NCBI GenBank assembly: GCA_034530615.2
Contig: JAVRCV020000049.1
Coordinates: 160,001-224,000 of the forward strand
Reading direction: 5' to 3'
DNA length: 64,000 nt
Source of the DNA: Aulosira sp. ZfuVER01
GTDB taxonomy: Bacteria > Cyanobacteriota > Cyanobacteriia > Cyanobacteriales > Nostocaceae
A model generated the notes under the pieces. That model was not told the origin of the DNA. It searched no databases and saw only the letters and a program-made list of their open reading frames with translations. Shown here piece by piece: positions 1-64,000 of the stretch. Numbering within the stretch: position 1 is the first letter of the stretch; every line of letters starts with the position of its first letter. The position numbers and the translations under genes were made by a program.

Positions 1-1
1 T

Positions 2-985
2 GCTAGTAAAGGATTAATCTATGGAGCAGATTGCGGCACTTTAAATTTACAATCCAATCCTGAGCTAGCCAAGGTTGTAGCTAGAGAGTGTGCCATGTTA
101 GTGGCAGGGTTTCTTAAGTGGAATCTCATACGTCCCTCGGCCAATAGTTTTAATTTTAAAAGAGGCGATTGGTTTGCAGAATTTGCTCGCCAACAAGGTA
201 TGTTGCTGCGCGGACACACTTTAGTATGGTATCAATCTTTGCCTTCCTGGTTTAAGGAGACAGTTAATCATCAAAATGCCCAGCAGTTTTTGACACAACA
301 TATTCAGAAAGTAGTCGGTCATTATGCCGGACAAATGCACTCTTGGGATGTCGTAAATGAAGCAATTGACCCAAAAGATGGTAGATCTGATGGTTTGCGC
401 AATAGTCCTTGGCTAAAGTTATTAGGAAAAGATTATATAGAATATGCTTTTCGCTTGGCGGCAGAAGTAGATCCCAAAGCTTTATTGGTTTACAACGACT
501 ATGCAATAGAATATGACACCCCAGAAGATGAAGCTAAAAGAAATGCTGTTTTAAAGTTACTAGAGCGTTTGAAATCGCGGGAAGTGCCAATTCATGCATT
601 AGGAATTCAGTCTCACTTAGATCCTCATGGCAAGAAGTTTAACTCTAAAAAGTTACAGACTTTTCTCAGTCGTGTTGCTGATATGGGGTTGAAAATTATG
701 ATTACTGAGTTGGATGTTATAGACAAAAAACTGCCTTTAGATACTCGTATACGCGATCGCTTTGTGGCTGCAACTTATGAAGATTATTTGGCGGCAGTAT
801 TGCAAGAGCCAGCAGTCATAGCTGTACTCAGTTGGGGAATTAGCGATCGCTATACTTGGCTAGCAGAGTATTTTCGCCGTGCTGATGGTGCGGCGGTGAG
901 ACCTTTACCACTAGATGCCAATCTCAAACCTAAATTGGCATGGAATGCGATCGCTAGAGCTTTTGATCGTGCCCCTAAACGCTAA
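2..985 (+). CDS. Glycoside hydrolase family 10 (endo-1,4-beta-xylanase-like), 5'-truncated by the window edge
   Basis: Frame is open from position 2 (ASKGLIYGADCG...) into the 95..985 ORF. GH10 motifs: RGHTLVW, WDVVNE (acid/base), YNDY, GIQSH, ITELD (nucleophile). Confidence 0.9.
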   Translation, partial: ASKGLIYGADCGTLNLQSNPELAKVVARECAMLVAGFLKWNLIRPSANSFNFKRGDWFAEFARQQGMLLRGHTLVWYQSLPSWFKETVNHQNAQQFLTQHIQKVVGHYAGQMHSWDVVNEAIDPKDGRSDGLRNSPWLKLLGKDYIEYAFRLAAEVDPKALLVYNDYAIEYDTPEDEAKRNAVLKLLERLKSREVPIHALGIQSHLDPHGKKFNSKKLQTFLSRVADMGLKIMITELDVIDKKLPLDTRIRDRFVAATYEDYLAAVLQEPAVIAVLSWGISDRYTWLAEYFRRADGAAVRPLPLDANLKPKLAWNAIARAFDRAPKR

Positions 986-1176
986 GGTCAGTATTTTCAT
1001 CAATATAAACAAAGCCTTATAGATAACTTCATAGTTTTTTAATCTGATTAGTATATACTACTCATGAATAGTATTATTAATTGCAATAGTAATGCTTCAT
1101 GAAAACTTTAAGTAAGTAATTTTTGTATCTACTGCCTGAAACCTAAACTTTTTAAAATTCTATCTTGGAAAGAGCT

Positions 1177-3393
1177 ATGGAATCTAGAGAATCTATTGAT
1201 TTCGACTTGGGTCGTTACTTATCGATAGTGAAACGGCAATTTATACCTGCTGTCACTGTCTTTGCGACTACAGTAGCTCTCAGCGCTGTAGCTACAACAT
1301 TTCTGAAGCCAACCTATGAAGCAGAAGGCAAATTACTATTTAAAACTCCCTCTTTTAACGTAGTTGGATCTAATCTCCTACCTAGTGACTCTGAAGGAGG
1401 AGCATCGGGAGATTTAAAGCCTCTGGTTTCAACTCAGAATCCTATCAGTACACAAATAGAAGTTATTTCTTCGCCTATTTTGTTGCAACGGACAATAGAC
1501 GAACTAAAACTTAAAAATGAGGAAGGCGAACCACTAACAACAGAAGCACTGAAAAAAGCTATAACTCTAAAAATTGTTGGTGGTACAGATGTGTTGCTAG
1601 TTAGCTATAAAAGCCCTAACCCCGAAGAGGCGGCGGCAGTAGTCAACACCATCATGAATCTCTACTTGGAGAATGATATTCTCACAAATCGTGGCGAAGC
1701 AGAAGCAACTCGGAAATTTATGGCCAGGCAGCTGCCTAGCACTAAAAATGCTGTTCAAGAGGCAGAAGCAGCGCTACGCATATTTAAACAAAAATATAAT
1801 GTTGTCGACTTAACTGAAGAAACTAGGTCAGCAGTTGCAATTATTGGCAATTTAGATAGCGGGATCAATGCTGTAAAAGCGGATTTAGACCAAGCTACTG
1901 CTCAAACTAATGAACTGCGCAAGAAAGTAGCTCTCAGTTCACAAGAAGCCCTATCTGCAAGTAGTCTGAGTCAGTCACCCGCAGTCCAAGGAATTCTCAC
2001 ACAACTTCAAGAGGTAGATCGACAGTTAGCTACTGAACGCAGCCGTTTCCAAGATGAAAACCCTGTAATTGTTAACTTAGAAGCCAGGAAAGCAAACCTC
2101 CAAGCCCTGCTAAAACAAGAAGTTGGGCAGAATGGTGGCACTCTAGCTAATCTTCAGCAGCCAAAAACATTACAGATTGGGCCAACTAAGCAAGACCTCA
2201 TCAAAGAATTTCTGCAATCTGAAGTTCAACGCCAAGGTTTAGGGCAAAAACTGAGTTCTTTGTATAATTCTCGAAATATTTACGCGCAACGGGTAAAAGT
2301 TATACCTCAGTTGGAACAACAACAACGGGAACTACAACGGAGGCTAGAAGTTGCCCAATCTACTTACCAGACCCTCTTGAAAAAGGTTCAAGAATTACAA
2401 GTAGCGGAAAATAATAATACACCTAATGCGCGGATTATTGCTAAAGGTTTAGTTCCGACCAAGCCAGCACTAGGAGTAAAACCCTTCGTGTTAGTATTAG
2501 GCATTTTGTTAGGTACCTTTTTAGCGACTACTGCGGTTATCTTCTTAGAAACCAGAGACAGATCTCTCAAAACACTTAAGCAAATTAGAGAGGTATTTGG
2601 ATATACCTTATTGGGGATAGTTCCCTCATCTACTAAAAAGCTTCGTTCCCGTAATCGAGAGACAGAATTTATCAATTCAGAAATTGCTGTTATAGATACG
2701 CCTCACTCTTTAACTAGCGAAATTTACCGCATGATTCAGGCCAATCTGAGATTTTTAAGTTCCGATAAGGTACTGAAAACGATTGTGGTAAGTAGTGCAG
2801 TACCCAAAGAAGGTAAGTCTACAGTTTCTGCTAACTTAGCAGCCGCGATCGCTCAACTCGGACGACGTGTTTTACTAATAGATGCAGATATGCGAGTTCC
2901 TTCTCAGCATCATCTCTGGCAATTAACCAATGCAGCAGGTTTGAGCGACGTACTTGTTGGTGAGGCTGAATTTAAAACTGTTGTTTGTAACGTTATCGAG
3001 AATCTTGATGTCTTAACTGCTGGCGTTAGACCTCCTAATCCACTGGCTTTGTTAGATTCCAAACGGATGGCATCGTTAATTCAAGACTTTTCTAGCCAAT
3101 ATGATTTTGTCATTATTGATGCCCCGCCTTTGCTCCTTGGTGCTGACGCTGTAACTTTAAGCCACATGACCGATGGAATTTTGTTAGTAGCTCGTCCAGG
3201 GGTAATTGATTCCAACAGTGCTAATCATGCTAAAGAGATGTTAGAGCGCTCCGGCCACAACGTCTTAGGTTTGTTGGTCAATGGCATAGATGAGAAACAT
3301 GAGGGTACCAATGATTTTTATCATGCCAAAGAATACTTTAGTGCTGACAGAATCCCAACAGAATCAAGAATTCAAGCCAGGATACTTAATTAG
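1177..3393 (+). CDS. wzc: Wzc/GumC-family polysaccharide co-polymerase with C-terminal BY-kinase domain
   Basis: N-terminal TM, long coiled-coil periplasmic region, second TM (FVLVLGILLGTFLA), Walker A PKEGKST, A' VLLIDAD, B VIIDAPP. ATG at 1177 preferred over TTG at 1165. Confidence 0.9.
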   Translation: MESRESIDFDLGRYLSIVKRQFIPAVTVFATTVALSAVATTFLKPTYEAEGKLLFKTPSFNVVGSNLLPSDSEGGASGDLKPLVSTQNPISTQIEVISSPILLQRTIDELKLKNEEGEPLTTEALKKAITLKIVGGTDVLLVSYKSPNPEEAAAVVNTIMNLYLENDILTNRGEAEATRKFMARQLPSTKNAVQEAEAALRIFKQKYNVVDLTEETRSAVAIIGNLDSGINAVKADLDQATAQTNELRKKVALSSQEALSASSLSQSPAVQGILTQLQEVDRQLATERSRFQDENPVIVNLEARKANLQALLKQEVGQNGGTLANLQQPKTLQIGPTKQDLIKEFLQSEVQRQGLGQKLSSLYNSRNIYAQRVKVIPQLEQQQRELQRRLEVAQSTYQTLLKKVQELQVAENNNTPNARIIAKGLVPTKPALGVKPFVLVLGILLGTFLATTAVIFLETRDRSLKTLKQIREVFGYTLLGIVPSSTKKLRSRNRETEFINSEIAVIDTPHSLTSEIYRMIQANLRFLSSDKVLKTIVVSSAVPKEGKSTVSANLAAAIAQLGRRVLLIDADMRVPSQHHLWQLTNAAGLSDVLVGEAEFKTVVCNVIENLDVLTAGVRPPNPLALLDSKRMASLIQDFSSQYDFVIIDAPPLLLGADAVTLSHMTDGILLVARPGVIDSNSANHAKEMLERSGHNVLGLLVNGIDEKHEGTNDFYHAKEYFSADRIPTESRIQARILN

Positions 3394-3449
3394 CTTCATA
3401 GCTTTGGGATCTCTCTGCTAGTAACTTTTAAAACATAATCAATTTCATC

Positions 3450-3485
3450 GCTGAGACTGTAATTTTTTGCAGTCTCAGCTTTTTT
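3450..3485 (+). terminator. Intrinsic terminator after wzc
   Basis: GCTGAGACTGTAA / TTGCAGTCTCAGC stem followed by a T-run. Confidence 0.75.
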
Positions 3486-3750
3486 AGGTTTATTTCTTGT
3501 TATTTGACTATAGATGATGACGTGGCGAAACTTCATTTTGAGAGGGTTTCGCCACAATTTAATGGTGGAAGATCTACCTCAACATTGCTGTTCCTGCTCC
3601 TGGCGTTCACAATCAAGCAATATTCTTCCAGATTTTTGCGGAATGTATCATACTACTCTGGAAGTCAATGTTGCGATTTAAACTTTAGCAATTGCTACCT
3701 ACTTCAATGGTTAGCGCTAGGATATCTATGTCTTTTTTCGCAGTATAAAT

Positions 3751-5400
3751 ATGGCGCAAAATTTTTACGTAAATCCAGGGACTGGCAGTGATAGCAACGC
3801 TGGTAGCCAACAAGCACCCTTCAAAACGATTGCCCAAGCCCTCAAGGTTGCTACTCCAGGCAGCAAAATTCAACTGGCAGACGGTAATTACAATGCAACT
3901 ACTGGTGAAGTCTTCCCTCTAACTGTTCCATCTGACGTTACAGTAGTGGGTAACGAAGCCAACAAAGGCAGCAGCGTTGTGATTGAAGGTAGCGGTAACT
4001 ACCTCAGCCGTACATTTGCTGGACAAAACGTTACCTTCGTCCTACTCAATGGTGCACAACTGCGGGGAGTCAGTGTAACAAATAAAGCTAGCCGTGGTTC
4101 TGCTGTCTGGGTTGAATCCAGTACCCCCACCGTTGCCAATAGTACCTTCAGCAATTCCAACCGCGAAGGAGTCTTTGCTACTGGCGATGCTAATCCAGTT
4201 ATTCTCGGTAATGTGTTCTCAGAGAATGCTGCCAATGGTGTTTCAATAGCTAAAAATTCCAAAGGGGAAATTAAAGGTAATACCTTCTTCAAAACAGGTT
4301 ATGGTATTGCCATTAGTGATACTGCATCACCCACCATTGTAGATAACAAAATTTCCGAAAACCGTTCTGGGATTGTTGTCTCTGGTACTGCGCGTCCGAT
4401 TCTGCGTAATAATATCAGTGAAAAAAATACAGATGATGGTCTCACAGTGATTGCAAGTGCCTTCCCAGATTTGGGTAGTGCTGATAATCCAGGAGGTAAC
4501 GTCCTACGCAACAACGGTAAGTTTGATTTGCAAAATGCTGGTAGCAACACACTGATTTCTGTCGGCAATCAAATAGATCCGACTAAAATATCGGGCAAAA
4601 TTGAGTTTGCTTCTACGCCGATCCCTACGCCAACACCAACTCCCACGCCAACTCCTATACCTGTACCTACGCCAACACCAACTCCTACGCCTACGCCAGG
4701 GCCTACACCTACTCCTATACCTGTACCTGTACCAACACCTACGCCTACCCCTACACCAACACCTACGCCTACCCCTACACCTACGCCTACCCCTACACCT
4801 ACACCTACGCCTACGCCAGCACCCAGCGACTTAACAGACATTGGTAATCATTGGGCAGCTGCATTTATTCGAGAACTAGTCAAACAGGGCATAGTTAGCG
4901 GTTTTCCCAATCGCACATTTAAACCCGATGCTACGATGACAAGGGCACAATATGCTGCCTTACTAGTCAAAGCTTTCAACCCATCCCCAAACCGTGCAGC
5001 TACCAAATTCAAAGATGTGCCAGCAGACTTTTGGGCAGCAAAGGTAATTCAGCAAGCATATCAAGGTTTGTTTCTCTCGGGTTTTCCTGATGGTAGCTTC
5101 CACCCCAACCAAAATATCCAGCGCGTGCAAGTTATAGTCTCTCTGGTAAATGGATTGGGATTATCTGGTAGTGGTACAACTGCTTACAAATTTGACGATC
5201 AAGCCAAGATTCCTGACTATGCCAAGGATGAAGTAGCAAAAGCGATAGATAAGCGGATTATTGTCAATTATCCGAATCCAAAACAACTCAACCCTACCCG
5301 CGATGCTACACGCGCTGAGGTAGCGGCGATAGTTTATCAAGCTTTAGTAGATGCAGATCGTGTAGCGGCGATTAACTCGCCTTATATCGTAGTTGGTTAA
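3751..5400 (+). CDS. DUF1565/parallel beta-helix protein with Pro-Thr linker and C-terminal S-layer homology (SLH) domains
   Basis: N-term [23 protein letters not shown], Asn/Gly-rich beta-helix repeats, (PT)n linker, SLH motifs ([26 protein letters not shown]). Confidence 0.85.
4615..4822 (+). repeat. Coding hexamer tandem repeat (Pro-Thr linker)
   Basis: ACNCCN hexamers encoding roughly 70 aa of PTPTPT... Confidence 0.9.
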
Positions 5401-5405
5401 TTTCT

Positions 5406-5471
5406 ATACATAGCCGACAGGTTAAAGCCTGCGGCTATACGAACTCAAGGGCGGGAAAACCCCGCCCCTAC
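5406..5471. repeat. Two adjacent palindromes (REP-like); possible terminator
   Basis: ATAGCCG...CGGCTAT hairpin, then GGGCGGG-AAAAC-CCCGCCC-CTAC (GTAG-type REP end on the minus strand). Confidence 0.6.
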
Positions 5472-5506
5472 AAATGCATCTCTCGAATTATTTTTAAAGT
5501 TTTAGA

Positions 5507-5730
5507 TTACACTAATTCCTCTGGGTTAACATTTAATTGTTTTAGTTGAGCAGTCAAGTGTTGCGATCGCTCCCATCCTGTCAGCAGCAAATTACCGTGA
5601 TTATCCCACTAACGCAACCAAGGCAATTCTAAATTCTGATAGAGACCTTGCCAAATTCCTAATTCCACACCCATCGGTTCAATGGGGTAATGTCCTTATC
5701 GTAAACATCGCTCGCTTTTCACTTTATCCA
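5507..5730 (-). pseudogene. Uma2 (DUF820)-family endonuclease C-terminal remnant
   Basis: Manual translation 5695->5507: GHYPIEPMGVELGIWQGLYQNLELPWLR*WDNHGNLLLTGWERSQHLTAQLKQLNVNPEELV*. In-frame TAG at 5611-5609 where Uma2 proteins have WLRWWD; the N-terminal part is missing. Confidence 0.75.
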
Positions 5731-5738
5731 GATTATCC

Positions 5739-6143
5739 TTATGTGATCGTCCAATTCTCTAAATTAATTCCTTGAATTCTCAATAAATCAGAATCATTAG
5801 AAACTAGAATTAAGCCCCGTATAATTGCTGTAACTGCAATCAATATATCTTGTTCTTGTATGGTCAAACCCCTGCGTTGTAAATCGACATGAATTTGGCA
5901 GGCTTGTTCAATAATATCTATATCATCCAAAAATAAAATTTCATATCTTTCCTGAAATTGCTCAAATTCCGCTAGCTGTTTTGTAGCATTTGCATATAAA
6001 AGTCCTCTTTTAACTTCATAATAAGTTATGCAACTAATGAATATTTTTTGCCCTGCAATATTGGCATTACGTAATCTCTTCTCAACAGTTGTGTGTCTTT
6101 TAAGAATGTAACTAACAATATTTGTATCTAGTAAATAAGTCAC
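5739..6143 (-). CDS. vapC: PIN-domain (VapC-like) ribonuclease toxin
   Basis: YLLDTNIVS, ITYYEVKRG, DILIAVTA, LVSND acidic PIN motifs. Confidence 0.9.
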   Translation of the reverse strand: MTYLLDTNIVSYILKRHTTVEKRLRNANIAGQKIFISCITYYEVKRGLLYANATKQLAEFEQFQERYEILFLDDIDIIEQACQIHVDLQRRGLTIQEQDILIAVTAIIRGLILVSNDSDLLRIQGINLENWTIT

Positions 6144-6148
6144 TTTGT

Positions 6149-6355
6149 TTATTTGCGCTTTACTGCTTCATCGTACATTTTGATTTGTTCTGGGGTCAAA
6201 TCATTTAACGTACCAGAGACAGCCTCTAAAACGAGAATTTTATCAATTCTATTTGTTAAATCACCATCTTTAATCGCTTGCATTTCCTCTAGAGAAAGCT
6301 TGCCAAACAGGTCTACTAGCATTTCAATCATTTCCCATTTTTTTAATTTCACCAA
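6149..6355 (-). CDS. Small protein, probable antitoxin of the adjacent PIN toxin (start uncertain; ATG alternative at 6331)
   Basis: 68-aa ORF ending 5 bp upstream of the PIN gene, same strand. Confidence 0.65.
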   Translation of the reverse strand: MVKLKKWEMIEMLVDLFGKLSLEEMQAIKDGDLTNRIDKILVLEAVSGTLNDLTPEQIKMYDEAVKRK

Positions 6356-6624
6356 ATATAAGCTATTTTTTTAAATAGGTTGTCTACTATTGGTGAGATG
6401 CGATTTAAAAGTTCTTGATTGTAGCTAGATATTTCTTGCATAATTATTACCAAATTATTCCATATCACGTAATTATTCTAGCAGGGTGACTTAGTTGTAT
6501 ATTGCCTAGGCAACCAAACCGACAGATGGAATTTAACGAATCTTTATCTCCGTTACGTATTTATTTGGTAGCAACCAGCCAAAAAAGCAAATAAGCTGAA
6601 AAAAGTTATTAAGAGTTCAAAAGC

Positions 6625-6828
6625 GTGGATATCATTCAAAATCTCAATGAAGCAGCTGCCTTTGCCACAGTAGGGGCAATAGTTGGCGTTACGGTATACC
6701 ACAGTATTGGAGGTGCTGGTTTAGCAATTGGAGGAACTGCTTATGCAATAGGTTTAGTAGGATTCGCTGGAACTGGTGCTGTTGGTGGATTAGCTGTTTA
6801 CAGTATGAAAAAGTCAGTCCTTGGTTAA
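6625..6828 (+). CDS. Small Gly/Ala-rich hydrophobic protein (glycine-zipper-like)
   Basis: 67 aa, GTG start, repeated small-xxx-small motifs, basic C-terminus. Confidence 0.6.
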   Translation: MDIIQNLNEAAAFATVGAIVGVTVYHSIGGAGLAIGGTAYAIGLVGFAGTGAVGGLAVYSMKKSVLG

Positions 6829-6928
6829 TGAAGCTTTGCTGTTAAAGAATTTTTTAGCTTTACTATTGAGTTGATTCGCAGCATGAATTTCCAATTACTT
6901 TCTTTACAACTTTTTTAAGGATAATGTA

Positions 6929-7261
6929 ATGATATTTGATATATATAAGCTTACTAAAGAAATTATCAAAGATACTAATGAGATATTCGGACATAGTCAT
7001 AAAGATGATTTGGGAGAAACAGTTTTACGTGACAGCCATAACCGAGAATGGAAAGTAAAAGTACGCTATTCAAGCAAACGAGGACGTTATCTTAAAATTT
7101 ATTCCTACCCAGATGGCAAGAAAAAGCTCAGAGCATCAGCCGATCAATATAAATATTATTTACGAATTACTCCTGATGAATGGGAATGGTTTTGTCGGGC
7201 AGCAGAAGGGCTACAGAATTCTCAGGTTACGGCTGTTTTAGACAGGTTAGTAGGAATATAG
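6929..7261 (+). CDS. Hypothetical basic protein, 110 aa
   Basis: ATG preceded by AAGGA; clean ORF; no family confidently recognised. Confidence 0.7.
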   Translation: MIFDIYKLTKEIIKDTNEIFGHSHKDDLGETVLRDSHNREWKVKVRYSSKRGRYLKIYSYPDGKKKLRASADQYKYYLRITPDEWEWFCRAAEGLQNSQVTAVLDRLVGI

Positions 7262-7265
7262 GGCA

Positions 7266-7355
7266 ACAGCAATCTCAAAATTAGTTGCGATAAAGGGGTA
7301 GGGGCACAGCATTGCTGTGCCCTATTGTGTATTACAACCAAACGAAAACTCTATA
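7266..7355. repeat. Degenerate MITE-like element with internal GTAG-type REP palindrome
   Basis: GTAGGGGCACAGCA-T-TGCTGTGCCCTA at 7298-7324, flanked by weakly complementary ends. Confidence 0.45.
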
Positions 7356-7388
7356 TTTGAATTGGTATAATTCTCAGTTTGAATCTGC

Positions 7389-7417
7389 AAAAAAAAGGGC
7401 GGGCAAGATGCCCACCC
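7389..7417 (-). terminator. Intrinsic terminator for tkt
   Basis: Minus-strand RNA GGGUGGGCA-UCU-UGCCCGCCC followed by 8 U. Confidence 0.75.
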
Positions 7418-7450
7418 CACAAGAAAATTAAGAGAATATTCTGTTACTAA

Positions 7451-9463
7451 TTAACCCAACAATGCTTTTGCTTTAGCTAACACATTCTCAACGCTAAAGC
7501 CAAACTTCTCTAAACAAACGTTGCCAGGAGCAGAAGCACCAAAGCGATCGATGCTGACAACATCGCCTTCGGTTCCGACATACTTGTGCCAGCCGAAACT
7601 AGAACCAGCTTCTACAGACAAGCGCTTGGTGACAGCTTTTGGTAGGACAGATTCTTTGTAAGCTGCATCTTGTGCTTCAAACAAATCCCATGCAGGTAAG
7701 GAAACTACACGCACTTTCTTACCTTCGGCGGTGAGTTTTTCCGCAGCAGTGACAGCGAGGCTCAATTCTGAACCAGTACCAATGAGGATAATATCTGGTG
7801 TACCTTGGCTATCCACTACTATATATCCACCCTTGGTTACACCTTCAATTGATGTACCTGCCAAGTTGGGGACATTTTGACGGGTGAACGCCAACAAAGT
7901 AGGAGCATTTGCCTTTGCTCTCTCAATTGCCACTTTGTATGCACCGGAAGTTTCTGTTCCGTCTGCGGGGCGAATCACTGTGAGGTTAGGAATAGCACGC
8001 AGGGAAGCCAGTGTTTCTATGGGTTGGTGGGTGGGGCCGTCTTCACCTTGTCCAATAGAGTCGTGGGTCATTACCCAAATACCACCGGCTTGAGACAAGG
8101 CAGATAAGCGGATGGGTGCCCGCATATAATCTGTGAAGATTAAGAAGGTAGCGCCGTAGGGAATTAAGCCCGAACCGTGCAACGCTATACCATTGACAAT
8201 TGCACCCATACCATGTTCCCGTACACCATAGTGGATGTTGGGGTTTTGGTATTGTCCTTTTTGGAAGTCGCCCTTACCCTTGATCTCGGTCAAGTTGGAG
8301 TGGGTTAAGTCAGCAGAACCACCAATAAGTTCAGGTAAAACTGCCGCTATTTTGTTGAGGCAAGTTTCTGAGTGTTTGCGGGTAGGTAGTCCTTTGTCTT
8401 CGGGGGTGTAGGTGGGTAGTACTTTATCCCAACCGTCAGGTAGTTTGCCACTGAGGTAACGTTCAAATTCAGCGGCTTCTTGGGGATACTTAGCTTTGTA
8501 CTCAGCATAAGCCTTGTTCCAGTCAGCTTCGTAGCCTGCGCCACGCTCAACTGCTTTGCGGGTGTGGTTGAGAGCGTCTTGAGGAACAACAAAAGGCTCG
8601 TATTCCCAACCCAAGTTTTTCCGAGTTAATGCTACTTCGTCTGTACCCAAGGCAGCACCGTGAACACCAGCGGTGTTGGCTTTGTTGGGGGAACCGTAAC
8701 CGATGGTAGTTGTGACCTTAATAAAAGAAGGCTTATCGGTGACAGCTTTGGCTGCTTCAATTGCTTTAGCGATCGCATCTAAATCGGTGTTACCATCTTC
8801 AACGTGTTGGACGTGCCAACCGTAGGCTTCAAACCGCTTAGAAACATCTTCGGTGAACGCTACATCTGTAGAACCATCGATGGAGATGTGGTTGTCGTCG
8901 TACAGAGCGATGAGTTTGCCTAATCCCAAGTGCCCAGCGAAAGAACAAGCTTCACCAGAAACGCCTTCCATGTTGCAACCATCACCCAAAATTACGTAGG
9001 TGTAATGGTCAACTATTTTGGCATCGGGTTTGTTGAATTTAGCTGCAAGGTGGGCTTCTGCGATTGCAAAACCAACTCCATTGGCAATTCCTTGACCGAG
9101 TGGCCCGGTAGTAACTTCTACACCAGGAGTCATGAAGTTTTCTGGGTGTCCGGGGGTTTTGGATTCCCACTGACGGAATTGCTTGATGTCCTCAATAGTT
9201 ACGCTGTCGTAACCATAGAGGTAGAGCAGGGCATACTGCAACATGGAGCCGTGCCCAGCAGATAAAATAAAGCGATCGCGGTTAAACCAGTGGGGATTCT
9301 TGGGGTTAAACCGCATAAAGCGGTCCCAAACGACAAAAGCCATCGGAGCAGCGCCCATCGGCAGCCCTGGGTGTCCCGATTTTGCTTTTTCTACGGCATC
9401 AATAGCCAAAAAGCGAATCGAGTTAATAGATAGTTCTTCGAGGGATTGGGTTGCAACAGCCAT
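7451..9463 (-). CDS. tkt: Transketolase
   Basis: [31 protein letters not shown]-binding motif, [11 protein letters not shown]. Confidence 0.98.
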
Positions 9464-9753
9464 AATCTCTTGTTGTTAACGACGGGTTAGCACTCTTGGT
9501 AGCTCACTTACCGGGGAGGCAAAAAGGGGCGTGGATTTTCCTTTCCCTTTATTGCCGTGTTGTTTTCACATTCCCCCTATCTTCATCATCCCATTCCCGA
9601 TTGTTGATGGACAAGCGGGATATGTTGAGTTTCCGGTGATAAATCCAGCTAATAATTGGGTCGTTTTGAACCCTTAGTTTAGTTGGAAATGACATCTAAG
9701 ACACTTTTCCCAGCTATTTCAGCAGCGTGACCAGCTGCTCGATGGGGAATTTT

Positions 9754-11001
9754 TTAGACGTACTTTTTAAAGGCTAGCGTGACATTGTGACCGCCAAACC
9801 CAAATGAATTAGATAGTGCCACGTTGACTTGTTGGGCGCGGCTGGTGTTAGGAATATAATCCAGGTCACAATCTGGATCGGGATTTTCTAAATTAATTGT
9901 TGGTGGAACTCGATCGTTGGCAACCGCCAGTACTGTGGCTACGGCTTCAATACCTCCAGAACCGCCCAAAAGATGACCTGTCATCGATTTGGTAGAGCTG
10001 ATAGCCACCTTATAGGCATGGTCGCCCAAAGCTTTTTTCATCGCAGCTGTTTCAGTGCCATCATTAGCTGGGGTGCTAGTGCCGTGAGCATTGATGTAGT
10101 TCACCATCTCTGGGGTGAGTCCCCCATCTTTCAGTGCTATTTCTATGGCTCTGGCTGCTCCTAACCCGCCAGGGACTGGGGAGGTCATATGATAAGCATC
10201 ACAGGTCATCCCATAACCGACCATTTCTGCATAAATGCGAGCGCCTCGACTCAGGGCGTGTTCGAGTTCTTCTAGCAGCAAAATTCCCGCCCCTTCACCC
10301 ATGACAAATCCATCGCGATCGCGGTCAAACGGACGGCAAGCATTAGCTGGGTCATTGCGAGTCGAAAGTGCCCTAGCTGCGGCAAATCCAGCTACACCCA
10401 AGGGTGTAATCGCCGCTTCACACCCGCCGCAAATCATGGCTTTGGCATACCCCCATTGAATCTGGCGAAAAGCGTCCCCGATGGCATTAGAACCAGCAGC
10501 ACAAGCAGTCACAGAGCAGGAATTAGGGCCTTTAGCTCCCGTATGAATCGCTGTTAATCCAGCTGCCATATTGGCAATCATCATGGGAATCATGAACGGA
10601 CTACAGCGGTCGGGGCCGCGGTTCAGGTAAACTGTTTGCTGGTCTTCTAAAACCTTTAGTCCACCAATACCAGAACCAATAATAACGCCCACTTGTTCTG
10701 CATTCAGTTCATCAATCGCTAAATGCGCGTCAGATACAGCTTGTTTTGCAGCCGCAACCCCAAATTGAGAAAACCGATCCATGCGCTTGGCGTCTTTGCG
10801 GTCTAAGTAATCGTGTGGATCGAAGTTTTTGACCTCACCAGCAATGCGGCAATCATGGCGCGATGCATCAAAGGCGGTGATGTAGTCAATGCCATTACGA
10901 CCACTCAACAATCCTTCCCAATACTCAGCTGGTGTGTTACCAATCGGTGTAATCGCGCCAACACCAGTTACCACAACGCGCTTACGTTTATAATCTGTCA
11001 T
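9754..11001 (-). CDS. fabF: Beta-ketoacyl-ACP synthase II
   Basis: TACAAG (catalytic Cys), NAHGTST, KSMTGHLLG, SNSFGFGGHN; downstream of acpP. Confidence 0.97.
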   Translation of the reverse strand: MTDYKRKRVVVTGVGAITPIGNTPAEYWEGLLSGRNGIDYITAFDASRHDCRIAGEVKNFDPHDYLDRKDAKRMDRFSQFGVAAAKQAVSDAHLAIDELNAEQVGVIIGSGIGGLKVLEDQQTVYLNRGPDRCSPFMIPMMIANMAAGLTAIHTGAKGPNSCSVTACAAGSNAIGDAFRQIQWGYAKAMICGGCEAAITPLGVAGFAAARALSTRNDPANACRPFDRDRDGFVMGEGAGILLLEELEHALSRGARIYAEMVGYGMTCDAYHMTSPVPGGLGAARAIEIALKDGGLTPEMVNYINAHGTSTPANDGTETAAMKKALGDHAYKVAISSTKSMTGHLLGGSGGIEAVATVLAVANDRVPPTINLENPDPDCDLDYIPNTSRAQQVNVALSNSFGFGGHNVTLAFKKYV

Positions 11002-11049
11002 GACTAAGTTAAAGGTGGCGAGAAAGCAGCAAAAAGGGAGTACTAAAGA

Positions 11050-11117
11050 TTAGGGACTGGGAACTTAGGGAATGGAGTTTTTCCTGCTCCCCAATTCCCA
11101 AGCCTCGATCCCCAATC
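11050..11117. repeat. STRR1-like heptamer repeats in inverted arrangement between acpP and fabF
   Basis: GGGACTGGG/GGGAATGG units followed by CCCCAAT units. Confidence 0.5.
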
Positions 11118-11122
11118 GCTTT

Positions 11123-11374
11123 TCAGGCAGATGCAGCAGCTTTGCTGTTGATATAGTCGACTGCCTCTTGAACCGATAAAATCTTTTCGGCGGCTTCATC
11201 GGGAATTTCAATATCAAATTCTTCTTCAAAAGCCATTACTAGTTCCACAATATCTAGGGAATCTGCCCCTAAATCATCAATAAACGTGGATTGTGGTCTG
11301 ATAGTATCAGCCTCAACACCTAGTTGTTCGGCGACGACTTTCTTAACTCTTTCAAAAACTTCGGCTTGGCTCAT
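11123..11374 (-). CDS. acpP: Acyl carrier protein
   Basis: [14 protein letters not shown] phosphopantetheine site; EIPDEAAE. Confidence 0.97.
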
Positions 11375-11674
11375 AGATAAAAGTCCTTAACCAGTTGCTA
11401 CGATCTGCTCTTTATAGGCGACATTGTTTTGAGCATATACATCTTATCGGAAAGCGCGATCGCCCGTATACGGCCGAAGAATTTTCCTTCTGCAAGGTTG
11501 GGCAATAGAAACCCTATGCAATCGCATACACTCTCAACATCTGTCTATTTTGCAATTCTTACTGATTTTTTTTACAATGTCCAAATCCGGATACATAGCC
11601 TTGCAAGCTACACTGGCAAGGTACGAACAAAAATTTATTGTTGAGAGCTGTTGCCCTCAACCAGATATACTTAT

Positions 11675-12580
11675 ATGCTATCTCAAACGCTGAAATACGC
11701 TTACTTTCCTGGGTGTGTTGCTCAAGGTGCTTGTCGAGAACTTTACCAATCTACTCAAGCCTTAACCCAAGCATTAGGAATTCAACTAATTGAACTCAAA
11801 AAAGCAGCTTGCTGCGGTTCGGGAACATTTAAAGAAGATTCCCAACTGTTAGAAGATACAGTTAATGCCCGGAATATTGCTTTAGCAGAAGAGTTAAATT
11901 TACCTCTACTTACCCATTGCAGCACTTGTCAAGGTGTTATCGGTCATGTCGATGAACGGCTCAAAGAATGTCGGACAAAAAAACCGGAATATCTTGAGCA
12001 AGTAAATGGTTTGCTTACAAAAGAAGGTTGTTCACCATATCGCGGTAGTACGGAAGTTAAACATCTTCTCTATGCCTTAGTCACAGATTACGGTTTGGAA
12101 GAAATTACTAAACGTGTCACCCGCAAGTTGACTGGATTAAAATGTGCGGCGTTTTATGGTTGTTATCTCCTCCGCGCTCAACAATCCATGCCCTATGATG
12201 ACCCCTTCCGTCCAGAAGCGATGGAAAATGTTTTTCGTGCAGTGGGTGCAGAACCAATTTATTATCGAGGTCGCACCCAATGTTGCGGTTGGCCACTAGC
12301 CAGCTACGCCACTACCCAATCTTTTAAGATGGCGGGGATGCATATTCAAGATGCTTTAGCTGCTGGTGCTGATTGTTTAGTTACTCCTTGTCCTTTGTGT
12401 CACCTCAATTTAGATTCTCGTCAGCCAGAAGTAGAAAAGGTAATTGAGAAAAAGCTAGGTTTACCAGTGTTACATTTACCCCAGTTAATTGCTTTGGCAT
12501 TAGGAGTTAGTCCTAAAGAATTGGGTTTGGAACGTCACATTGTTTCAACAAAGCCAGTGTTAGAAAAATTAGGGTTTTAA
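11675..12580 (+). CDS. HdrB-like CCG-domain Fe-S protein (the type associated with cyanobacterial succinate dehydrogenase)
   Basis: Two CCG domains: YFPGC...CCG...CSTC and FYGC...CCG...CPLC; ATG at 11675. Confidence 0.88.
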   Translation: MLSQTLKYAYFPGCVAQGACRELYQSTQALTQALGIQLIELKKAACCGSGTFKEDSQLLEDTVNARNIALAEELNLPLLTHCSTCQGVIGHVDERLKECRTKKPEYLEQVNGLLTKEGCSPYRGSTEVKHLLYALVTDYGLEEITKRVTRKLTGLKCAAFYGCYLLRAQQSMPYDDPFRPEAMENVFRAVGAEPIYYRGRTQCCGWPLASYATTQSFKMAGMHIQDALAAGADCLVTPCPLCHLNLDSRQPEVEKVIEKKLGLPVLHLPQLIALALGVSPKELGLERHIVSTKPVLEKLGF

Positions 12581-12624
12581 TTAAAAATCCTAATCGTCTA
12601 TGCGATCAATTTTGATCTACTGCA

Positions 12625-12657
12625 AGAACCCCGACTTCTTTAAGAAGTCGGGGTTCT
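12625..12657. terminator. Perfect palindrome with 16-bp arms between convergent genes (repeat-derived, probable bidirectional terminator)
   Basis: AGAACCCCGACTTCTT-T-AAGAAGTCGGGGTTCT. Confidence 0.7.
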
Positions 12658-12676
12658 GACCCCAGGTAATTCTTAA

Positions 12677-13180
12677 TTACGAATTAGTATCAGACCAGAC
12701 ATCAACTGTTTCTTTCGACTCTGAACCAGCAATCTCTCCTTTGCTCTCTCCCAAATTAATTTTGACTACTTTTTGTTTGACTTCTTCTACTTTAGGTAGT
12801 GTTAAAGTCAAAATACCATTCTTCAAATCGGCTTGTACTTGGTCGTTTTTAATTGGTACAGGTAAAGAAACTATCCGTTGAAACTTACCATAGCGGAACT
12901 CAGAACGGAAATAACCTTTCTGTTGTGTTTTCCTTTCTTGCCGAGTTTCACCAGCAATAGAAACTGCTTCTCTGGTTACATGAATATCTAAATCTTTGCC
13001 TTCAATACCTGGAATTTCGGCTCGCAAAATCAGGCTTTCGTTAGTATCTTGCAATTCAATCGCCGGAGTCCAAGTTTGTGCGATCTGAGCGTTAACGCTT
13101 CCTAATTCATCAAACATTTTATCCATTTGACGGCGGAGAGTTTCCATTTCTGAAAAGGGTTGCCAACGAACTAATACCAT
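12677..13180 (-). CDS. hspA: Small heat shock protein (Hsp20/alpha-crystallin)
   Basis: LVRWQPFSEMETLRRQM, WTPAIEL, SEFRYGKFQR, ADLKNGILTLTLPK. Confidence 0.93.
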   Translation of the reverse strand: MVLVRWQPFSEMETLRRQMDKMFDELGSVNAQIAQTWTPAIELQDTNESLILRAEIPGIEGKDLDIHVTREAVSIAGETRQERKTQQKGYFRSEFRYGKFQRIVSLPVPIKNDQVQADLKNGILTLTLPKVEEVKQKVVKINLGESKGEIAGSESKETVDVWSDTNS

Positions 13181-13385
13181 AAGTTGATTAACCTCCAGAG
13201 AATCAATACTATTAACTAAATTTGGGAACCAGGTAATTGGTAATTTAGAAAGTTTTTGTTTGGCGTTTTGTTATCGCCTATGTATATATATTGGATTAAA
13301 CTCAAAATTTAGTTATTGGGGGAAACCCTACTTAAGGTAGTAGTGCTTCCCAGAAAAGAGCGATCGCTTAACCGCGAACTGGAAA

Positions 13386-14423
13386 TTATTCTTGGCGTTG
13401 TAACTGCTTCAGCAATTTATACATTTCTGGTAGGCGATTATAAATCGCACATACCTTGAGATATATTTTGTGAGGAATGGCGGGAGTACCAGAGACAATT
13501 TCTCCTGGTGCAACATCATTGTGAACTCCGGCTTGTGCAGATGCGATCGCACCGTCACCAATTTTGACTTGATTGGCAATTCCTGTTTGTCCAGCCAAGA
13601 TCACGCGATTACCAACTTGCACGCCTCCGGCCATCCCCGCTTGGCCGGCTATTGCACAGCCTGCACCAATTTTGCAACCATGACCGATTTGGACTAAGTT
13701 GTCGATTATTGTATCTCGACCTACCCGTGTTTCTCCTACAGCGGGGCGGTCAATGGCACTGTTGCAGCCAACTTCTACCCGATCTTCTAAGACAGTGTAA
13801 CCAGATTGTTCCATTTTCACCCAACCAGTACGGGTAGGAACATAGCCAAAGCCTTCTGCACCAATGACAGCGCCGCTATGAATCATGCAATCTGCACCAA
13901 TTTGAGTGCGTTCGTGAATGGTACAGTTAGCGTGTAAGGTAGTGCGATCGCCAATCGTCACGTCTGGATAAATCACTACATTAGGATGAATAATCGCACC
14001 ATTGCCAATTTTCACCCGTGGCTGAATCACTACGTGGGGGCCAATATAAACGTCGCTGCCAATTTCTGCACTGGGGTGAATTACAGCCGTGGGATGAATT
14101 TCCGCACTGGGACGGTATGGTTGGTAGAAAAGTGCGATCGCTTTAGCAAACAACAATCGTGGTTCTGGTGTGGCTATCCAGACAATACTGCGTTCTTGTG
14201 CTTGCAATTGTAATGTTTTGTCCTGAGGCAAAATTAATGCACTAGCATTTGTCTTACCCACCCAAGAAAAAAATTTTGGCCCTTCTACATAGCTGAGAGT
14301 ACCGCTAGTAGCTTCATCAATGGCTGCTAACGCTGTAATCTCTGGGTCATGGTTTTGGTTGGCGGTCAGACTATGGCTAGTAACGATGTCACCAAGCCGA
14401 CTAACAATTTCGCTGAATTTCAT
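13386..14423 (-). CDS. lpxD: UDP-3-O-(3-hydroxyacyl)glucosamine N-acyltransferase
   Basis: N-terminal uridine-binding domain, hexapeptide repeats, GAEGFGY, IDNLVQIGH. Confidence 0.96.
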   Translation of the reverse strand: MKFSEIVSRLGDIVTSHSLTANQNHDPEITALAAIDEATSGTLSYVEGPKFFSWVGKTNASALILPQDKTLQLQAQERSIVWIATPEPRLLFAKAIALFYQPYRPSAEIHPTAVIHPSAEIGSDVYIGPHVVIQPRVKIGNGAIIHPNVVIYPDVTIGDRTTLHANCTIHERTQIGADCMIHSGAVIGAEGFGYVPTRTGWVKMEQSGYTVLEDRVEVGCNSAIDRPAVGETRVGRDTIIDNLVQIGHGCKIGAGCAIAGQAGMAGGVQVGNRVILAGQTGIANQVKIGDGAIASAQAGVHNDVAPGEIVSGTPAIPHKIYLKVCAIYNRLPEMYKLLKQLQRQE

Positions 14424-14758
14424 TGGTATTTATTCATCAGTCATCTATAAAGGCAAGATAATTGTCGCTCTTTGTCGCCAAGATGTTCATGATTTATACC
14501 TGCGAATTTCATATTGCACCATAACGCGCAGCCTTCCCTGCTGACTCATAGGTGTTCTTTTGCGTAAGTCCTCTGTGCCCTTAACCGAGGTTATGCAGAA
14601 CTTGTGGCTGGTTTTTTATAAAGGGTTGTGAGCCACAAATATAACTTACTCTTGAAGTTCAAATGTAGTCATTGCCCACCATATCTACCTGTATTTCAAA
14701 GATTTAAAGATGAATTCTCTAGTAAACATGGTGGTTTCAATGAAGAAAAATTGCTGTA

Positions 14759-16519
14759 TTATCCCTCAAACAAGCGATCGCCTTTTTGTAATCGTTCAGC
14801 AATTTGATAGGTTTGTCCTTGCGATCGCATTGTGGGTGAGTGTGCTGCTAAATACCGCGCTGCCGCTACCAGTACGTGAATACCAGCATCCGTATGACCC
14901 AACAAGGAGTATTGCCGAAAGGCTGCTTCTATTTCTTGAATCACATGAAAATTGCGGTTTTCTCGCAACATTAATTTACCTAACATTGCCATTAGTCGCT
15001 CAACAGCACCACCACTGTACAAATAACGAGCCACTAACTTGCCTGTCTCATTCACTTGTTGCTGGCGATCCAATAAATCTGGTAGTTGCTTGAGCAATTC
15101 TGCGGGATTTTGTACGAGGTCTTTGGGTTCTGGAAGTCGCGCTGGTGGCACATTTAAGAATCGATTTAAATACACGCTCATAGCAGCATCAAACACACCC
15201 CGCAGCAGTTCTACTGAAGGCACTCGTCGCAATCCTTGATGCACTGCATTGGCGAAGGTAAAGGGATGATGTGCGGAATCCCAGTCGCTAAAGTCGTTAT
15301 TGGTATGGAAACGAGCTACGCGCAAAGCAGCAGCATAAGTAACTACACTAGCTAATTGCTCCTCAGTACAACCAGATTGCAGGGCATTGAGAAGAGAATT
15401 TGCGATCGCTTGTGGATCTTCACCTAATAAAATTGGTACTAATTCATCTTGACCTGACCAAGTTCCCCTTTGCGGTTCTCCTGTAGCTAAAGCCGTAGGT
15501 AACTGCTCAAAAGCAGAGCTTAAAATTGCCACCAAATCTACAGGATAGCGCCAAGAATTTGATTCTTCCATGCGAGATGCACTTGCTAAACCAGAAACTA
15601 AACTGGCTAAAATTGACTCTGCACCTTGCCAGTCAACAACATCCAGTGCTTCCAGTGCTTTGTTGATAAAGTCGAGTGTATGACCAATATCGATGTAGCG
15701 GTGGTCTGTAGCTGCTGTGAACAGCATATCTGCAATTTGCTCGGAAGTAGCACCCATGCGAATTGCACTCACCAAACACCTTTGTGCTGCTTCACTATCC
15801 CGCACTTCAATAAACTGGCAAAACCAGCTTTTCAGGGTCTTGAGGTCTACATTGGAATTTGGCAATGGGTGTACTACAAACTGCGGTGGCGCACCCGCAC
15901 TGTCATTAGCTACCGCGGAAAGTCCCTGAAAAAGAGCGCGGGGTTTGTCTTCTGCATCAAGATAAGGCAGTAGATTCATCATGCAGGTGTGGATGGTTAA
16001 GCCTGTACTCCATCCCGCTTTGTTATAACGAACGCCAAATTCCAATCCCATCTGGAATGGTTCAGTCGCATCCGTTCCCATGTCTAATAGGGCGATGGTT
16101 GATTTAGCAATAACTAAGGAAATGCTCTGTTCTAAACCATCTTGAAGACGCTGGCGTTGGTGAGTATAGGGGTTAGCTGGGGGAGCAAGATTGATCCACA
16201 CTTCCCCATCGCGGATTTCTACAGGAAAAGCGGGGACATCATCAGCCCAGGAATCGAAGGTTCCGCCACTAGCAAGGTCAAAGCGGGCATAATGCCAAGG
16301 ACAGGTAACAATCCCATCCTTGCAAGTACTTCCATGTAAAGGAAAACCCATGTGAGGGCAACGGTTATCAATTGCATAAACTTGATTATCAGAATAAAAC
16401 AGCACTATGGTGTGATTTGCGCTGCGAACCACTAAGCTACCTGCTTTTTGCACATCTGCAAGTTTAGCAACCCGAACATATTGATCTGTATGGGTTGGAG
16501 CGTCAAATATTTGAGTCAT
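14759..16519 (-). CDS. Rieske [2Fe-2S] domain fused to a long alpha-helical domain of unknown function
   Basis: CPHMGFPL...CPWH Rieske ligands within the first ~110 aa; ~470 aa helical remainder. Confidence 0.85.
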   Translation of the reverse strand: MTQIFDAPTHTDQYVRVAKLADVQKAGSLVVRSANHTIVLFYSDNQVYAIDNRCPHMGFPLHGSTCKDGIVTCPWHYARFDLASGGTFDSWADDVPAFPVEIRDGEVWINLAPPANPYTHQRQRLQDGLEQSISLVIAKSTIALLDMGTDATEPFQMGLEFGVRYNKAGWSTGLTIHTCMMNLLPYLDAEDKPRALFQGLSAVANDSAGAPPQFVVHPLPNSNVDLKTLKSWFCQFIEVRDSEAAQRCLVSAIRMGATSEQIADMLFTAATDHRYIDIGHTLDFINKALEALDVVDWQGAESILASLVSGLASASRMEESNSWRYPVDLVAILSSAFEQLPTALATGEPQRGTWSGQDELVPILLGEDPQAIANSLLNALQSGCTEEQLASVVTYAAALRVARFHTNNDFSDWDSAHHPFTFANAVHQGLRRVPSVELLRGVFDAAMSVYLNRFLNVPPARLPEPKDLVQNPAELLKQLPDLLDRQQQVNETGKLVARYLYSGGAVERLMAMLGKLMLRENRNFHVIQEIEAAFRQYSLLGHTDAGIHVLVAAARYLAAHSPTMRSQGQTYQIAERLQKGDRLFEG

Positions 16520-16754
16520 TTAAGTTGTCAGAAAAACTCCTATCTCCACTCTGACGAACTTTCAACTGTTTGAGCAGCTATCTACCCTAATTTTTGTTAA
16601 CGCAAAAGTAGCGATCGCCATCTTTGCCAGACTTCATTCAAAGTATCGTGCCTTTTCGCAGATTTTGAAAAATAGCTGAATTAGTGTAGCGGGCGATCGC
16701 TCTGCCAGATACCTCAAGAAATTATTTGAATACCCAACACTAAGTCCTCTTCTA

Positions 16755-17291
16755 CTATTTAGCGGTGATTAGCTGTCCTGTAAAGAAGGTTGTTCCTCCA
16801 TCTTGTCCATTACCGGATAGTGGATTACTTTTTAGATCAAACAGATGAAGCGAGATTGTTCCTTGTACAGTTTGAGTTGTGGGATTAAACGTAGCGTGAT
16901 AATCAACTCTAGCGATGCCTGTACCGCCTTGATTTGAGAGAGAAAAATCGATAGCTCTAGCAGTAATCTCCTTATTTCCAGTACACACCCAAGTTCCCTG
17001 AAGAGTGGTAAAAGGATTAAATACCCCTGACAAACCACCTTGGTTTGAGTCCCCGGCAATAAAGTTGCCTTCCTTGGTAAGAGTGATCAGCCCACGTGAA
17101 GCAAATTTTCCATTGCTGTCTTTGATTGTCGTCAGATATGTACCAGTAACAACCTTACTGCAAACTGCACGTTCAGAATTGATATCAAATACAGATTCAG
17201 CCTTTACCTTGCGGATGCTCCAGATATCAGAAATGCTCATTGCGGAAAGCACGCCCATTGTCAATCCTAGGAAAGTTTTATGAATTTTCAT
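16755..17291 (-). CDS. Hypothetical exported beta-rich protein
   Basis: Signal-peptide-like N-terminus from ATG 17291 ending VKA; Gly/Thr-rich predicted strands; two Cys. Confidence 0.7.
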   Translation of the reverse strand: MKIHKTFLGLTMGVLSAMSISDIWSIRKVKAESVFDINSERAVCSKVVTGTYLTTIKDSNGKFASRGLITLTKEGNFIAGDSNQGGLSGVFNPFTTLQGTWVCTGNKEITARAIDFSLSNQGGTGIARVDYHATFNPTTQTVQGTISLHLFDLKSNPLSGNGQDGGTTFFTGQLITAK

Positions 17292-17577
17292 GGTACAAAC
17301 TACAGCAGAGAATTTACGCAACTATACTTAGAAATATACTTGGAAGTAAGAAACACCCTTGATAAATTTTGGTTAACCTTTAGTTAAAGAAGGCTTTGCC
17401 CGAATAGCACACTTGTTGGGGTAGTGTTACAAACAGTACGCCTTATGTGAATTAAAAACGCCCAAGCTATAGCAAGGGTTTTAAGCTGCGGTTTAGCCAA
17501 GATTTTCAGCCATGTTGACGTATTTATGTCTTTCCAGACTATAACTCACATAAGCCGTACAATAGAACGTAATACCA

Positions 17578-17700
17578 GGGCAAACGCATCTTATTTACTA
17601 ATAAGATGCGTTTGCCCCGATCGACATCCTGATTTGAAGTGCCGGGCTAATAGCCAAAATTCACTTACGCTATTAGCCTTGGAATTAATTCCAAGGTGGG
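17578..17700. repeat. Palindrome plus internally deleted cyanobacterial repeat between pixL and the next gene
   Basis: GGGCAAACGCATCTTATT...AATAAGATGCGTTTGCCC hairpin; then GGCTAATAGC...GCTATTAGCC and CCTTGGAATTAATTCCAAGG palindromes. Confidence 0.6.
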
Positions 17701-17727
17701 ATAACTCAAATTGAATTAGTATTAACC

Positions 17728-20700
17728 TTATTGACTAATAACTAAATTATGAGATTGTTCGCTTTGCTTATTAATTAACTCTGCGACTATCGAAATTAAC
17801 TTATCTTCTAAATATGGCTTATTTAAGTAAGCTGTTGCACCTAAAGATTCAGCAAGTTGGCGATGTTTTTCTGCACTGCGAGAAGTGAGAATTACTATAG
17901 GAATTTCGGCAAAGCTTGGGTTATGACGCACATGAGATAAAAGTTCAAACCCATTCATGCGTGGCATTTCTAAATCGGAAATCACTACCTGAATTTCAGG
18001 ATGCATCTGCAATTGCTCTAAAGCTTCTACACCATTTTGGGCTTGTAATACTTGATAGCCAGATTTTTGGAGAGTTAGAGAAAGAGTTTGGCGTAGACTA
18101 ATTGCATCATCTACTATTAACAGCACCTTTGATGAGTTGAGCTTAGTGTCTGTGCTAGGAGAAGGAGCTAGTAAAGGTGTAGAGTTAGAAGTTAAACCCG
18201 ACAGAGTTAAGGCTTTTTTATTTGTTAAATAAGCTGTTGATGATACAGTACTCTCCAGTGTTGCTTGCATTTCGTAAGACTCTAGCAACAAAGTAGGATC
18301 GATAACTAATATGAGATTACCACTAGCTAAACTACTGCAACCATAAATATATCTTGGTGGAGCGATCGCACTTCCTAAAGGTCGAATTACTAGTTCTTGT
18401 TCGCCAATAATTTGGTCAACTTCTAAACCAAAGATTTCTTGATTATGCCGTAGCAATAGCACAGGATGCTGGGTAATTCCTATATCATGGAGAGTTGATA
18501 TATTATTTAAAGCAATACTATTGCAAAATGAACTACTATAATACATTAACTCAGAAATTGGACGGAGACTGACAATACGTTCATCTTCCCCAGAGTTATA
18601 ATATAATAATTTTTTACCTTCAAATTCTTTAATTTGCTGCTCTGAAGGAATCAAGATTTTTTCGACATTATCCAAGAGTAAAGCATAAACAACACCACCT
18701 GCTTGCACTAGCATTAATTTGTCGGTAGTCATAGAAAAAGGAATTTTTAGGATGAATTTTGTGCCTTGGTTAGGCAATGATTTAACTGAAAAAGAGCCGT
18801 TTAGAGATTGTATTTGAGAACGCACAATATCTAAACCCATACCACGTCCAGAAATTTCGCTTACCTGCTCGACTGTTGTGAATCCAGGTGAAAACATCAG
18901 CTCTAAAAGCTCTGATTCAGTGGCGCGAGAAACATAGTCTTCTTCTGGTGGTATAAGATTTAGCTCAATAGCTCTTTTACGAATTTTTTCTAAATTCAAA
19001 CCTTGTCCATCATCTCGAACTTCAATAATCGTTTGGCTACCCTGGTTATAAGCACGAATTTCAATTAAAGCTTGTGCTGATTTACCCAAAGATTGGCGAA
19101 CTTGAGGTGTTTCAATACCATGATCGAAAGCATTACGTACCAAATGTAACAGAGGCTCGTAAAGTTTTTCTGCGATCGCTTTATCTACTAGTACTTCTGT
19201 ACCTGTAAGTTTCAATTCTACAAGTTTGTTATAAACATTTCCCATCTTTTTTACCATCTGCGGGAAACGATTGAGGATGTTACCTAAAGGTGACATCCTT
19301 GCTTCTACTAAATTATCAATAATATTCAGTGTTAATCGCTGTTTTTTGTCACCAAGTTGAGTAGCTTGGTTCAGCAGTAAATCTAAAGATTCTGTAATTT
19401 CTTGAAGTTGCAGATTTTCTTCCATTGCCTCGTGCAACTTCATCTGAAATTCTGTATACATATCCATTTCTAAAGCATCAAATTTCACAGTTGCAAAATT
19501 TCGATTATGTTGTAAGCCAGCATTTTGCATCTGGAAGGGTAAATCACCCAATTGATTTAAAATTATTTGTTGTTTGGCGATCCGCTGGAATAATTGCTCA
19601 ATTATTTCTTGAAGTTGTTCATCCTGTAATATCCGCTGTTTTTGCTTAATTAGTAGTTCGCCTGCTAAGTAATTAAGGCGTTGTAAGCCTTCAGTATCTA
19701 CTCGGACAAATGAATGGTGTCGAGAGCTTTTTTGAGAGGAATTTGGTAATTTACCTTTAATTTCCCTTTCGTTGTGAATAGCAGAATTAGCAATATCTGT
19801 ATCTACTATCTGTGTAACAGATTCCTCAAGTTGAGTCTCCGCAATTTCATGGATATGGTTAAAATTAGCTTCTCCTCCCCAAATAGTTTCTAAGAGATGC
19901 TCGGTTTCTGGAAGAGCTTTTTCTTGAAAAACTAACAGGGTTTTAAATTTAGGATTATCAATCCAATTTTTTTCTTGGGCTGTAACAGGGGGAAATTTTT
20001 TATATTCTTTAGCTAATTTACCAATTTGCTGTTGTAATGTTTGGATTACAGAAATATCATTATTTACTTGTTCATTGGTGTAATAAAATTTCACAACAGC
20101 CAGGATGATTGTTAGTATCACACCTTGGCGATAAAGGTAAAGGCTTTGGCTATCTTCTGCTTCTTGTACAAATTCTAAAAATTTACTTAACCAATTTTCA
20201 ATATAACCAATAGAATCTTCTTGCCCAGAAGCAATAAGTAGAGCCAAATTAAGTTTTTCTTTGCTAATTTCCATCTGGTGATTGAACCATCCGAAAATGT
20301 AGCGAATAACTTTAATATAAAACTTAGCTTTTGCTGGCTTGAGAGGTTGGTTTTTAGTGTTGCCAGATGTAGTTAAAAATTTATATAGTTCCTTGATTTC
20401 ATTTCTTAAAGAAGTAGTACTAACATATTGTTTTGTAACTGGAGAAAAATCATCTGTTATTACTTGTGTGAAATTTTGCAAAGCAGGATCGATTTCGCCA
20501 CCAAAAGTGCGATCGCCTGCTAATACAGATGCTTGCGCCTGCTGTAAATTTGCCAGAGCAACCTTCCCAATTTGATGTGCCTGCTTGGGGTTAGCTTGGA
20601 GTGCGGCGATAATTGTTTGAGCGATCGCACCAAATCCTGGTAAATTTAAAGATTCTGCCAACCCAATAAATACTTCAGCTTGAGAGTTGAGCAACTGCGC

Positions 20701-21246
20701 GAATTCTATTGAATCTGCTGTGCTATTAAGAGCATCAGCAATATTTTCTAAGCGTTGTTGTACGCCAACTTCAAAGATAGACTTAACAATATCAAATCCC
20801 AATTCTTCTGAAGTAGGAATATGAGCCTCAGCACCAAAAGCATCACCCAGTTTTTCTTGCAACTGAGCAAACGCTGAAGCTGCACGTTGGAGGATTTCTT
20901 CACCATTTACAGCACTACTAGTTAGTTCTGCGGTTAGTGCTAAACTTAAGCATTCGTAAGCTTGTATTATCAGTGTTTGTAATTGCTCATCAATAACAAC
21001 ACTTGGGTTATAGAGAGCATTAAAGACATCTTCAAGAGAATGGGCGATCGTGTTAATTACCTCTAAGCCAACGTTAGCGGCTCCTCCTTTAATTGTATGA
21101 GTTGCCCGCATTAAATTATGCACTTTAGCTATACTAAATTCTTCGGTTAAGCTAAAAAGTTCTTGTTCTATGGTTTGTAATAATTCTGGAGCTTCAGCTA
21201 AGAAATAAATGTAACCTTGCTCGCGAATATCAATGTCTGTAGTCAT
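17728..21246 (-). CDS. pixL: CheA-like hybrid histidine kinase (Hpt, HATPase, CheW, receiver), PixL-type
   Basis: Hpt MRATHTIKGGA, HLVRNAFDHGIE, DDGQG, SGRGMGLD, CheW domain, C-terminal receiver IVDD...SDLEMPRMNG. Confidence 0.9.
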   Translation of the reverse strand: MTTDIDIREQGYIYFLAEAPELLQTIEQELFSLTEEFSIAKVHNLMRATHTIKGGAANVGLEVINTIAHSLEDVFNALYNPSVVIDEQLQTLIIQAYECLSLALTAELTSSAVNGEEILQRAASAFAQLQEKLGDAFGAEAHIPTSEELGFDIVKSIFEVGVQQRLENIADALNSTADSIEFAQLLNSQAEVFIGLAESLNLPGFGAIAQTIIAALQANPKQAHQIGKVALANLQQAQASVLAGDRTFGGEIDPALQNFTQVITDDFSPVTKQYVSTTSLRNEIKELYKFLTTSGNTKNQPLKPAKAKFYIKVIRYIFGWFNHQMEISKEKLNLALLIASGQEDSIGYIENWLSKFLEFVQEAEDSQSLYLYRQGVILTIILAVVKFYYTNEQVNNDISVIQTLQQQIGKLAKEYKKFPPVTAQEKNWIDNPKFKTLLVFQEKALPETEHLLETIWGGEANFNHIHEIAETQLEESVTQIVDTDIANSAIHNEREIKGKLPNSSQKSSRHHSFVRVDTEGLQRLNYLAGELLIKQKQRILQDEQLQEIIEQLFQRIAKQQIILNQLGDLPFQMQNAGLQHNRNFATVKFDALEMDMYTEFQMKLHEAMEENLQLQEITESLDLLLNQATQLGDKKQRLTLNIIDNLVEARMSPLGNILNRFPQMVKKMGNVYNKLVELKLTGTEVLVDKAIAEKLYEPLLHLVRNAFDHGIETPQVRQSLGKSAQALIEIRAYNQGSQTIIEVRDDGQGLNLEKIRKRAIELNLIPPEEDYVSRATESELLELMFSPGFTTVEQVSEISGRGMGLDIVRSQIQSLNGSFSVKSLPNQGTKFILKIPFSMTTDKLMLVQAGGVVYALLLDNVEKILIPSEQQIKEFEGKKLLYYNSGEDERIVSLRPISELMYYSSSFCNSIALNNISTLHDIGITQHPVLLLRHNQEIFGLEVDQIIGEQELVIRPLGSAIAPPRYIYGCSSLASGNLILVIDPTLLLESYEMQATLESTVSSTAYLTNKKALTLSGLTSNSTPLLAPSPSTDTKLNSSKVLLIVDDAISLRQTLSLTLQKSGYQVLQAQNGVEALEQLQMHPEIQVVISDLEMPRMNGFELLSHVRHNPSFAEIPIVILTSRSAEKHRQLAESLGATAYLNKPYLEDKLISIVAELINKQSEQSHNLVISQ

Positions 21247-21362
21247 AATTTTTGAGGTTTAATGAGGATTTTTACTTTAGACATTTATCTTTGTAACTGC
21301 TTCATAATAAATTGAGCGTACAGATATTAAACTTATTGCATGATGAATTATTTTGGTTATTC

Positions 21363-21426
21363 AACCACAGATGCAAGCAGATAAACACCGATATTTACCT
21401 GTGTGCATCTGTTTTTGTCTGTGATT
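21363..21426. repeat. Imperfect palindromic repeat (ACAGAT/ATCTGT units)
   Basis: ACCACAGATGCAAGCAGATAAA...TTTACCTGTGTGCATCTGT. Confidence 0.55.
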
Positions 21427-21461
21427 AATTTTGTCCTATCCATATTATTGAATAAATTCAA

Positions 21462-21587
21462 TAGTGGTATATTGCATTAATTTTGCTGGGTAAATTAACC
21501 TTTTAATTTCTCTTCTCTTTTCTCTTTACTTTGCATACTTTGCGGTTCGTTCCTAAACTCCCTCACAATTAATGCGATGAATCACTA
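21462..21587. mobile_element. MITE-like element (~126 bp) with 21-bp terminal inverted repeats
   Basis: Left TAGTGGTATATTGCATTAATT vs reverse complement of right end TAGTGATTCATCGCATTAATT: 17/21 identical; TA at both termini; no ORF. Confidence 0.6.
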
Positions 21588-21636
21588 GTATTGAATAAGA
21601 GATTAAGAAAAAAAGCAAATAAAAAAATATTCTCCC

Positions 21637-21674
21637 AAAAAGCCGCGCCCTTGGACAATTCACCAAAGGGCGCG
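21637..21674 (-). terminator. Hairpin/terminator directly after pixJ
   Basis: CGCGCCCTTTGG...CCAAGGGCGCG stem then GCTTTTT on the minus strand. Confidence 0.6.
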
Positions 21675-21682
21675 ATCGTTTA

Positions 21683-24600
21683 TCAATTAACCTTGAACTT
21701 ACTAGCAGTTGCTAGTAATTCTTTTGCCATTCCTGATAACTCTTGAAAGACAACAGTAATTTCATGGGATTCATCAACAGTTTTATGCGAAATTTCTGCT
21801 ACATCTTTCATACTTGTAGTTACCTTGACAGACTGATCCATTTGTTTTTGGGTAGCTGCGGTAATCCGCTGAATTAACTGACTAATTTCCGCAGTTGCAC
21901 TCACAATGGCGTTCAAATTTTGTCTAGCATCACCAACAAGATTTGTACCTTCTACCACCTGTTGGATGCCTGTTTCCATAGCTACTGCTACTTCGCCGGT
22001 TTCTGCTTGAATCTCTTGGACTAATTTTTCAATTTCGATAGTAGCTGCTGCTGACTGGCGAGATAAAGAACGAACTTCATCAGCTACTACTGCAAAACCC
22101 TTACCATATTCACCAGCACGAGTGGCTTCAATGGCTGCATTGAGAGCTAGTACGTTTGTCTGTGTGGCAAAATTACTAATCAAATTCACCACTTTGGAGA
22201 TTTTTTGCGAAGATTCACTCAGGCGTTTTATCTTTTTACTAGTTTGGGCAACGGTTTCGCGGATTCCTTGAATAGCTTGTACAGTCAAGTTCATCGCAGT
22301 ATCACCAGACTCGACAGTTTGGTTGGCTTGTTGTACTGCTACCTGCACTAACTCAGCATTCGCTACTACAGCTTTTGTCGAATCCACCATATGTTGAATT
22401 TCGTCCAAGGCTGCGGTCATTTCTTCGGACTGTTGTTTTGCTAAGTTGGTTAGTCCGGCTAATGATGCTTCACTGCTACCAGAAGTCTGCACAACTTGTT
22501 GCGCTGCTGCTTGTACTTGGATAACTATTTGCCGGAGTGCTTGCAGGGTATTATTGTAAGCATCAGCAATTGTACCTAGCTCATCTTCTGTAATTGGTGC
22601 ACGTACCGTTAAGTTGCCATTGAGGGCGGGTCTGAGGGCTGTTAACAGTTGAATAGATCGCTGTTGCAGTAACTCCTTAGCTGCTTTTTCTCGCTTTGCT
22701 GCTTCTGCTAATTGTGCTGACTGTGCCTGTAATTGTTGCAAATACTCTGTTTGTTGTAATGCTAGCCCCAACTGGTCGCCAATACGAGCTAACAAACTAA
22801 CTTCTGATTCTTCCCAATCACGAGTTCCAGAGTTTTGATAAGCTGCTAGCAATCCCCAAAGTTTGTCACCAAAGAATACCGGCACGATAACATAAGCTTT
22901 AACTTCAAATTGCTCTAAAATCTCAATGTGGCAAGGAGCATGACCTACCTGATAGATGTCATGAGCAACAAAATTTTCTCCTTTGGCATAACGGCCTCCT
23001 TGGGTTTCTTGTAAGTGCGTATCTTCCCAAACAGTTTTGATATCTGGGCCTACCAATTTTACCCAATTGTGACCAACTGACTCAGCGACAAATTCGCCAC
23101 TCCAGTCAGAATTAAAGCGATAGACACCGACGCGATCGCATCGCAGTAATTGTCTGATTTCTTGAGTAGATGTCTTGAAGATTTCATCGACATCTAAGCA
23201 TTGGCGAATCCGGTTGACCAGTTTGGTGAAAGCTTTTTCTTGTTCGGCTATCTGAGTTAGTTTTTCAGATTTAACCCGCACCTGATCGAGGTATTCTATT
23301 TGTGATTTAGCTAGGCTAAATTGCAAGCCAATTTGAGCTAAGAAATTAACTTCCCAACTTTGCCATTCACGAGTTCCAGAGTTTTGGTAAGCTGCCAGTA
23401 ATCCCCATAATGTCTCTCCATTAAATATAGGAACTATTACAAAAGCTTTAGCTTCAAACTGCTCTAAAATCTCAGTGTGGCAAGAACTTAAACCAACTTG
23501 ATAAATGTTATTAACGACAAGGTTTTCTCCTTTAGCATATCTACCTCCCTGGGTCGTTTGTAAGTGAGTATCTTCCCAGACGGTATTAATATCAGGCCCT
23601 ACCAGTTTTACCCAACCATTACCTACCGACTCAGCAATAAACTCCCCACCCCAGTCAGGATTGAAGCGGTATACTGCTACGCGATCGCATCGCAGAGATT
23701 GACGTACTTCTTGAGTGGTGATTTTGAAAACGCTTTCTGCATCTAGAGATTGGCGGATACGGTTGACTATCTTAGTTAAAGTTTTCTCTTGTTCAACTAT
23801 TTGAGTTAGTTGCTCAGTTTTTGTCCGCACTTGTTCTAAATATTCACCCTGTGCGATCGCTACACCAAATTGCAACCCAATCTGAGTCAAAACGCTAATT
23901 TCCCAAGATTGCCAATCACGGGGGCCAGAATTTTGATAAGCTGCCAGTAAGCCCCATAATTGCTGCCCAGAAAATATAGGTGCAATGATGTAAGCTTTCA
24001 TTTCAAACTGCTCTAAAATATCGATATGACATTGAGCATGGCCTGCTTGATAAATGTCCTTCACCGCAAAAGTTTCACCCTTGGCGTAACGTCCACCTTG
24101 GGTTTCTTGCAAGTGGGTATCCTCCCAGACCATTTTAAAGTCAGGACCGACCATTTTTACCCAACCATTGCCTACCGATTCAGCTACAAATTGTCCACTC
24201 CAATCAGGATTGAAGCGATATACTCCGACGCGATCGCATTTTAGTAATTGACGTATTTCCTGAGTAGTTGTTTGAAAAACTTTCTCGACAGATGATAGGT
24301 GCAGAATCTTATCAATGACTTTGGCTACTGATTTTTTTGCTAGTGTTTGTTGTTGCAGTTCTGTTTGAGAGCCAAAGTTCTGCAATCTATAGCTGAGTTC
24401 TGTTGTAATTTGAGATAGTAAAGTAATTTCTACTTCTTGCCAATGTCGTGCTGAAGAACAATTGTTGACGCTTAGTAAGCCCCAAACTTTACTGTCTACT
24501 ACAATCGGTAGAGTCAAACTAGCTTTAATTTGAAATTTTTCTAGTAGTTGTTTCTGATAGGGGGTAATTTGGATCTGATTGATATCATCAATAACTACTG

Positions 24601-25000
24601 GTTCTAAATAATCTTGGCTGGTATATAAGCCAAAAGTAATACCCGGCAAATTTTCGCCTAGAGTAGGTGTCCAACCGAGGGTTCTGGACTCTGCTAAGAC
24701 AGTACCAGTATCAGAAGTTTTAAACTGATAGATCAAAGCGCGATCGCACGCAATTTTTTCTCTCAGTTGTGCTACAGCTACTTTTAGTAAAGTCTCACTG
24801 TCTGGGGCTTGACGTAGTTGAGTATTGATAGTTTGTAACTGCTGTCGCCAACTTTTAAATTCCTGAGCGATCGCATTTAATATCGATAATTCATTACTAG
24901 GAATACTAGCTATATTAGGGCTACCATTCTGATTTTCTAATTTTTCTATATCGGTGATGATATGACTATTTTCTTGCCCATTGTTATATAAAGCTGTCAT
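21683..25000 (-). CDS. pixJ: Soluble methyl-accepting photoreceptor with 4 GAF domains (3 red/green-type cyanobacteriochrome GAFs), AnPixJ/NpR6012-like
   Basis: GAF2-4 each have [13 protein letters not shown] and the CH bilin-attachment motif; HAMP-like segment; MCP signature [31 protein letters not shown]; no TM helix seen. Confidence 0.93.
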
Positions 25001-25076
25001 TTTACCAACCTCAATAAATGTTATTACTAATAATCTGATATCTGCTAATTGCTAAACTTTCCAGAAATGGAAAATT

Positions 25077-25550
25077 TTAATTATAATTGCCCCATATAGG
25101 AGCTTGGATAATCGCCAGAGCATCCAAATTAAATGCGATTCCCTCGTCAGGCTTAATAAAATATCCTTCTACAAATGGTGACATTGCTGGATAAAATAGT
25201 TCAGCAGATGGGACTTTCATTTGCTCAGTATTGAGCCACTCAATATCTGTTAGTTGCCGTACCAATAGCCCCAAATATTTACCCTCATTTTCTAACACTA
25301 TTGCCATCATTTTTGAAACTAAATTGGAGGCTTGCAATAACGGTGGATATCCTAACATCTCTTCTAAATCAACTAACCAAAGCATTTCGCCACGCCAGTT
25401 GTAGATACCCAAGACGCAATTAGGCATCTGAGGCACACCGCAGATTTCTGTCAATGATACTTGTAATACTTCTGCAATGTGCTGTAACTGAATTACAGCT
25501 AAGTCATTGGTTCCTAAATTAAAACTTAAAAACTTTTGCTTAGTCTCCAA
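25077..25550 (-). CDS. pixI: CheW-like coupling protein
   Basis: VPQMPNCVLGIYNWRGEMLWLVDL CheW motif; TTG start; position in the cluster. Confidence 0.88.
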   Translation of the reverse strand: METKQKFLSFNLGTNDLAVIQLQHIAEVLQVSLTEICGVPQMPNCVLGIYNWRGEMLWLVDLEEMLGYPPLLQASNLVSKMMAIVLENEGKYLGLLVRQLTDIEWLNTEQMKVPSAELFYPAMSPFVEGYFIKPDEGIAFNLDALAIIQAPIWGNYN

Positions 25551-25640
25551 AGTTATTTGTCCTTTATGGTAAATGATTGCGGATAGTCACTGCTGTAGTT
25601 TTCACTTAATTCTTGACTATACTTTGCCAAAGATATCTAT

Positions 25641-26006
25641 CTAATGATTGATTAATCGCTGTAAAGTAACTACTAATTCTTCTCTATTGACAGGTTTTGA
25701 TAGATAAGCTTCAGCACCCAGCATATTGCCCCAAATTTTATCCACATCACTGTTTTTTGTTGAACAAAAAACCACAGGAATTTTACTGGTGTTGGGATTT
25801 GTTTTTAGTTCTCGACAAATTTCATAGCCACTTTTACCTGGTAAAATTACATCGAGAAATATCACATCTGGCTTAGTTGTTTCTATTTTGTCGTGAGCTT
25901 CTTCACTACTTTTAGCGCTCATCACGTAGTATCCTGCCTGTTGTAAGTAACTACTGATAATTTCCATATCAGTCAAACCATCTTCAACAACTAGAACAGT
26001 GTTCAT
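25641..26006 (-). CDS. pixH: CheY-like single-domain response regulator
   Basis: VLVVED, FLDVILPGKSG, KP motif. Confidence 0.88.
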   Translation of the reverse strand: MNTVLVVEDGLTDMEIISSYLQQAGYYVMSAKSSEEAHDKIETTKPDVIFLDVILPGKSGYEICRELKTNPNTSKIPVVFCSTKNSDVDKIWGNMLGAEAYLSKPVNREELVVTLQRLINH

Positions 26007-26293
26007 GATAATTACCGATTTTATATCTATCTAAATTGTTCCAAAAAAATTTGGTTTTGTTATCATGGTGTTCCAATTCTTATTTATTAACCTCAGAAAA
26101 AGCACTTAAAAAGACCGATCATTTTTGACAAAACATCTATGAGCAAGAATCATGTTTGAAAATTTATTTGCAAATACTTGCTTGATAAAAATTTGTTATT
26201 TATTCTCGATAAACTGAGCATTTATCGATTATTTGAGGCTTAGTATTCAGAGCTAGTTTCATAAAAAAGTCCCATCACCAAGGAGAAATGTAA

Positions 26294-27493
26294 TTACAAG
26301 CTCTCCAATTTAGAGGCGTTTGTCTTAGTTGATGACGCTGGGACAGGTAAATACTTACGCACTATACCCATTACCTTATCACTAGCTACAGGTTTGGTAA
26401 GAAAATCCGTAGAACCAGCTACTTTAGCGCGAACTCTATCTAAAAGGCCATCATTGCCTGTTAAGATAATCACCGGTGTGTTGGCAAAGGTAGAAATTCG
26501 TCGCAGTTGAGCGCAGATTTCGTAACCACTAGCAATAGGCATCATCAAATCCAAAAAAATCAAATCTGGCTTATCCTGAATCAGAGTTGGTAAAGCTTGG
26601 ACAGCATCTTGAATTTTGATGAACCTTAGTCCATGTGAAGTGAGAATTTCCTCGAGAATTTTACAGACTTGGGGACTGTCATCTACACAAGCTACCAACG
26701 GAGCAGTTGTTTTCTTTTGTGGTGTAGCTGTAGGATTTTTCTGGGCTTCAATGGCTGTTAAAGGTAAGTCTGGTACTTCTACTAGTTCAATAATGCCTTT
26801 GAGGATATATGGAAGCAATGAACGAGCAACTGGCATTAAATTCTGCTTCATTTTTACAGCTAAATCTCGCAGAGTATATTTGCCATTGATGAAAGTAACA
26901 AAGTTATGGTAGACAGATGGACTTACCAATTGCTGGAGTTGTTCTGGTTTCCGCAGGACTGGTGCTAAATCAGGATATAAATTTGTCAACCCAGCCTCTG
27001 ACCAAACTTTCCACGATTCTTGCATCTGCTTTAAAGAAACATCTGCACTCGTGAAGCTCATTGGCGTTTCTAAGATCGCTTGTTGGCTGCGATGACAAGT
27101 TACAGAAGTAAAATCTGCCTCCTGAGCTAGATCAAAAAATAATTCTGCTATTGTGTTGTCTACAATAGAGTGTATTTGTTCTCGCTGGATTTTTTGTTTT
27201 TTATATAAGATTTCCAGCAGACGGTAATCCCAATAATCGCTTGAGATATCTTCAGAACTTAAACGGATCTTATCTAGATCAATTTGCGGGCAATTTTGAG
27301 CCATCTGTCTCCGCCAACGCCGGAAAGGATGAATTCCTCCTGTTGCCCAAACTATTCGTCCCAGTCGATAATAAAAAGTCCATTGATGACCTTTTGAACT
27401 TTTAATATTTAACTGACCATTGTATTGAAGCTGAGTACAAGTCTTAAATTCATTCAATAAGTTGTTTGATATCATCAGGTCTTGGTGGGTCAT
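26294..27493 (-). CDS. pixG: PatA-family response regulator (PATAN + receiver)
   Basis: PATAN-like N-terminus (WTFYYRLGRIVWATGG), C-terminal receiver VDDS...LDLMMP...KP. ATG 27493 has AAGGA upstream; the ORF track start is 27544. Confidence 0.88.
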   Translation of the reverse strand: MTHQDLMISNNLLNEFKTCTQLQYNGQLNIKSSKGHQWTFYYRLGRIVWATGGIHPFRRWRRQMAQNCPQIDLDKIRLSSEDISSDYWDYRLLEILYKKQKIQREQIHSIVDNTIAELFFDLAQEADFTSVTCHRSQQAILETPMSFTSADVSLKQMQESWKVWSEAGLTNLYPDLAPVLRKPEQLQQLVSPSVYHNFVTFINGKYTLRDLAVKMKQNLMPVARSLLPYILKGIIELVEVPDLPLTAIEAQKNPTATPQKKTTAPLVACVDDSPQVCKILEEILTSHGLRFIKIQDAVQALPTLIQDKPDLIFLDLMMPIASGYEICAQLRRISTFANTPVIILTGNDGLLDRVRAKVAGSTDFLTKPVASDKVMGIVRKYLPVPASSTKTNASKLESL

Positions 27494-28165
27494 AAATTGT
27501 CCTTTTACTAACAAGTCAGCCCTTAGCAACCCTACACTACCCATTTAATAGCCAGAAAATATCTAAATCTTTTTCAATATTTTTTGGTAAAAATATCCGG
27601 TTTTTTACCATTTTTTATGTAGATATTAGATATAGTGCTACTAAGTCAAGACTGATTATCACAAAGGCAATAGCATGGCAAAAGTAGCGTCAATAAAGGA
27701 GCGATATATAACCTAATTACCCCTAATTTAACTCTAGGCTCTAGCAATGATTAACTAATCAGTAGGAACTTATGTTATCCAGATGATCGTGTATACAGTT
27801 GTGATATATTATCATATTCATTTTTAAGCTAGTTTACGATCGGGATTTATACTGATCTATAATTTAAAAAATAATTTGTACTATTTGAAATAATTTAGGT
27901 TTAGAGTGTTAGCTTTGTTTGAGTTGATTGTTTTTGAAATATTACTTTCAAAGTTATTAAAGAGCTTTTTTGTAAAAAAAATTGCCAAATAAAGAGGTTA
28001 TAAAATTTTAGACAACCTTGATAAATAAGTCAGTACACTGAAACTATTGGCAAAGGTCTTCCTTTTTCATTGGTAAAGGTTACAAGCTTGTTTATATGTC
28101 GTAATATAGTTCTGTTTATTCTCACAGACTTACTTATTAGCTTTTACTGGTTTCACAATATTAAC

Positions 28166-28189
28166 CTGACGGAGTAATTACCCCGTCAG
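28166..28189. promoter_or_regulatory. Near-perfect 24-bp palindrome between murQ and pixG (terminator or operator)
   Basis: CTGACGGAGTAA|TTACCCCGTCAG, 11/12 arm match. Confidence 0.4.
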
Positions 28190-28315
28190 TAGTTGTAGCT
28201 AGCTGCCAAAATAGATTATTTCTAGTGAATTATTTCTCAGAGATTGATTTGTCATTAGTTGCTGACAAAGAATTTGGCATTAGTGGGCAAAGTAAAACTT
28301 CCTGATAATTCTTTC

Positions 28316-29239
28316 TCAGGGTTTTGTGACGTTGTAGCTAGCAATAGCTGCTCGCAAATTACCGTGATGTTCTGACAACAGTCGATCGCCTGCTGGTTTT
28401 TCTAAGCCAGTCCAGTGCATTAATAGGGCTAACTTCACCCAATTGCCGCTACGTTCTAGTAATACACTCGCATCTTCCCGACTTAAATCTGTAAGGTCTT
28501 GCAAAATTCGCAAAGCGCGATCGCGTAATTTTTGATTGGTGACAGCGACATCTACCATGCGATTGCCGTAAACTTTACCTAGCTTGACCATCACCCCGGT
28601 AGAAATAATATTTAAAGCTAGCTTTGTTGCTGTACCCGCTTTGAGGCGAGTTGAACCAGCGAGGACTTCAGGGCCAGTCAATAGCCGAATATCAATATCG
28701 GCATCAAAACTTACCTGTTCAGCAGGTACACAGGCCATAAAAATTGCGATCGCTCCTCGTTGACGGGCGGCGTTCAGCGCCCCGTGAACAAAAGGCGTTG
28801 TCCCGCCAGCAGTGATCCCCACAACTACATCTAATTGTGTAACTTGTCGTTGAGCGATCGCCGCTTCTCCATCTTGGGCGCGGTCTTCTAAATCTTCAGA
28901 ACTACGTACTAATGCGCCAGCACCACCAGCAATAATTCCCTGTACCAACTCTGGAGGCGTACAAAAGGTAGGTGGGCATTCAGCAGCATCTAATACTCCC
29001 AATCTGCCACTTGTCCCCGCACCAACATAGAATAAGCGTCCTCCCTGACGCAAACGCTCTGCTGTGCAATCAATCGCACGAGCCAATTCACTTTTAGCCG
29101 CAGCTACTGCTGCAACTGCTTTTTGGTCTTCGCTATTAAACAAATCTACCAATTCCAGAGAACTGATCTGGTCTAAGTTAAGACTATTAGAGTTTACTTG
29201 CTCAGTTAAAAGGTAGCCGCGTTCCTGCAAATTTGACAT
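28316..29239 (-). CDS. murQ: N-acetylmuramic acid 6-phosphate etherase
   Basis: GAGTSGRLGVLDAAECPPTF, GPEVLAGSTRLKAGTATKL, GKVYGNRMVD. Confidence 0.97.
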   Translation of the reverse strand: MSNLQERGYLLTEQVNSNSLNLDQISSLELVDLFNSEDQKAVAAVAAAKSELARAIDCTAERLRQGGRLFYVGAGTSGRLGVLDAAECPPTFCTPPELVQGIIAGGAGALVRSSEDLEDRAQDGEAAIAQRQVTQLDVVVGITAGGTTPFVHGALNAARQRGAIAIFMACVPAEQVSFDADIDIRLLTGPEVLAGSTRLKAGTATKLALNIISTGVMVKLGKVYGNRMVDVAVTNQKLRDRALRILQDLTDLSREDASVLLERSGNWVKLALLMHWTGLEKPAGDRLLSEHHGNLRAAIASYNVTKP

Positions 29240-29271
29240 TATATTTTTTGTCCTCGGTCATTTGTTATTGG

Positions 29272-29452
29272 TGAACCAGTGCGGTCTTGGGGAGCCAGTC
29301 CGTTGCGGTGAGTCCAGCACTGCGCGAGGGTTTCCCTCCGCAGGTGACTGGCGAACCCGAAGGGGGGTTCCCCCCGTTGAAGGAACTGGCGTGGTTTCCC
29401 CCATGAGCAACTAGTGTTCCCCGCAGGGGTTCTCGCAGAGTACCCGAAGGGT
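29272..29452. repeat. Nested GC-rich short dispersed palindromic repeats inserted into an STRR2-like tract
   Basis: Three nested inverted-repeat layers plus CCCGAAGGG mini-hairpins; flanked by GTCATT units. Confidence 0.75.
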
Positions 29453-29602
29453 CATTAGTCAGTTGTCATATCATGTCCGTCAGCCCTAATCAAAGCACTT
29501 CCCACCTCTCCCCTGACCAGTGTAGATTTTTTTACAACAACCCGGGAAATGCGACAAAGAAGAAAAAGCAGGGGAGCAGAAAGCAGAGGTGAAAGAAATG
29601 CT

Positions 29603-29637
29603 TGACCAATGACCAATGACCAATGACCAATGACTAA
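29603..29637. repeat. STRR2 heptamer tandem repeat (TGACCAA)n
   Basis: TGACCAA x4 + TGACTAA directly after the DUF3110 stop codon. Confidence 0.9.
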
Positions 29638-30066
29638 CTACAACAAACCTTCGAGTTGACGACGAATCTTTTCTAGTTCAGCATCAGATAAGTCTGATTC
29701 TGCTTGGTCTGCGGGATTAGTGCGGAAGGTTTCCTCATCAGTATCCTCTTCTTGAGCATTAGGTTGCCAATCAGTTTCTTCTACATTTAGTTCTGGGGGA
29801 GTGACTACTAAATTACTGTTTTCGGGGATAAGTTCCCACTCATAATCAGCGCTTTCACAAAATTCCTTAATTTCCTCGGCATCGATCGCTTCTACTGTCG
29901 GTACGGGGAAATCCTGAGCTTCTAACAATAAGGCATAGCGCGTTGCATCATCTTCTGACTCAAACATCAGAATTTTATTGCGATCGCCTATGCGCACGGT
30001 GTGAATTCCCTCATTCTCCGTTCCAGCATTAAAAATCAGCACAAAAACACGCATCGGTGTAATCAT
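29638..30066 (-). CDS. DUF3110-family protein
   Basis: VFVLIFNAGTENEGIH, FESEDDATRYALLLEAQDF, C-terminal IRRQLEGLL; lies upstream of murQ. Confidence 0.85.
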   Translation of the reverse strand: MITPMRVFVLIFNAGTENEGIHTVRIGDRNKILMFESEDDATRYALLLEAQDFPVPTVEAIDAEEIKEFCESADYEWELIPENSNLVVTPPELNVEETDWQPNAQEEDTDEETFRTNPADQAESDLSDAELEKIRRQLEGLL

Positions 30067-30305
30067 CTATCCTTATGTTTTTGGTGTCTATTCCTATTAA
30101 AGTTCTAGCTTGTGCCTCAAGGAAAGTCTCACCCATCATTTTCATCTATTTCCTGCAGCAGTTAAAGCTTAACAGTCAATAAGTAACCTTACTCATTTTC
30201 TTAATGCCAAATTAAAACTGCTATAGGATGAGGGTATAAATATAGTCGAGTTTTTGAGAATAATCTCGGAACTCTATAAGGATGGTCTCGTCTAGAATGA
30301 TGATG

Positions 30306-30487
30306 TCTTTATATCAGTTAGTGACTTTCCGCAAGTACAAAGGCATTCAGGCAAGATTGTAATTTTGCCTACATCAGTCAAACCTGTCATCTATGTTTGC
30401 ATATTTCGACTACGCTCTGATGAACGCTTACAGTGTGGAAATGATGAATGGAGTGTTGACGCTGTTTTAAATGGAGTCGTTTATTGA
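30306..30487 (+). pseudogene. tnpB: Decayed tnpB (IS200/IS605 RNA-guided nuclease) C-terminal fragment
   Basis: Three frameshifted segments: SLYQLVTFRKYKGIQA / NFAYISQTCHLCLHI / RLRSDERLQCGNDEWSVDAVLNG, matching the TnpB pattern FYQL..F.EYK...NPAYTSQTC..C...C..C...DAD.NG. Confidence 0.75.
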
Positions 30488-30733
30488 ATCTGTCTTTGTG
30501 AGCCACTCTGTTGTAGGCGGAGCGCCTTTCTACAGGATTAGGAAGTGGCGGTAGCGCCATCTGTGAGGGAGTCCCCCTATTGGCGGCTTCCGGCACAATG
30601 GGGAACTCCCGACCTTTCAAGAGAGCGACGCAGGAGCGTCACCTGCAAGGGTAAACTAGGCTGTTTTTAAACATAGATAGTCAGCAATACGAGAATCCCA
30701 CACCGATCTGATAATACAGTGTGGGTATTTTAC
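30488..30733 (+). mobile_element. IS200/IS605-type right end (omega-RNA region) interrupted by GC-rich repeats
   Basis: GAATCCCACAC...GTGTGGG subterminal hairpin (30697-30725) ending TATTTTAC at 30733; palindromic repeat block at about 30500-30652. Confidence 0.6.
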
Positions 30734-30914
30734 TGGTTCTGATATGCCTGACAGTGCCAATATCATTGAATATGTATTAAATAAACTAATTTTATCGGCT
30801 CAAGCGATCGGGTCTTCTATTTAGTTAACGTATCCTGGATCTGGCAGAGCAATCTGTTACTAGTCAATGCCAGATGTGAGTCAGCTACAGTCGCCAAACA
30901 AAGAGTGAAAGCCA

Positions 30915-33900
30915 ATGACTAAGCGTCCCAATCAAGTTAATCACTCCCATTCCCCAAATCGTCAGCGTTTCTGGTTGCTGGTGTTGAGTCGCGGTGGTAT
31001 TGCTTTGGGTGGACTCTTGCTGCTGGCAATTGTAGGCGGTATTTGGCGGTTATGGACTTTTGTCCAGAAAGATTTAGCGCCGCTAGCAGAACAAAATCTC
31101 ACTACAACACTCAATCGTCCGGTAAAACTTGGCGGCGTTACAGAATTTTCTCTGATGGGAGTGCGGTTTGGGGCTTCGGAGATTCCAGCAACCGCCACAG
31201 ATCCAGACCGAGTGGCAGTTGATGCTGTGGAAGTGGGTTTTGACCCATTCAAGTTAATCTTTAACCGCAACTTAAAGCTAGATGTCACCTTAGTCAATCC
31301 GGATGTTTACATTGAAAAAGATGAACAAGGGCGCTGGCTGACTACTAGCATCAGCATGGCTGGTAAAGGCGGCCCGATTAAGACTGATTTAGATAAAATT
31401 CGGTTACGCAATGGCAAGCTGGTTTTAAAGTCTTTTCCTAAAACAGTAGGACAACAACTAACCTCAAAACCTCAACTCCCTAACTTACCTGTGGGTTTTT
31501 CGCAACTTAACGGAACTGCCCAACTTTTAGAAAACAACCAGTTGATGAGGTTTGATATTACAGGTCAAGCAGATAGTGGTGGGAGTCTGGCTCTTAAGGG
31601 AGATACACGCCTCAAGACACAAGCCGCTAATTTACAGATCCGAGGGCAAGACTTGCTGGCTGCTGATATTACTCGCATTATTCAGCTACCACTGACTTTA
31701 CAGGCGGGTCGAGTTAATGGGGATTTACAAATTCAGCTCATACCAGAGCAGCAGACCTTATTGAATGGCAGTGCTTTTTTACAAGGAGTAGCAATTCAAG
31801 TACCCCGTCTACCACAACTGTTGAACAATATCCAAGGAAACGTCAACTTCCAGGGAGTGGAAATACAGCTCGACAAGGTAGCTGGGAACTATGGCAAAAT
31901 CCCCGTAGTAGCTACAGGTATTATCGATAGACAAGCTGGCTATAAGTTAATAGGGCGAGTCAATCAGGTAGATGTAACTACAGCCTTAGAGACTCTCAAG
32001 GTAAAACTACCTGTACTTGCTACTGGAGAAATACAAGCAGACGTACAGCTTGTCGGCGCACCCAATAAACCAATTCTTACAGGTACAGTTGCAACGATTA
32101 AACCTGCTCGCATTGACAAAGTAGATTTTAAAACTGTTAGTAGCAAGTTTGAGTTTTCTACCAGCAATTCCCTAGTTAGCCTGAAAGATATTCAAGGTAC
32201 ACCGATAGTTGGTGGAAAGGTTGCGGGTGCTGGCGTTATCAAACTGGGGAAAACCCCGCAACTGGATTTTAATTTTACTGGTGAGAATGTTCCAGGGGAT
32301 GCGATCGCGCAAATTTATAACACTACACCGTCATTTCAAATCGGTGCTGTCTCTGGTACAGGTCAGTTAACTGGTACTGCTGGTAAGATTCAAACTGTAG
32401 TGCAATGGCAAGCTCCCAAAGCAACTTACCCTGCAACTGGTATAGCCACCATTGCCCCAGATCGCACTGTTTTCTTCCGTGATGTGGCTTTTAATCTCAA
32501 TGGTGGTAAGGTGCAGGTCTCTGGTAGTTACGCTTACCCCAATCAAAGTTGGCAAGCTATAGCCCAAGCCTCTGGTGTACAGGTAGAATCTTTTGTTGAT
32601 AAAAATAAACTGCAAAATGTCTCTTTAGCTGGGGCAGAATTTAACGGTCGCCTGCTGCTTTCTGGGACAACATCACCATTTAAAATTGCCTCAATTCGCA
32701 CTGAAGGTGCGGCTGTGCAAATAGGTGGGGGAACGGTTGCAGTTTCTAAGATTCAACTACAAGACCAAAACTTTGCAGCTCAATTAGTCACTAATGGTGT
32801 TAGGTTGGGACGGATATTAAAGAATATTCCCCCTGCTTTGACTGGGCCATTGGCGGGTACTTTCCAAATAGCAGGCAGCAGAGATAATTTTAGCTTGAAA
32901 ACTCTGCGCGGTACTGGCGAGGGTAGCTTGGCTGTGGCTGGTGGGACGGTCACGGCAAAAAATATTCAACTTGCTAATGGTGTGTACCTAGCGCAACTGC
33001 GGGCTAATAATTTGGCTGTGCAGGAATTAGCGCCAACTATTAAGCAATTTCGGGGTAATTTGAATGGTGATTTCGACGTTGCTGGGTCAGTTGATTCCTT
33101 TAAACCAGAAGCTATTGTAGCTACTGGTCAAGCACGGGTAAATGTTGCAGATGGCACAATTACAGCCTCAAATATTGAACTAGCTAATGGTCGCTATCAG
33201 GCTGTAGTTAAGGCTGCTGGTGTGAAGTTAAATCAGTTAAATCAGCAATTACGAGGTCAATTTGGCGGTCAGCTGCAAGTAGTTGGGACAGTAACATCAA
33301 CTAAATTAGCTGATGTGCGTGCTGCTGGTGAGGTACAGTTTTCTCAAGGTATTGCGGCGATTCAGCAACCCTTGAGTGCAGCGATCGCCTGGGATGGACA
33401 AAAGCTGAACATTGAACGCGCTACAGCACCTAATTTAAATGCCAGTGGTTATATATTAGCCAATGCTCAGGGAGCAGGTATACCTCAAATTACAGATTTA
33501 AATCTGAATGTGCAAGCCCAAGATTACGACTTGCAACAGTTGCCAATTAAGCTACCTAATGCCATTAACCTAGCAGGGAAAGCAGATTTTGCTGGGCAAG
33601 TAACTGGTAACTTACCTGTCCCCAATATCCAAGGGCAACTCAGGTTACGGAATTTGGCAGTGAAGAACTTTGCCTTTGAGCCAGTTTTAACTGGAAATAT
33701 CCAGTCTGTGCGAGGCAAGGGTACTAATTTAGACGTAGCCGGAAACCGCGATCGCATTTCTTTCAACCTCAATGCCAACAATCGCCCTAACTCTTTCTTA
33801 GTCAACTGGCAGCAAGCATCAGCCAGCGGTCAAGTGCAAGGTGATAACTTGGCTTTGAAATTAGATAACTTCCCCTTACAAGTACTAAATTTATCTTTGC

Positions 33901-36395
33901 CTGCTAACACTCGCCTTGGTAGTACTGCATTAGCCGGGGCTTTAACAGGGAATTTGCTTGTAAATCAAGATACATTAGCAGCCAGCGGCAATATTGCGAT
34001 CGCCAATCCCGCGATCGGACGTATTAAAGGCGAACAGTTAACTGCGCAATTCCGCTATGGCAATGGCACGGCGAATATTACAGATAGTGCATTTGTTAAA
34101 GGTAAAAGTCGCTACGCTTTTACAGGCTATCTCAGTACATCCACTAAAATTCCTCAAATTCAAGGTAAGCTCAACATCAACGAGGGAAATGTTCAAGATG
34201 TCCTGACAGCAATACAGGTATTTGAGTTGCAAGATCTCCGCAACGGTATGGAAGCGCCAACTTACGGTACAGCGGCCGATCTAGTAACAGTCCCCCAAGG
34301 ATTAGCCAATCAGCCATTATTAACCCAAATTGAGCGTTTTTATCAAGTAGATGCTTTATTAGCAGAACAACAACAACAGCGGCGTGATGTAAATCCAGTG
34401 CCAGAGTTAGCAGACTTGCAAGGAACTTTCAACGGCGAAGTTACTTTAGACACTGCTACAGCTAAAGGAATAGCAGCACAGTTTAACTTGAATGGCCAAA
34501 ACTGGACTTGGGGTAAAGAGGCAGAAAAGACTGAACCAGGTCGTTTTTATCGTGCCGAACAGTTGATTGCTAATGGCAGATTTGAAAACGGTGTTTTGAC
34601 GTTATTACCTTTACGAATTGAGTCTAAAGACAGGCTAATCGCTTTCAAAGGTAATATTGGCGGTAACGATCAATCCGGTAATTTACAGGTCAAAAATTTC
34701 CCAATCCAGGCACTGAGTAATTTTGTGAAACTGCCAGTTGGGGTGACAGGTAATCTCAACACTTCAGTAGCTTTAGCAGGTAGTATAGGCAATCCCAAAG
34801 CTAGAGGGGAATTACAAGTCACAGAAGGAACAATTAATCAGAAAAAAGTAGAATCAGCTATAGCCAGTTTTAGTTACGATAATGGCCGCTTAAATTTTGG
34901 CAGTAACGTCACAGTTGCTGGGCCAGAACCCGTCAACATTAACGGCAGCATACCCTATAAGTTGCCTTTTGCTTCTGTAGCTCCAGATAACGATCAAATC
35001 AGCCTGGATGTGAAAGTAAAAAATGAGGGACTTGCCCTGTTAAACGTGTTAACTAGCCAGGTCATGTTTGAGAAAGGTGAAGGTGAAGTAGATATCACAG
35101 TGCGTGGAACTAGACAGCAACCACAAGTTGTTGGAATTGCCAGTGTTAATGATGCCACTTTTTCAGCCCAAGCTTTGCCAGGAAAAATAAGACGTGTTAC
35201 AGGCAAAGTAAATTTTGATTTTGACCGCATATTAGTAGAGAACCTTCAGGGTAGATTTAGCCGAGGTCAAGTAGACGTGGCTGGAGAAATTCCCATTTTC
35301 AATTCTCAACAGGCAATTGTTACCAATCCTCTTACCGTTAACCTCGATCAGCTAACCTTGAGACTCAAAGGACTGTACGAAGGAGGTGCTAGCGGTAATT
35401 TACAGATTACTGGTTCTGCCCTTAACCCAGTCATTGGCGGAAAAGTAGAGTTATTTGATGGTCAAGTGTTGCTTGCAGAATCTGCCAACACTGCTAACTC
35501 TCAAGATAGCGCTCAAAGTTTTTTACCAATCGAAGCTAACAAGCAAGACAAGACTGAGACAAAAAATACAACAGCAAGATTGAATAATCTAGAACTATTA
35601 CTAGGTAAAAACGTACAAATTTCTCGACCACCAATTATCAACTTCCAAGCAACAGGTAGCCTCGCAGTTAATGGTTTTTTAAATCAGCCAGTACCAGATG
35701 GTACGATTCGGCTAGAAAAAGGAGGAGTAAATTTATTTACTACCCAATTTAATCTTGCTCGTGGTTATGAACACACAGCAACTTTTAAAAAGGAACAACC
35801 CCGCGACCCCAATTTAGATATTCTGCTATTTGCCAAAGTATTAGATGGAAATTTAACGGGTGATATTAGCAAGCTCAACACCACAGGTTTATCAAGTTTA
35901 GAAACTGTGCGAGTTGAAGCCAGAGTTAAAGGGCCTGCTAGTAAATTAAACGAAAATCTGCAACTGACAAGCAGTCCTACTCGCAGCGAAACAGAACTTG
36001 TCGCGCTTTTAGGCGGTGGGTTTGTAGATACTCAAGGACGTGGCGACAGCACTTTAGGGCTAATCAATATAGCAGGTTCAGCTGTATTCAACAATTTTCA
36101 GGGAGCCTTTAACCAAATTGGTAATGCTTTTGGCTTAAGTGAACTGCGTCTATTTCCAACTGTTATCTCTGATAATCCCGAAGCAGGAAAGAGCAATTCA
36201 ACTTTAGAATTAGCACTGGAGGCTGGGGTTGATATTTCTTCTAAGTTTTCTGTTTCCGGCATCAAAATTTTAACAGCAAATGACCCATTACAATGGGGTC
36301 TCAATTATCGAATTACCGATACAATTCGCCTCCGCGCTTCTACAAATTTATTTGATGATAGCCGTGCTGTAGTTGAGTATGATAGGCGATTTTAA
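30915..36395 (+). CDS. tamB: Translocation and assembly module TamB (C-terminal DUF490)
   Basis: 1826 aa, single N-terminal TM, long beta-rich repeats, C-terminus ...RAVVEYDRRF typical of cyanobacterial TamB. Confidence 0.88.
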   Translation: MTKRPNQVNHSHSPNRQRFWLLVLSRGGIALGGLLLLAIVGGIWRLWTFVQKDLAPLAEQNLTTTLNRPVKLGGVTEFSLMGVRFGASEIPATATDPDRVAVDAVEVGFDPFKLIFNRNLKLDVTLVNPDVYIEKDEQGRWLTTSISMAGKGGPIKTDLDKIRLRNGKLVLKSFPKTVGQQLTSKPQLPNLPVGFSQLNGTAQLLENNQLMRFDITGQADSGGSLALKGDTRLKTQAANLQIRGQDLLAADITRIIQLPLTLQAGRVNGDLQIQLIPEQQTLLNGSAFLQGVAIQVPRLPQLLNNIQGNVNFQGVEIQLDKVAGNYGKIPVVATGIIDRQAGYKLIGRVNQVDVTTALETLKVKLPVLATGEIQADVQLVGAPNKPILTGTVATIKPARIDKVDFKTVSSKFEFSTSNSLVSLKDIQGTPIVGGKVAGAGVIKLGKTPQLDFNFTGENVPGDAIAQIYNTTPSFQIGAVSGTGQLTGTAGKIQTVVQWQAPKATYPATGIATIAPDRTVFFRDVAFNLNGGKVQVSGSYAYPNQSWQAIAQASGVQVESFVDKNKLQNVSLAGAEFNGRLLLSGTTSPFKIASIRTEGAAVQIGGGTVAVSKIQLQDQNFAAQLVTNGVRLGRILKNIPPALTGPLAGTFQIAGSRDNFSLKTLRGTGEGSLAVAGGTVTAKNIQLANGVYLAQLRANNLAVQELAPTIKQFRGNLNGDFDVAGSVDSFKPEAIVATGQARVNVADGTITASNIELANGRYQAVVKAAGVKLNQLNQQLRGQFGGQLQVVGTVTSTKLADVRAAGEVQFSQGIAAIQQPLSAAIAWDGQKLNIERATAPNLNASGYILANAQGAGIPQITDLNLNVQAQDYDLQQLPIKLPNAINLAGKADFAGQVTGNLPVPNIQGQLRLRNLAVKNFAFEPVLTGNIQSVRGKGTNLDVAGNRDRISFNLNANNRPNSFLVNWQQASASGQVQGDNLALKLDNFPLQVLNLSLPANTRLGSTALAGALTGNLLVNQDTLAASGNIAIANPAIGRIKGEQLTAQFRYGNGTANITDSAFVKGKSRYAFTGYLSTSTKIPQIQGKLNINEGNVQDVLTAIQVFELQDLRNGMEAPTYGTAADLVTVPQGLANQPLLTQIERFYQVDALLAEQQQQRRDVNPVPELADLQGTFNGEVTLDTATAKGIAAQFNLNGQNWTWGKEAEKTEPGRFYRAEQLIANGRFENGVLTLLPLRIESKDRLIAFKGNIGGNDQSGNLQVKNFPIQALSNFVKLPVGVTGNLNTSVALAGSIGNPKARGELQVTEGTINQKKVESAIASFSYDNGRLNFGSNVTVAGPEPVNINGSIPYKLPFASVAPDNDQISLDVKVKNEGLALLNVLTSQVMFEKGEGEVDITVRGTRQQPQVVGIASVNDATFSAQALPGKIRRVTGKVNFDFDRILVENLQGRFSRGQVDVAGEIPIFNSQQAIVTNPLTVNLDQLTLRLKGLYEGGASGNLQITGSALNPVIGGKVELFDGQVLLAESANTANSQDSAQSFLPIEANKQDKTETKNTTARLNNLELLLGKNVQISRPPIINFQATGSLAVNGFLNQPVPDGTIRLEKGGVNLFTTQFNLARGYEHTATFKKEQPRDPNLDILLFAKVLDGNLTGDISKLNTTGLSSLETVRVEARVKGPASKLNENLQLTSSPTRSETELVALLGGGFVDTQGRGDSTLGLINIAGSAVFNNFQGAFNQIGNAFGLSELRLFPTVISDNPEAGKSNSTLELALEAGVDISSKFSVSGIKILTANDPLQWGLNYRITDTIRLRASTNLFDDSRAVVEYDRRF

Positions 36396-36422
36396 AACTT
36401 GTCATTGGTCAAGTGTCAATAG

Positions 36423-37034
36423 TCAAGGATTATTATTTCTTCCTTGTCCTTCTTGTCCCCCTTGTCCTTCTTGTGCTTCTGCTCCCTGTTGCTCCTTTTT
36501 ACAAGTACTGCCTGTCAAGGTATAGTTGTCTACTTGAACCCAGCTATCTTGACCTACAGCCCAGAATCCAGTGAAGATGTTGTATTCAGATTCAGTACCT
36601 GTGACGAACCGCAGTGTTAAAGGTATGTATTGGCCTAATCTGCCAAACTTGATTTCTACAAATGCTTTTTGATTCGCATCTCGCACTCCAAAATAACCGT
36701 CTGTGACATTTTCGGATGACCTGACATAGGCTTTTAACTCATACTCAGTGTTAGGTTGTAGCTTGACGCGCTGGCTAATACCATTCCATCCAGAAACATT
36801 TCGCATCCAAACGTTGTTTTGAGCAGAATTGCTGTTTCCCATCCCTCTATCAATGCCAACTTTGCCTTCCGAAACCCAAGGACTGCTGACAATGGGGCTG
36901 CTTTGTTCTTCAAAGTCACCATCTAATAGTGGAGTAGGACAGGAAGCTTTTACTTTAGCAGAGCCAAGACAGTATGTAATTCCAATGGTAATAAATAATG
37001 CAACTGTGCCGATCGCGAACTGTTTGCTAGTCAT
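36423..37034 (-). CDS. Exported protein with a galactose-binding-like/carbohydrate-binding module
   Basis: Signal peptide from ATG 37034; LLDGDFE...W...ISQRVKLQPNTEYELKAYV...VQVDNY CBM-like pattern. Confidence 0.75.
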   Translation of the reverse strand: MTSKQFAIGTVALFITIGITYCLGSAKVKASCPTPLLDGDFEEQSSPIVSSPWVSEGKVGIDRGMGNSNSAQNNVWMRNVSGWNGISQRVKLQPNTEYELKAYVRSSENVTDGYFGVRDANQKAFVEIKFGRLGQYIPLTLRFVTGTESEYNIFTGFWAVGQDSWVQVDNYTLTGSTCKKEQQGAEAQEGQGGQEGQGRNNNP

Positions 37035-37300
37035 TATAGATTGACCTCTTGACTCAGGGGTATTACCCAAGTCAATGAGTATATAATATGTCTACAATAT
37101 CGGCTTGAGGGAAATTACTGAAGGTTGCTTTTGAACTTCAGTTCTGGGCGGGATAATACCAAAGCGCGAGACTTTATCTTCACTATATGCAGGCCAGGCG
37201 CAACTATTGACGAAAAAAAGTGACCCTGAATTTTCAGAGCCACTCTCGTAACATAATATTCAGCCTAAAATCCTTAAAAGTTCACAATAGACTGAGTTTA

Positions 37301-38731
37301 TTATTTCTCAGCTTCAGCAATGGGAACCCACTCAGTGTGGAAACTTCCAGGCTTATCAGTACGCAGGTAGGTATGCGCGCCGAAGTAGTCGCGTTGTGCT
37401 TGAGTCAAGTTTTGAGGTAAGCGATCGCGGCGATAGCTGTCAAAATAATCTAAGGATGCACTAAATGCGGGAACTGGAATACCTAGTTTTGCAGCAGTCA
37501 TGATGACTTCCCGCCAAGCTGCTTGTCTGTCGAGAATTGTTTGCTTAAATTCTGGGGCTAATAGCAAGTTAGGCAATGCTGGATTTTCGTTAAAAGCCTT
37601 CTTAATCTTATTCAAGAAGCCAGCGCGAATAATACAGCCACCTTTCCAAATCCGCGCCATTTCGCTCAGATTCAAGTTCCAATTATATGTTTTTGAAGCT
37701 GTAGATAGCAGCGCCATCCCTTGAGCGTAAGAACAGATTTTTGAGCAATAAAGGGCATCACGTACTTTGTTAACAAAGTCCTTGACTTGCCCATCATACT
37801 TGCCACTAGGCCCTGTCAAAATTTTGGATGCGGCTACCCGTTCGTCCTTAATAGAAGAGATAATCCGGGCATTAACTGCAGCGGTGATGGTGGGAATAGA
37901 AACTCCCAATTCCAATGCAGTCTGCACAGTCCAGCGTCCAGTTCCCTTTTGACCAGCAGCGTCAACAATCAAATCAACTAGAGGTAGATTGGTTTCTGGG
38001 TCAATGTAGGGGAAAATATTCTTCGTAATCTCAATCAAAAATGAATCGAGTTCATCGGTGGTGTTCCATTGAGCGAAGACCTCATGCAGCTGATTGTGAT
38101 CGAGTCCAGCAGCATTTTTCAGCAAATCGTAGGCTTCAGCAATTAGCTGCATATCGCCATACTCAATGCCGTTGTGTACCATTTTGACGTAGTGACCAGA
38201 ACCACCAGGGCCAATGTAAGTTACGCAAGGGCCGTCATCAACTTGGGCAGCAATTTTGTTAAAAATTGGTGACAAATACTCGTAAGAGCTTTTTGTACCA
38301 CCAGGCATTAGTGATGGGCCATTGAGTGCGCCTTCTTCGCCACCACTTACACCCATACCGATATATCGCAGCCCAGCGGGTTCTAATTCTTGGGTGCGTC
38401 GTTCTGTATCTTCAAACCAAGAGTTGCCACCGTCGATAATGATATCGCCTTCGTCTAGCAATGGTCTGAGTTGAGCAATTACCGCATCCACTGGCTTACC
38501 AGCTTGCACCATCACTAAGATTTTGCGGGGACGTTCTAGTGCAGCTACGAATTCTTCCAGGGTAAAGGCGGCTTTAACATTCCGTCCAGGCGCACGTTGC
38601 GCCATAAAGGCATCGGTTTTTTCTCGGGACCGGTTGTAAACTGCAATTGGGAAGCCATTACGCTCGACGTTTAGAGCGATATTCTCGCCCATAACGGCTA
38701 AACCAATCACACCAAAGCTTTGTAGTGTCAT
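37301..38731 (-). CDS. gnd: 6-phosphogluconate dehydrogenase (decarboxylating)
   Basis: GLAVMG, YNRS, GVSGGEEGA, KMVHNGIEYGDMQ, QAQRDYFGAHTY. Confidence 0.98.
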   Translation of the reverse strand: MTLQSFGVIGLAVMGENIALNVERNGFPIAVYNRSREKTDAFMAQRAPGRNVKAAFTLEEFVAALERPRKILVMVQAGKPVDAVIAQLRPLLDEGDIIIDGGNSWFEDTERRTQELEPAGLRYIGMGVSGGEEGALNGPSLMPGGTKSSYEYLSPIFNKIAAQVDDGPCVTYIGPGGSGHYVKMVHNGIEYGDMQLIAEAYDLLKNAAGLDHNQLHEVFAQWNTTDELDSFLIEITKNIFPYIDPETNLPLVDLIVDAAGQKGTGRWTVQTALELGVSIPTITAAVNARIISSIKDERVAASKILTGPSGKYDGQVKDFVNKVRDALYCSKICSYAQGMALLSTASKTYNWNLNLSEMARIWKGGCIIRAGFLNKIKKAFNENPALPNLLLAPEFKQTILDRQAAWREVIMTAAKLGIPVPAFSASLDYFDSYRRDRLPQNLTQAQRDYFGAHTYLRTDKPGSFHTEWVPIAEAEK

Positions 38732-38956
38732 AAACTATGTTTGGCTAACTCTTGCAGATCCTTTTATCTTTAAGGGTAGTCCGAGATTTTCGCTTCTCTC
38801 CTAAAGAAGACATTAAGAAAGAGTTAATCTAGCCCGCAGAGATCCACAGCTAACATAGATAATTAGTTTTAATTTGTATCTAAATCAACAATTAACTTGC
38901 AAAATTTGCAAAAGTGAAATATCTAGTCAAAGGACACAGTAAGGAGTTACCAAATA

Positions 38957-39736
38957 ATGCTGGCATATGTCCTAGCTTTGGCGGTGGGGCTTGGTAGTTT
39001 AGCTATTTATCTAGCAGCTTTCTTCTTCCCAGAAATCCATCGCAAGAATGATTTTATTTGGAGTGGGATCGGGCTATTTTACGCCTTGATGTTATGGGTT
39101 TTTGCACAACGCATTAATGGCGGTCTTTTGCTGGGTCATGTAGCTAGTGTTGCTCTTTTGGGTTGGTTTGGCTGGCAAACTTTCTCATTACGTCGGCAGG
39201 TTACACCAAAGGCACAACAAACACCAGTTCCCAGTTCAGATGCTGTAAAAACTTCAATTCAGCAACAAGTTACTAAGTTATCTTTACCAGAAAGGCTAGC
39301 TCAGTTGCAAAAGGGTGTTGGTAATACCTTTAGTGGAGTAAAAGATAAATTCCAAAAACCTGCGACAAAAGCACCCGCAAAATCCAAAACTAAAGCGTCG
39401 TCTCTGGTTGAAATTATCGACAACACTACTGCTACAACAGAAACCCCAGCAGGAGAAGTAGTTACCGCCACTGAAACCGAGTCTCAAACTGTCATATCAG
39501 AAAAACTAAATGATGAGGTAGTCACCACTACTGAAATAGAAGCGAAAACTGAGGCTATCCCAGAAGTCATTCCGCCAAATCCCCCATCTCCAGAATTGGT
39601 GGAAGCAGCACAAGCACATTCTGAGACTGAGAATAAAGAACCGATTCCTGTCGAGGAAATTGCGCCGGATGCGGTACTTGCTCCCCCAGCGGAAGCACCA
39701 CCAGAACAAATACCACCAAATAATCAGCCTAGTTGA
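38957..39736 (+). CDS. ycf66: Ycf66-family membrane protein
   Basis: FFFPEIHRKNDFIWSGIGLFYAL N-terminal TM domain; low-complexity Pro/Glu/Thr tail. Confidence 0.8.
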   Translation: MLAYVLALAVGLGSLAIYLAAFFFPEIHRKNDFIWSGIGLFYALMLWVFAQRINGGLLLGHVASVALLGWFGWQTFSLRRQVTPKAQQTPVPSSDAVKTSIQQQVTKLSLPERLAQLQKGVGNTFSGVKDKFQKPATKAPAKSKTKASSLVEIIDNTTATTETPAGEVVTATETESQTVISEKLNDEVVTTTEIEAKTEAIPEVIPPNPPSPELVEAAQAHSETENKEPIPVEEIAPDAVLAPPAEAPPEQIPPNNQPS

Positions 39737-39745
39737 ATTGAGTGA

Positions 39746-39779
39746 AACCCAGCATTAACCTAAGATGATGCTGGGTTTT
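39746..39779 (+). terminator. Intrinsic terminator after ycf66
   Basis: AAACCCAGCAT...ATGCTGGGTTTT. Confidence 0.65.
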
Positions 39780-40253
39780 ACTTAATTTGTTTTAATGTTT
39801 TGCCAATTCCAGAATCTGTTCAAAAAGTTGATATACTTGCGCGAACAATATGCCTCATTTCTGGTAGATGCTTGAATATCTCTGGCTTATATCCTAACTC
39901 TGGTTACTTATAGAGCTTGCCTTGAAAGTTGCTAATTCGTTCTTTTCCTATTTTGACCAGTATCTCGTTCCATCTCATATTTAATCACTGTGAAGCTACC
40001 ATCTTTTTAAAAGAGTCACACCCAAATAATTTTATTTAGATATGTCTGTACAAGAGTTTCAGGTAATGCATTAGTTGAATTCGGTAGATGACTATTTAGT
40101 GACTATAAACAATATATTAATATTTTCTTGAACCGGAACCCGATTGTCATACCAAGTTGCACTCAAAAGTGGTATCTGTTATTGCAACCGGAACTTAGTG
40201 AACGGAAAAAATCTCATTAATTCCAAGTTACTACAGCAGACCACAAATTAGTA

Positions 40254-41435
40254 TTAGATCTGTGGCTGTATGCGCTCCCAAGAGAAGGGACCGAAGGTGT
40301 TCGGGCCTGAGACGTTGTTAGCTCGTGGGTTGATTGTCAGTTTTAACCACTCCAGCGGGGAGGTACTACCGTGGACGACGACGCGGTGGAAGTTAGGCAC
40401 ATTATACCCTGCCGGATGGATGTAGGCTACAGAAGTGCAGGGAGTTGATAGTTCCCATGTACAGGAGGCTGTCGGTGATAGGGGATTATCCGATCGGTAG
40501 ACGTGCGAATCACCGTTAAACATAAGTACGGGCTTGCCAAACGCGGTGCTATGTGAAGCGATGCTCTGGACGATAGGCTCGTATTCAGTCTGGTGATCGA
40601 TACCCTTCTCAGTATCCCACATATCAGCCTGAGCCACGATCGCAATAGCCTCAGCTTTGTTGGTGGCAGCAATGGCGAAGGCAGTGTCGAGCCAGCGTAG
40701 GTCAGCAGCTGTACGCTCGCTTCTTTCCTGGTTCTGTGCAGCGCTGGCAATGGGAGCACCGTACCATACGTCTTTGTCATTGTTCGACCCACCAGGCAAA
40801 TTGATGGTTACGAACAGTACTTTTGACTGCATCCACATCACATTCTCGACGAACTTAGCATCTGTTGGGTATGCAGAGTTATAATACTGAGCCTGTGATT
40901 GTACCTGCTTCTTGCGCCCACCGAGTGAGTATCCGGGGTTGGCAAAGAAAATTGACCGGATGAGTTCGAGATTGGCGATTGGATCGCCGTTCTGGTAGTC
41001 AACGGGGTTACCATTTGCGTCAAATTTGTTGCCACCTTCGCCTGACTTTTGGCAGTCTGTCCACTCGTTATCGCCGGGAGTGTAGATGAGAGGGTTCTTA
41101 AACGCAGTCCATAGGCTGAAGAGTGTGCGATCGTAAGCTTCAGTGCAATACTGCTTGCCAGAGTGGATATCGCCGACATGGATGACGAGATCGACCTTTG
41201 GGTCAGCGTTGATGGAGTTAATAAATGCTGGTGTTGCCTCCGTTTGTTGGGTATCGGTGGGTGTTGTACCGTAGGGCGAGTCTCCGTAGACAGCGAGTGT
41301 GAGGACGTTTGCTGAGTTAGGATCAATGGCAGTACCGTTACCAGCTTGGGCAACTTTATTGGTTGCCAGTATTAGCGCAAGAGTGGTTGTCAGCGCGAAA
41401 AGAATTTTGCGCTTGCCTTCCTTTCTTATTTTCAT
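40254..41435 (-). CDS. Exported calcineurin-like metallophosphoesterase
   Basis: Signal peptide (AQA), GDSPY, HVGDIH, PGDNEW, GDSH metal-binding motifs. Confidence 0.85.
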   Translation of the reverse strand: MKIRKEGKRKILFALTTTLALILATNKVAQAGNGTAIDPNSANVLTLAVYGDSPYGTTPTDTQQTEATPAFINSINADPKVDLVIHVGDIHSGKQYCTEAYDRTLFSLWTAFKNPLIYTPGDNEWTDCQKSGEGGNKFDANGNPVDYQNGDPIANLELIRSIFFANPGYSLGGRKKQVQSQAQYYNSAYPTDAKFVENVMWMQSKVLFVTINLPGGSNNDKDVWYGAPIASAAQNQERSERTAADLRWLDTAFAIAATNKAEAIAIVAQADMWDTEKGIDHQTEYEPIVQSIASHSTAFGKPVLMFNGDSHVYRSDNPLSPTASCTWELSTPCTSVAYIHPAGYNVPNFHRVVVHGSTSPLEWLKLTINPRANNVSGPNTFGPFSWERIQPQI

Positions 41436-41798
41436 TGGTTCAATTTCCTTAGGGCTTAGGTATCAGATACAAGTATCATCAGAACAGAAAATTGTTAGCC
41501 AAAGCACTACATAAAAAGTTTTACGCAATAGGGCTTTTAAGCTTAACCCGGTTTTCTGTTGCCATAATTTTCATACCTCATTTGATGCTATGAGGTTAAA
41601 ATTTAGTTAATAAATATTTAAGAGTCTTGGTTAAATATAATTTATTAAAGAAAAGCAGAAAGTTTCACGAAATGTAGATTTTAGCTTTTCATCGATGAGT
41701 ATTAAGAATTTGTTGGGCGATCGCCTCATACACATCCTAATACTCGGCAACCTTAGTACCAAAACTACAAACGAAAGTATCACCATCAACGCAGTCTT

Positions 41799-41861
41799 AA
41801 CCACAGCTTCGATGTTGGTAACGACAATCGCGACGTTGATAACGACAGCTTCAACTTTCTT
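41799..41861. repeat. Three imperfect 21-bp tandem units
   Basis: AACCACAGCTTCGATGTTGGT / AACGACAATCGCGACGTTGAT / AACGACAGCTTCAACTTTCTT. Confidence 0.55.
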
Positions 41862-42005
41862 TACAAAGCAGGAGTTTTCCTCTAGACAGCTTCTACATTC
41901 AAAATGACAGCGAATGAAGTGGTGACGACAGATGTTTGGAGAATCAAGCAGACGCTAACTTATAGATGTATTGCGATTGTGCTTTACAAAAAGGCATATC
42001 TCCGC

Positions 42006-42425
42006 TCAGGCTCTTTTAGGGCTAATTTCAAACGCCAATTCAGAACGGTAGAAACACACATCAAACGCTAAGAAGAAATTCATGTGACCTAAAATTAAGG
42101 GGGCATTTCTGTCTGTTGTCCAAGCAAAAGCTAGCTCTACTGGAGGAAATAGCTCAACATTTGCTGTTAAGACCAACGCCCGCGCCTCAAATCTAGCTAA
42201 ATTACCCCCTAAGGGAACGGACAGCCTTTGACGTTCCCAAACTGCTCCCAGTCTTAAACCGATTTCATAAGGTAATACGTTGACAGTAGAGCCAGTATCT
42301 AGCAAGCCTGACACACTTAAAGAACGATCCCGATAAGTTAAGATCAGCGGTAAATAAGGCAGTGTACTCAATACACCGAATTGTGGGTTTACCTCAGTAA
42401 AAACAAATCTTACCTTATCAACCAT
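42006..42425 (-). CDS. Retropepsin-like (clan AA) aspartic protease
   Basis: GLLDTGS catalytic motif and LILGHMNFF (ILG.D/N-type motif). Confidence 0.8.
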   Translation of the reverse strand: MVDKVRFVFTEVNPQFGVLSTLPYLPLILTYRDRSLSVSGLLDTGSTVNVLPYEIGLRLGAVWERQRLSVPLGGNLARFEARALVLTANVELFPPVELAFAWTTDRNAPLILGHMNFFLAFDVCFYRSELAFEISPKRA

Positions 42426-42636
42426 GTGTTGTTGCTTTTTCCTCTGCCAGCGCCTTTGCTAAAACAGCAGCAGCTTCAAAAGAATTATGTAAGCCTTGAC
42501 TACCAACTTTGCCTTGAGCGTCCAATGGGACTAAACTTGATTCCTGTAACAATTCGCCTAGCAAAAAATGTGTAAGCAAGAGTTTATCAGAGTAGGGTAA
42601 TTCTTTCAGGAGGGGTATCAGTTCTGAGAGAGGCAT
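42418..42636 (-). CDS. Small hypothetical protein overlapping the protease start
   Basis: 72 aa, 8-bp overlap with the downstream gene; LIPLLKELPYSDKLLL resembles small antitoxin-like cyanobacterial proteins. Confidence 0.7.
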   Translation of the reverse strand: MPLSELIPLLKELPYSDKLLLTHFLLGELLQESSLVPLDAQGKVGSQGLHNSFEAAAVLAKALAEEKATTHG

Positions 42637-42811
42637 CAGATAAAGCTTTAATGAATTTGGGTTACATCAATTTTAGAGCATAGTTTTTGAACAGAAATAC
42701 TTGGGCTTACTCACCCATCCCTATCAAGCTGAATAAAATAGCGAATTTTGGTTTTCCTGTCATCTTCTATAATTGATAAAACCTGGACAACTAAATCTTA
42801 GGCATGAGACA

Positions 42812-45742
42812 GTGACAGAAGCAGGAAGTTACAAAGATACTGTAAATCTACCCAAAACGAACTTTGATATGCGGGCGAACGCGCTCAAGCGTGAGCCAGA
42901 AATCCAAAAATTTTGGGAAGAAAATAAAATTTACGATCGCCTTTCGCAAAATAATCCCGGCGAATTATTTATACTGCACGATGGGCCTCCCTACGCAAAT
43001 GGCTCACTTCATACTGGTCATGCCTTAAATAAAATTCTCAAAGATATTATTAATCGCTACCAACTGCTGCGGGGGCGAAAGGTTCGTTATGTGCCAGGTT
43101 GGGACTGCCACGGCTTGCCAATCGAACTGAAAGTTTTGCAGAATATGAAGTCAGCAGAACGGCAAAATCTCACGCCTTTACAACTGCGGCAGAAAGCGAA
43201 AGAATTTGCCCTCGCAACAGTAGATGCGCAACGCCAAAGTTTTAAACGTTATGGTGTTTGGGGTGATTGGGATAATCCTTATCTGACTTTGAAGCCGGAA
43301 TATGAAGCAGCGCAAATTGGTGTTTTTGGTCAGATGGTGTTGAAAGGCTACATCTATCGTGGCTTAAAGCCGGTTCACTGGAGTCCTAGTTCTAAGACTG
43401 CTTTGGCTGAGGCTGAGTTGGAATACCCGGAAGGTCATACTTCTCGCAGTATCTACGCGGCTTTCCCCGTCACTAGTTTGTCGGAAGCAGCTAAACCACT
43501 GCTAGGAGAATATTTACCAGATTTGGGTGTGGCTGTTTGGACAACTACACCTTGGACAATTCCCGGTAACTTGGCGGTAGCGGTGAATGCAGACCTAAAC
43601 TACGCTGTGGTGGAAGTTTCAAGCAGAGACGCGGAGGAGGACACTTGCGTGGGCGGGTCTCCCGACTTGAGCAAAGTGTCCGTCGCGCAGAGAGGATTTA
43701 AGTATCTAATTGTGGCGGCTGATTTGGTGGAACGTTTAGCTGCTACTTTGGAACTAGAGCTAACTGTAAAAGCCATATTCAAAGGGAAAGATTTAGAACA
43801 TATCACCTACCGTCATCCTTTATTTGACCGCGAAAGTCCGGTGGTTGTAGGTGGCGATTACATTACCACTGAGTCCGGTACAGGGTTGGTACATACTGCG
43901 CCCGGTCACGGTCAAGAAGACTACATTGTAGGTCAGCGTTACGGTTTGCCTATCCTTGCACCAGTAGACGATAACGGCAACTTTACCCAAGAGGCGGGAC
44001 ATTTTGCTGGGTTGAATGTGCTGGGTGATGGAAATCAGGCGGTAATTGATGCGTTAGCTGCGGCTGGTTCTCTGTTGAAGGAAGAACCCTATCAGCATAA
44101 ATATCCTTACGACTGGCGGACGAAAAAGCCGACGATTTTCCGCGCCACCGAACAATGGTTTGCTTCGGTGGAAGGATTTAGAGAAGAAGCATTAAAAGCG
44201 ATCGCCTCGGTAAAATGGATTCCAGCCCAAGGTGAAAATCGCATCACGCCAATGGTGGCGGAACGTTCTGATTGGTGTATTTCCCGTCAGCGCGCTTGGG
44301 GTGTGCCAATTCCGGTTTTCTATGATGAAGAAACTGGGGAACCACTGCTGAATGAAGAAACCATCAACCACGTCCAAGCCATTATCGCCGAAAAAGGTTC
44401 CGATGCTTGGTGGGAATTGTCGGTAGAGGAATTATTACCAGAACAATACCAGAATAACGGTCGGTCTTACCGCCGAGGTACTGACACAATGGATGTGTGG
44501 TTTGATTCTGGTTCATCTTGGGCAGCTGTTATCAAGCAGCGTCCAGAATTGCGCTACCCTGCGGATATGTATTTAGAAGGTTCCGACCAACATCGCGGTT
44601 GGTTCCAGTCCAGTTTGCTCACCAGTGTAGCAGTGAATGGCATTGCACCTTACAAAACTGTCTTGACTCACGGCTTTGTCCTTGATGAACAAGGGCGGAA
44701 GATGAGTAAGTCATTGGGGAATGTGGTAGATCCGCAAGTGATGATTGTCGGCGGTAAAGACCAGAAAAAAGAACCCCCCTATGGTGCTGATGTGTTGCGG
44801 TTGTGGGTGTCGTCGGTAGATTACACCTCCGATGTGCGTATAGGTAACAACATCATCAAGCAGCTAAATGATGTCAGGGGTAAGATTCGCAATACAGCGC
44901 GTTTCTTGCTGGGTAGCTTGCATGATTTTGACCCAGAAAAAGATGCAGTACCTTTCGAGGAATTGCCAGAACTCGACCGCTATATGCTGCACCGCATCAC
45001 CGAGGTATTCGGTGAAGTCACAGAAGCTTTTGACAGTTTCCAATTCTTCCGCTTCTTCCAGACAGTGCAGAATTTCTGCGTTGTGGATTTATCCAACTTT
45101 TATCTGGATGTTGCTAAAGATAGACTGTACATCAGCACACCTAAAGCTTTCCGCCGTCGCAGTTGTCAAACAGTGCTGAAGATAGCTTTAGAGAATTTAG
45201 CACGAGCGATCGCCCCTGTGTTATGCCACACCGCCGAAGATATTTGGCAACATCTCCCCTACGCAACACCTTACAAATCGGTGTTTGAAGCCGGTTGGGT
45301 ACAAGTAGAGGGAGAATGGCTAAATCCAGAATTAGGTGAATTTTGGGAAGCATTGCGACAACTCCGCACCGATGTTAACAAGGTCTTAGAACTAGCCAGG
45401 ATCGAAAAACTCATTGGTTCATCCCTGGAGGCGAAAGCTTTAATTCACATACCTCACAAACAGTTAGGCGATGCTATCAAAGCTTTTAATCCTGTTAGCG
45501 GTAACGGTATTGATGAACTGCGGTACTTATTGCTGACTTCTCAAGTGGAATTATTAGATTCTGCCGAGAAATTGCAAGGATTGAAATATACAGCGCAGAC
45601 GGAAGACTGGACAATAGGTGTAGTGAATGCAGATGGCGAGAAGTGCGATCGCTGTTGGAACTACTCCACCCACGTGGGAGAATCAAAAGAACATCCCCTA
45701 CTTTGCGAACGGTGCGTTCCAGCCTTAGCAGGTGAGTTTTAG
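42812..45742 (+). CDS. ileS: Isoleucyl-tRNA synthetase (type 1)
   Basis: GPPYANG..HTGH, WTTTPWT, GTGLVHTAPGHG, WCISRQR, KMSKS, C-terminal Zn finger CDRC...CERC. GTG start at 42812 preferred. Confidence 0.98.
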   Translation: MTEAGSYKDTVNLPKTNFDMRANALKREPEIQKFWEENKIYDRLSQNNPGELFILHDGPPYANGSLHTGHALNKILKDIINRYQLLRGRKVRYVPGWDCHGLPIELKVLQNMKSAERQNLTPLQLRQKAKEFALATVDAQRQSFKRYGVWGDWDNPYLTLKPEYEAAQIGVFGQMVLKGYIYRGLKPVHWSPSSKTALAEAELEYPEGHTSRSIYAAFPVTSLSEAAKPLLGEYLPDLGVAVWTTTPWTIPGNLAVAVNADLNYAVVEVSSRDAEEDTCVGGSPDLSKVSVAQRGFKYLIVAADLVERLAATLELELTVKAIFKGKDLEHITYRHPLFDRESPVVVGGDYITTESGTGLVHTAPGHGQEDYIVGQRYGLPILAPVDDNGNFTQEAGHFAGLNVLGDGNQAVIDALAAAGSLLKEEPYQHKYPYDWRTKKPTIFRATEQWFASVEGFREEALKAIASVKWIPAQGENRITPMVAERSDWCISRQRAWGVPIPVFYDEETGEPLLNEETINHVQAIIAEKGSDAWWELSVEELLPEQYQNNGRSYRRGTDTMDVWFDSGSSWAAVIKQRPELRYPADMYLEGSDQHRGWFQSSLLTSVAVNGIAPYKTVLTHGFVLDEQGRKMSKSLGNVVDPQVMIVGGKDQKKEPPYGADVLRLWVSSVDYTSDVRIGNNIIKQLNDVRGKIRNTARFLLGSLHDFDPEKDAVPFEELPELDRYMLHRITEVFGEVTEAFDSFQFFRFFQTVQNFCVVDLSNFYLDVAKDRLYISTPKAFRRRSCQTVLKIALENLARAIAPVLCHTAEDIWQHLPYATPYKSVFEAGWVQVEGEWLNPELGEFWEALRQLRTDVNKVLELARIEKLIGSSLEAKALIHIPHKQLGDAIKAFNPVSGNGIDELRYLLLTSQVELLDSAEKLQGLKYTAQTEDWTIGVVNADGEKCDRCWNYSTHVGESKEHPLLCERCVPALAGEF
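43637..43684 (+). repeat. 48-bp palindromic short dispersed repeat inserted in frame in ileS
   Basis: Terminal IR GGACACTT (43639-46)/AAGTGTCC (43674-81), inner CGGG-TCT-CCCG hairpin; encodes EDTCVGGSPDLSKVSV. Confidence 0.8.
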
Positions 45743-45744
45743 GT

Positions 45745-45797
45745 ATTGGGCATAGGGCATGGGGCATAGGGCATTTTGTCCCCATCCCCCATTCCCC
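45745..45797. repeat. Heptamer tandem repeats after ileS
   Basis: GGGCATA/GGGCATG units followed by CCCCAT units. Confidence 0.8.
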
Positions 45798-45881
45798 TAA
45801 AATGAATTAAAGATAGACTATTTCTAGATACAGTATTTATTCAGGTTCTACTGAACAAGAATGTTCTAGGACACAAAATCT

Positions 45882-46127
45882 ATGACTAATCTCTTACAAG
45901 AAGCATTTGCCGTCGTCTCACAGCTACCGGAAGCTGAACAAAATGCGATCGCTCAACTGATTTTGCAGCAAATAGCCCAGCGCGATCAATCACTGCATAA
46001 AATACCTATAGATTTTATGCAATTCGCTGGTATTGCTAGTGCTGAAGAAACAATACTTTTGCAAACTCTTGAACGTGAGATTGAAGAACAGCGATCGTTA
46101 GACTTGCAAAGACAAATCGACCTGTGA
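45882..46127 (+). CDS. Probable antitoxin
   Basis: 81 aa; 4-bp GTGA overlap with the PIN gene; LLQEAFAVVSQLPEAEQNAIA N-terminus. Confidence 0.75.
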   Translation: MTNLLQEAFAVVSQLPEAEQNAIAQLILQQIAQRDQSLHKIPIDFMQFAGIASAEETILLQTLEREIEEQRSLDLQRQIDL

Positions 46128-46540
46128 AAAAAGCTTTATTGGATACTAATATCTTGTCATACTTCCTGCGAGGTGAATTGCAAGTTGTCACAAAATTAAG
46201 TGAATACCAACAATTTCACAGCAATTTAACTTTTTCTGTTCTCACCTACTATGAGATCAAGAGTGGCTTACTCTACAAAGATGCAAGGAAACTGCTTCAA
46301 CAATTTGAAATTCTTGCCAATGGCAGTGAAATTTTACAACTCGATTTAGAAACAGCTAATATTGCAAGTATCATTTACACAGACTTACGTCAAAAAGGTT
46401 TACTAATTAGTCCGATTGACTTGCTTATTGCAGCATCAGCAATTCAACATGAGTGTGTTTTAATTACTGCAAATATTAAACATTTTCAGAATATCGTTAA
46501 CTTAGAATTTGACAATTGGGCAGCACCTCCCTTGTCATGA
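46124..46540 (+). CDS. vapC: PIN-domain (VapC-like) ribonuclease toxin
   Basis: ALLDTNILS, LTYYEIKSG, DLLIAASA, LITANIKHF. Confidence 0.9.
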   Translation: MKKALLDTNILSYFLRGELQVVTKLSEYQQFHSNLTFSVLTYYEIKSGLLYKDARKLLQQFEILANGSEILQLDLETANIASIIYTDLRQKGLLISPIDLLIAASAIQHECVLITANIKHFQNIVNLEFDNWAAPPLS

Positions 46541-46568
46541 AAATTGTACACCAGCAAGGCTTTTATTT

Positions 46569-46640
46569 GGGGGAATGGGGCATTGGGCATGGGGCATAGG
46601 GCAAGAAGGCAATAGTCCTCCTTGTCCCCCTTCCAGTCCC
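46569..46640. repeat. Heptamer/nonamer tandem repeats between convergent vapC and parA
   Basis: GGGAATG GGGCATT GGGCATG GGGCATA units, then CCTTGTCCC units. Confidence 0.75.
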
Positions 46641-47525
46641 CTACAGCTTCTCCAACAACTCCTGAGTTAACTGAATAAATGATTTAGAACCAGGTGATTG
46701 AGGACTCATTAAAACAGCCGGCATAAAACTATCAACAGCTTTTGCCACATTCACATCAACTGGAATTTGGTTTTTACAAATTTTATCTACACCAAAATCT
46801 TCGACAACGCGATGCATAACTTGTTTATAGTATCTGCCAGTCAGGAGATTTGCACTCGACATACTGAATACAATCCCCAGCATTTTTATATCGATTTTCG
46901 CTTCATGTTCGTGACTGTCTTTTAATTGTCCAATGCGTCTTTCCAACAATTGAATACCTACTACAGATAAAGGTTCTGGTTTAGCAGGTAAAATATAAAA
47001 ATCACTGCAAGCCAAAGCGCTACGAGTTAATAGATTATAGCCAGGCGCACAATCTAGAATGATAAAATCATACTCTTGGCGAACTGGTTTTAAGATGTTA
47101 TTAATTAACACCCTTTCAAAACGATTCCAAACTGTTTCAAAATCCTGCTCGCCTAAAGCAACCGATTGTTCGTGCAGCATTTCTGAAACAACAAATTCAT
47201 CATATAAATCGATATCTCCTGGTAATAAATTCAATCCAGGTAGATTACAAACGTTAGTGTGAACGATATCCTGAATCGTCAACTTAGCGTTTGGTTCTGG
47301 TGCGATAACTTGATCTATTAGATATCGAAATGTCTTTCTATTTTTTCGACGCTTGGCAAATTCCAAAGGCGACATCAGGCTGAGTGTGGCACTAATTTGG
47401 CTATCTAAGTCCAGAACCAGCACCCGTTTTCCATGATATTTAGCTAAACAAGTAGCTAAATTAACTGTAATGGTGGTTTTACCGACACCACCTTTCATAT
47501 TTGCAGTTGCAATTACATATCCCAT
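46641..47525 (-). CDS. ParA/Soj-family ATPase (no adjacent parB)
   Basis: Deviant Walker A NMKGGVGKTT, VLVLDLDSQ, IILDCAP. Confidence 0.92.
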   Translation of the reverse strand: MGYVIATANMKGGVGKTTITVNLATCLAKYHGKRVLVLDLDSQISATLSLMSPLEFAKRRKNRKTFRYLIDQVIAPEPNAKLTIQDIVHTNVCNLPGLNLLPGDIDLYDEFVVSEMLHEQSVALGEQDFETVWNRFERVLINNILKPVRQEYDFIILDCAPGYNLLTRSALACSDFYILPAKPEPLSVVGIQLLERRIGQLKDSHEHEAKIDIKMLGIVFSMSSANLLTGRYYKQVMHRVVEDFGVDKICKNQIPVDVNVAKAVDSFMPAVLMSPQSPGSKSFIQLTQELLEKL

Positions 47526-47709
47526 TGGTTAAGTCCTTTGATGGCGCATCCCCATGTAGGTAGCGTACATCTCTCCTGATATATGGAAATTTTCGTTAAA
47601 TTTAATATTTCTGGAATACACAAAGTTATTCCAGTAACACGACTGTGATTGAGGCAGTCAGAATTATAGCAGTGAGTAGCACATTACTAACATTGAGAGG
47701 AAATTAATT

Positions 47710-50271
47710 TTAGGTTGATGGTAGCTGAATTTTAGTAGCTAATAAACTTTGTAAGCGTTGTAGTTGTGGCCCGACTTGATAAAGTAAATCACCTTTTCCT
47801 AACAAGTAAGCTGCTGCCGTTGATGTACCGCCTAAAATAATTTTGGAATCTGCTTCACTTCTGGTGCTGAGAGCAATTCTTCCTGGTAAATTAGAGCGAA
47901 TCAGTGGAGTAACAATACCCGCTTCGGGACGTTGAGTAGCAATAATCAGATGAATGCCCGCAGCTCTTGCTTTTGCTCCCAATCTTTTAATACTTTGTTC
48001 TAATGCAGTACGAATTTCCTTTTCTGCCATAAAGTCAGCATATTCATCAAAAATGCAGACAATGCGAGGTAGAAGTTGAGCAGAACGATGATTATAAGTA
48101 CTCAAATCAGCACACCCAGCTTTCTCAAACCTTTGGTAACGAGACTCCATCTCTGCAACTAATTCATCCATCAGTTCAATAGCGCGATCGCTATCCTTGA
48201 CAATAGATGAATATGACCAAGACATTTGCTCAAACTCTGGAAACGTCACCCGTTTAGGATCGACAAGGGCGATTTTGAGGTGTTGTGGAGAATGACGATA
48301 TAGTAAGCTGAGGAGGAGCGATCGCAAAAATTCGCTCTTACCACTCCCAGTTGTACCTCCAACTAAAAAGTGACAGGTATTCGGATCGGATAAATCAGCT
48401 TCTATTAATTCTCCTTCCAAATTCACCCCAATCGCAATTTTTACAGGTGCATTTGCAGGTAAGAATAGCGGTTGAATATATGCCTCAAAGCTAGCAACCT
48501 CTCTATCTGAACGGGGTAAATCTATACTGACATACCCAGCTTGTGGAGCAATTAGAGGTGGATTTGCTAACCCTAACTGCACTTGTAAGTCATTAGACAA
48601 GCGTAAAATCGAATTTACACTTACGCCTAAATGGGGTTTCAGCTTCACCCGAATAAAAGCAGGCCCCACAGCAGCGCCTTGATAATCAACTTTAATTTTA
48701 AAAGATTGCAAGGTAGTAACTAATTTTTCACCCATGACATCGCCTAATGCTGATGTCTCCTCCTTTTTAATTGAAGGTTGCGGAGTCTCAACTTCTGTAT
48801 CCACAAAAAAAGTCTGACACTTTTTCTGCTGGGGACAAATTTCACACAGATAAGGCTGAGTTGTTCGTGGTGGTGAATTGGGATGAGGCGGTTCCCAAGT
48901 TAGCCATTCTTGCATTTGTTGCAATTTATAGGGAATCAACTGATGCACAGTATTTTCTAGCTGTTCCCAAGAATATTGATACTCTTTAAATTCTGGTAAA
49001 ACACAGTAAACTGCTGAGTCAACTGGTACTTTTTTCTTTTGCCATAACAAATAACTATACAATGAAACCTGAGCCAACTGCGCTGATGGATCAACAGGTT
49101 GATAGGTTTTAAACTCCACCACAAAAAGGCGATTTACTTCAAAATTAAAAACTAAACAATCAAATTCTCCCCTAACTAGTTGCTGTGTTCCATTAGGGAG
49201 ACTAAAGTAATGCTCAATACTGCGTTCTCCAGAGAGAAAGGTATTACTAATAACGGTTTCTGCATTGCAATAGCGCCGATTAATTACTAACAATTCTGCA
49301 AAGCGCTTAATTAATCCTTGTAATCCTTGCCAAACTTGTAAAAGTGCTTGAGCTTGACTACCATCTTTCGCAACTGCTTCCTGTAGATAGGGAAAGAATT
49401 CAAGTTGATAAAATATTTGTTGCATTTGTGAGGCAACTTCCTCTACCTTTATTTGTGCAGCCTCTGGTTTAAACAAAGTTTTAAATTGCGGTTCAATCAC
49501 AGCTAATTTCACAAATTTATCCGCTAATTTATGAAACGGATTACCGATGCCAATAGCTGTATCTGGTGGTAAAAATATTGCCTTATCGCCAAATGTATGA
49601 TTTAGGTAGAATAAGCGGGGACACTCAAAAGCAAGACGGACTTTAGTCACCGTTAAAGATGAATTATCAGATTTTTCTTTTGGCTGTTTTGAGCTATTAT
49701 TTCCCATATCAAAAATATTAATTACAGCATTGGGATATGATATTTCTAGTAACCGACGATGCACAGCCGCCAAATAAACCGTATCCATCGCCGCATATTT
49801 TAGCTGCTTGTCGCTAAGAGGACGCTTTCCCCAATCACTTCCCTGTTCTTCAATTTCTACATTCGAGAAATTGCAAAGTTCTGCTGCTAAAGTTTTCAGT
49901 TTTAAATTGGAAACTTCCAAGCGTTGACGAGTAATTTTTCTGGCTAATTGTAAAGTACAAGTAACATTCTGCGCTAGCTTACCTCCTAAATACTTTACGT
50001 CATAGCTAGCATTATGAAAAATCTTCTCAATATTGGCATTACTCATGATTTGGTTAACAAAATATGCTGCCAAATCACGTTTATTTAAGACATCGAGAAT
50101 GTAAGCACATACACCTGTTGAGTCTGTCGGATCAGCTAATACCTGAATCAGCGATAATTTTGGATAGTAAGTATTCCAGTCAGCAGTTTCTGTATCTAAC
50201 CAAAGAATTTTAGTAGATGCTAATTTAGATATTAATTCCCGGATTTCCGGAGCTTCTGTCAGGTATTGCAT
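47710..50271 (-). CDS. Fusion of DEDDy 3'-5' exonuclease, 4-Cys PD-(D/E)XK (RecB/Cas4-like) nuclease and FtsK/SpoIIIE motor ATPase
   Basis: ExoI WLDTET, ExoII FHNASYD, ExoIII YAAMD; CPR...GEFDCL...VVEFKT...QVSLY...CEICPQQKKC; HFLVGGTTGSGKS, IFDEYAD, KARAAGIHLIIATQRP, LLGKGD. Confidence 0.9.
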   Translation of the reverse strand: MQYLTEAPEIRELISKLASTKILWLDTETADWNTYYPKLSLIQVLADPTDSTGVCAYILDVLNKRDLAAYFVNQIMSNANIEKIFHNASYDVKYLGGKLAQNVTCTLQLARKITRQRLEVSNLKLKTLAAELCNFSNVEIEEQGSDWGKRPLSDKQLKYAAMDTVYLAAVHRRLLEISYPNAVINIFDMGNNSSKQPKEKSDNSSLTVTKVRLAFECPRLFYLNHTFGDKAIFLPPDTAIGIGNPFHKLADKFVKLAVIEPQFKTLFKPEAAQIKVEEVASQMQQIFYQLEFFPYLQEAVAKDGSQAQALLQVWQGLQGLIKRFAELLVINRRYCNAETVISNTFLSGERSIEHYFSLPNGTQQLVRGEFDCLVFNFEVNRLFVVEFKTYQPVDPSAQLAQVSLYSYLLWQKKKVPVDSAVYCVLPEFKEYQYSWEQLENTVHQLIPYKLQQMQEWLTWEPPHPNSPPRTTQPYLCEICPQQKKCQTFFVDTEVETPQPSIKKEETSALGDVMGEKLVTTLQSFKIKVDYQGAAVGPAFIRVKLKPHLGVSVNSILRLSNDLQVQLGLANPPLIAPQAGYVSIDLPRSDREVASFEAYIQPLFLPANAPVKIAIGVNLEGELIEADLSDPNTCHFLVGGTTGSGKSEFLRSLLLSLLYRHSPQHLKIALVDPKRVTFPEFEQMSWSYSSIVKDSDRAIELMDELVAEMESRYQRFEKAGCADLSTYNHRSAQLLPRIVCIFDEYADFMAEKEIRTALEQSIKRLGAKARAAGIHLIIATQRPEAGIVTPLIRSNLPGRIALSTRSEADSKIILGGTSTAAAYLLGKGDLLYQVGPQLQRLQSLLATKIQLPST

Positions 50272-50301
50272 TGACTAATTATTAACACTTATAGCAAGAA
50301 A

Positions 50302-52338
50302 TTATTTTTTAGGTACTAAGCAAATTAACTGAGCTTCCAGCCTAGCTTTAGGGTCAAGTAATTTAATTTGATTTTTTTGACATAATTCTTGAATAGATGC
50401 TTCTATTTGAGCTTCAATTGCAGTAGGAAAGTGACTGAGGGTATTTTGAATCAAAGTTTGTCTACTTAATAAATACTGAGTAGTGACTAAATTTAATATA
50501 AAGTCATTTATTGGTAATTTTGGTGGAGGTTTGATTGTTCCTTTAACTATGCCTAAATCTTTTAATAAAGGACAGTCTTCTAAAACTTTAGATTCACGAA
50601 TAAGAGCTTGCAAATTCTTTAGGTTGATTGTTTGACTACCAATAACTAAATCATTTTCACGAGCATCTCTAACTAAACTTTGGTAAGTCTCTAGGAAATG
50701 AACAGAGATAAGATTTGGCTTGATGTGTTTATGAGGTGATTCTGTAAAAATCTCTACAAATACTTTATGTCCTTTATTTTTAGAATCACCCAATCCTTCT
50801 GCGCGAATCAGATATAGAGTTAAAGAAGGATCTTTTTTAATAGCTTTTTTGCAAGCTTCCATGATGTAGAAGAAGTTGGTCATATTAGCATCTTCTGTCC
50901 AAACTACTCCGAAGTTTCCAGGGTTATTAGGCAATTGATAGCCTATTGAATAACTAGCATACTTAGTTCCAGTAAAGAGTGGAGTTTTAATTCCTTCTAT
51001 TTGCAACCCTGCTAAAGATTCTTTTATAATCTGAATCAAGTCTGGTGAAGATAAATGGCGAAATTTTGTAATTCGCTGTTGAACTTTAGTAAATTCTTCC
51101 TGCCATTTTAATTTAAATGATGCTAGTAATTTTAGTTTTTTATTTTTGTCCTCTACTTCATCATTTTTAGGATATGTAAAATCTGCTGGATTTTTGCCAT
51201 TTACTAACCATTCTTTATAGTATTGAAATATATCTCTACCAAGAATTATAATATTTCTGGGATCAGTCTTTCCTGAAGGAAATTCTTCTTCTAAATATTG
51301 GCGATTTAAAGGATAAAGGGCAGAATTGGGTTTAGGATTTACCTGACGATGAAGCAAATAAAGACGAGATGCTAGTAGTAGTTCTGCTTGTTGTAAATTG
51401 ATAGGTCTGAGAGGAACTTGTCGTTCTATTCTAGCTTTATCAGTCTGATCAATCTGCCTTGCTTGCTTATTCCAAATATCTGTATTAATGCTGATAATAA
51501 TTAGAAAATTGTTATCTTCATCATGTATTTTTGTGTTAACGTCAAACAAGTTTTGCAAGGCAAGTGAACCATCTGGGAGACGCGCAATATTGTTTAACTG
51601 ATCAAAGCAAAGTACAATTGGCTGGGTATCAGCTGCAATTCTACTAAAGTTCGCTAAAGTTTCTCTTGCAGCTTCTTCTGTATCAATAGACCTCTTAACT
51701 TTTAGCTCTTGCAAAGACTCTTCAGCTAAATCATCTCCACGTAACCACTCGCAAGCTACAGGATACAGTTCTAAATCCGTCAGATCATGTAAAACTCCGA
51801 AAAAGCTGTCTGCATTATAGATACCTACTTGTTTGTATATATCTTTTAGTTTGTGAATAAATCTGCGGCGATCACTTCGCAATAAATCAAATATATCATC
51901 CTTAAAAATGCGTTCTTTAACGCTGCGTTGTTTAATAGCAAATAGAACATTTTCCAGCCAAAGTAACAGTTGAGAATCTTTTTGTCCCTCTGGAACTTGT
52001 ACTAAACTATCAACTGTGTAGCGTAAAATGTGCCTCCAGATGCTATCAGTCTGAGGAAATGGAGGAATATAAACAAAAAATGCTTTATGGTTTAATTTGT
52101 TCTTAAGTCTACCCAAAAGATAGGTCTTGCCAGAACCACCATCACCGTCCAATATCAGAGTACGTGTGCGATGATCTTGAGCAACTTGGTCGAGTATTAC
52201 TTCAATTGTAGTGATCGCTTCTTGATGGATAGAATCAACTATAGGTTCTGGCTGTTGCTGTTTGTGCCAAAAGTTGACAGAGCGAAAGTTATCGAAGGGG
52301 TTGATACTCCTCAGAATAATTTCATCTATAGATACCAT
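50302..52338 (-). CDS. P-loop (AAA+-like) ATPase with extended C-terminal domains; possibly RcaG-like
   Basis: Walker A GDGGSGKT, Walker B-like IVLCFDQL; 11 bp after the upstream gene and 30 bp before the downstream gene. Confidence 0.85.
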   Translation of the reverse strand: MVSIDEIILRSINPFDNFRSVNFWHKQQQPEPIVDSIHQEAITTIEVILDQVAQDHRTRTLILDGDGGSGKTYLLGRLKNKLNHKAFFVYIPPFPQTDSIWRHILRYTVDSLVQVPEGQKDSQLLLWLENVLFAIKQRSVKERIFKDDIFDLLRSDRRRFIHKLKDIYKQVGIYNADSFFGVLHDLTDLELYPVACEWLRGDDLAEESLQELKVKRSIDTEEAARETLANFSRIAADTQPIVLCFDQLNNIARLPDGSLALQNLFDVNTKIHDEDNNFLIIISINTDIWNKQARQIDQTDKARIERQVPLRPINLQQAELLLASRLYLLHRQVNPKPNSALYPLNRQYLEEEFPSGKTDPRNIIILGRDIFQYYKEWLVNGKNPADFTYPKNDEVEDKNKKLKLLASFKLKWQEEFTKVQQRITKFRHLSSPDLIQIIKESLAGLQIEGIKTPLFTGTKYASYSIGYQLPNNPGNFGVVWTEDANMTNFFYIMEACKKAIKKDPSLTLYLIRAEGLGDSKNKGHKVFVEIFTESPHKHIKPNLISVHFLETYQSLVRDARENDLVIGSQTINLKNLQALIRESKVLEDCPLLKDLGIVKGTIKPPPKLPINDFILNLVTTQYLLSRQTLIQNTLSHFPTAIEAQIEASIQELCQKNQIKLLDPKARLEAQLICLVPKK

Positions 52339-52349
52339 AAAGTTACTCT

Positions 52350-53207
52350 TTAGTTCACGGTAAGTTTAATGAAAAACAGCGGACTTCCTGAACGCTGGTT
52401 AATTCCAGCGTTGACTTGCTCTTGAGTGTATTCTTGAGCGTGTACAAGCGCTCTCAATTCAATTTGGTCATTCTTTTGCAAACGATACAGTACTTGATCT
52501 AATTCATCCCTTGAAAGCGGTGGTTGTAACTTTTGTCGCAGATGGAAAATAGGTAAATAATTATCTGTACCCAATTCCTTATCTAATTTTTCAATAATTT
52601 GTAAAATTTCTTCATCACTGAGATTACTAATTATTTCAGAAGCTGACTCTGTAGCAATTGTTAGTGAAGTAGAAACTTGTTCTGACTTTACTCGCAAGTT
52701 CTTGCGTAAAAACCGCAGGTAATTACCCAGCAATTCCAAACTAATGACGGGGTTAGAGCCTTTGTTAGGACTGTAATCATCCCGCAAATACTCAATTCCT
52801 CTTTCAGTTAACCAAACTTCGGCTTTAGTTCTTTGAATTTTGATTTCAGCTTCAATCAACCCCCGTTCCTTCAGGGTGTTCAATATCGCATCTCGTTCAG
52901 CAGCTTTTGGCGAGGTGATTTTGCTGGGGGCGATTTTCCCAGAAGCTTTACTTATCTTGTCCAGTACTTTGAGTTCTTTGTCTGTGATCGGTACTTGGGC
53001 TGCATCAAGCTTCAGCAGAGCTTGACCCGGCGGTAAAATTTTAACTGTGGCAATCTCACGGGTATAGTCTACCAGTTCGCGATCGCCCAAATCTCGACAA
53101 ATTTTGTCTTTACCTTTAAACGAGCTAAAAGCACTTGCAGTAAGGCTAGAGCGATAATTGGGACATCCCAACAACTTGAGTAGAAACTTTAACTCGTTCG
53201 TTTCCAT
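52350..53207 (-). CDS. rcaD: Multi-winged-helix DNA-binding protein, resembling proteins annotated RcaD
   Basis: wH-like segments (LGDRELVDY, LKERGLIEA...WLTERG, SRDELDQVLYRLQKNDQIEL). The name is from recall of the family N-terminus (ELKFLLKLLG) and is not verified. Confidence 0.55.
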   Translation of the reverse strand: METNELKFLLKLLGCPNYRSSLTASAFSSFKGKDKICRDLGDRELVDYTREIATVKILPPGQALLKLDAAQVPITDKELKVLDKISKASGKIAPSKITSPKAAERDAILNTLKERGLIEAEIKIQRTKAEVWLTERGIEYLRDDYSPNKGSNPVISLELLGNYLRFLRKNLRVKSEQVSTSLTIATESASEIISNLSDEEILQIIEKLDKELGTDNYLPIFHLRQKLQPPLSRDELDQVLYRLQKNDQIELRALVHAQEYTQEQVNAGINQRSGSPLFFIKLTVN

Positions 53208-53376
53208 GCTGGTAATCTTGCCTGTATCTAATTAAGCATTAAGCACTACTCTAGCTCGAATGGCAAAAATTGACACACTTTTCCTAGCGTAGCATTAGTA
53301 TCCATGACTACGGAAAAGTAGGTGATCAGAATATACAGCGTTTCTAGCTATTAACTGACTTAACATTTCATAGCCA

Positions 53377-53453
53377 GTAGGGTACGTTATGGCAGAACGA
53401 CTAACGCACAGATGAGCAAATCAAAATGGTGCGTTACTTAGTTAACGCACCAT
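53377..53453. repeat. REP-like GTGCGTTA/TAACGCAC palindromes
   Basis: GTAGGGTACGTTA...TAACGCAC, then ATGGTGCGTTA-CTTAGT-TAACGCACCAT. Confidence 0.65.
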
Positions 53454-53479
53454 ACTTAAGAAATATAAGACTGTTGAAG

Positions 53480-54217
53480 TCAATTCGATAACATCGTTGC
53501 TAGAGCTTTTTCAACTGCTTTGGGATCTGTGAGTAACTGTGCGGCTATTTCTTTAGCTTGCTCACCTGGATAAACATCCTCTACGCCATCGATGACAGCT
53601 TGCAATGCTTCTTGAACAACAACCTCTGGAGCCACTTTTGGCGGCGGAAAGTGTTTACTCATTCCTGTGTCTACTGTTCCAGGCATGACACCTACAACTA
53701 ATGTACCCTGTGCTGCTAACTCAGCCCGAATACTTTGGGTCATCAACAACGCTGCTGCTTTAGAAGCACAGTAAGAAGCATTGAGTGGTAAATTGACTTT
53801 TGCCAGAATAGTCAGCATATTAACGATCGCACCGCCACCATTCACTTTTAATACCGGAGCAAACGCCCGACACACGTTCAAAGTGCCAAAATAATTGACT
53901 TCTATTTCTGATCTAGCAGCAGAAAGGTCAGGGGTAGAGATAAATCCTTTGAGCAGACCAATTCCCGCATTGTTGATCAGCAAATTTACATCTGGGCACT
54001 CTACAGCAGCAGCTTTGACCGATTGCTCATCGGTAATATCCAGTGCAATCGGGATGATGCGTCGCGGATCGACCGCCACTATCTCAGCGAGAGAATCAGG
54101 GTTTCTGGCTCCTGCATAGATGCGAGATGCCCCAGCTGCTCGTAACCCTTCTACGTAATTTTTCCCAATCCCACCGTTAGCGCCTGTAACCAATGCAACT
54201 GAATTTTGGATCTGCAT
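53480..54217 (-). CDS. Short-chain dehydrogenase/reductase
   Basis: TGANGGIG, NNAG, YCASK. Confidence 0.93.
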   Translation of the reverse strand: MQIQNSVALVTGANGGIGKNYVEGLRAAGASRIYAGARNPDSLAEIVAVDPRRIIPIALDITDEQSVKAAAVECPDVNLLINNAGIGLLKGFISTPDLSAARSEIEVNYFGTLNVCRAFAPVLKVNGGGAIVNMLTILAKVNLPLNASYCASKAAALLMTQSIRAELAAQGTLVVGVMPGTVDTGMSKHFPPPKVAPEVVVQEALQAVIDGVEDVYPGEQAKEIAAQLLTDPKAVEKALATMLSN

Positions 54218-54262
54218 TTTTGGCTCCTTATGTATTCATGTAGTTGTAAAACTTTCTTTTCT

Positions 54263-55450
54263 CTATTCCCCAGTGCCCGATCGCCAGACAACAATGACCG
54301 CGATCGCACTCATGATCAGCATTAATCCTCCAGCCCAACCATAGGTTGACCCTAAACCTACCTGCTGACTCAAAGGCTGACTGAGAATAGGCGAGATAAA
54401 CTGTCCGAGAAAAAGTGAAGTTGTCAAGCCACCCAATACCCGACCGCGTGCCGTTGCCGGGACAGTCGCAGTTAGGCAGACATTCATATTTGGCATCAGC
54501 AATCCAATACCCAGCCCACCAATTGCTAAACCGATAAGAATTAGTTCATAGCTGCCAACCAAGCTGATGATGCTGTAGCCAATCGCCATCAAGCCAAAGG
54601 CGATCGCATAAATGGCATTAAAGGAAAACTGCTTTTTGAGTTGGGGATAGCCAAGGGCGCTAATAGAGGTGGCGAGTGTAGTGAGGGCAATTGCTAAACC
54701 ACTTTGAGCAGCCCTAGCGTTGATCAGTTGTTGCAAATAAAAAGGTAACTGTGTAGGAATCAAATAGAAGACAATTTGAGTAATCAGAGCGATCGCGTAA
54801 ATGGTAAGCAGCAATTCCCAAGGCAACGGTTCGGAAGTTGAGGGTAGTTGGCTTTGATTTGATACAGCATCGCGATCGCGCTGTGGTTCTGGTAAAACGA
54901 AAAGTACTAACGGTAGAATCAGCCAAGCTACCAGATAAATCAAGAATGGTAGTCGCCAGTTAACATCTGCCAACACACCCCCAAGGGACAAAAACACAAC
55001 ACCACCCAACCCCATGAAAGCTGCTTGCAACCCTAAAAATTGGGCGCGCGCTGCTCCAGTGTAGTAGTCTGCTATTAAGGTTGTGGCAGTTGTCATCACT
55101 CCAGCAACGCTCAAGCCTAGCAGCACTCGTCCGAATAACATTAAATCAATGGAGTTGAGAACAAACCCAGAACTCCCGGCTAGACCATAGAGCAGCATAG
55201 CCAATACCAGCAGCAATTTCCGCCCAAAACGGTCAATAAAAGTCCCCACGAATGGCGCACCGATGGCGATAAACAGAGCCGGAATCGTCAAAATCAGCCG
55301 AGTCCAATAATCTACATTGCTGACATTGCTAAAGTAATCTCGAATCGCAGGTAGTGATGGGGCGATCGTTGCACCTGCCATAACAGTGAGGGTACTGGTA
55401 AGAAGCAATGTGACTTTAACTAGTAGAGAGTTTGGATCTTGTTGTTTCAT
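54263..55450 (-). CDS. MFS transporter (drug:H+ antiporter-like)
   Basis: About 12 hydrophobic segments, motif A GTFIDRFGRK; ATG 55450 (MKQQD) more plausible than the upstream start. Confidence 0.9.
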   Translation of the reverse strand: MKQQDPNSLLVKVTLLLTSTLTVMAGATIAPSLPAIRDYFSNVSNVDYWTRLILTIPALFIAIGAPFVGTFIDRFGRKLLLVLAMLLYGLAGSSGFVLNSIDLMLFGRVLLGLSVAGVMTTATTLIADYYTGAARAQFLGLQAAFMGLGGVVFLSLGGVLADVNWRLPFLIYLVAWLILPLVLFVLPEPQRDRDAVSNQSQLPSTSEPLPWELLLTIYAIALITQIVFYLIPTQLPFYLQQLINARAAQSGLAIALTTLATSISALGYPQLKKQFSFNAIYAIAFGLMAIGYSIISLVGSYELILIGLAIGGLGIGLLMPNMNVCLTATVPATARGRVLGGLTTSLFLGQFISPILSQPLSQQVGLGSTYGWAGGLMLIMSAIAVIVVWRSGTGE

Positions 55451-55798
55451 AAGAATGGCGCATGAAGGTGAGGGAGAAATCATTCTCCAAAAGAAGGCTA
55501 TGGATCGTGAAGCGGGGAAACGGAGACTCCTCCCATTTAATATGTCTGCGCTAAAGCTTTTATTTTGCACTTACAAGATATGGATTTACTCTATAAAATC
55601 AACCAAACTTTGTCCCTATCCCAGAGTTAAAGTTTTTGGCATATAGAAATGTCAGTATTAGGTTAACTTTAAGATTAGGCAATGACCTTAACTTATGGCT
55701 AGGTAAGATAAATTGAGATTTTAGATTTTAGGGACATAGATTTAAGCTTGATTTCCATAGCAGATGGACTCACATTAGCAATCAAAAATTAATCAATC

Positions 55799-56548
55799 AT
55801 GACAGGTAAATTAGACGGCAAAGTCGCAATTATTACCGGAGCCTCTTCTGGTATTGGTGAAGCCACAGCAGTAGCACTAGCAGCAGAGGGGGCAACAGTA
55901 GTGCTGGCTGCGCGCAGAGGCGATCGCTTAAATGCCCTCGCACAAAAAATTACTACCAGTGGTGGCAAGGCTTTACCCATCATTACAGATGTTACAGACG
56001 AAACTCAAGTACAGAATTTAGTCCAGAAAACCAAGACAGAATTCGGTCAAATAGATATCCTCGTAAATAATGCAGGTATTGCTGCTGTGGGTGCGATCGA
56101 TGGTGGAAATACCTCAGATTGGAAAGACATGATTAATCTCAACCTGTTGGGATTGCTGTATGTCACTCATGCCGTATTACCAATCTTGAAAGCTCAGGGT
56201 GCAGGGCATATCGTCAATATTTCATCCGTAGCAGGTCGGACGGCACGGGTTGGTATTGGTGTGTACAATGCAACAAAATGGGGTGTTAACGGTTTTTCAG
56301 AATCCTTGCGGCAGGAAGTTTGTAAGCATAATATCCGTGTGACTATCATTGAGCCTGGTTTAGTGAATACAGAAATTAACGACCGAATTTCCGACCCCAT
56401 TGCCAAACAAAATATGGAAGAACGTCGTCGTTCTGTGACACCTTTAGAAAGTGAAGATATTGCGGCGGCTATAGTTTATGCGGTGACACAGCCGCCACGT
56501 GTGAATGTGAATGAGATTCTCATTCGACCAACACTACAAGATTGGTAA
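55799..56548 (+). CDS. Short-chain dehydrogenase/reductase (NADP-dependent, YdfG-like group)
   Basis: TGASSGIG, LAARR, NNAG, YNATK, VNVNEILIRP. Confidence 0.93.
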   Translation: MTGKLDGKVAIITGASSGIGEATAVALAAEGATVVLAARRGDRLNALAQKITTSGGKALPIITDVTDETQVQNLVQKTKTEFGQIDILVNNAGIAAVGAIDGGNTSDWKDMINLNLLGLLYVTHAVLPILKAQGAGHIVNISSVAGRTARVGIGVYNATKWGVNGFSESLRQEVCKHNIRVTIIEPGLVNTEINDRISDPIAKQNMEERRRSVTPLESEDIAAAIVYAVTQPPRVNVNEILIRPTLQDW

Positions 56549-56668
56549 ATTTTGAAGAAATAAGGCAGGTGGCAAAAGCCAGTTGGGAAGGGAGTATTGA
56601 AAGCGGCAAATAACAAATGATTCGATTAGATTAAAATTAGATAGCTAAATAGCAGTTCGTATCTTGTA

Positions 56669-57466
56669 ATGAATCCCTACAATATCTTTAATCAGACCGA
56701 ACTTCAGCGTGTTAGTGATGGCATCACCCGACCCTTACTAGAAAATTGCGAGACTGCCTCACATATCCTTATTTTAGTTTGGCCACAACTTGGGGATTTT
56801 GATAGCCTTGAATATGCATGGTGGTTACAGCACGAAGCTGAAAAATTACCGCCTGAAAAACTCGCTATTCGTGCAGTGGGAATTGGCGATCGCACCTCTG
56901 GAACACGATTCTGTGAATATACAGGATTTCTACCCCAAAATTTATTTGTTGACCCTAATGCAGAACTTCATCAGCAACTCAAACTTTATTCAGGTCTGAA
57001 TCTTTCTGTTCCTGGAGTTTCTGTATCTGTGAAAGCTTGGCTAAATCTAATGTTAATGTGTGCAGGGTTTGGCAGCCCAGGAACTTTAAGAGAAGTTTTT
57101 CGGGGATACAGGGGCGATCGTCAAGCCCCTCAACTCATTGAAGATGATGAAATTATTCAAGCTACTCCTCTACCTGCGTTTAAAGGCTCGTTTTTTAAAT
57201 TAGCTGGCGGAGGTGGGTTTCAACGTCCCTTTGAATTAGCTACTCTCCGGCTACGGAATATGGTGGAAGTTCTGAGCAATTGGCAGACTTATGTACCTAA
57301 TTCTGCCTACTTAACTCAGCGTGGTGGAACTTTTCTGTTTGATTCCAGAGGTCAGTTACTTTACGAACATCGAGATCCGGGAATTCTCGGCTTTGCTGCT
57401 AATATGAGTCAGCCCCTATCATTTTTATCCGCGATCGAAACAGATAGCTTTACTTCAACTCGCTAA
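56669..57466 (+). CDS. Peroxiredoxin-like (AhpC/TSA-2) family protein
   Basis: WPQLGDFDSLEY, TQRGGTFLF...LYEHRD pattern. Confidence 0.75.
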   Translation: MNPYNIFNQTELQRVSDGITRPLLENCETASHILILVWPQLGDFDSLEYAWWLQHEAEKLPPEKLAIRAVGIGDRTSGTRFCEYTGFLPQNLFVDPNAELHQQLKLYSGLNLSVPGVSVSVKAWLNLMLMCAGFGSPGTLREVFRGYRGDRQAPQLIEDDEIIQATPLPAFKGSFFKLAGGGGFQRPFELATLRLRNMVEVLSNWQTYVPNSAYLTQRGGTFLFDSRGQLLYEHRDPGILGFAANMSQPLSFLSAIETDSFTSTR

Positions 57467-57609
57467 TTCCTGATTGCTATTTGAATGCGTTTCACAGAGA
57501 TTTATAGATGCGGACTCGTGCGCTAACAAACTGCTAGATTTCTCAACTTAGCTAGAGTTACTGGCAGTCCTGTACTAATCTAAGATTATTCAGCTTTAGC
57601 AAAAAAGTG

Positions 57610-58812
57610 ATGTCTCAAGTTGTCATTGTTGGGGCAGGGCCTACTGGTGCAACGCTGGCGCTTTTGTTTGCCAAACGCGGCATTGCGGTGAAATTAATTG
57701 AAGCATCTCGCAACTTCCGCCGAATTTTTCGTGGTGAAGGATTGATGCCTAGTGGATTAGATGCGCTCGAACAAATGGGATTGTTACCCATCTTGGAACG
57801 CATTCCCCATCATGCTATAGATGCTTGGGAATTTTTCCTAGATAATCAGTTGCTATTTCGCGTAGAGGAACCATTTGAAATTGGTGGTAAGCCCACAACG
57901 CTTGTCTCACAGCCAGCTTTGCTAGAAGCCTTAATTGAAGAAGCTAGCACCTATCCTAATTTTGAGTTCCTACAGAGTGTAGCTGTACAAGACTTGCTGT
58001 GGGAGGAGGAACGAGTTAGTGGTGTAAAACTCAATGATGAACGCTGTATTGATGCAGATTTAGTTATCGGCGCAGATGGCCGTAATTCTATTGTTCGGCA
58101 ACGAGCAAATTTACATTTAGAGCATTATGACAAAACTTTTGATGTTCTCTGGTTTAAATTAGCCAATAGTCCAGATTTTCAATCTGAAAATATATTTTAC
58201 TCAATTCTTTCTGGCGATCGCGCATTTGGTTTGTTTGCGGGAGCAGAAGGCAATTTGCAATTGGGCTGGTCGCTGAATCAGGACAGTGCTAATGATTGGA
58301 GAAAAGTTGATTGGCCTGCGATGTTGCTGTCAGTATCGCCTCCCTTTTTAGCCGAGCATTTGCAACAAAACGCACAAACCATTGAGCGACCTGTATTGTT
58401 GTCTGTGGTAGTGGGGCGCTGTCCACACTGGTATAGACCAGGATTATTGCTTTTGGGAGATGCGGCTCATCCGATGTCACCGATTCGCGCTCAAGGTATC
58501 AATATGGCATTACGAGATGTGATTGTTGCTGCCAACCATTTAGTTCCAGTATTGCGCTCAACGAAGCCAGAGCAGACAAATATTGATGCCATCTTACCGC
58601 AGATTCAAGCACAACGAGAGCCTGAGATTGTCCTTGTGCAGCAACTTCAAGCTCAAGAAGCAGCTCAGGCTGAACTATTAGGTAAAAGCCCAATTCTGCG
58701 ATGGGCAGTAATTAAGCTAATTCCTGTGCTACGACCGATCCTGCGGCAGTCTTGGCTCTTGCGACAGATCCAGCTGCGTCAAGGGATAAAACACATACAG
58801 TTAACAATGTGA
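57610..58812 (+). CDS. FAD-dependent oxidoreductase/monooxygenase
   Basis: GAGPTG, IGADGRNS, LLGDAAHPMSPIRAQGINMALRD. Confidence 0.9.
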   Translation: MSQVVIVGAGPTGATLALLFAKRGIAVKLIEASRNFRRIFRGEGLMPSGLDALEQMGLLPILERIPHHAIDAWEFFLDNQLLFRVEEPFEIGGKPTTLVSQPALLEALIEEASTYPNFEFLQSVAVQDLLWEEERVSGVKLNDERCIDADLVIGADGRNSIVRQRANLHLEHYDKTFDVLWFKLANSPDFQSENIFYSILSGDRAFGLFAGAEGNLQLGWSLNQDSANDWRKVDWPAMLLSVSPPFLAEHLQQNAQTIERPVLLSVVVGRCPHWYRPGLLLLGDAAHPMSPIRAQGINMALRDVIVAANHLVPVLRSTKPEQTNIDAILPQIQAQREPEIVLVQQLQAQEAAQAELLGKSPILRWAVIKLIPVLRPILRQSWLLRQIQLRQGIKHIQLTM

Positions 58813-58838
58813 CTCTCCCACCTCTAGTTGATGTTAGC

Positions 58839-58868
58839 TTTTGTCATTTGTCATTGGTCATTGGTCAA
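58839..58868. repeat. STRR2 heptamer repeat TT(T/G)GTCA
   Basis: TTTGTCA TTTGTCA TTGGTCA TTGGTCA. Confidence 0.85.
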
Positions 58869-59070
58869 TTCCCCGCGTCTTGGTGTCTCCTTCTCTTTCA
58901 TCCATAGCGGTGAACTGGTTTCATTGGGGCTGCTTTGTCCTGTGTTTATGCAGGAGGCTGTACTGCTTTACCTACACCGTATTCATACACTAATTCCCCG
59001 CCATAGTGAGAGCCGGAGAAAATTGACAAGTATGTTAATCCATTCAAATTTGTGCATTGACTTGAGTTTT

Positions 59071-60018
59071 TTACAAGCTGGCAAATTGATCTGTGGCTTC
59101 AATCAAAGCGCTGCGAATCCCCGGTTCGCTCATTGAGTGTCCAGCATCAGGAACAACTACAAATTTTGCTTCTGGCCAAGCGCAGTGCAATTCCCAAGCT
59201 GATACCATTGGGCAAACGACATCATAACGTCCTTGCACGATTACTGCTGGAATATGGCGTATGCGATGAATGTTGAGCAGCAATTGATCTTCAGGGTCAA
59301 AAAATCCTTTATTGATGAAATAATGGCATTCAATGCGAGCAAAAGCTGAAGCAAACTCATTCTCACCAAATTTTTGCATCAGTTCAGGGTCTGGAAATAG
59401 CTTACTGGTACTTGCTTCCCAAATTGACCAAGCACGAGCTGCTTCTAGTCTAATTTGCAGATCTGGACTAGTTAAACGTCGGTAATAAGCACCAAGCAGA
59501 TCGTTACGTTCATCTATCGCAATTGGTTTGATATATTCTGCCCAATACTCAGGAAAGATATAGCTTGCACCTTCTTGATAAAACCAGCGCAATTCTTGGG
59601 GTCTGAGCATGAAGATGCCGCGCAGAATTAAGCCTGTGCAACGCGAGGGATGTGTTTGACTGTACGCTAATGATAAGGTACTTCCCCAGCTACCACCAAA
59701 AACTACCCACTTCTCGATCCCTAAATGCTGACGTAGTTTTTCAATGTCGTTAACTAAATCCCAAGTCGTATTTTCCCTTAATTCAGCATGAGGCGTACTT
59801 TGACCGCAACCACGTTGATCGAACATTACTAAGCGCCATTTTTCCGGGTGGAAGTACTGCCGATAAATCGGGAGAAAACCACCACCAGGCCCCCCATGAA
59901 GTAAAACAATCGGCTTACCATCTGGATTACCAGATTCTTCAAAATGAATTGTGTGGAGGCTAGAAACTTGTAAACTACCTTCTCGGTAGGGTTCGATAGG
60001 GGGGTAAAGTTCTTGCAT
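59071..60018 (-). CDS. pip: Proline iminopeptidase
   Basis: LHGGPGGG, FDQRGCG, GGSWG nucleophile, QGRYD, DAGHS; ATG at 60018. Confidence 0.95.
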   Translation of the reverse strand: MQELYPPIEPYREGSLQVSSLHTIHFEESGNPDGKPIVLLHGGPGGGFLPIYRQYFHPEKWRLVMFDQRGCGQSTPHAELRENTTWDLVNDIEKLRQHLGIEKWVVFGGSWGSTLSLAYSQTHPSRCTGLILRGIFMLRPQELRWFYQEGASYIFPEYWAEYIKPIAIDERNDLLGAYYRRLTSPDLQIRLEAARAWSIWEASTSKLFPDPELMQKFGENEFASAFARIECHYFINKGFFDPEDQLLLNIHRIRHIPAVIVQGRYDVVCPMVSAWELHCAWPEAKFVVVPDAGHSMSEPGIRSALIEATDQFASL

Positions 60019-60097
60019 TCTTGTTATTGACAAGCACTGACACTTAATAATTTTGGCATTACCCTTAGTCTACTTTTAACTCAGCACTCATAACTTC

Positions 60098-60730
60098 TCA
60101 TTCAAGACTGACAATTCCGCGTTTGAGGGCTGTAATAACTGCTTGGATGCGATCGCTCACTCCCAATTTACTGAGAATATTATTCACGTGGTATTTAACA
60201 GTTCCCTCTGATATCTGCAAAACAGTACCAATTTCCTGATTTGTCTTGCCAGTAGCTATGAGGCTGATTACTTCTAGTTCTCGTCCACTTAGTTGCAAAA
60301 TACCCACTCGCTCTGCTAGTTTAGCTCCTACTGAAGGGGGAATGTACTTTTTTCCAGTATTCACAACGCGAATGGCTGCGAGTAGTTCATCCGGTTCAGC
60401 ATCTTTTAACAAATACCCTTTTGCCCCAGCTTTTAGTCCCCGATAGATGTCTTCGTCACCATCATAGGTAGTCAACACAATAATTCGAGAGTCTTCAAAT
60501 TCGTTACAAATAGCGGTAATGGCTGCAACTCCATCCATTTCTGGCATTCGCAAATCCATGAGTGTGACATCAGGTTGATGTTGCCGAAATGCGGTAACTG
60601 CCTCATACCCATTACAAGCCTGTCCGACGACTGCCATATCTGGTTCGCGATCGATCATTGCGGCTAAACCCTGGCGAACAACGGGATGATCGTCAACAAT
60701 CAAGATGCGGATCGGTTGTTGCTGGCTCAT
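60098..60730 (-). CDS. NarL/LuxR-family response regulator
   Basis: IVDDHPVVR, LMDLRMP, YLLK, LSGRELEV...TVKYHV HTH. Confidence 0.95.
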   Translation of the reverse strand: MSQQQPIRILIVDDHPVVRQGLAAMIDREPDMAVVGQACNGYEAVTAFRQHQPDVTLMDLRMPEMDGVAAITAICNEFEDSRIIVLTTYDGDEDIYRGLKAGAKGYLLKDAEPDELLAAIRVVNTGKKYIPPSVGAKLAERVGILQLSGRELEVISLIATGKTNQEIGTVLQISEGTVKYHVNNILSKLGVSDRIQAVITALKRGIVSLE

Positions 60731-60731
60731 T

Positions 60732-63700
60732 TTACTCTCGATTAATTACTATTGTGATTTCCGTTCCTTTTCCTGGGATACTTTGAATTGTCAAGTTTGC
60801 GCCAATGCGATCGCTTCGTTCTTTGATACCCATTAATCCAAAACCTTTAACAGTAGACAAACTATCTGTATCAAATCCTCGTCCATTATCTTGAACTCGC
60901 AAGATAAATTGCGTCGGTTCATACAACAGTTCAATCTTGATGTCATTTGCAAATGCATATTTAATAGCATTTGTCAATGCTTCTTGCCCGATCCGCAGTA
61001 AGTTATTTTCTATGTCCATCGATAAGGGATAAACCCTGCCGATAACATTGCAATTTATCTGCTTATAAATAGAAGCAGACATTTGGGCAGCAAGGCGATT
61101 AAAGGCTTTATACAAATTACTAGTTTCTAAGATTTGGGGACGTAGGGCATTAACCGAGCGCCGTGCTTCAGCTAGTCCTTCACGCGCCAGATCCCGCGCT
61201 TGAGTGATGTGTGCTTGCACCTCTGCCAATTCCCTAGGGACTATCCTAGAAGCAGCACCCAACTGTACAATTACGCCTGTGAAAGCTTGAGCCAGCGTAT
61301 CATGAATTTCTCGCGCCATGCGGTTACGCTCTTCTAAAATCGCAGTTTGGCGACTCTGTTCGGCTAAATGAGTCAAATGAATCGCTAATGTTGCTTGCTG
61401 TGCCAAGGCCATAATCAATTCTATGTTTTGAGGCAAGCTAGTCCTTGGTTCCCGAAAGCACAAACCAATAAATCCGAGGGGGCGAGAACCGAGAATCAAC
61501 GGTACGCGAACAATAGAACGATGTCCTTGATGACGATGCCACTTAATTGCGAAGTCCATCTGTTCATTCCAGTCATCCAAATTAAAGAAAATTGCCTCGC
61601 CTCTAAACAGCGCTTCTTTCCAAAAAGTGAGAAGATCGTCTGTTATAGGTACTCTAAATTGTTCTAGTTCAGCAGATGTCTTAATGGGAAGCACCCGCCC
61701 GTCTCGTACATATCGTTTCATGATTTTTGTATCAGACGATTCATTGTAGAGAAACAGGGCGGCTGCATAGGATTTGACTTGGGCGGAAGCCTCTAGCAAA
61801 ATATGTTCCCAAAATGTTTCTAAGTCTGGTTCATCTGCCAGCCGATTCACACAACCGCGTAGTGATTCGTTGGCTCTTACTAGTTCAGCAATCTGCTCTT
61901 TTGCGGCTTTTTTTTGTTCTTTGAGGATAGCGGCTTGTTTTGCTTGTTCTGCTAACTGAGTTAGTTGAATTGCCAGTGTTGCCTGATGCGCTAAGGCTTG
62001 TGCTAGTTCAAATTCTTCTGGGTTCAAGATAGCTTTATGCGTGAATGATAACCCCAAGAAACCCAAGGCTATATCACCCAGCATCAGCGGAATACACATA
62101 GCTGTCTGATGTCCTAGTCTGCGATGCCATTCCAAGGCGACAGGCCAGTGTTCTGGATGAGCGTTCTCCCAAATCGCAAATTCCAGGGGTTGTTTTGTTT
62201 GGATCATGATTTCCCAAGCTTTGGTAATATCTGCGGGAATGGGATCTAAAAAAGGTTCGATGTCGTGTAGTCGATCCTTGGGTAGTACTCGATCGTTTTC
62301 CGAACCCAAATGTAATCGCAGCGTATGGGAGGACGGATCGTAGAGGAATAGATGCGATCGCTGGGCACCTAATTGATGTTTAATTTCTAAGATAACGTGA
62401 CCAAGAAAGGTATCAAGTTCGGAATCAGCGGCGAGGCGATCGAGACTATTTTTAAGTGCGGTGCTGGCTCTAGAAAGTTCGGCAACTCGTTCTTCTGCGG
62501 CTCTAGCACGTTCTGCAATCAAGCGCTCAACTAACTGTTTACGGTGCAGTGCAGCTCCAATACCCTCAGCCGCAGTGGTGAGTACATCAATTTCCTGCTG
62601 ACTCCAATGTCGAGGGGTAACGCAATCATCAAAGGCAACAGCACCGATGTAACGCCCTTCAATAAATAATGGCACTCCCCCAGAGGATTTAATGCCAATC
62701 GATTCAAACTGCTCTTTGATCGCATGGGGCAAGTTATCAACTATATGCCAAATAGAACGACCTGCATATAGTTCTCTCAGCATGACTTCGACATCATCAT
62801 TATCAATCGCTGCCATTGTGGGATGATTGATTTGAGGGATAATTCCTTCAGCTACCCACTCATAAGTAACGCAGTGCTGTAATTTTTGTGTGGCTGGGTT
62901 TTGTTGTTCGAGAATGAGTTGAACGCGGCTGATATTTGCTACTTCCCCAATCGCTTGCAGGGCTGTGGGAATTGCTACATCAATATCCTCAGTTTCCAAC
63001 AAGTTTTTAGTAATTTGGGCAACTACAGAAAGTAAGCGATCTCGTTGTTGCAATTCTTCATTGACTTTTGCTAGTTCTGCGGTACGTTTTTGTTCGGCTT
63101 TTTGAATGCGTTGACGCTGAATCGCACTCCCAAGGCAAGCGGCTACAGTTTTAAGTAATGCCAGTTCTGCCGATCCCCGGCGCTTGGCCTCGCGACAGTC
63201 ATCAAAACCCAACACTCCCCAGAACTGACATTCTACAAAAATCGGCACAACGTGCAATGCTTTGACACCGAGTGCAGCTTGCCCACTGCGAAATGGCTCA
63301 GGCATTTCTTCTAGGAGATAGCTCAGGCTGTTTCCTTGGCTGATCCGCTCATACCATTCTGCAATTCCTCCTTCTTCATAGCTGCTTTCTGCTACATCAG
63401 GATGGGTGATTTGGGACACTGTATGCGGTGAATCCCATTCGTACAATATCTTCCAATAGTGTAAAGGTTGGGATGGATGAGCAAAATTCTCGATCACCGC
63501 AACGCGATCGCAATCCAAACTTTCGCCAATCAGCTTTAGGGCAGTATTCACCGCTTCATCAAAGTTTTCTATTGTTAGTAAAGCATTGGCTGCCGTTGCT
63601 GTCGCTTCTAAAATGCGATCGCGGTTCTCTAGCAATCGGTTTTGCGCTTCGAGTTTTGCAACTCGTTCTTGTTCGCCACCCAGCAAAGTCTGCTGTGCTT

Positions 63701-63746
63701 CTTGTACTTCTGTAATGTCGGCATTGGTATCCCAAGCACCCACCAC
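60732..63746 (-). CDS. Multi-GAF sensor histidine kinase (HisKA_3), N-terminus apparently truncated
   Basis: Four GAF-like repeats, EERNRMAREIHDTLAQ, QEALTNAIKY, DNGRGF, GFGL; 1 bp from the response regulator. Confidence 0.9.
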   Translation of the reverse strand: MVGAWDTNADITEVQEAQQTLLGGEQERVAKLEAQNRLLENRDRILEATATAANALLTIENFDEAVNTALKLIGESLDCDRVAVIENFAHPSQPLHYWKILYEWDSPHTVSQITHPDVAESSYEEGGIAEWYERISQGNSLSYLLEEMPEPFRSGQAALGVKALHVVPIFVECQFWGVLGFDDCREAKRRGSAELALLKTVAACLGSAIQRQRIQKAEQKRTAELAKVNEELQQRDRLLSVVAQITKNLLETEDIDVAIPTALQAIGEVANISRVQLILEQQNPATQKLQHCVTYEWVAEGIIPQINHPTMAAIDNDDVEVMLRELYAGRSIWHIVDNLPHAIKEQFESIGIKSSGGVPLFIEGRYIGAVAFDDCVTPRHWSQQEIDVLTTAAEGIGAALHRKQLVERLIAERARAAEERVAELSRASTALKNSLDRLAADSELDTFLGHVILEIKHQLGAQRSHLFLYDPSSHTLRLHLGSENDRVLPKDRLHDIEPFLDPIPADITKAWEIMIQTKQPLEFAIWENAHPEHWPVALEWHRRLGHQTAMCIPLMLGDIALGFLGLSFTHKAILNPEEFELAQALAHQATLAIQLTQLAEQAKQAAILKEQKKAAKEQIAELVRANESLRGCVNRLADEPDLETFWEHILLEASAQVKSYAAALFLYNESSDTKIMKRYVRDGRVLPIKTSAELEQFRVPITDDLLTFWKEALFRGEAIFFNLDDWNEQMDFAIKWHRHQGHRSIVRVPLILGSRPLGFIGLCFREPRTSLPQNIELIMALAQQATLAIHLTHLAEQSRQTAILEERNRMAREIHDTLAQAFTGVIVQLGAASRIVPRELAEVQAHITQARDLAREGLAEARRSVNALRPQILETSNLYKAFNRLAAQMSASIYKQINCNVIGRVYPLSMDIENNLLRIGQEALTNAIKYAFANDIKIELLYEPTQFILRVQDNGRGFDTDSLSTVKGFGLMGIKERSDRIGANLTIQSIPGKGTEITIVINRE

Positions 63747-63905
63747 AAATTCATCCTTAATAGTGCTGACTATCTTACATTTAAGATATAAAGTTTTTGT
63801 TCCTTGCTGTCAATTTATTCAGATTCTGGATTGCGAGTTCAATGTTTATTTTAAATATATGTACACAGCATCATTTTGTTGATTTCTGAGTCTGCATTAT
63901 GAAAA
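63747..63905 (-). pseudogene. Decayed PAS-domain coding remnant upstream of the kinase
   Basis: Minus-strand translation HNADSEINKMMLCTYI*NKH*TRNPESE*IDSKEQKLYILN /frameshift/ IVSTIKDEFVVGAWDTNADITE resembles a PAS/PAC C-terminal half. Confidence 0.6.
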
Positions 63906-64000
63906 TATGTTTAGTTAAACACTAAACATATTTTTCAGTTTTCCAATGTTTTATCTTTGCATTTAGGCGAGAGAAATTTCTAACCTCGCACTTTCCGCAA

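Follow-up and report, generated by a model that had tools for sequence, protein, structure and literature searches.

At the locus, the open reading frames (ORFs) of the whole 64,000-nt stretch of DNA that was analyzed (the window) include three minus-strand genes whose products are 285, 678 and 853 aa long and whose coordinates leave gaps of 11 bp (rcaD/rcaG) and 30 bp (rcaG to the third gene), bearing out the original prediction of three closely spaced, co-directional genes (Table 1). We refer to them as D (rcaD), G (rcaG) and K (the nuclease-FtsK gene); together they are a cassette conserved in cyanobacteria, here complete and intact. GC content drops to 0.32 to 0.35 over rcaG. Inspection of the intergenic sequence upstream of rcaD identified a terminator-like hairpin ending the preceding SDR gene, but since the region holds four terminator-like sites against 5.1 expected by shuffling, this hairpin is a hint only. 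The operon promoter probably lies within the ~218 bp between the hairpin and rcaD.

Table 1. Features of the rcaD-rcaG-K locus and its neighbors (window positions)
Feature	Coordinates	Strand	Basis
81-aa ORF upstream of, and overlapping, the PIN gene	45882-46127		ORF list
PIN gene	46124-46540	+	PF01850 1.6e-13
ParA gene	46641-47525	-	AAA_31 1.1e-36 (Pfam)
K, 853-aa soluble nuclease-translocase	47710-50271	-	ORF, Pfam
K aa 504-845, FtsK alpha domain and RecA-like motor	47737-48762	-	Pfam
K aa 206-486, Cas4/RecB-like PD-(D/E)XK nuclease	48814-49656	-	Pfam PDDEXK_1 1.8e-11
K aa 3-175, DEDDy 3'-5' exonuclease	49747-50265	-	Pfam DNA_pol_A_exo1 7.5e-31
rcaG (G), 678-aa Orc/Cdc6-like AAA+ ATPase	50302-52338	-	ORF, Pfam, structure matches
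G aa 601-676, C-terminal winged helix	50311-50538	-	Cullin WHB match
G aa 400-600, alpha/beta middle domain	50539-51141	-	Secondary structure
G aa 6-393, AAA+ core, lid, first winged-helix-like part	51160-52323	-	Fold matches
rcaD (D), 285 aa, three winged-helix domains	52350-53207	-	ORF, homologue names, structure model
rcaD upstream intergenic region	53208-53479	-	Sequence inspected
Terminator-like hairpin ending the preceding SDR gene	53426-53453	-	Terminator prediction

D is 84% identical to a 285-aa Tolypothrix protein, and the NCBI name "transcription factor RcaD" is borne by proteins 70 to 90% identical to it. RcaD of Calothrix/Tolypothrix sp. PCC 7601 has the same length and is followed by RcaG (as summarized in PMC2799420). 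Thus, the likeness to that pair noted in the original prediction was right, and the first two cassette genes, which share its gene order, are orthologues of rcaD and rcaG. In the structure model of D (pLDDT 82), winged-helix domains occupy about aa 1 to 57, 76 to 133 and 198 to 282, with a disordered linker at 174 to 194, and the single domains match MarR-type winged helices with Z scores of 8 to 9.4. The account in PMC2799420 includes in vitro DNA binding by RcaD and a Lyngbya homologue and summarizes Noubir et al. 2002, according to whom RcaD binds the cpc2 promoter, an rcaD mutant changes phycobiliprotein operon expression, with several red-light operons altered, and RcaG is a putative downstream ATPase that may aid binding. 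These findings favor the reading that RcaD and RcaG are a DNA-binding activator and a helper ATPase that tune phycobiliprotein operons in chromatic acclimation, with K a mere neighbor; the published role as summarized there includes neither the conserved third gene nor an Orc/Cdc6 identity for RcaG. Against this reading, the promoter DNA with which both Lyngbya homologues were captured was, according to the same source, unrelated, a sign that they bind DNA in general.

The AAA+ part of G has a Walker A motif (GDGGSGKT, aa 65 to 72) and a Walker B motif, FDQ, in which D246 is followed by Q instead of E; its P-loop matches Pfam AAA_16 (1.1e-07), and K71 is invariant in 34/34 sequences. Its best fold match was Drosophila Cdc6 (7jgr_G; VIA Z 15.3, rmsd 3.5 over 252 aligned), and Foldseek matched G to Cdc6 1fnn at 5.5e-05. 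Other VIA matches were TnsC (Z 13.9) and the BREX protein BrxC (9zdx_A; Z 13.3, rmsd 4.1 over 268 aligned). Although Pfam BrxC_BrxD also passed its cut-off (22.5 bits versus 22.2), Cdc6/ORC scores higher for G, and no PglZ, PglX or BrxA/B gene was found near the cassette. The middle domain, with the order helix-strand-strand-strand-helix-strand, matches no Pfam family even at an E value of 10 and has no (D/E)xK motif in its third strand; on its topology and the description in PMC10853773, it is a candidate for an "inactive REase" insert. The C-terminal winged helix, which matches cullin WHB (VIA Z 10.6, rmsd 3.1 over 72 aligned), is the fastest-diverging part of G, with a mean pairwise identity of 0.30 to 0.33 versus 0.56 to 0.63 in the AAA core.

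K carries two intact nuclease sites ahead of an FtsK motor, as had been proposed. The exonuclease has all its DEDD motifs (D26/E28, D91 and Y159/D163), and its profile matches the structures of NrnC, diDNase, RNase D and Rrp6 at 6e-17 to 2e-07. In the second nuclease, the PD-(D/E)XK residues D371, E386 and K388 and the QxxxY motif (Q398 and Y405) are present, and C217, C476, C479 and C485 are invariant in 27/27 aligned sequences; Cas4 models matched at 4.9e-05 and 1.8e-04, under the curated cut-off. Judged by these residues, it is a nuclease of the Cas4-like Fe-S PD-(D/E)XK type. The motor comprises FtsK_alpha (2.6e-10, aa 504 to 586) and FtsK_SpoIIIE (7.2e-39, aa 607 to 782) domains with invariant Walker A (aa 638 to 647) and Walker B (D742/E743) motifs, and K sequences conserve the catalytic residues of the motor as well as those of the two nucleases.

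Public records label K "DNA translocase FtsK," "cell division FtsK" or "PD-(D/E)XK nuclease family protein," so that by annotation it could be the housekeeping FtsK that segregates chromosomes and resolves dimers at the septum. K is the only PF01580 match above cut-off, and so the sole FtsK-family gene, in the 8.03-Mb, 99.99%-complete genome, and its alpha and beta motor domains retain all the ATPase motifs of canonical FtsK (E. coli and P. aeruginosa) and match P. aeruginosa FtsK 2iuu at 5.3e-90 over aa 496 to 845. Unlike canonical FtsK, however, K lacks a transmembrane N terminus (no hydrophobic segment was found in it, the highest 19-residue Kyte-Doolittle mean being 1.07), a long linker and a gamma/KOPS-reading domain, ending 8 residues past the motor in a genome in which no FtsK_gamma was found anywhere, and it is fused to two active-looking nuclease domains. 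K is also dispensable in relatives: no domain-length FtsK match was found in five complete K-less relatives, and K remnants or pseudogenes occur in six genomes. The housekeeping reading is largely refuted, and we give it hardly any credence.

The same 301 cyanobacterial genomes were searched for D, G and K. D was found in 41 of them, directly before G in 40/41, and D-G-K were contiguous on one strand in 33/41; no full-length K was found without D-G in the 301 genomes, and in one genome all three genes carry stop codons, having been pseudogenized together. This linkage and joint decay uphold the proposal that the three genes form one unit, and they argue against K as a mere neighbor of two phycobiliprotein regulators. 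So does the absence of D from 21 of 37 genomes in the family to which the window belongs (it is present in 16), since those 21 all carry phycobilisomes. Furthermore, an Orc/Cdc6-type AAA+ protein would be atypical as a transcription cofactor, and the window's genome has a second, paralogous cassette encoding winged-helix, Orc-like and REase proteins. In favor of the regulatory reading, three genomes have an intact G without D or K and four have D-G without K, so that D and G may have work of their own; overall, we consider it quite unlikely. K itself is modular, with split and permuted forms, forms without the exonuclease and one with an inserted kinase domain, and D-G-G' loci also occur. Two loci with a dead fused PD-(D/E)XK site have an intact stand-alone copy within the same locus.

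A ParA gene and a PIN toxin-antitoxin (TA) pair lie downstream of the cassette, as originally described. We rejected both as cassette parts: ParA was kept in 4/4 fetched loci lacking K and was missing from non-Nostocales D-G-K loci, and the TA pair was unique to the window's genome among 40 compared loci. Their position bears on the possibility that the genes are left over from a module for the replication and transfer of a mobile element, in which an Orc-like initiator and an FtsK-like conjugative pump were combined with ParA for partitioning and a TA pair for addiction. Orc/Cdc6 proteins are initiators, which would fit such a module, as would the adjoining genes, the low GC content over rcaG and a copy on a conjugative plasmid (the one match among 72,556 plasmid records). 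FtsK-like pumps, too, drive conjugation in actinomycete elements (PMC11706625). However, no integrase, relaxase or att-like repeats were found in the window, the site is syntenic across Nostocales, ParA persists without K, the TA pair is strain specific, and active nucleases fused to the pump would be ill suited to DNA export. This origin is very unlikely.

The Nostocales copies occupy one fixed chromosomal site amid housekeeping genes, in the order c4-c5-D-G-K-ParA-IleRS, and not a defense island. The cassette is accessory, not housekeeping: it is patchy within the window's family, D was found in 0/14 genomes of a small-genome group, the genes decay to pseudogenes, and the five complete K-less relatives have no domain-length FtsK match. 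Identity to the window's proteins was 83 to 85% for IleRS, 79 to 90% for ParA, 71 to 75% for K, 65 to 76% for D and 48 to 49% for G; on sequence grounds, the fast divergence of G is sensor-like.

These observations also bear on whether the cassette acts on the cell's own DNA, in RecBCD/AddAB-like end resection or in clean-up of chromosome copies (for example, broken, septum-trapped ones) in polyploid cyanobacteria. Vertical inheritance at a fixed site beside ParA in Nostocales would suit such a role, and K joins a ring translocase to nucleases of both polarities, for which HerA-NurA is a functional parallel. Moreover, of the resection families searched (RecC, RecB and Gram-positive-type AddB), the window's genome has no RecC, no RecB above cut-off and no such AddB. 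On the other hand, the cassette is absent, with no replacement FtsK, from about half of the close relatives, the divergence of G far outpaces that of housekeeping genes, and one copy is plasmid borne, and we regard action on the cell's own DNA as unlikely. The related suggestion in the original prediction, action on chromosome ends or in chromosome resolution, is weakened by the lack of a domain-length FtsK match in the five complete K-less relatives. The three-component logic of a DNA binder, an Orc/Cdc6-type ATPase and a translocating double nuclease stands.

What does not stand is the claim that the operon is undescribed. "Orc/CDC6-HerA/FtsK capture systems" were predicted in silico in 2024 as a class of anti-invader systems (PMC10853773, Nucleic Acids Res, section 22; restated in PMC12839542), with an Orc/CDC6 ATPase bearing an inserted inactive REase and a C-terminal wHTH, an active REase and an FtsK with FtsK-alpha and, optionally, a protein with two to four wHTH domains and a fused 3'-5' exonuclease. 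Our cassette agrees feature by feature, with an insert before the wHTH of the ATPase (its REase nature being a candidate assignment), an active REase-fold nuclease, an FtsK that has the FtsK-alpha domain and is fused to a 3'-5' exonuclease, a multi-wHTH protein with a gene of its own and a patchy, modular distribution; by predicted architecture, it is a member of this class. It differs in being largely vertically inherited at a fixed Nostocales site and in the Cas4-like Fe-S type of its active nuclease, and the main text of PMC10853773 contains 0 occurrences of cyanobacteria or RcaD/RcaG.

As expected in the original prediction, no named defense system was recognized, PADLOC giving no full-length match. 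HerA-NurA, Sir2-HerA and DUF4297-HerA share the logic of coupling an FtsK-HerA superfamily ring ATPase to nucleases by which the DNA it acts on is digested, but the K motor belongs to the FtsK clade rather than HerA (DUF87 0.0046, below cut-off), its nucleases are fused rather than separate, and the cassette adds an Orc/Cdc6 ATPase and a winged-helix protein. With SspFGH/DndFGH, the likeness lies in the C-terminal FtsK-like module (K 503 to 832 against 1399 to 1738 of the 1,766-residue SspH model; PADLOC 3.2e-63) and in a triple-winged-helix partner that recalls DndG/SspB; beyond the FtsK-like module there is no match, K is half as large as SspH, D had no match to the PADLOC DndG and SspB models at an E value of 0.1, and no phosphorothioate genes were found in the window. 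The proposed check for defense-island enrichment was negative: near non-syntenic copies, 24/130 flanking proteins had PADLOC matches, versus 17/134 for controls from the same genomes, and loci with a match at ≤1e-20 numbered 8/12 versus 6/11.

Taken together, these results lead us to favor, with somewhat better than even confidence, the reading that the cassette is a DNA-capture and degradation system against invading DNA. RcaD, with its three winged helices, would bind DNA, and RcaG, an Orc/Cdc6-type AAA+ switch with a nuclease-like insert and a fast-evolving winged helix, would join it on the target. Structure prediction lends weak support to a direct D-G contact (ipSAE 0.55 versus 0.01 for the best control, with runs sharing at least 82% of contacts and partner pLDDT at least 76). 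The ipSAE mark was passed by 116/157 solved complexes and 2/215 mismatched pairs, but with values of ≤0.60 by only 18/157 solved complexes together with both passing mismatches, counts that hold only roughly because the analyst's own alignments were used. The gamma-less, membrane-free FtsK ring would then be recruited or loaded by RcaG and would pump double-stranded DNA past its own Cas4-like Fe-S nuclease and DEDD 3'-5' exonuclease; that both strands would be degraded is suggested by the intact catalytic residues. The likely target would be DNA that enters the cell or lies outside the chromosome, be it from a phage, from a plasmid or taken up in transformation. Several observations speak against the capture and degradation reading: the fixed Nostocales site outside a defense island, the lack of defense-gene enrichment near non-syntenic copies and of a full-length PADLOC match, the cpc2 promoter binding and mutant phenotype described for RcaD, the genomes with G or D-G but not K, and a cassette that contains neither a modification enzyme nor any other means of telling self from non-self. 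If the reading is nevertheless true, the influence that rcaD exerts on phycobiliprotein operons would be incidental, or would be a secondary role of a protein that binds DNA generally.

Three co-directional genes were predicted in the window, encoding a 285-aa winged-helix protein (D, the rcaD product), an ATPase (G, the rcaG product) and an 853-aa nuclease-FtsK protein (K), with a ParA gene and a PIN toxin-antitoxin pair directly downstream. We found open reading frames (ORFs) at the predicted positions for all of these, with gaps of 11 bp between D and G and 30 bp between G and K. D-G-K is a real, intact, operon-like cassette of a class that is known only in silico.

Features of the cassette and its surroundings, and domains of K. 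Nucleotide positions are those of the window; identities compare with the window's proteins and come from loci where IleRS is also present.
Feature	Position	Strand or placement	Basis	Identity
D	52350-53207	-	285-aa ORF	about 65-75%
G	50302-52338	-	678-aa ORF	48-49%; 64% in three other loci
K	47710-50271	-	853-aa ORF	71-75%
K, 3'-5' exonuclease (DNA_pol_A_exo1)	aa 3-175		Pfam, 7.5e-31	
K, PD-(D/E)XK nuclease (PDDEXK_1)	aa 206-486		Pfam, 1.8e-11	
K, FtsK_alpha			Pfam, 2.6e-10	
K, FtsK_SpoIIIE motor			Pfam, 7.2e-39	
ParA	46641-47525	downstream of K	Pfam	79-90%
PIN gene and small overlapping upstream ORF	45882-46540	downstream		
GGGCATn tandem heptamer repeats	45728-45773 and 46558-46617	flanking the PIN pair		
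IleRS				83-85%

K, G and D were each searched for in one set of 301 genomes from the phylum. D was present in 41 genomes, in 40 of which G came immediately after it, and K, whole or split, followed D-G on the same strand in 33 of the 41. K was found elsewhere on the contig in two genomes (G071 and G145), six genomes held D-G or D alone with K absent, and one (G257) had only a 301-aa nuclease-like remnant after G. No full-length K without D-G was found among the 301 genomes. Stop codons interrupted all three genes in G297, K but not the others was broken in G183 and G233, and short remnants of K persisted in G032, G044 and G059. The survey bore out the predicted co-occurrence: D, G and K are one evolutionary unit. 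Within the window's family, D was found in 16 of 37 genomes; a small-genome family (f24) had it in 0 of 14, and it was absent from all 166 genomes of ten families tallied together. Of 72,556 plasmid records, only that of a conjugative 329-kb Pseudanabaena plasmid gave a match, a D-G-K copy, and no G homologue was found in phage records. A wider scan, with a profile built from 14 short PD-(D/E)XK-FtsK forms, picked up the generic FtsK motif, such that 79 of its 80 loci were the motor of ordinary FtsK only; the sole full match (L043) was from a cyanobacterium. A word search with residues 1-330 of protein P0269 returned 2 proteins, without organism names, and cluster look-ups for 10 distant representatives yielded no taxa. 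An insertion of ~5 kb separates G from K in L043 (a Hormoscilla MAG, OZ001293.3).

We read the catalytic positions of K from an alignment of 27 K-family proteins, in which the Walker A and Walker B motifs are invariant. The window's K has kept the exonuclease residues D26/E28, D91 and Y159/D163 and the PD-(D/E)XK residues D371, E386, K388, Q398 and Y405. With every catalytic residue in place, both nuclease sites ahead of the FtsK motor are intact in sequence, as predicted. The motor itself matched 2iuu at 5.3e-90. Four invariant cysteines are of the Cas4/AddB-type Fe-S nuclease kind, and the likeness of K to Cas4 is one of domain type only. K scored 21.4 bits with the Cas4 model TIGR00372, whose cut-off is 65; the window ORFs scanned from 36423 to 63746 included no cas genes, and a phmmer search of the K nuclease domain against the PDB found nothing. 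A stand-alone 306-aa paralogue of the K exonuclease (52% identity over aa 1-178) is encoded elsewhere in the same genome (L042, 4019-4939, G000:C36), and this paralogue occurs in nearly all of the Nostocales genomes searched, K-less ones included.

In the 8.03-Mb genome of the window (99.99% complete), K alone matches PF01580 above cut-off. This might mark K as "the" FtsK, in line with its public annotation, but domain-length PF01580 was found in 0 of 5 complete K-less genomes of the same family, which speaks against it; one K-less genome gave two 26-bit P-loop-only matches, on secondary contigs. A canonical cell-division FtsK is expected to be conserved among relatives, whereas full-length K is absent from about half of the same-family genomes. 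The canonical protein also has an N-terminal membrane domain, where K has its exonuclease and no hydrophobic segment (top 19-residue Kyte-Doolittle mean, 1.07), and a C-terminal gamma (KOPS-reading) domain, whereas K ends only 8 residues past the motor. FtsK_gamma (PF09397) had 0 matches in the whole window genome and matched in 8 of 14 control genomes. The patchy distribution of K and the lack of FtsK in K-less relatives led us to drop the idea that K is a housekeeping FtsK. In the relevant passages of the literature, work on Anabaena takes the plasmid gene All7666 as a "putative FtsK" (PMC9426583), and a review lists only HerA/YjgR-type proteins for model strains (PMC7766704).

The P-loop of G carries an invariant lysine. 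In structural comparisons of its model (pLDDT 88, pTM 0.89), aa 6-393 matched Cdc6 best (7jgr_G; VIA Z 15.3, rmsd 3.5, 252 aligned), with a further match to 1fnn_B (VIA Z 14.6); Foldseek matched G to 1fnn_A (5.5e-05), and the next structural matches of aa 6-393 were TnsC (Z 13.9) and BrxC (Z 13.3). The C-terminal aa 601-676 fold as a winged helix (Z 10.6). In the middle, aa 400-600 are modeled as an alpha/beta domain (helix-3 strands-helix-strand) that lacks a (D/E)xK motif and whose predicted order of elements is restriction-endonuclease-like. A Pfam search with aa 394-600 found no family, and an ESM Atlas search with the C-terminal half of G returned only cyanobacterial clusters without names. 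D is a chain of three winged helices, the modeled domains of which match MarR-type winged helices (Z 8 to 9.4). Foldseek found nothing for the D model at an E value of ≤0.001, the DndG and SspB models had no sequence match to D, and FokI, DndG and SspB were absent among the structural matches listed. Prediction of a D+G complex gave an ipSAE of 0.55, versus 0.01 for the best control, and its runs shared at least 82% of contacts, with a partner pLDDT of at least 76. Of 157 solved complexes, 116 reached the ipSAE mark, as did 2 of 215 mismatched pairs, and scores that reached the mark at 0.60 or below came from only 18 of the 157 solved complexes yet from both passing mismatches; these counts apply only roughly to the D+G run, which used custom alignments. 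The predicted complex is weakly supportive of D-G contact.

The cassette had been thought undescribed and a match to no named system. This view does not hold, since the class has already been predicted in silico as "Orc/CDC6-HerA/FtsK capture systems" (PMC10853773, section 22); PADLOC, as foreseen, gave no full-length match to the cassette. That section describes an Orc/CDC6 ATPase with an inactive REase inserted ahead of its C-terminal wHTH, in neighborhoods that also hold an active REase and HerA/FtsK (one set with FtsK-alpha), with subsets that add a fast-evolving protein of 2 to 4 wHTH domains and a 3'-5' exonuclease fused to FtsK. Its authors proposed that the DNA binders localize the apparatus and that the pump captures invader DNA for the nucleases, a description restated in a passage of PMC12839542. 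The passages of the two papers that deal with the class report no experiment for any member, and the main text of PMC10853773 makes no mention of cyanobacteria or RcaD, although its supplement may list cyanobacterial members. D-G-K probably matches the class feature by feature. The two share the Orc/CDC6 AAA+ ATPase (in G), the REase-fold nuclease (in K, with its catalytic residues present), the FtsK motor with FtsK-alpha and the optional fused exonuclease; D, with its three winged helices, would take the place of the multi-wHTH protein, and the alpha/beta domain of G is a candidate for the REase insert. The same genome encodes a second, paralogous cassette (L041, 5822-9918, G000:C43). Its products are a 226-aa protein that has no Pfam family and resembles All4300 in size, an Orc-like AAA ATPase of 632 aa that shares 23% identity with G, and a 489-aa protein combining DUF1802 with an Mrr_cat-like nuclease, a set in keeping with the "Orc/Cdc6 + wHTH + REase" variant of PMC10853773.

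Likeness to other systems was limited to parts. For SspFGH/DndFGH, the match of the K motor is confined to the C-terminal module of SspH (1399-1738 of 1766; PADLOC, 3.2e-63), the SspF model meets G just at the P-loop (0.0038), and there was no SspG/DndG match. For HerA-NurA, K gave a DUF87 (HerA) score of 17.5 bits (0.0046), below the cut-off of 23.2, and NurA had no match in the family-model searches (Pfam, PADLOC and the one that scored TIGR00372).

We think it fairly probable that D-G-K captures and degrades DNA and is directed at foreign DNA. D and G would recognize the target and then load or recruit K, which would form a hexamer, pump the DNA and degrade both strands. What has been observed or is in print comprises the linkage of the genes, the domains and conserved catalytic residues, the Orc/Cdc6 fold of G, the existence of relatives that live without the cassette and the in vitro DNA binding of RcaD homologues described in part of PMC2799420.

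The suggested resemblance of the first two genes to rcaD-rcaG was correct, as judged by homologues that carry the RcaD name and by the length and gene order given in PMC2799420. A word-based search with D returned 1502 proteins at an E value of ≤0.001, and among the 120 matches listed, many of 70-90% identity bear the NCBI name "transcription factor RcaD." The comparison was with these named homologues and with a 285-aa Tolypothrix protein (84% identity over 99% of the length). According to the passages of PMC2799420 on these proteins, RcaD of Tolypothrix PCC 7601 has 285 aa, and RcaG is a putative ATPase encoded downstream; RcaD homologues bind DNA in vitro; and jamaicamide promoter DNA pulled down two Lyngbya proteins, each encoded just ahead of an RcaG-like gene, of which one is a true RcaD homologue and the other is All4300-type. 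The same passages summarize a role of RcaD/RcaG of Calothrix PCC 7601 in phycobiliprotein operon regulation, and the rcaD pigment phenotype in print there counts against a defense role and speaks for a cassette devoted purely to transcription control. We regard that reading as improbable; readings other than it, DNA capture and the endogenous role considered below are less probable still.

We clustered the ORFs of 40 fetched loci and found the Nostocales order to be c4-c5-D-G-K-ParA...IleRS, c4 and c5 being ORF clusters that precede D. In 12 loci, the window's own and 11 that were fetched, K is followed by ParA (~294 aa), but ParA also occupies the same spot in 4 of 4 fetched K-less loci (L030 to L033), is intact in L037, where D, G and K are pseudogenes, and is absent from D-G-K loci outside the Nostocales. 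Among the 40 compared loci, the PIN pair occurs at this site in the window's genome alone. As ParA persists without K and is missing outside the Nostocales, and as the PIN pair is strain specific, neither is part of the system. The remaining window genes are ordinary chromosomal ones. In L030 to L033 (G149, G099, G143 and G083), K plus D or G is swapped at the syntenic site for an opposite-strand pair encoding a ~245-aa protein and a 457- to 503-aa ParA-like protein; a lone intact G remains, except in L033, where a lone D remains.

This fixed housekeeping site in the Nostocales counts against a defense role. Nor was enrichment of known defense genes found around non-syntenic copies: PADLOC matched 24 of 130 flanking proteins versus 17 of 134 in control loci, loci with a match at ≤1e-20 numbered 8 of 12 versus 6 of 11, and PD-T4-6-like Ser/Thr kinase neighbors (3 of 12 versus 2 of 11 loci) were not above background. 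GC content is 0.32-0.35 across rcaG and the start of K (49500-52000) versus 0.42-0.48 in the flanks, which is compatible with a fast-evolving or once-foreign gene. Scans for promoters and terminators gave counts no higher than the shuffle expectation. In four small RNA runs (7-8% of sampled words), only the heptamer stretch at 46570-46615 and a few letters near 49827 were matched, and these matches carry no information on expression or co-transcription. The GGGCATn repeat is dispersed widely enough for contigs of unrelated RNA runs to match it.

G was the most divergent of the proteins compared, and its divergence peaks in the C-terminal winged helix. K is modular: it lacks the exonuclease in G038 and on the Pseudanabaena plasmid, is divided among three genes (exonuclease, nuclease and motor) in G263, has permuted domains in G002 and, as a 1121-aa homologue in G197 (L026, 12508-15873), contains a Ser/Thr protein-kinase domain between exonuclease and nuclease. 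The K pieces of G263 (L025) have a kinase-trypsin gene between them. The two loci with a dead fused nuclease site hold an intact stand-alone PD-(D/E)XK gene, and the G257 remnant has D371N, E386H and K388Q with the cysteines retained. Four genomes have tandem D-G-G' loci.

An endogenous role at DNA ends or in clean-up has to be weighed against capture of foreign DNA. Since neither RecC nor Gram-positive-type AddB was found in the window genome, and RecB gave nothing above cut-off that would count as a true RecB, action on linear DNA in the manner of RecBCD is conceivable, and we consider it unlikely. On a search that covered RecC, RecB and Gram-positive-type AddB, K may be the sole candidate for a processive double-strand-DNA nuclease in this genome. 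With some hesitation, we suggest as a possibility that RcaG and RcaD are a dedicated loader of a gamma-less FtsK hexamer onto chosen DNA, that the nuclease-FtsK protein, standing in for the missing RecBCD/AddAB, processively destroys linear or foreign DNA and that RcaD promoter binding reflects DNA sensing, not dedicated pigment regulation. Such a loader would be a bacterial parallel to the loading of MCM by ORC/Cdc6.

If DNA capture is indeed the function, rcaD and rcaG, named as regulators, supply the sensing half of a machine that destroys DNA. K is annotated as "cell division FtsK" across the Nostocales, though it has neither a membrane domain nor a gamma domain and close relatives live without any FtsK, and division-gene tallies that include it may deserve re-examination. 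The locus is a complete, intact copy suited to first experiments on the predicted "FtsK capture" class, and it bears on how an Orc/Cdc6-type ATPase works with a ring translocase. Such a nuclease could also hinder conjugation and transformation in cyanobacterial engineering strains.

Follow-up and report, generated by a model that had tools for sequence, protein, structure and literature searches.

Closest Described Systems

The architecture most like that of the present locus was predicted in 2024 as the anti-invader system Orc/CDC6 'HerA/FtsK capture' (Rakesh, Aravind, Krishnan, Nucleic Acids Res, PMC10853773), a prediction for which no experimental test was found in the literature. As described in the sections of that paper covered here, it shares with our locus, where these parts are predicted, an Orc/CDC6 ATPase with a C-terminal wHTH, an active REase, an FtsK with alpha domain, a separate multi-wHTH gene and, as an option, a 3'-5' exonuclease joined to the FtsK portion, and a sister operon of wHTH, Orc/CDC6 and ASCH-REase described there is also carried by the host genome, that of Aulosira sp. 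ZfuVER01. The same sections name as a criterion an inactive REase between the AAA+ core and the C-terminal wHTH, and contain no allele exchange, Fe-S staple or loop-I change; RcaD, Cas4, RecB and cyanobacteria have no occurrence in the main text. With the architecture already predicted, what is new here is a partner ATPase gene that is swapped as a block and the loss of a DNA-gripping loop in the motor.

The first two genes of the locus resemble rcaD-rcaG of Calothrix/Fremyella PCC 7601, in which a gene for a 285-aa DNA-binding protein likewise precedes one for a putative ATPase. That pair differs in being described as chromatic-acclimation regulators, treated as acting on phycobiliprotein operons, with RcaD binding the cpc2 promoter and RcaG helping (Noubir et al., 2002, as summarized in PMC2799420); a downstream nuclease-FtsK gene is unmentioned in the part of the summary covered here, which also records non-specific binding of an RcaD homologue to unrelated DNAs.

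Likeness to other systems is partial. DndFGH/SspFGH shares a multi-wHTH protein (DndG), a REase and a captured HerA/FtsK motor, and the DndH C-terminal domain matches the motor described below (Z 15.8). The SspH profile, however, matches only its FtsK part (aa 503–832), the SspF match is confined to the P-loop, there is no DndF kinase here, DndH is far larger, and the cassette, unlike DndFGH/SspFGH, pairs an Orc/Cdc6 ATPase with a nuclease of Cas4/AdnA type. Membership of DndFGH/SspFGH was rejected, as no homologue set of DndF/SspF, DndG/SspG or full-length DndH/SspH was present. In PADLOC, no system model takes in RcaD, RcaG or the nuclease, the SspH and mad8 matches being to the FtsK part only. 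With AdnAB/AddAB, Dna2, Exo5 and Cas4, and with NurA-HerA, the locus has in common a PD-(D/E)XK nuclease with 1+3 cysteines and a motor that feeds a nuclease, but here nuclease and motor share one chain and the motor is an FtsK of ring type rather than an SF1 helicase or separate HerA, with a dedicated AAA+ partner encoded upstream.

The Exonuclease-Nuclease-FtsK Fusion

The window, the whole 64,000-nucleotide stretch that was analysed, contains the following features.

46641..47525, minus strand: parA-family gene lying downstream, a constant landmark of the chromosome that is also present in cassette-less genomes
47710..50271, minus strand: exonuclease-nuclease-FtsK fusion gene, 853 aa (ORF, Pfam, homologue alignment, predicted folds)
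47737..48453, minus strand: FtsK beta (RecA-like ATPase) domain, with no gamma domain after it (Pfam, alignment)
47842..47856, minus strand: equivalent of DNA-binding loop I, aa 806–810 (comparison with P. aeruginosa FtsK)
48514..48762, minus strand: FtsK alpha domain, aa 504–586 (Pfam)
48814..49656, minus strand: PD-(D/E)XK nuclease, aa 206–486 (Pfam, alignment, AdnA/Exo5/Cas4-like fold)
49747..50265, minus strand: DEDDy 3'-5' exonuclease domain, aa 3–175, an optional module (Pfam, PDB sequence matches, loss or move in homologues)
50277..52458, minus strand: exchanged block, the last ~36 rcaD codons and the whole of rcaG, diverged between close relatives
50302..52338, minus strand: rcaG-like gene, 678 aa (Orc1/Cdc6-clade AAA+, middle alpha/beta domain, C-terminal winged-helix-like domain)
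52350..53207, minus strand: rcaD-like gene, 285 aa, multi-winged-helix DNA-binding protein (homologue names, winged-helix matches)

The first-pass annotation had read the fusion as a single polypeptide with two nuclease folds on an FtsK motor, and this was borne out by Pfam, by alignment and by predicted folds. Pfam assigned DNA_pol_A_exo1 to aa 3–175 (E 7.5e-31), PDDEXK_1 to aa 206–486 (E 1.8e-11), FtsK_alpha to aa 504–586 (E 2.6e-10) and FtsK_SpoIIIE to aa 607–782 (E 7.2e-39). The predicted motor fold matched E. coli FtsK (Z 31.5, rmsd 2.2, 313 aligned), the exonuclease matched RNase D (Z 18.9), with PDB sequence matches to NrnC/diDNase/RNase D/Rrp6, and the nuclease matched AdnA (Z 14.7), human Exo5 (Z 14.6) and Cas4 (Z 13.5). 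The Cas4 profile TIGR00372 scored 21 bits against a cut-off of 65; with no cas1/cas2-like ORF among the recurring neighbor clusters listed (by eye), an identity as a Cas4 of CRISPR adaptation was rejected.

Conservation was assessed in 73 proteins, the window protein and 72 full-length homologues from 72 of the 80 loci taken from a search of GTDB genomes that gave 318 related stretches. The DEDDy residues D26, E28, D91, Y159 and D163 are kept in 73/73; so, for the nuclease motifs D371, E386-x-K388 and Q401-x3-Y405, are D371, K388, Q401 and Y405, with position 386 acidic throughout, and so are Walker A (G644-K645-S646), Walker B (D742-E743) and the arginine finger R769. Catalytic residues are thus near-invariant among homologues, and the 318 stretches dispose of the worry that the fusion is an assembly artefact; frameshift-like splits occur in 3/80 loci (L010, L038, L070). 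The Cas4/AddB-type 1+3 cysteine pattern noticed earlier is also present (C217 in 72/73; C476, C479 and C485 in 73/73), on a fold like that of Fe-S nucleases, so that the protein is a putative member of this type. All four cysteines are missing in 23/23 aligned high-GC relatives, in which the catalytic residues are kept, and among 20 diverse loci the exonuclease is missing from four, placed behind the nuclease in one and followed by a kinase in another. As far as these sequence comparisons go, the exonuclease and the predicted Fe-S cysteines are optional parts of the family, and the proposal that two nucleases for two strands form its core design was abandoned.

Like chromosomal FtsK/SpoIIIE, the fusion has an alpha/beta motor with Walker motifs, arginine finger and loop II; it differs in its attached nucleases, its patchy occurrence, the replaced loop-I lysine K657 and the lack of a membrane anchor and gamma domain. 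This lack, already pointed out in the first-pass annotation, is seen in a top 19-residue hydropathy of only 1.07, so that no transmembrane segment is predicted and a soluble FtsK-type motor is upheld, in the absence of any gamma or membrane family from the Pfam matches of the 853-aa protein, and in the ends of all 73 proteins 5–20 residues past position 845. A search of the host genome for FtsK_gamma gave no match, with 8/14 controls detected by the same search.

The loop-I lysine of FtsK grips one DNA strand. In the fusion, E806 stands for this residue (K657 of P. aeruginosa FtsK), and among 66 aligned family members the position is E in 61, Q in four and I in one; across 89 members it is never basic. 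The R661 position is variable, with K or R in 32/66, whereas loop II is retained, the R632/K643 positions (R781/R792 in the fusion) being R in 66/66 and 65/66. The motor thus appears to have lost one of FtsK's two DNA-gripping loops, and ordinary dsDNA pumping is therefore not a given. The change raises the question of single-strand tracking by an FtsK ring.

Operon Partners RcaD and RcaG

The fusion is the last gene of an operon in the order rcaD-like, rcaG-like, fusion, with an rcaG-family ORF in 77/80 loci and the three misses at loci cut by contig ends, which does not agree with a stand-alone enzyme. As third gene of this operon, it is probably targeted in trans by RcaD/RcaG, and the term "sequence-undirected" applied to it earlier is doubtful.

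The name RcaD follows from 5/5 homologues looked up (71–81% identical), which are so called by their source, and Atlas clusters agree; winged-helix matches fall in two regions, with HTH_45 in 15/44. The identity of RcaG rests on its P-loop and its position directly downstream of rcaD. The structure nearest to its model (pLDDT 88.8) is Cdc6 (Z 15.4, rmsd 3.5, 254 aligned); the model also resembles Orc, TnsC and BrxC, and is related to the STAND sensors Avs3 and Avs4 (Z 11.7 and 10.7). A dead Walker B in RcaG (D-Q/N replacing D-E) was considered and set aside, an acid two residues on being kept in 75/76. Of the features of HerA/FtsK capture, the locus holds an Orc/CDC6-family AAA+, a REase with conserved catalytic residues, and FtsK with alpha domain and exonuclease. 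In RcaG, predicted secondary structure shows a REase-like helix/strand order at aa 430–560, where there is no Pfam match, and a winged-helix order at aa 609–674; when an inactive REase was sought with hhalign, using alignments of ASCH-REase and of ATPase-2, there was no match (probability ≤2%).

The three parts are also found joined, a 1348-aa protein of Carboxydochorda subterranea carrying ATPase, nuclease and FtsK in one chain. A first metagenome scan returned nothing. The ATPase-nuclease-FtsK arrangement is present in high-GC metagenome contigs and a Limnochordia bacterium; the ~255-aa upstream ORFs of the high-GC loci have weak homology to RcaD (probability 5%, E 0.007). Two paralogous ATPase families are both nuclease-linked, as wHTH + ATPase + DUF1802-REase and as a DEDDh-ATPase fusion. 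In a related strain, a 6.7-kb contig spanning rcaD to parA was obtained from each of two RNA libraries. RNA run X3 yielded no contig. A promoter/terminator scan was at chance level (18 vs. 19.6).

Between close relatives, the last ~36 rcaD codons and rcaG are diverged while both flanks are ~90% identical. Where the fusion proteins are at least 90% identical (41 pairs), RcaG identity falls below 60% in 12. Three clades of the fusion tree were rejected for RcaG in AU tests (p-AU 6e-6, 4e-49 and 1e-54), made with quick trees of 15 hand-picked rows and groups named after an earlier comparison result had been seen. Two or three divergent rcaG copies stand in tandem at four loci (L014, L026, L028, L032). 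Judged by these comparisons, close relatives have exchanged rcaG and the rcaD tail as a single block, which suggests a role for RcaG in specificity.

Distribution and Genomic Context

The operon is patchy, occurring in 32/251 genomes, and a strong match to rcaG accompanies the nuclease in every one of the 32. Within the host's family the fusion is present in 16/33 near-complete genomes and missing from 17/33, and within two genera it is found in 6/8 and 1/5 genomes. PF01580 was found in 38/251 genomes of the phylum, 32 of them through the fusion (11 candidates scored per genome), and in the host genome the fusion is the only FtsK-family gene. rcaD-rcaG occur without the nuclease in 7/39 genomes and apart from it in two; as the pair persists without the nuclease, it may have another role. 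Two of 20 loci keep an intact fusion with rcaD and rcaG lost or relocated.

The cassette is stable in position beside parA and ileS. Since parA was present in 5/5 genomes without the cassette, it was rejected as a member and probably lies outside the system. In genomes without the cassette, its slot holds a decayed ftsK remnant or alternative REase-ParA/ParB cassettes. Flanks are mostly housekeeping genes, not defense islands (by eye from ORF starts); McrBC adjoins one and Cas6 one of 14 high-GC loci inspected. The cassette has no methylase, a single C5-methylase ORF lying near L123 only. A phage origin was rejected, since viral contigs gave no relative of RcaG and a single distant match, to FtsK only.

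Proposed Function and Alternatives

The explanation favored, with slightly better than even confidence, is that the fusion serves as effector, combining motor and nuclease, in a three-part machine for the destruction of invading DNA. RcaD would bind DNA through several winged helices, and RcaG, by its predicted fold an AAA+ of Orc1/Cdc6/TnsC/BrxC type, would assemble on RcaD-bound DNA or an invader-specific structure and set specificity. The operon, the co-occurrence and the natural fusion suggest that RcaG recruits or loads the FtsK ring, substituting for the missing anchor and KOPS-reading gamma domain. The ring would then travel on the DNA, probably with a grip on just one strand, and feed it to the PD-(D/E)XK nuclease (putatively Fe-S), the optional DEDDy domain trimming the products; the conserved catalytic residues point to these last steps. 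Conserved catalytic residues, rcaG co-occurrence, the natural fusion, patchiness, rcaG swaps, nuclease-linked ATPase paralogues and the match to the 2024 prediction speak for a role in defense, and the housekeeping flanks, the lack of a PADLOC system model and of a cassette methylase, rcaD-rcaG pairs without nuclease and the published regulator role (as summarized in PMC2799420) speak against it, while long residence at one chromosomal slot would also fit a host function.

Such a host function, in which the RcaG-loaded fusion acts like NurA-HerA or AdnAB in accessory resection or clean-up of broken ends, stalled forks or surplus chromosome copies, or in DNA recycling, is unlikely but plausible. 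The nuclease fold is closest to the resection enzymes AdnA and Exo5, no other FtsK-family gene exists in the genome, the position beside parA and ileS is stable and the RNA contigs hint at steady expression; however, 17/33 near-complete family genomes do without the fusion, and there is no obvious reason for a repair loader to be swapped from genus to genus or retained as divergent copies in tandem. It is less probable that the operon is an abortive or addiction module in which RcaG, on sensing a phage protein or that RcaD is gone, turns the nuclease against the chromosome of its own cell. The lack of a self-marking enzyme in the cassette, the relation of RcaG to Avs3/Avs4 and an RcaD tail that travels with rcaG, like paired interfaces, would suit such a module, but 2/20 loci have an intact fusion with rcaD and rcaG lost or moved, and the best RcaG folds are DNA-loading ATPases, not STAND receptors.

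That RcaD and RcaG are true regulators of light-harvesting genes, with the fusion a co-transcribed passenger or chromatin remodeler, seems improbable: the reported action on the cpc2 promoter and the pairs without nuclease are set against the non-specific binding reported for an RcaD homologue (both in the summary of PMC2799420), the same arrangement in high-GC contigs and a Limnochordia bacterium, and the natural ATPase-nuclease-motor fusion. A cell-division FtsK segregating chromosomes at the septum is very improbable. Databases use the name 'DNA translocase FtsK' or that of 'cell division FtsK/SpoIIIE', and the alpha domain and neighboring parA would agree, but anchor and gamma domain are absent, loop I is altered, PF01580 is rare in the phylum outside the fusion, and parA is kept in genomes without it.

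If the anti-invader reading is true, a predicted class of systems gains a genetically tractable host, two long-named cyanobacterial regulators are reassigned, the cell-division reading of the FtsK label is corrected in many cyanobacterial genomes, and the machine could be an unrecognized DNA-transfer barrier in filamentous cyanobacteria. The natural rcaG alleles offer ready material for a specificity-swap test. A fuller version is put forward only tentatively and is doubtful as a whole: RcaD-RcaG would be the targeting arm, RcaG with the RcaD tail a swappable specificity cassette, comparable to HsdS in type I restriction, that loads an FtsK ring, changed from a pump acting on two strands to a one-strand-tracking motor, much as ORC-Cdc6 loads a helicase, and orphan phosphorothioate genes, which all searched genomes of the family possess, may give the self mark.

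Host phosphorothioate genes elsewhere are one candidate for such a mark. Searches for dptG/dptH, run without a positive control, were empty, and one fusion-positive genome (G038) is without DndE; DndE is present in 33/33 genomes of the family, with or without the cassette.

Domain architecture and linked genes

Two nuclease folds on an FtsK alpha/beta motor had been claimed for one polypeptide in the first-pass annotation, and both Pfam domains and the matches of an AlphaFold model bear this out.

Features of the exonuclease-nuclease-FtsK fusion gene
47710-50271, minus strand: fusion ORF, 853 aa
Fusion aa 3-175: DEDDy-type 3'-5' exonuclease (Pfam)
Fusion aa 206-486: PD-(D/E)XK nuclease (Pfam)
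Fusion aa 504-586: FtsK alpha (Pfam)
Fusion aa 607-782: FtsK ATPase (Pfam)

The model (pLDDT 80, pTM 0.41) consists of three domains joined by flexible linkers and resembles FtsK, RNase D/PolI-type exonucleases and AdnA/Exo5/Cas4, and by sequence the exonuclease domain best matches, among nucleases of solved structure, NrnC/diDNase and RNase D-like enzymes. Scanning GTDB genomes yielded 318 related stretches, and the best 80 were retained; where a title names an organism, it is cyanobacterial. The catalytic residues and four cysteines read from the sequence were upheld across the window protein and 72 full-length homologues, with the catalytic residues of exonuclease, nuclease and motor invariant or nearly so and the cysteines present in 72–73 of the 73. 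The absence of a membrane anchor and gamma domain also holds, with no hydrophobic segment in the protein and no gamma domain in either the protein or its genome, and the fusion as first described is confirmed as a real feature. The exonuclease domain has a stand-alone paralogue of 306 aa elsewhere in this genome (contig C36:135018-135938), which is 52% identical over aa 1-177 and differs in its C-terminal part.

Two genes precede the fusion on its strand, first one of 285 aa and then one of 678 aa, with inter-ORF spacings of 11 and 30 bases. Homologues of the 285-aa protein carry the name "transcription factor RcaD" (5/5 looked up), and the 678-aa gene, directly after rcaD, sits at the place of rcaG, a putative ATPase gene downstream of rcaD in the accessible text of PMC2799420, where DNA binding by an RcaD homologue is described as non-specific. 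The RcaG model resembles Cdc6/Orc1, TnsC, BrxC and MuB; Walker A is intact in 76/76, and Walker B is D-Q/N with an acid two residues on in 75/76, the sole exception being the window's copy. For the RcaD C-terminal domain (window 52353-52650), the RcaD profile has the 34L protein as its best PDB sequence match (1sfu, E 4e-4), with ZBP1 a weaker match and Pfam z-alpha in 2/44 members. What we take to be the Z-alpha tyrosine is seemingly retained and the Z-alpha asparagine replaced by aspartate, a possible resemblance to be treated as a lead only.

Among the best 80 of the 318 loci, 77 have an rcaG-family ORF and 75 an rcaD-family ORF. In 20 regions around hits from a survey of 251 genomes of the phylum, rcaD-rcaG lies directly upstream of the fusion in 18 and elsewhere in the genome in two. 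At loci L125 (genome G071) and L128 (genome G145) the fusion stands apart from rcaD-rcaG, the pair being found at L142 and L143 of the same genomes. The nuclease domain was found in 32 of these 251 genomes and 16 of 33 of the strain's own family; rcaG is matched strongly (E < 1e-80, our own threshold) in 32/32 nuclease-positive genomes and in seven more of the 251 that have no nuclease match.

In Carboxydochorda subterranea, a profile search found ATPase, four-cysteine nuclease and FtsK in a single chain of 1348 aa. On high-GC metagenome contigs, presumed to be non-cyanobacterial, an ATPase gene overlaps a ~610-aa nuclease-FtsK gene, often preceded by a ~255-aa ORF, and the catalytic D, D, K, Q and Y are kept and the cysteines absent in 23/23 aligned. 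Four of 20 diverse cyanobacterial loci lack the exonuclease domain, one has it behind the nuclease, and in another it is followed by a protein kinase. With the exonuclease optional and ATPase-nuclease-FtsK recurring in relatives, the core is therefore ATPase, nuclease and FtsK. At two loci (L113:8925-16873, L195:10091-16325) the nuclease within the FtsK fusion is degenerate, while close by an intact copy stands alone; the L113 fusion additionally bears a Ser/Thr kinase domain. One high-GC cassette is adjoined by McrBC and a HIT-PLD-helicase gene, and Cas6 is near another (L157:8319-15401, L207:18297-19235).

Motor loop I and exchange of rcaG

In P. aeruginosa FtsK, K657 and R661 of loop I hold one strand only, and R632 and K643 of loop II hold the other (accessible text of PMC7321959). 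In a gap-free alignment, with the P. aeruginosa numbering offset set by us from the R620 motif, these four residues correspond to E806, K810, R781 and R792 of the fusion. Loop II is retained (R781 in 66/66, R792 in 65/66); loop I has E, Q or I at 806 in 66/66 and K or R at 810 in 32/66. The 23 high-GC relatives have A, T or S at 806 and a basic 810 in one; in the Carboxydochorda protein 806 is R. E. coli FtsK, unlike the fusion, retains both loop I residues, whereas TcpA and EccC, like the fusion, do not, so the loss is common to other non-chromosomal FtsK-like ATPases. Position 802 is R or K in 53/66, and this basic residue might compensate for the loop I change. With loop I altered, the motor may track along one strand; model confidence in this region of the fusion is low (pLDDT under 50).

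Pairwise comparison of 66 complete cassettes gives 41 pairs whose fusions are at least 90% identical, and in 12 of these 41 RcaG is less than 60% identical. Defined by nuclease and motor identity, 48 close pairs comprise 18 swapped, 27 unswapped and three between, though pairs have members in common and are not independent. In swapped pairs the median identity falls from 0.91 in RcaD 196-247 to 0.44 in RcaD 248-283 and stands at 0.54 in the AAA+ domain, with nuclease and motor at 0.92-0.94; the median for the RcaD tail is 0.97 where the pair is unswapped. DNA identity to the two nearest relatives is mostly 83-98% outside ~52400-50300 vs 51-75% inside, and contigs from two RNA libraries of one study of a related strain break likewise at 52459 and 50276. 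In each of the two libraries one 6.7-kb contig reaches from rcaD to parA, the gene downstream of the fusion, although contigs cannot prove a single transcript.

In a quick tree, the window RcaG clusters with copies of Scytonema, Aulosira, Dolichospermum, Anabaena, Nostoc and a Coleofasciculaceae genome, apart from the RcaG of the nearest fusion relatives. AU tests, on groups named after the trees had been inspected, rejected three clades of the fusion tree when applied to RcaG, and likewise the RcaG clade when applied to the fusion. The G+C of rcaG is below that of the fusion gene in 64/65 loci, and four loci have two or three divergent rcaG copies in tandem. Specificity genes of conflict systems behave by such exchange, e.g., hsdS alleles, and by analogy the exchange of the rcaG block appears to be of this kind. 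The tail of RcaD could be an interface that co-evolves, or could simply follow the recombination point.

Genomic setting and possible role

Apart from the fusion, its genome has no PF01580 match above cut-off, and PF01580 was found in 38/251 phylum genomes, 32 via the fusion (only 11 candidates scored per genome). The parA neighbour is present in 5/5 cassette-less genomes, where the slot beside it is occupied by a REase-ParA/ParB-like pair, by the decayed remains of ftsK along with insertion sequences, or by other, unrelated genes. The fusion is unlikely to be a division protein; cyanobacterial FtsK in the accessible text of a review refers to other proteins, predicted to be of the YjgR/HerA family (PMC7766704). 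The slot is often filled by an HsdR_N-like REase fused to ParA, accompanied by a ParB-like partner (L132-L134, L234, L236, L237), and a small antitoxin-like ORF and a PIN-domain ORF, a VapBC-like pair, lie between ileS and parA (window 45882-46540).

Beyond the anatomy, conservation, linkage, fusion, patchiness and exchange established here, we infer all biochemical steps and the target of the machine. Most likely, RcaD would bind DNA, RcaG would assemble at the RcaD-bound DNA and load or recruit the FtsK ring, the ring would pass DNA to the nuclease, and the exonuclease domain would trim the products. The cassette contains no methylase, and dndC-dndD-dndE is located elsewhere in the genome. 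DndE is present in 33/33 family genomes, so its co-occurrence with the cassette is uninformative. Counting against defence are the absence of a defence-island setting among the loci inspected, the lack of any PADLOC system match, and the survival of rcaD-rcaG alone. DndE scores very high in all 33 family genomes, like a core gene, and the strain's own locus (L238:1726-9322, contig C13) reads DGQHR-dndC-dndD-dndE-methyltransferase.

The fusion cassette belongs to a predicted class, and the architecture is already in print. The accessible text of Rakesh, Aravind and Krishnan (2024, PMC10853773) describes mobile neighbourhoods of an Orc/CDC6 ATPase, inactive REase, wHTH, active REase and HerA/FtsK with FtsK alpha, together with a multi-wHTH gene, in some cases a 3'-5' exonuclease fusion, and a sister operon encoding an ASCH-REase; a 2026 follow-up, as far as accessible, restates the proposal (PMC12839542). 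No experimental test of the system was found in the accessible literature (subscription papers aside, e.g., Noubir 2002, Iyer 2004), nor, the supplement of PMC10853773 aside, a paper tying RcaD/RcaG to the FtsK fusion. Direct tests of the class become possible through the rcaG block exchange, the altered loop I and the link with RcaD/RcaG.

The genome carries both a cassette of this type and the sister operon, whose nuclease occurs in 46/251 genomes. The sister operon (L131:5822-9918, contig C43) encodes a 226-aa wHTH protein, which matches RcaD by profile (probability 96%), a 632-aa ATPase and, as a candidate modification-dependent nuclease, a 489-aa protein combining DUF1802 with an Mrr-like REase. 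Proteins of a third family related to RcaG, ~800 aa long, have a DEDDh exonuclease fused to the N-terminal side of the ATPase (L145:5960-8506, L146:8210-10618, L147:7874-10207).
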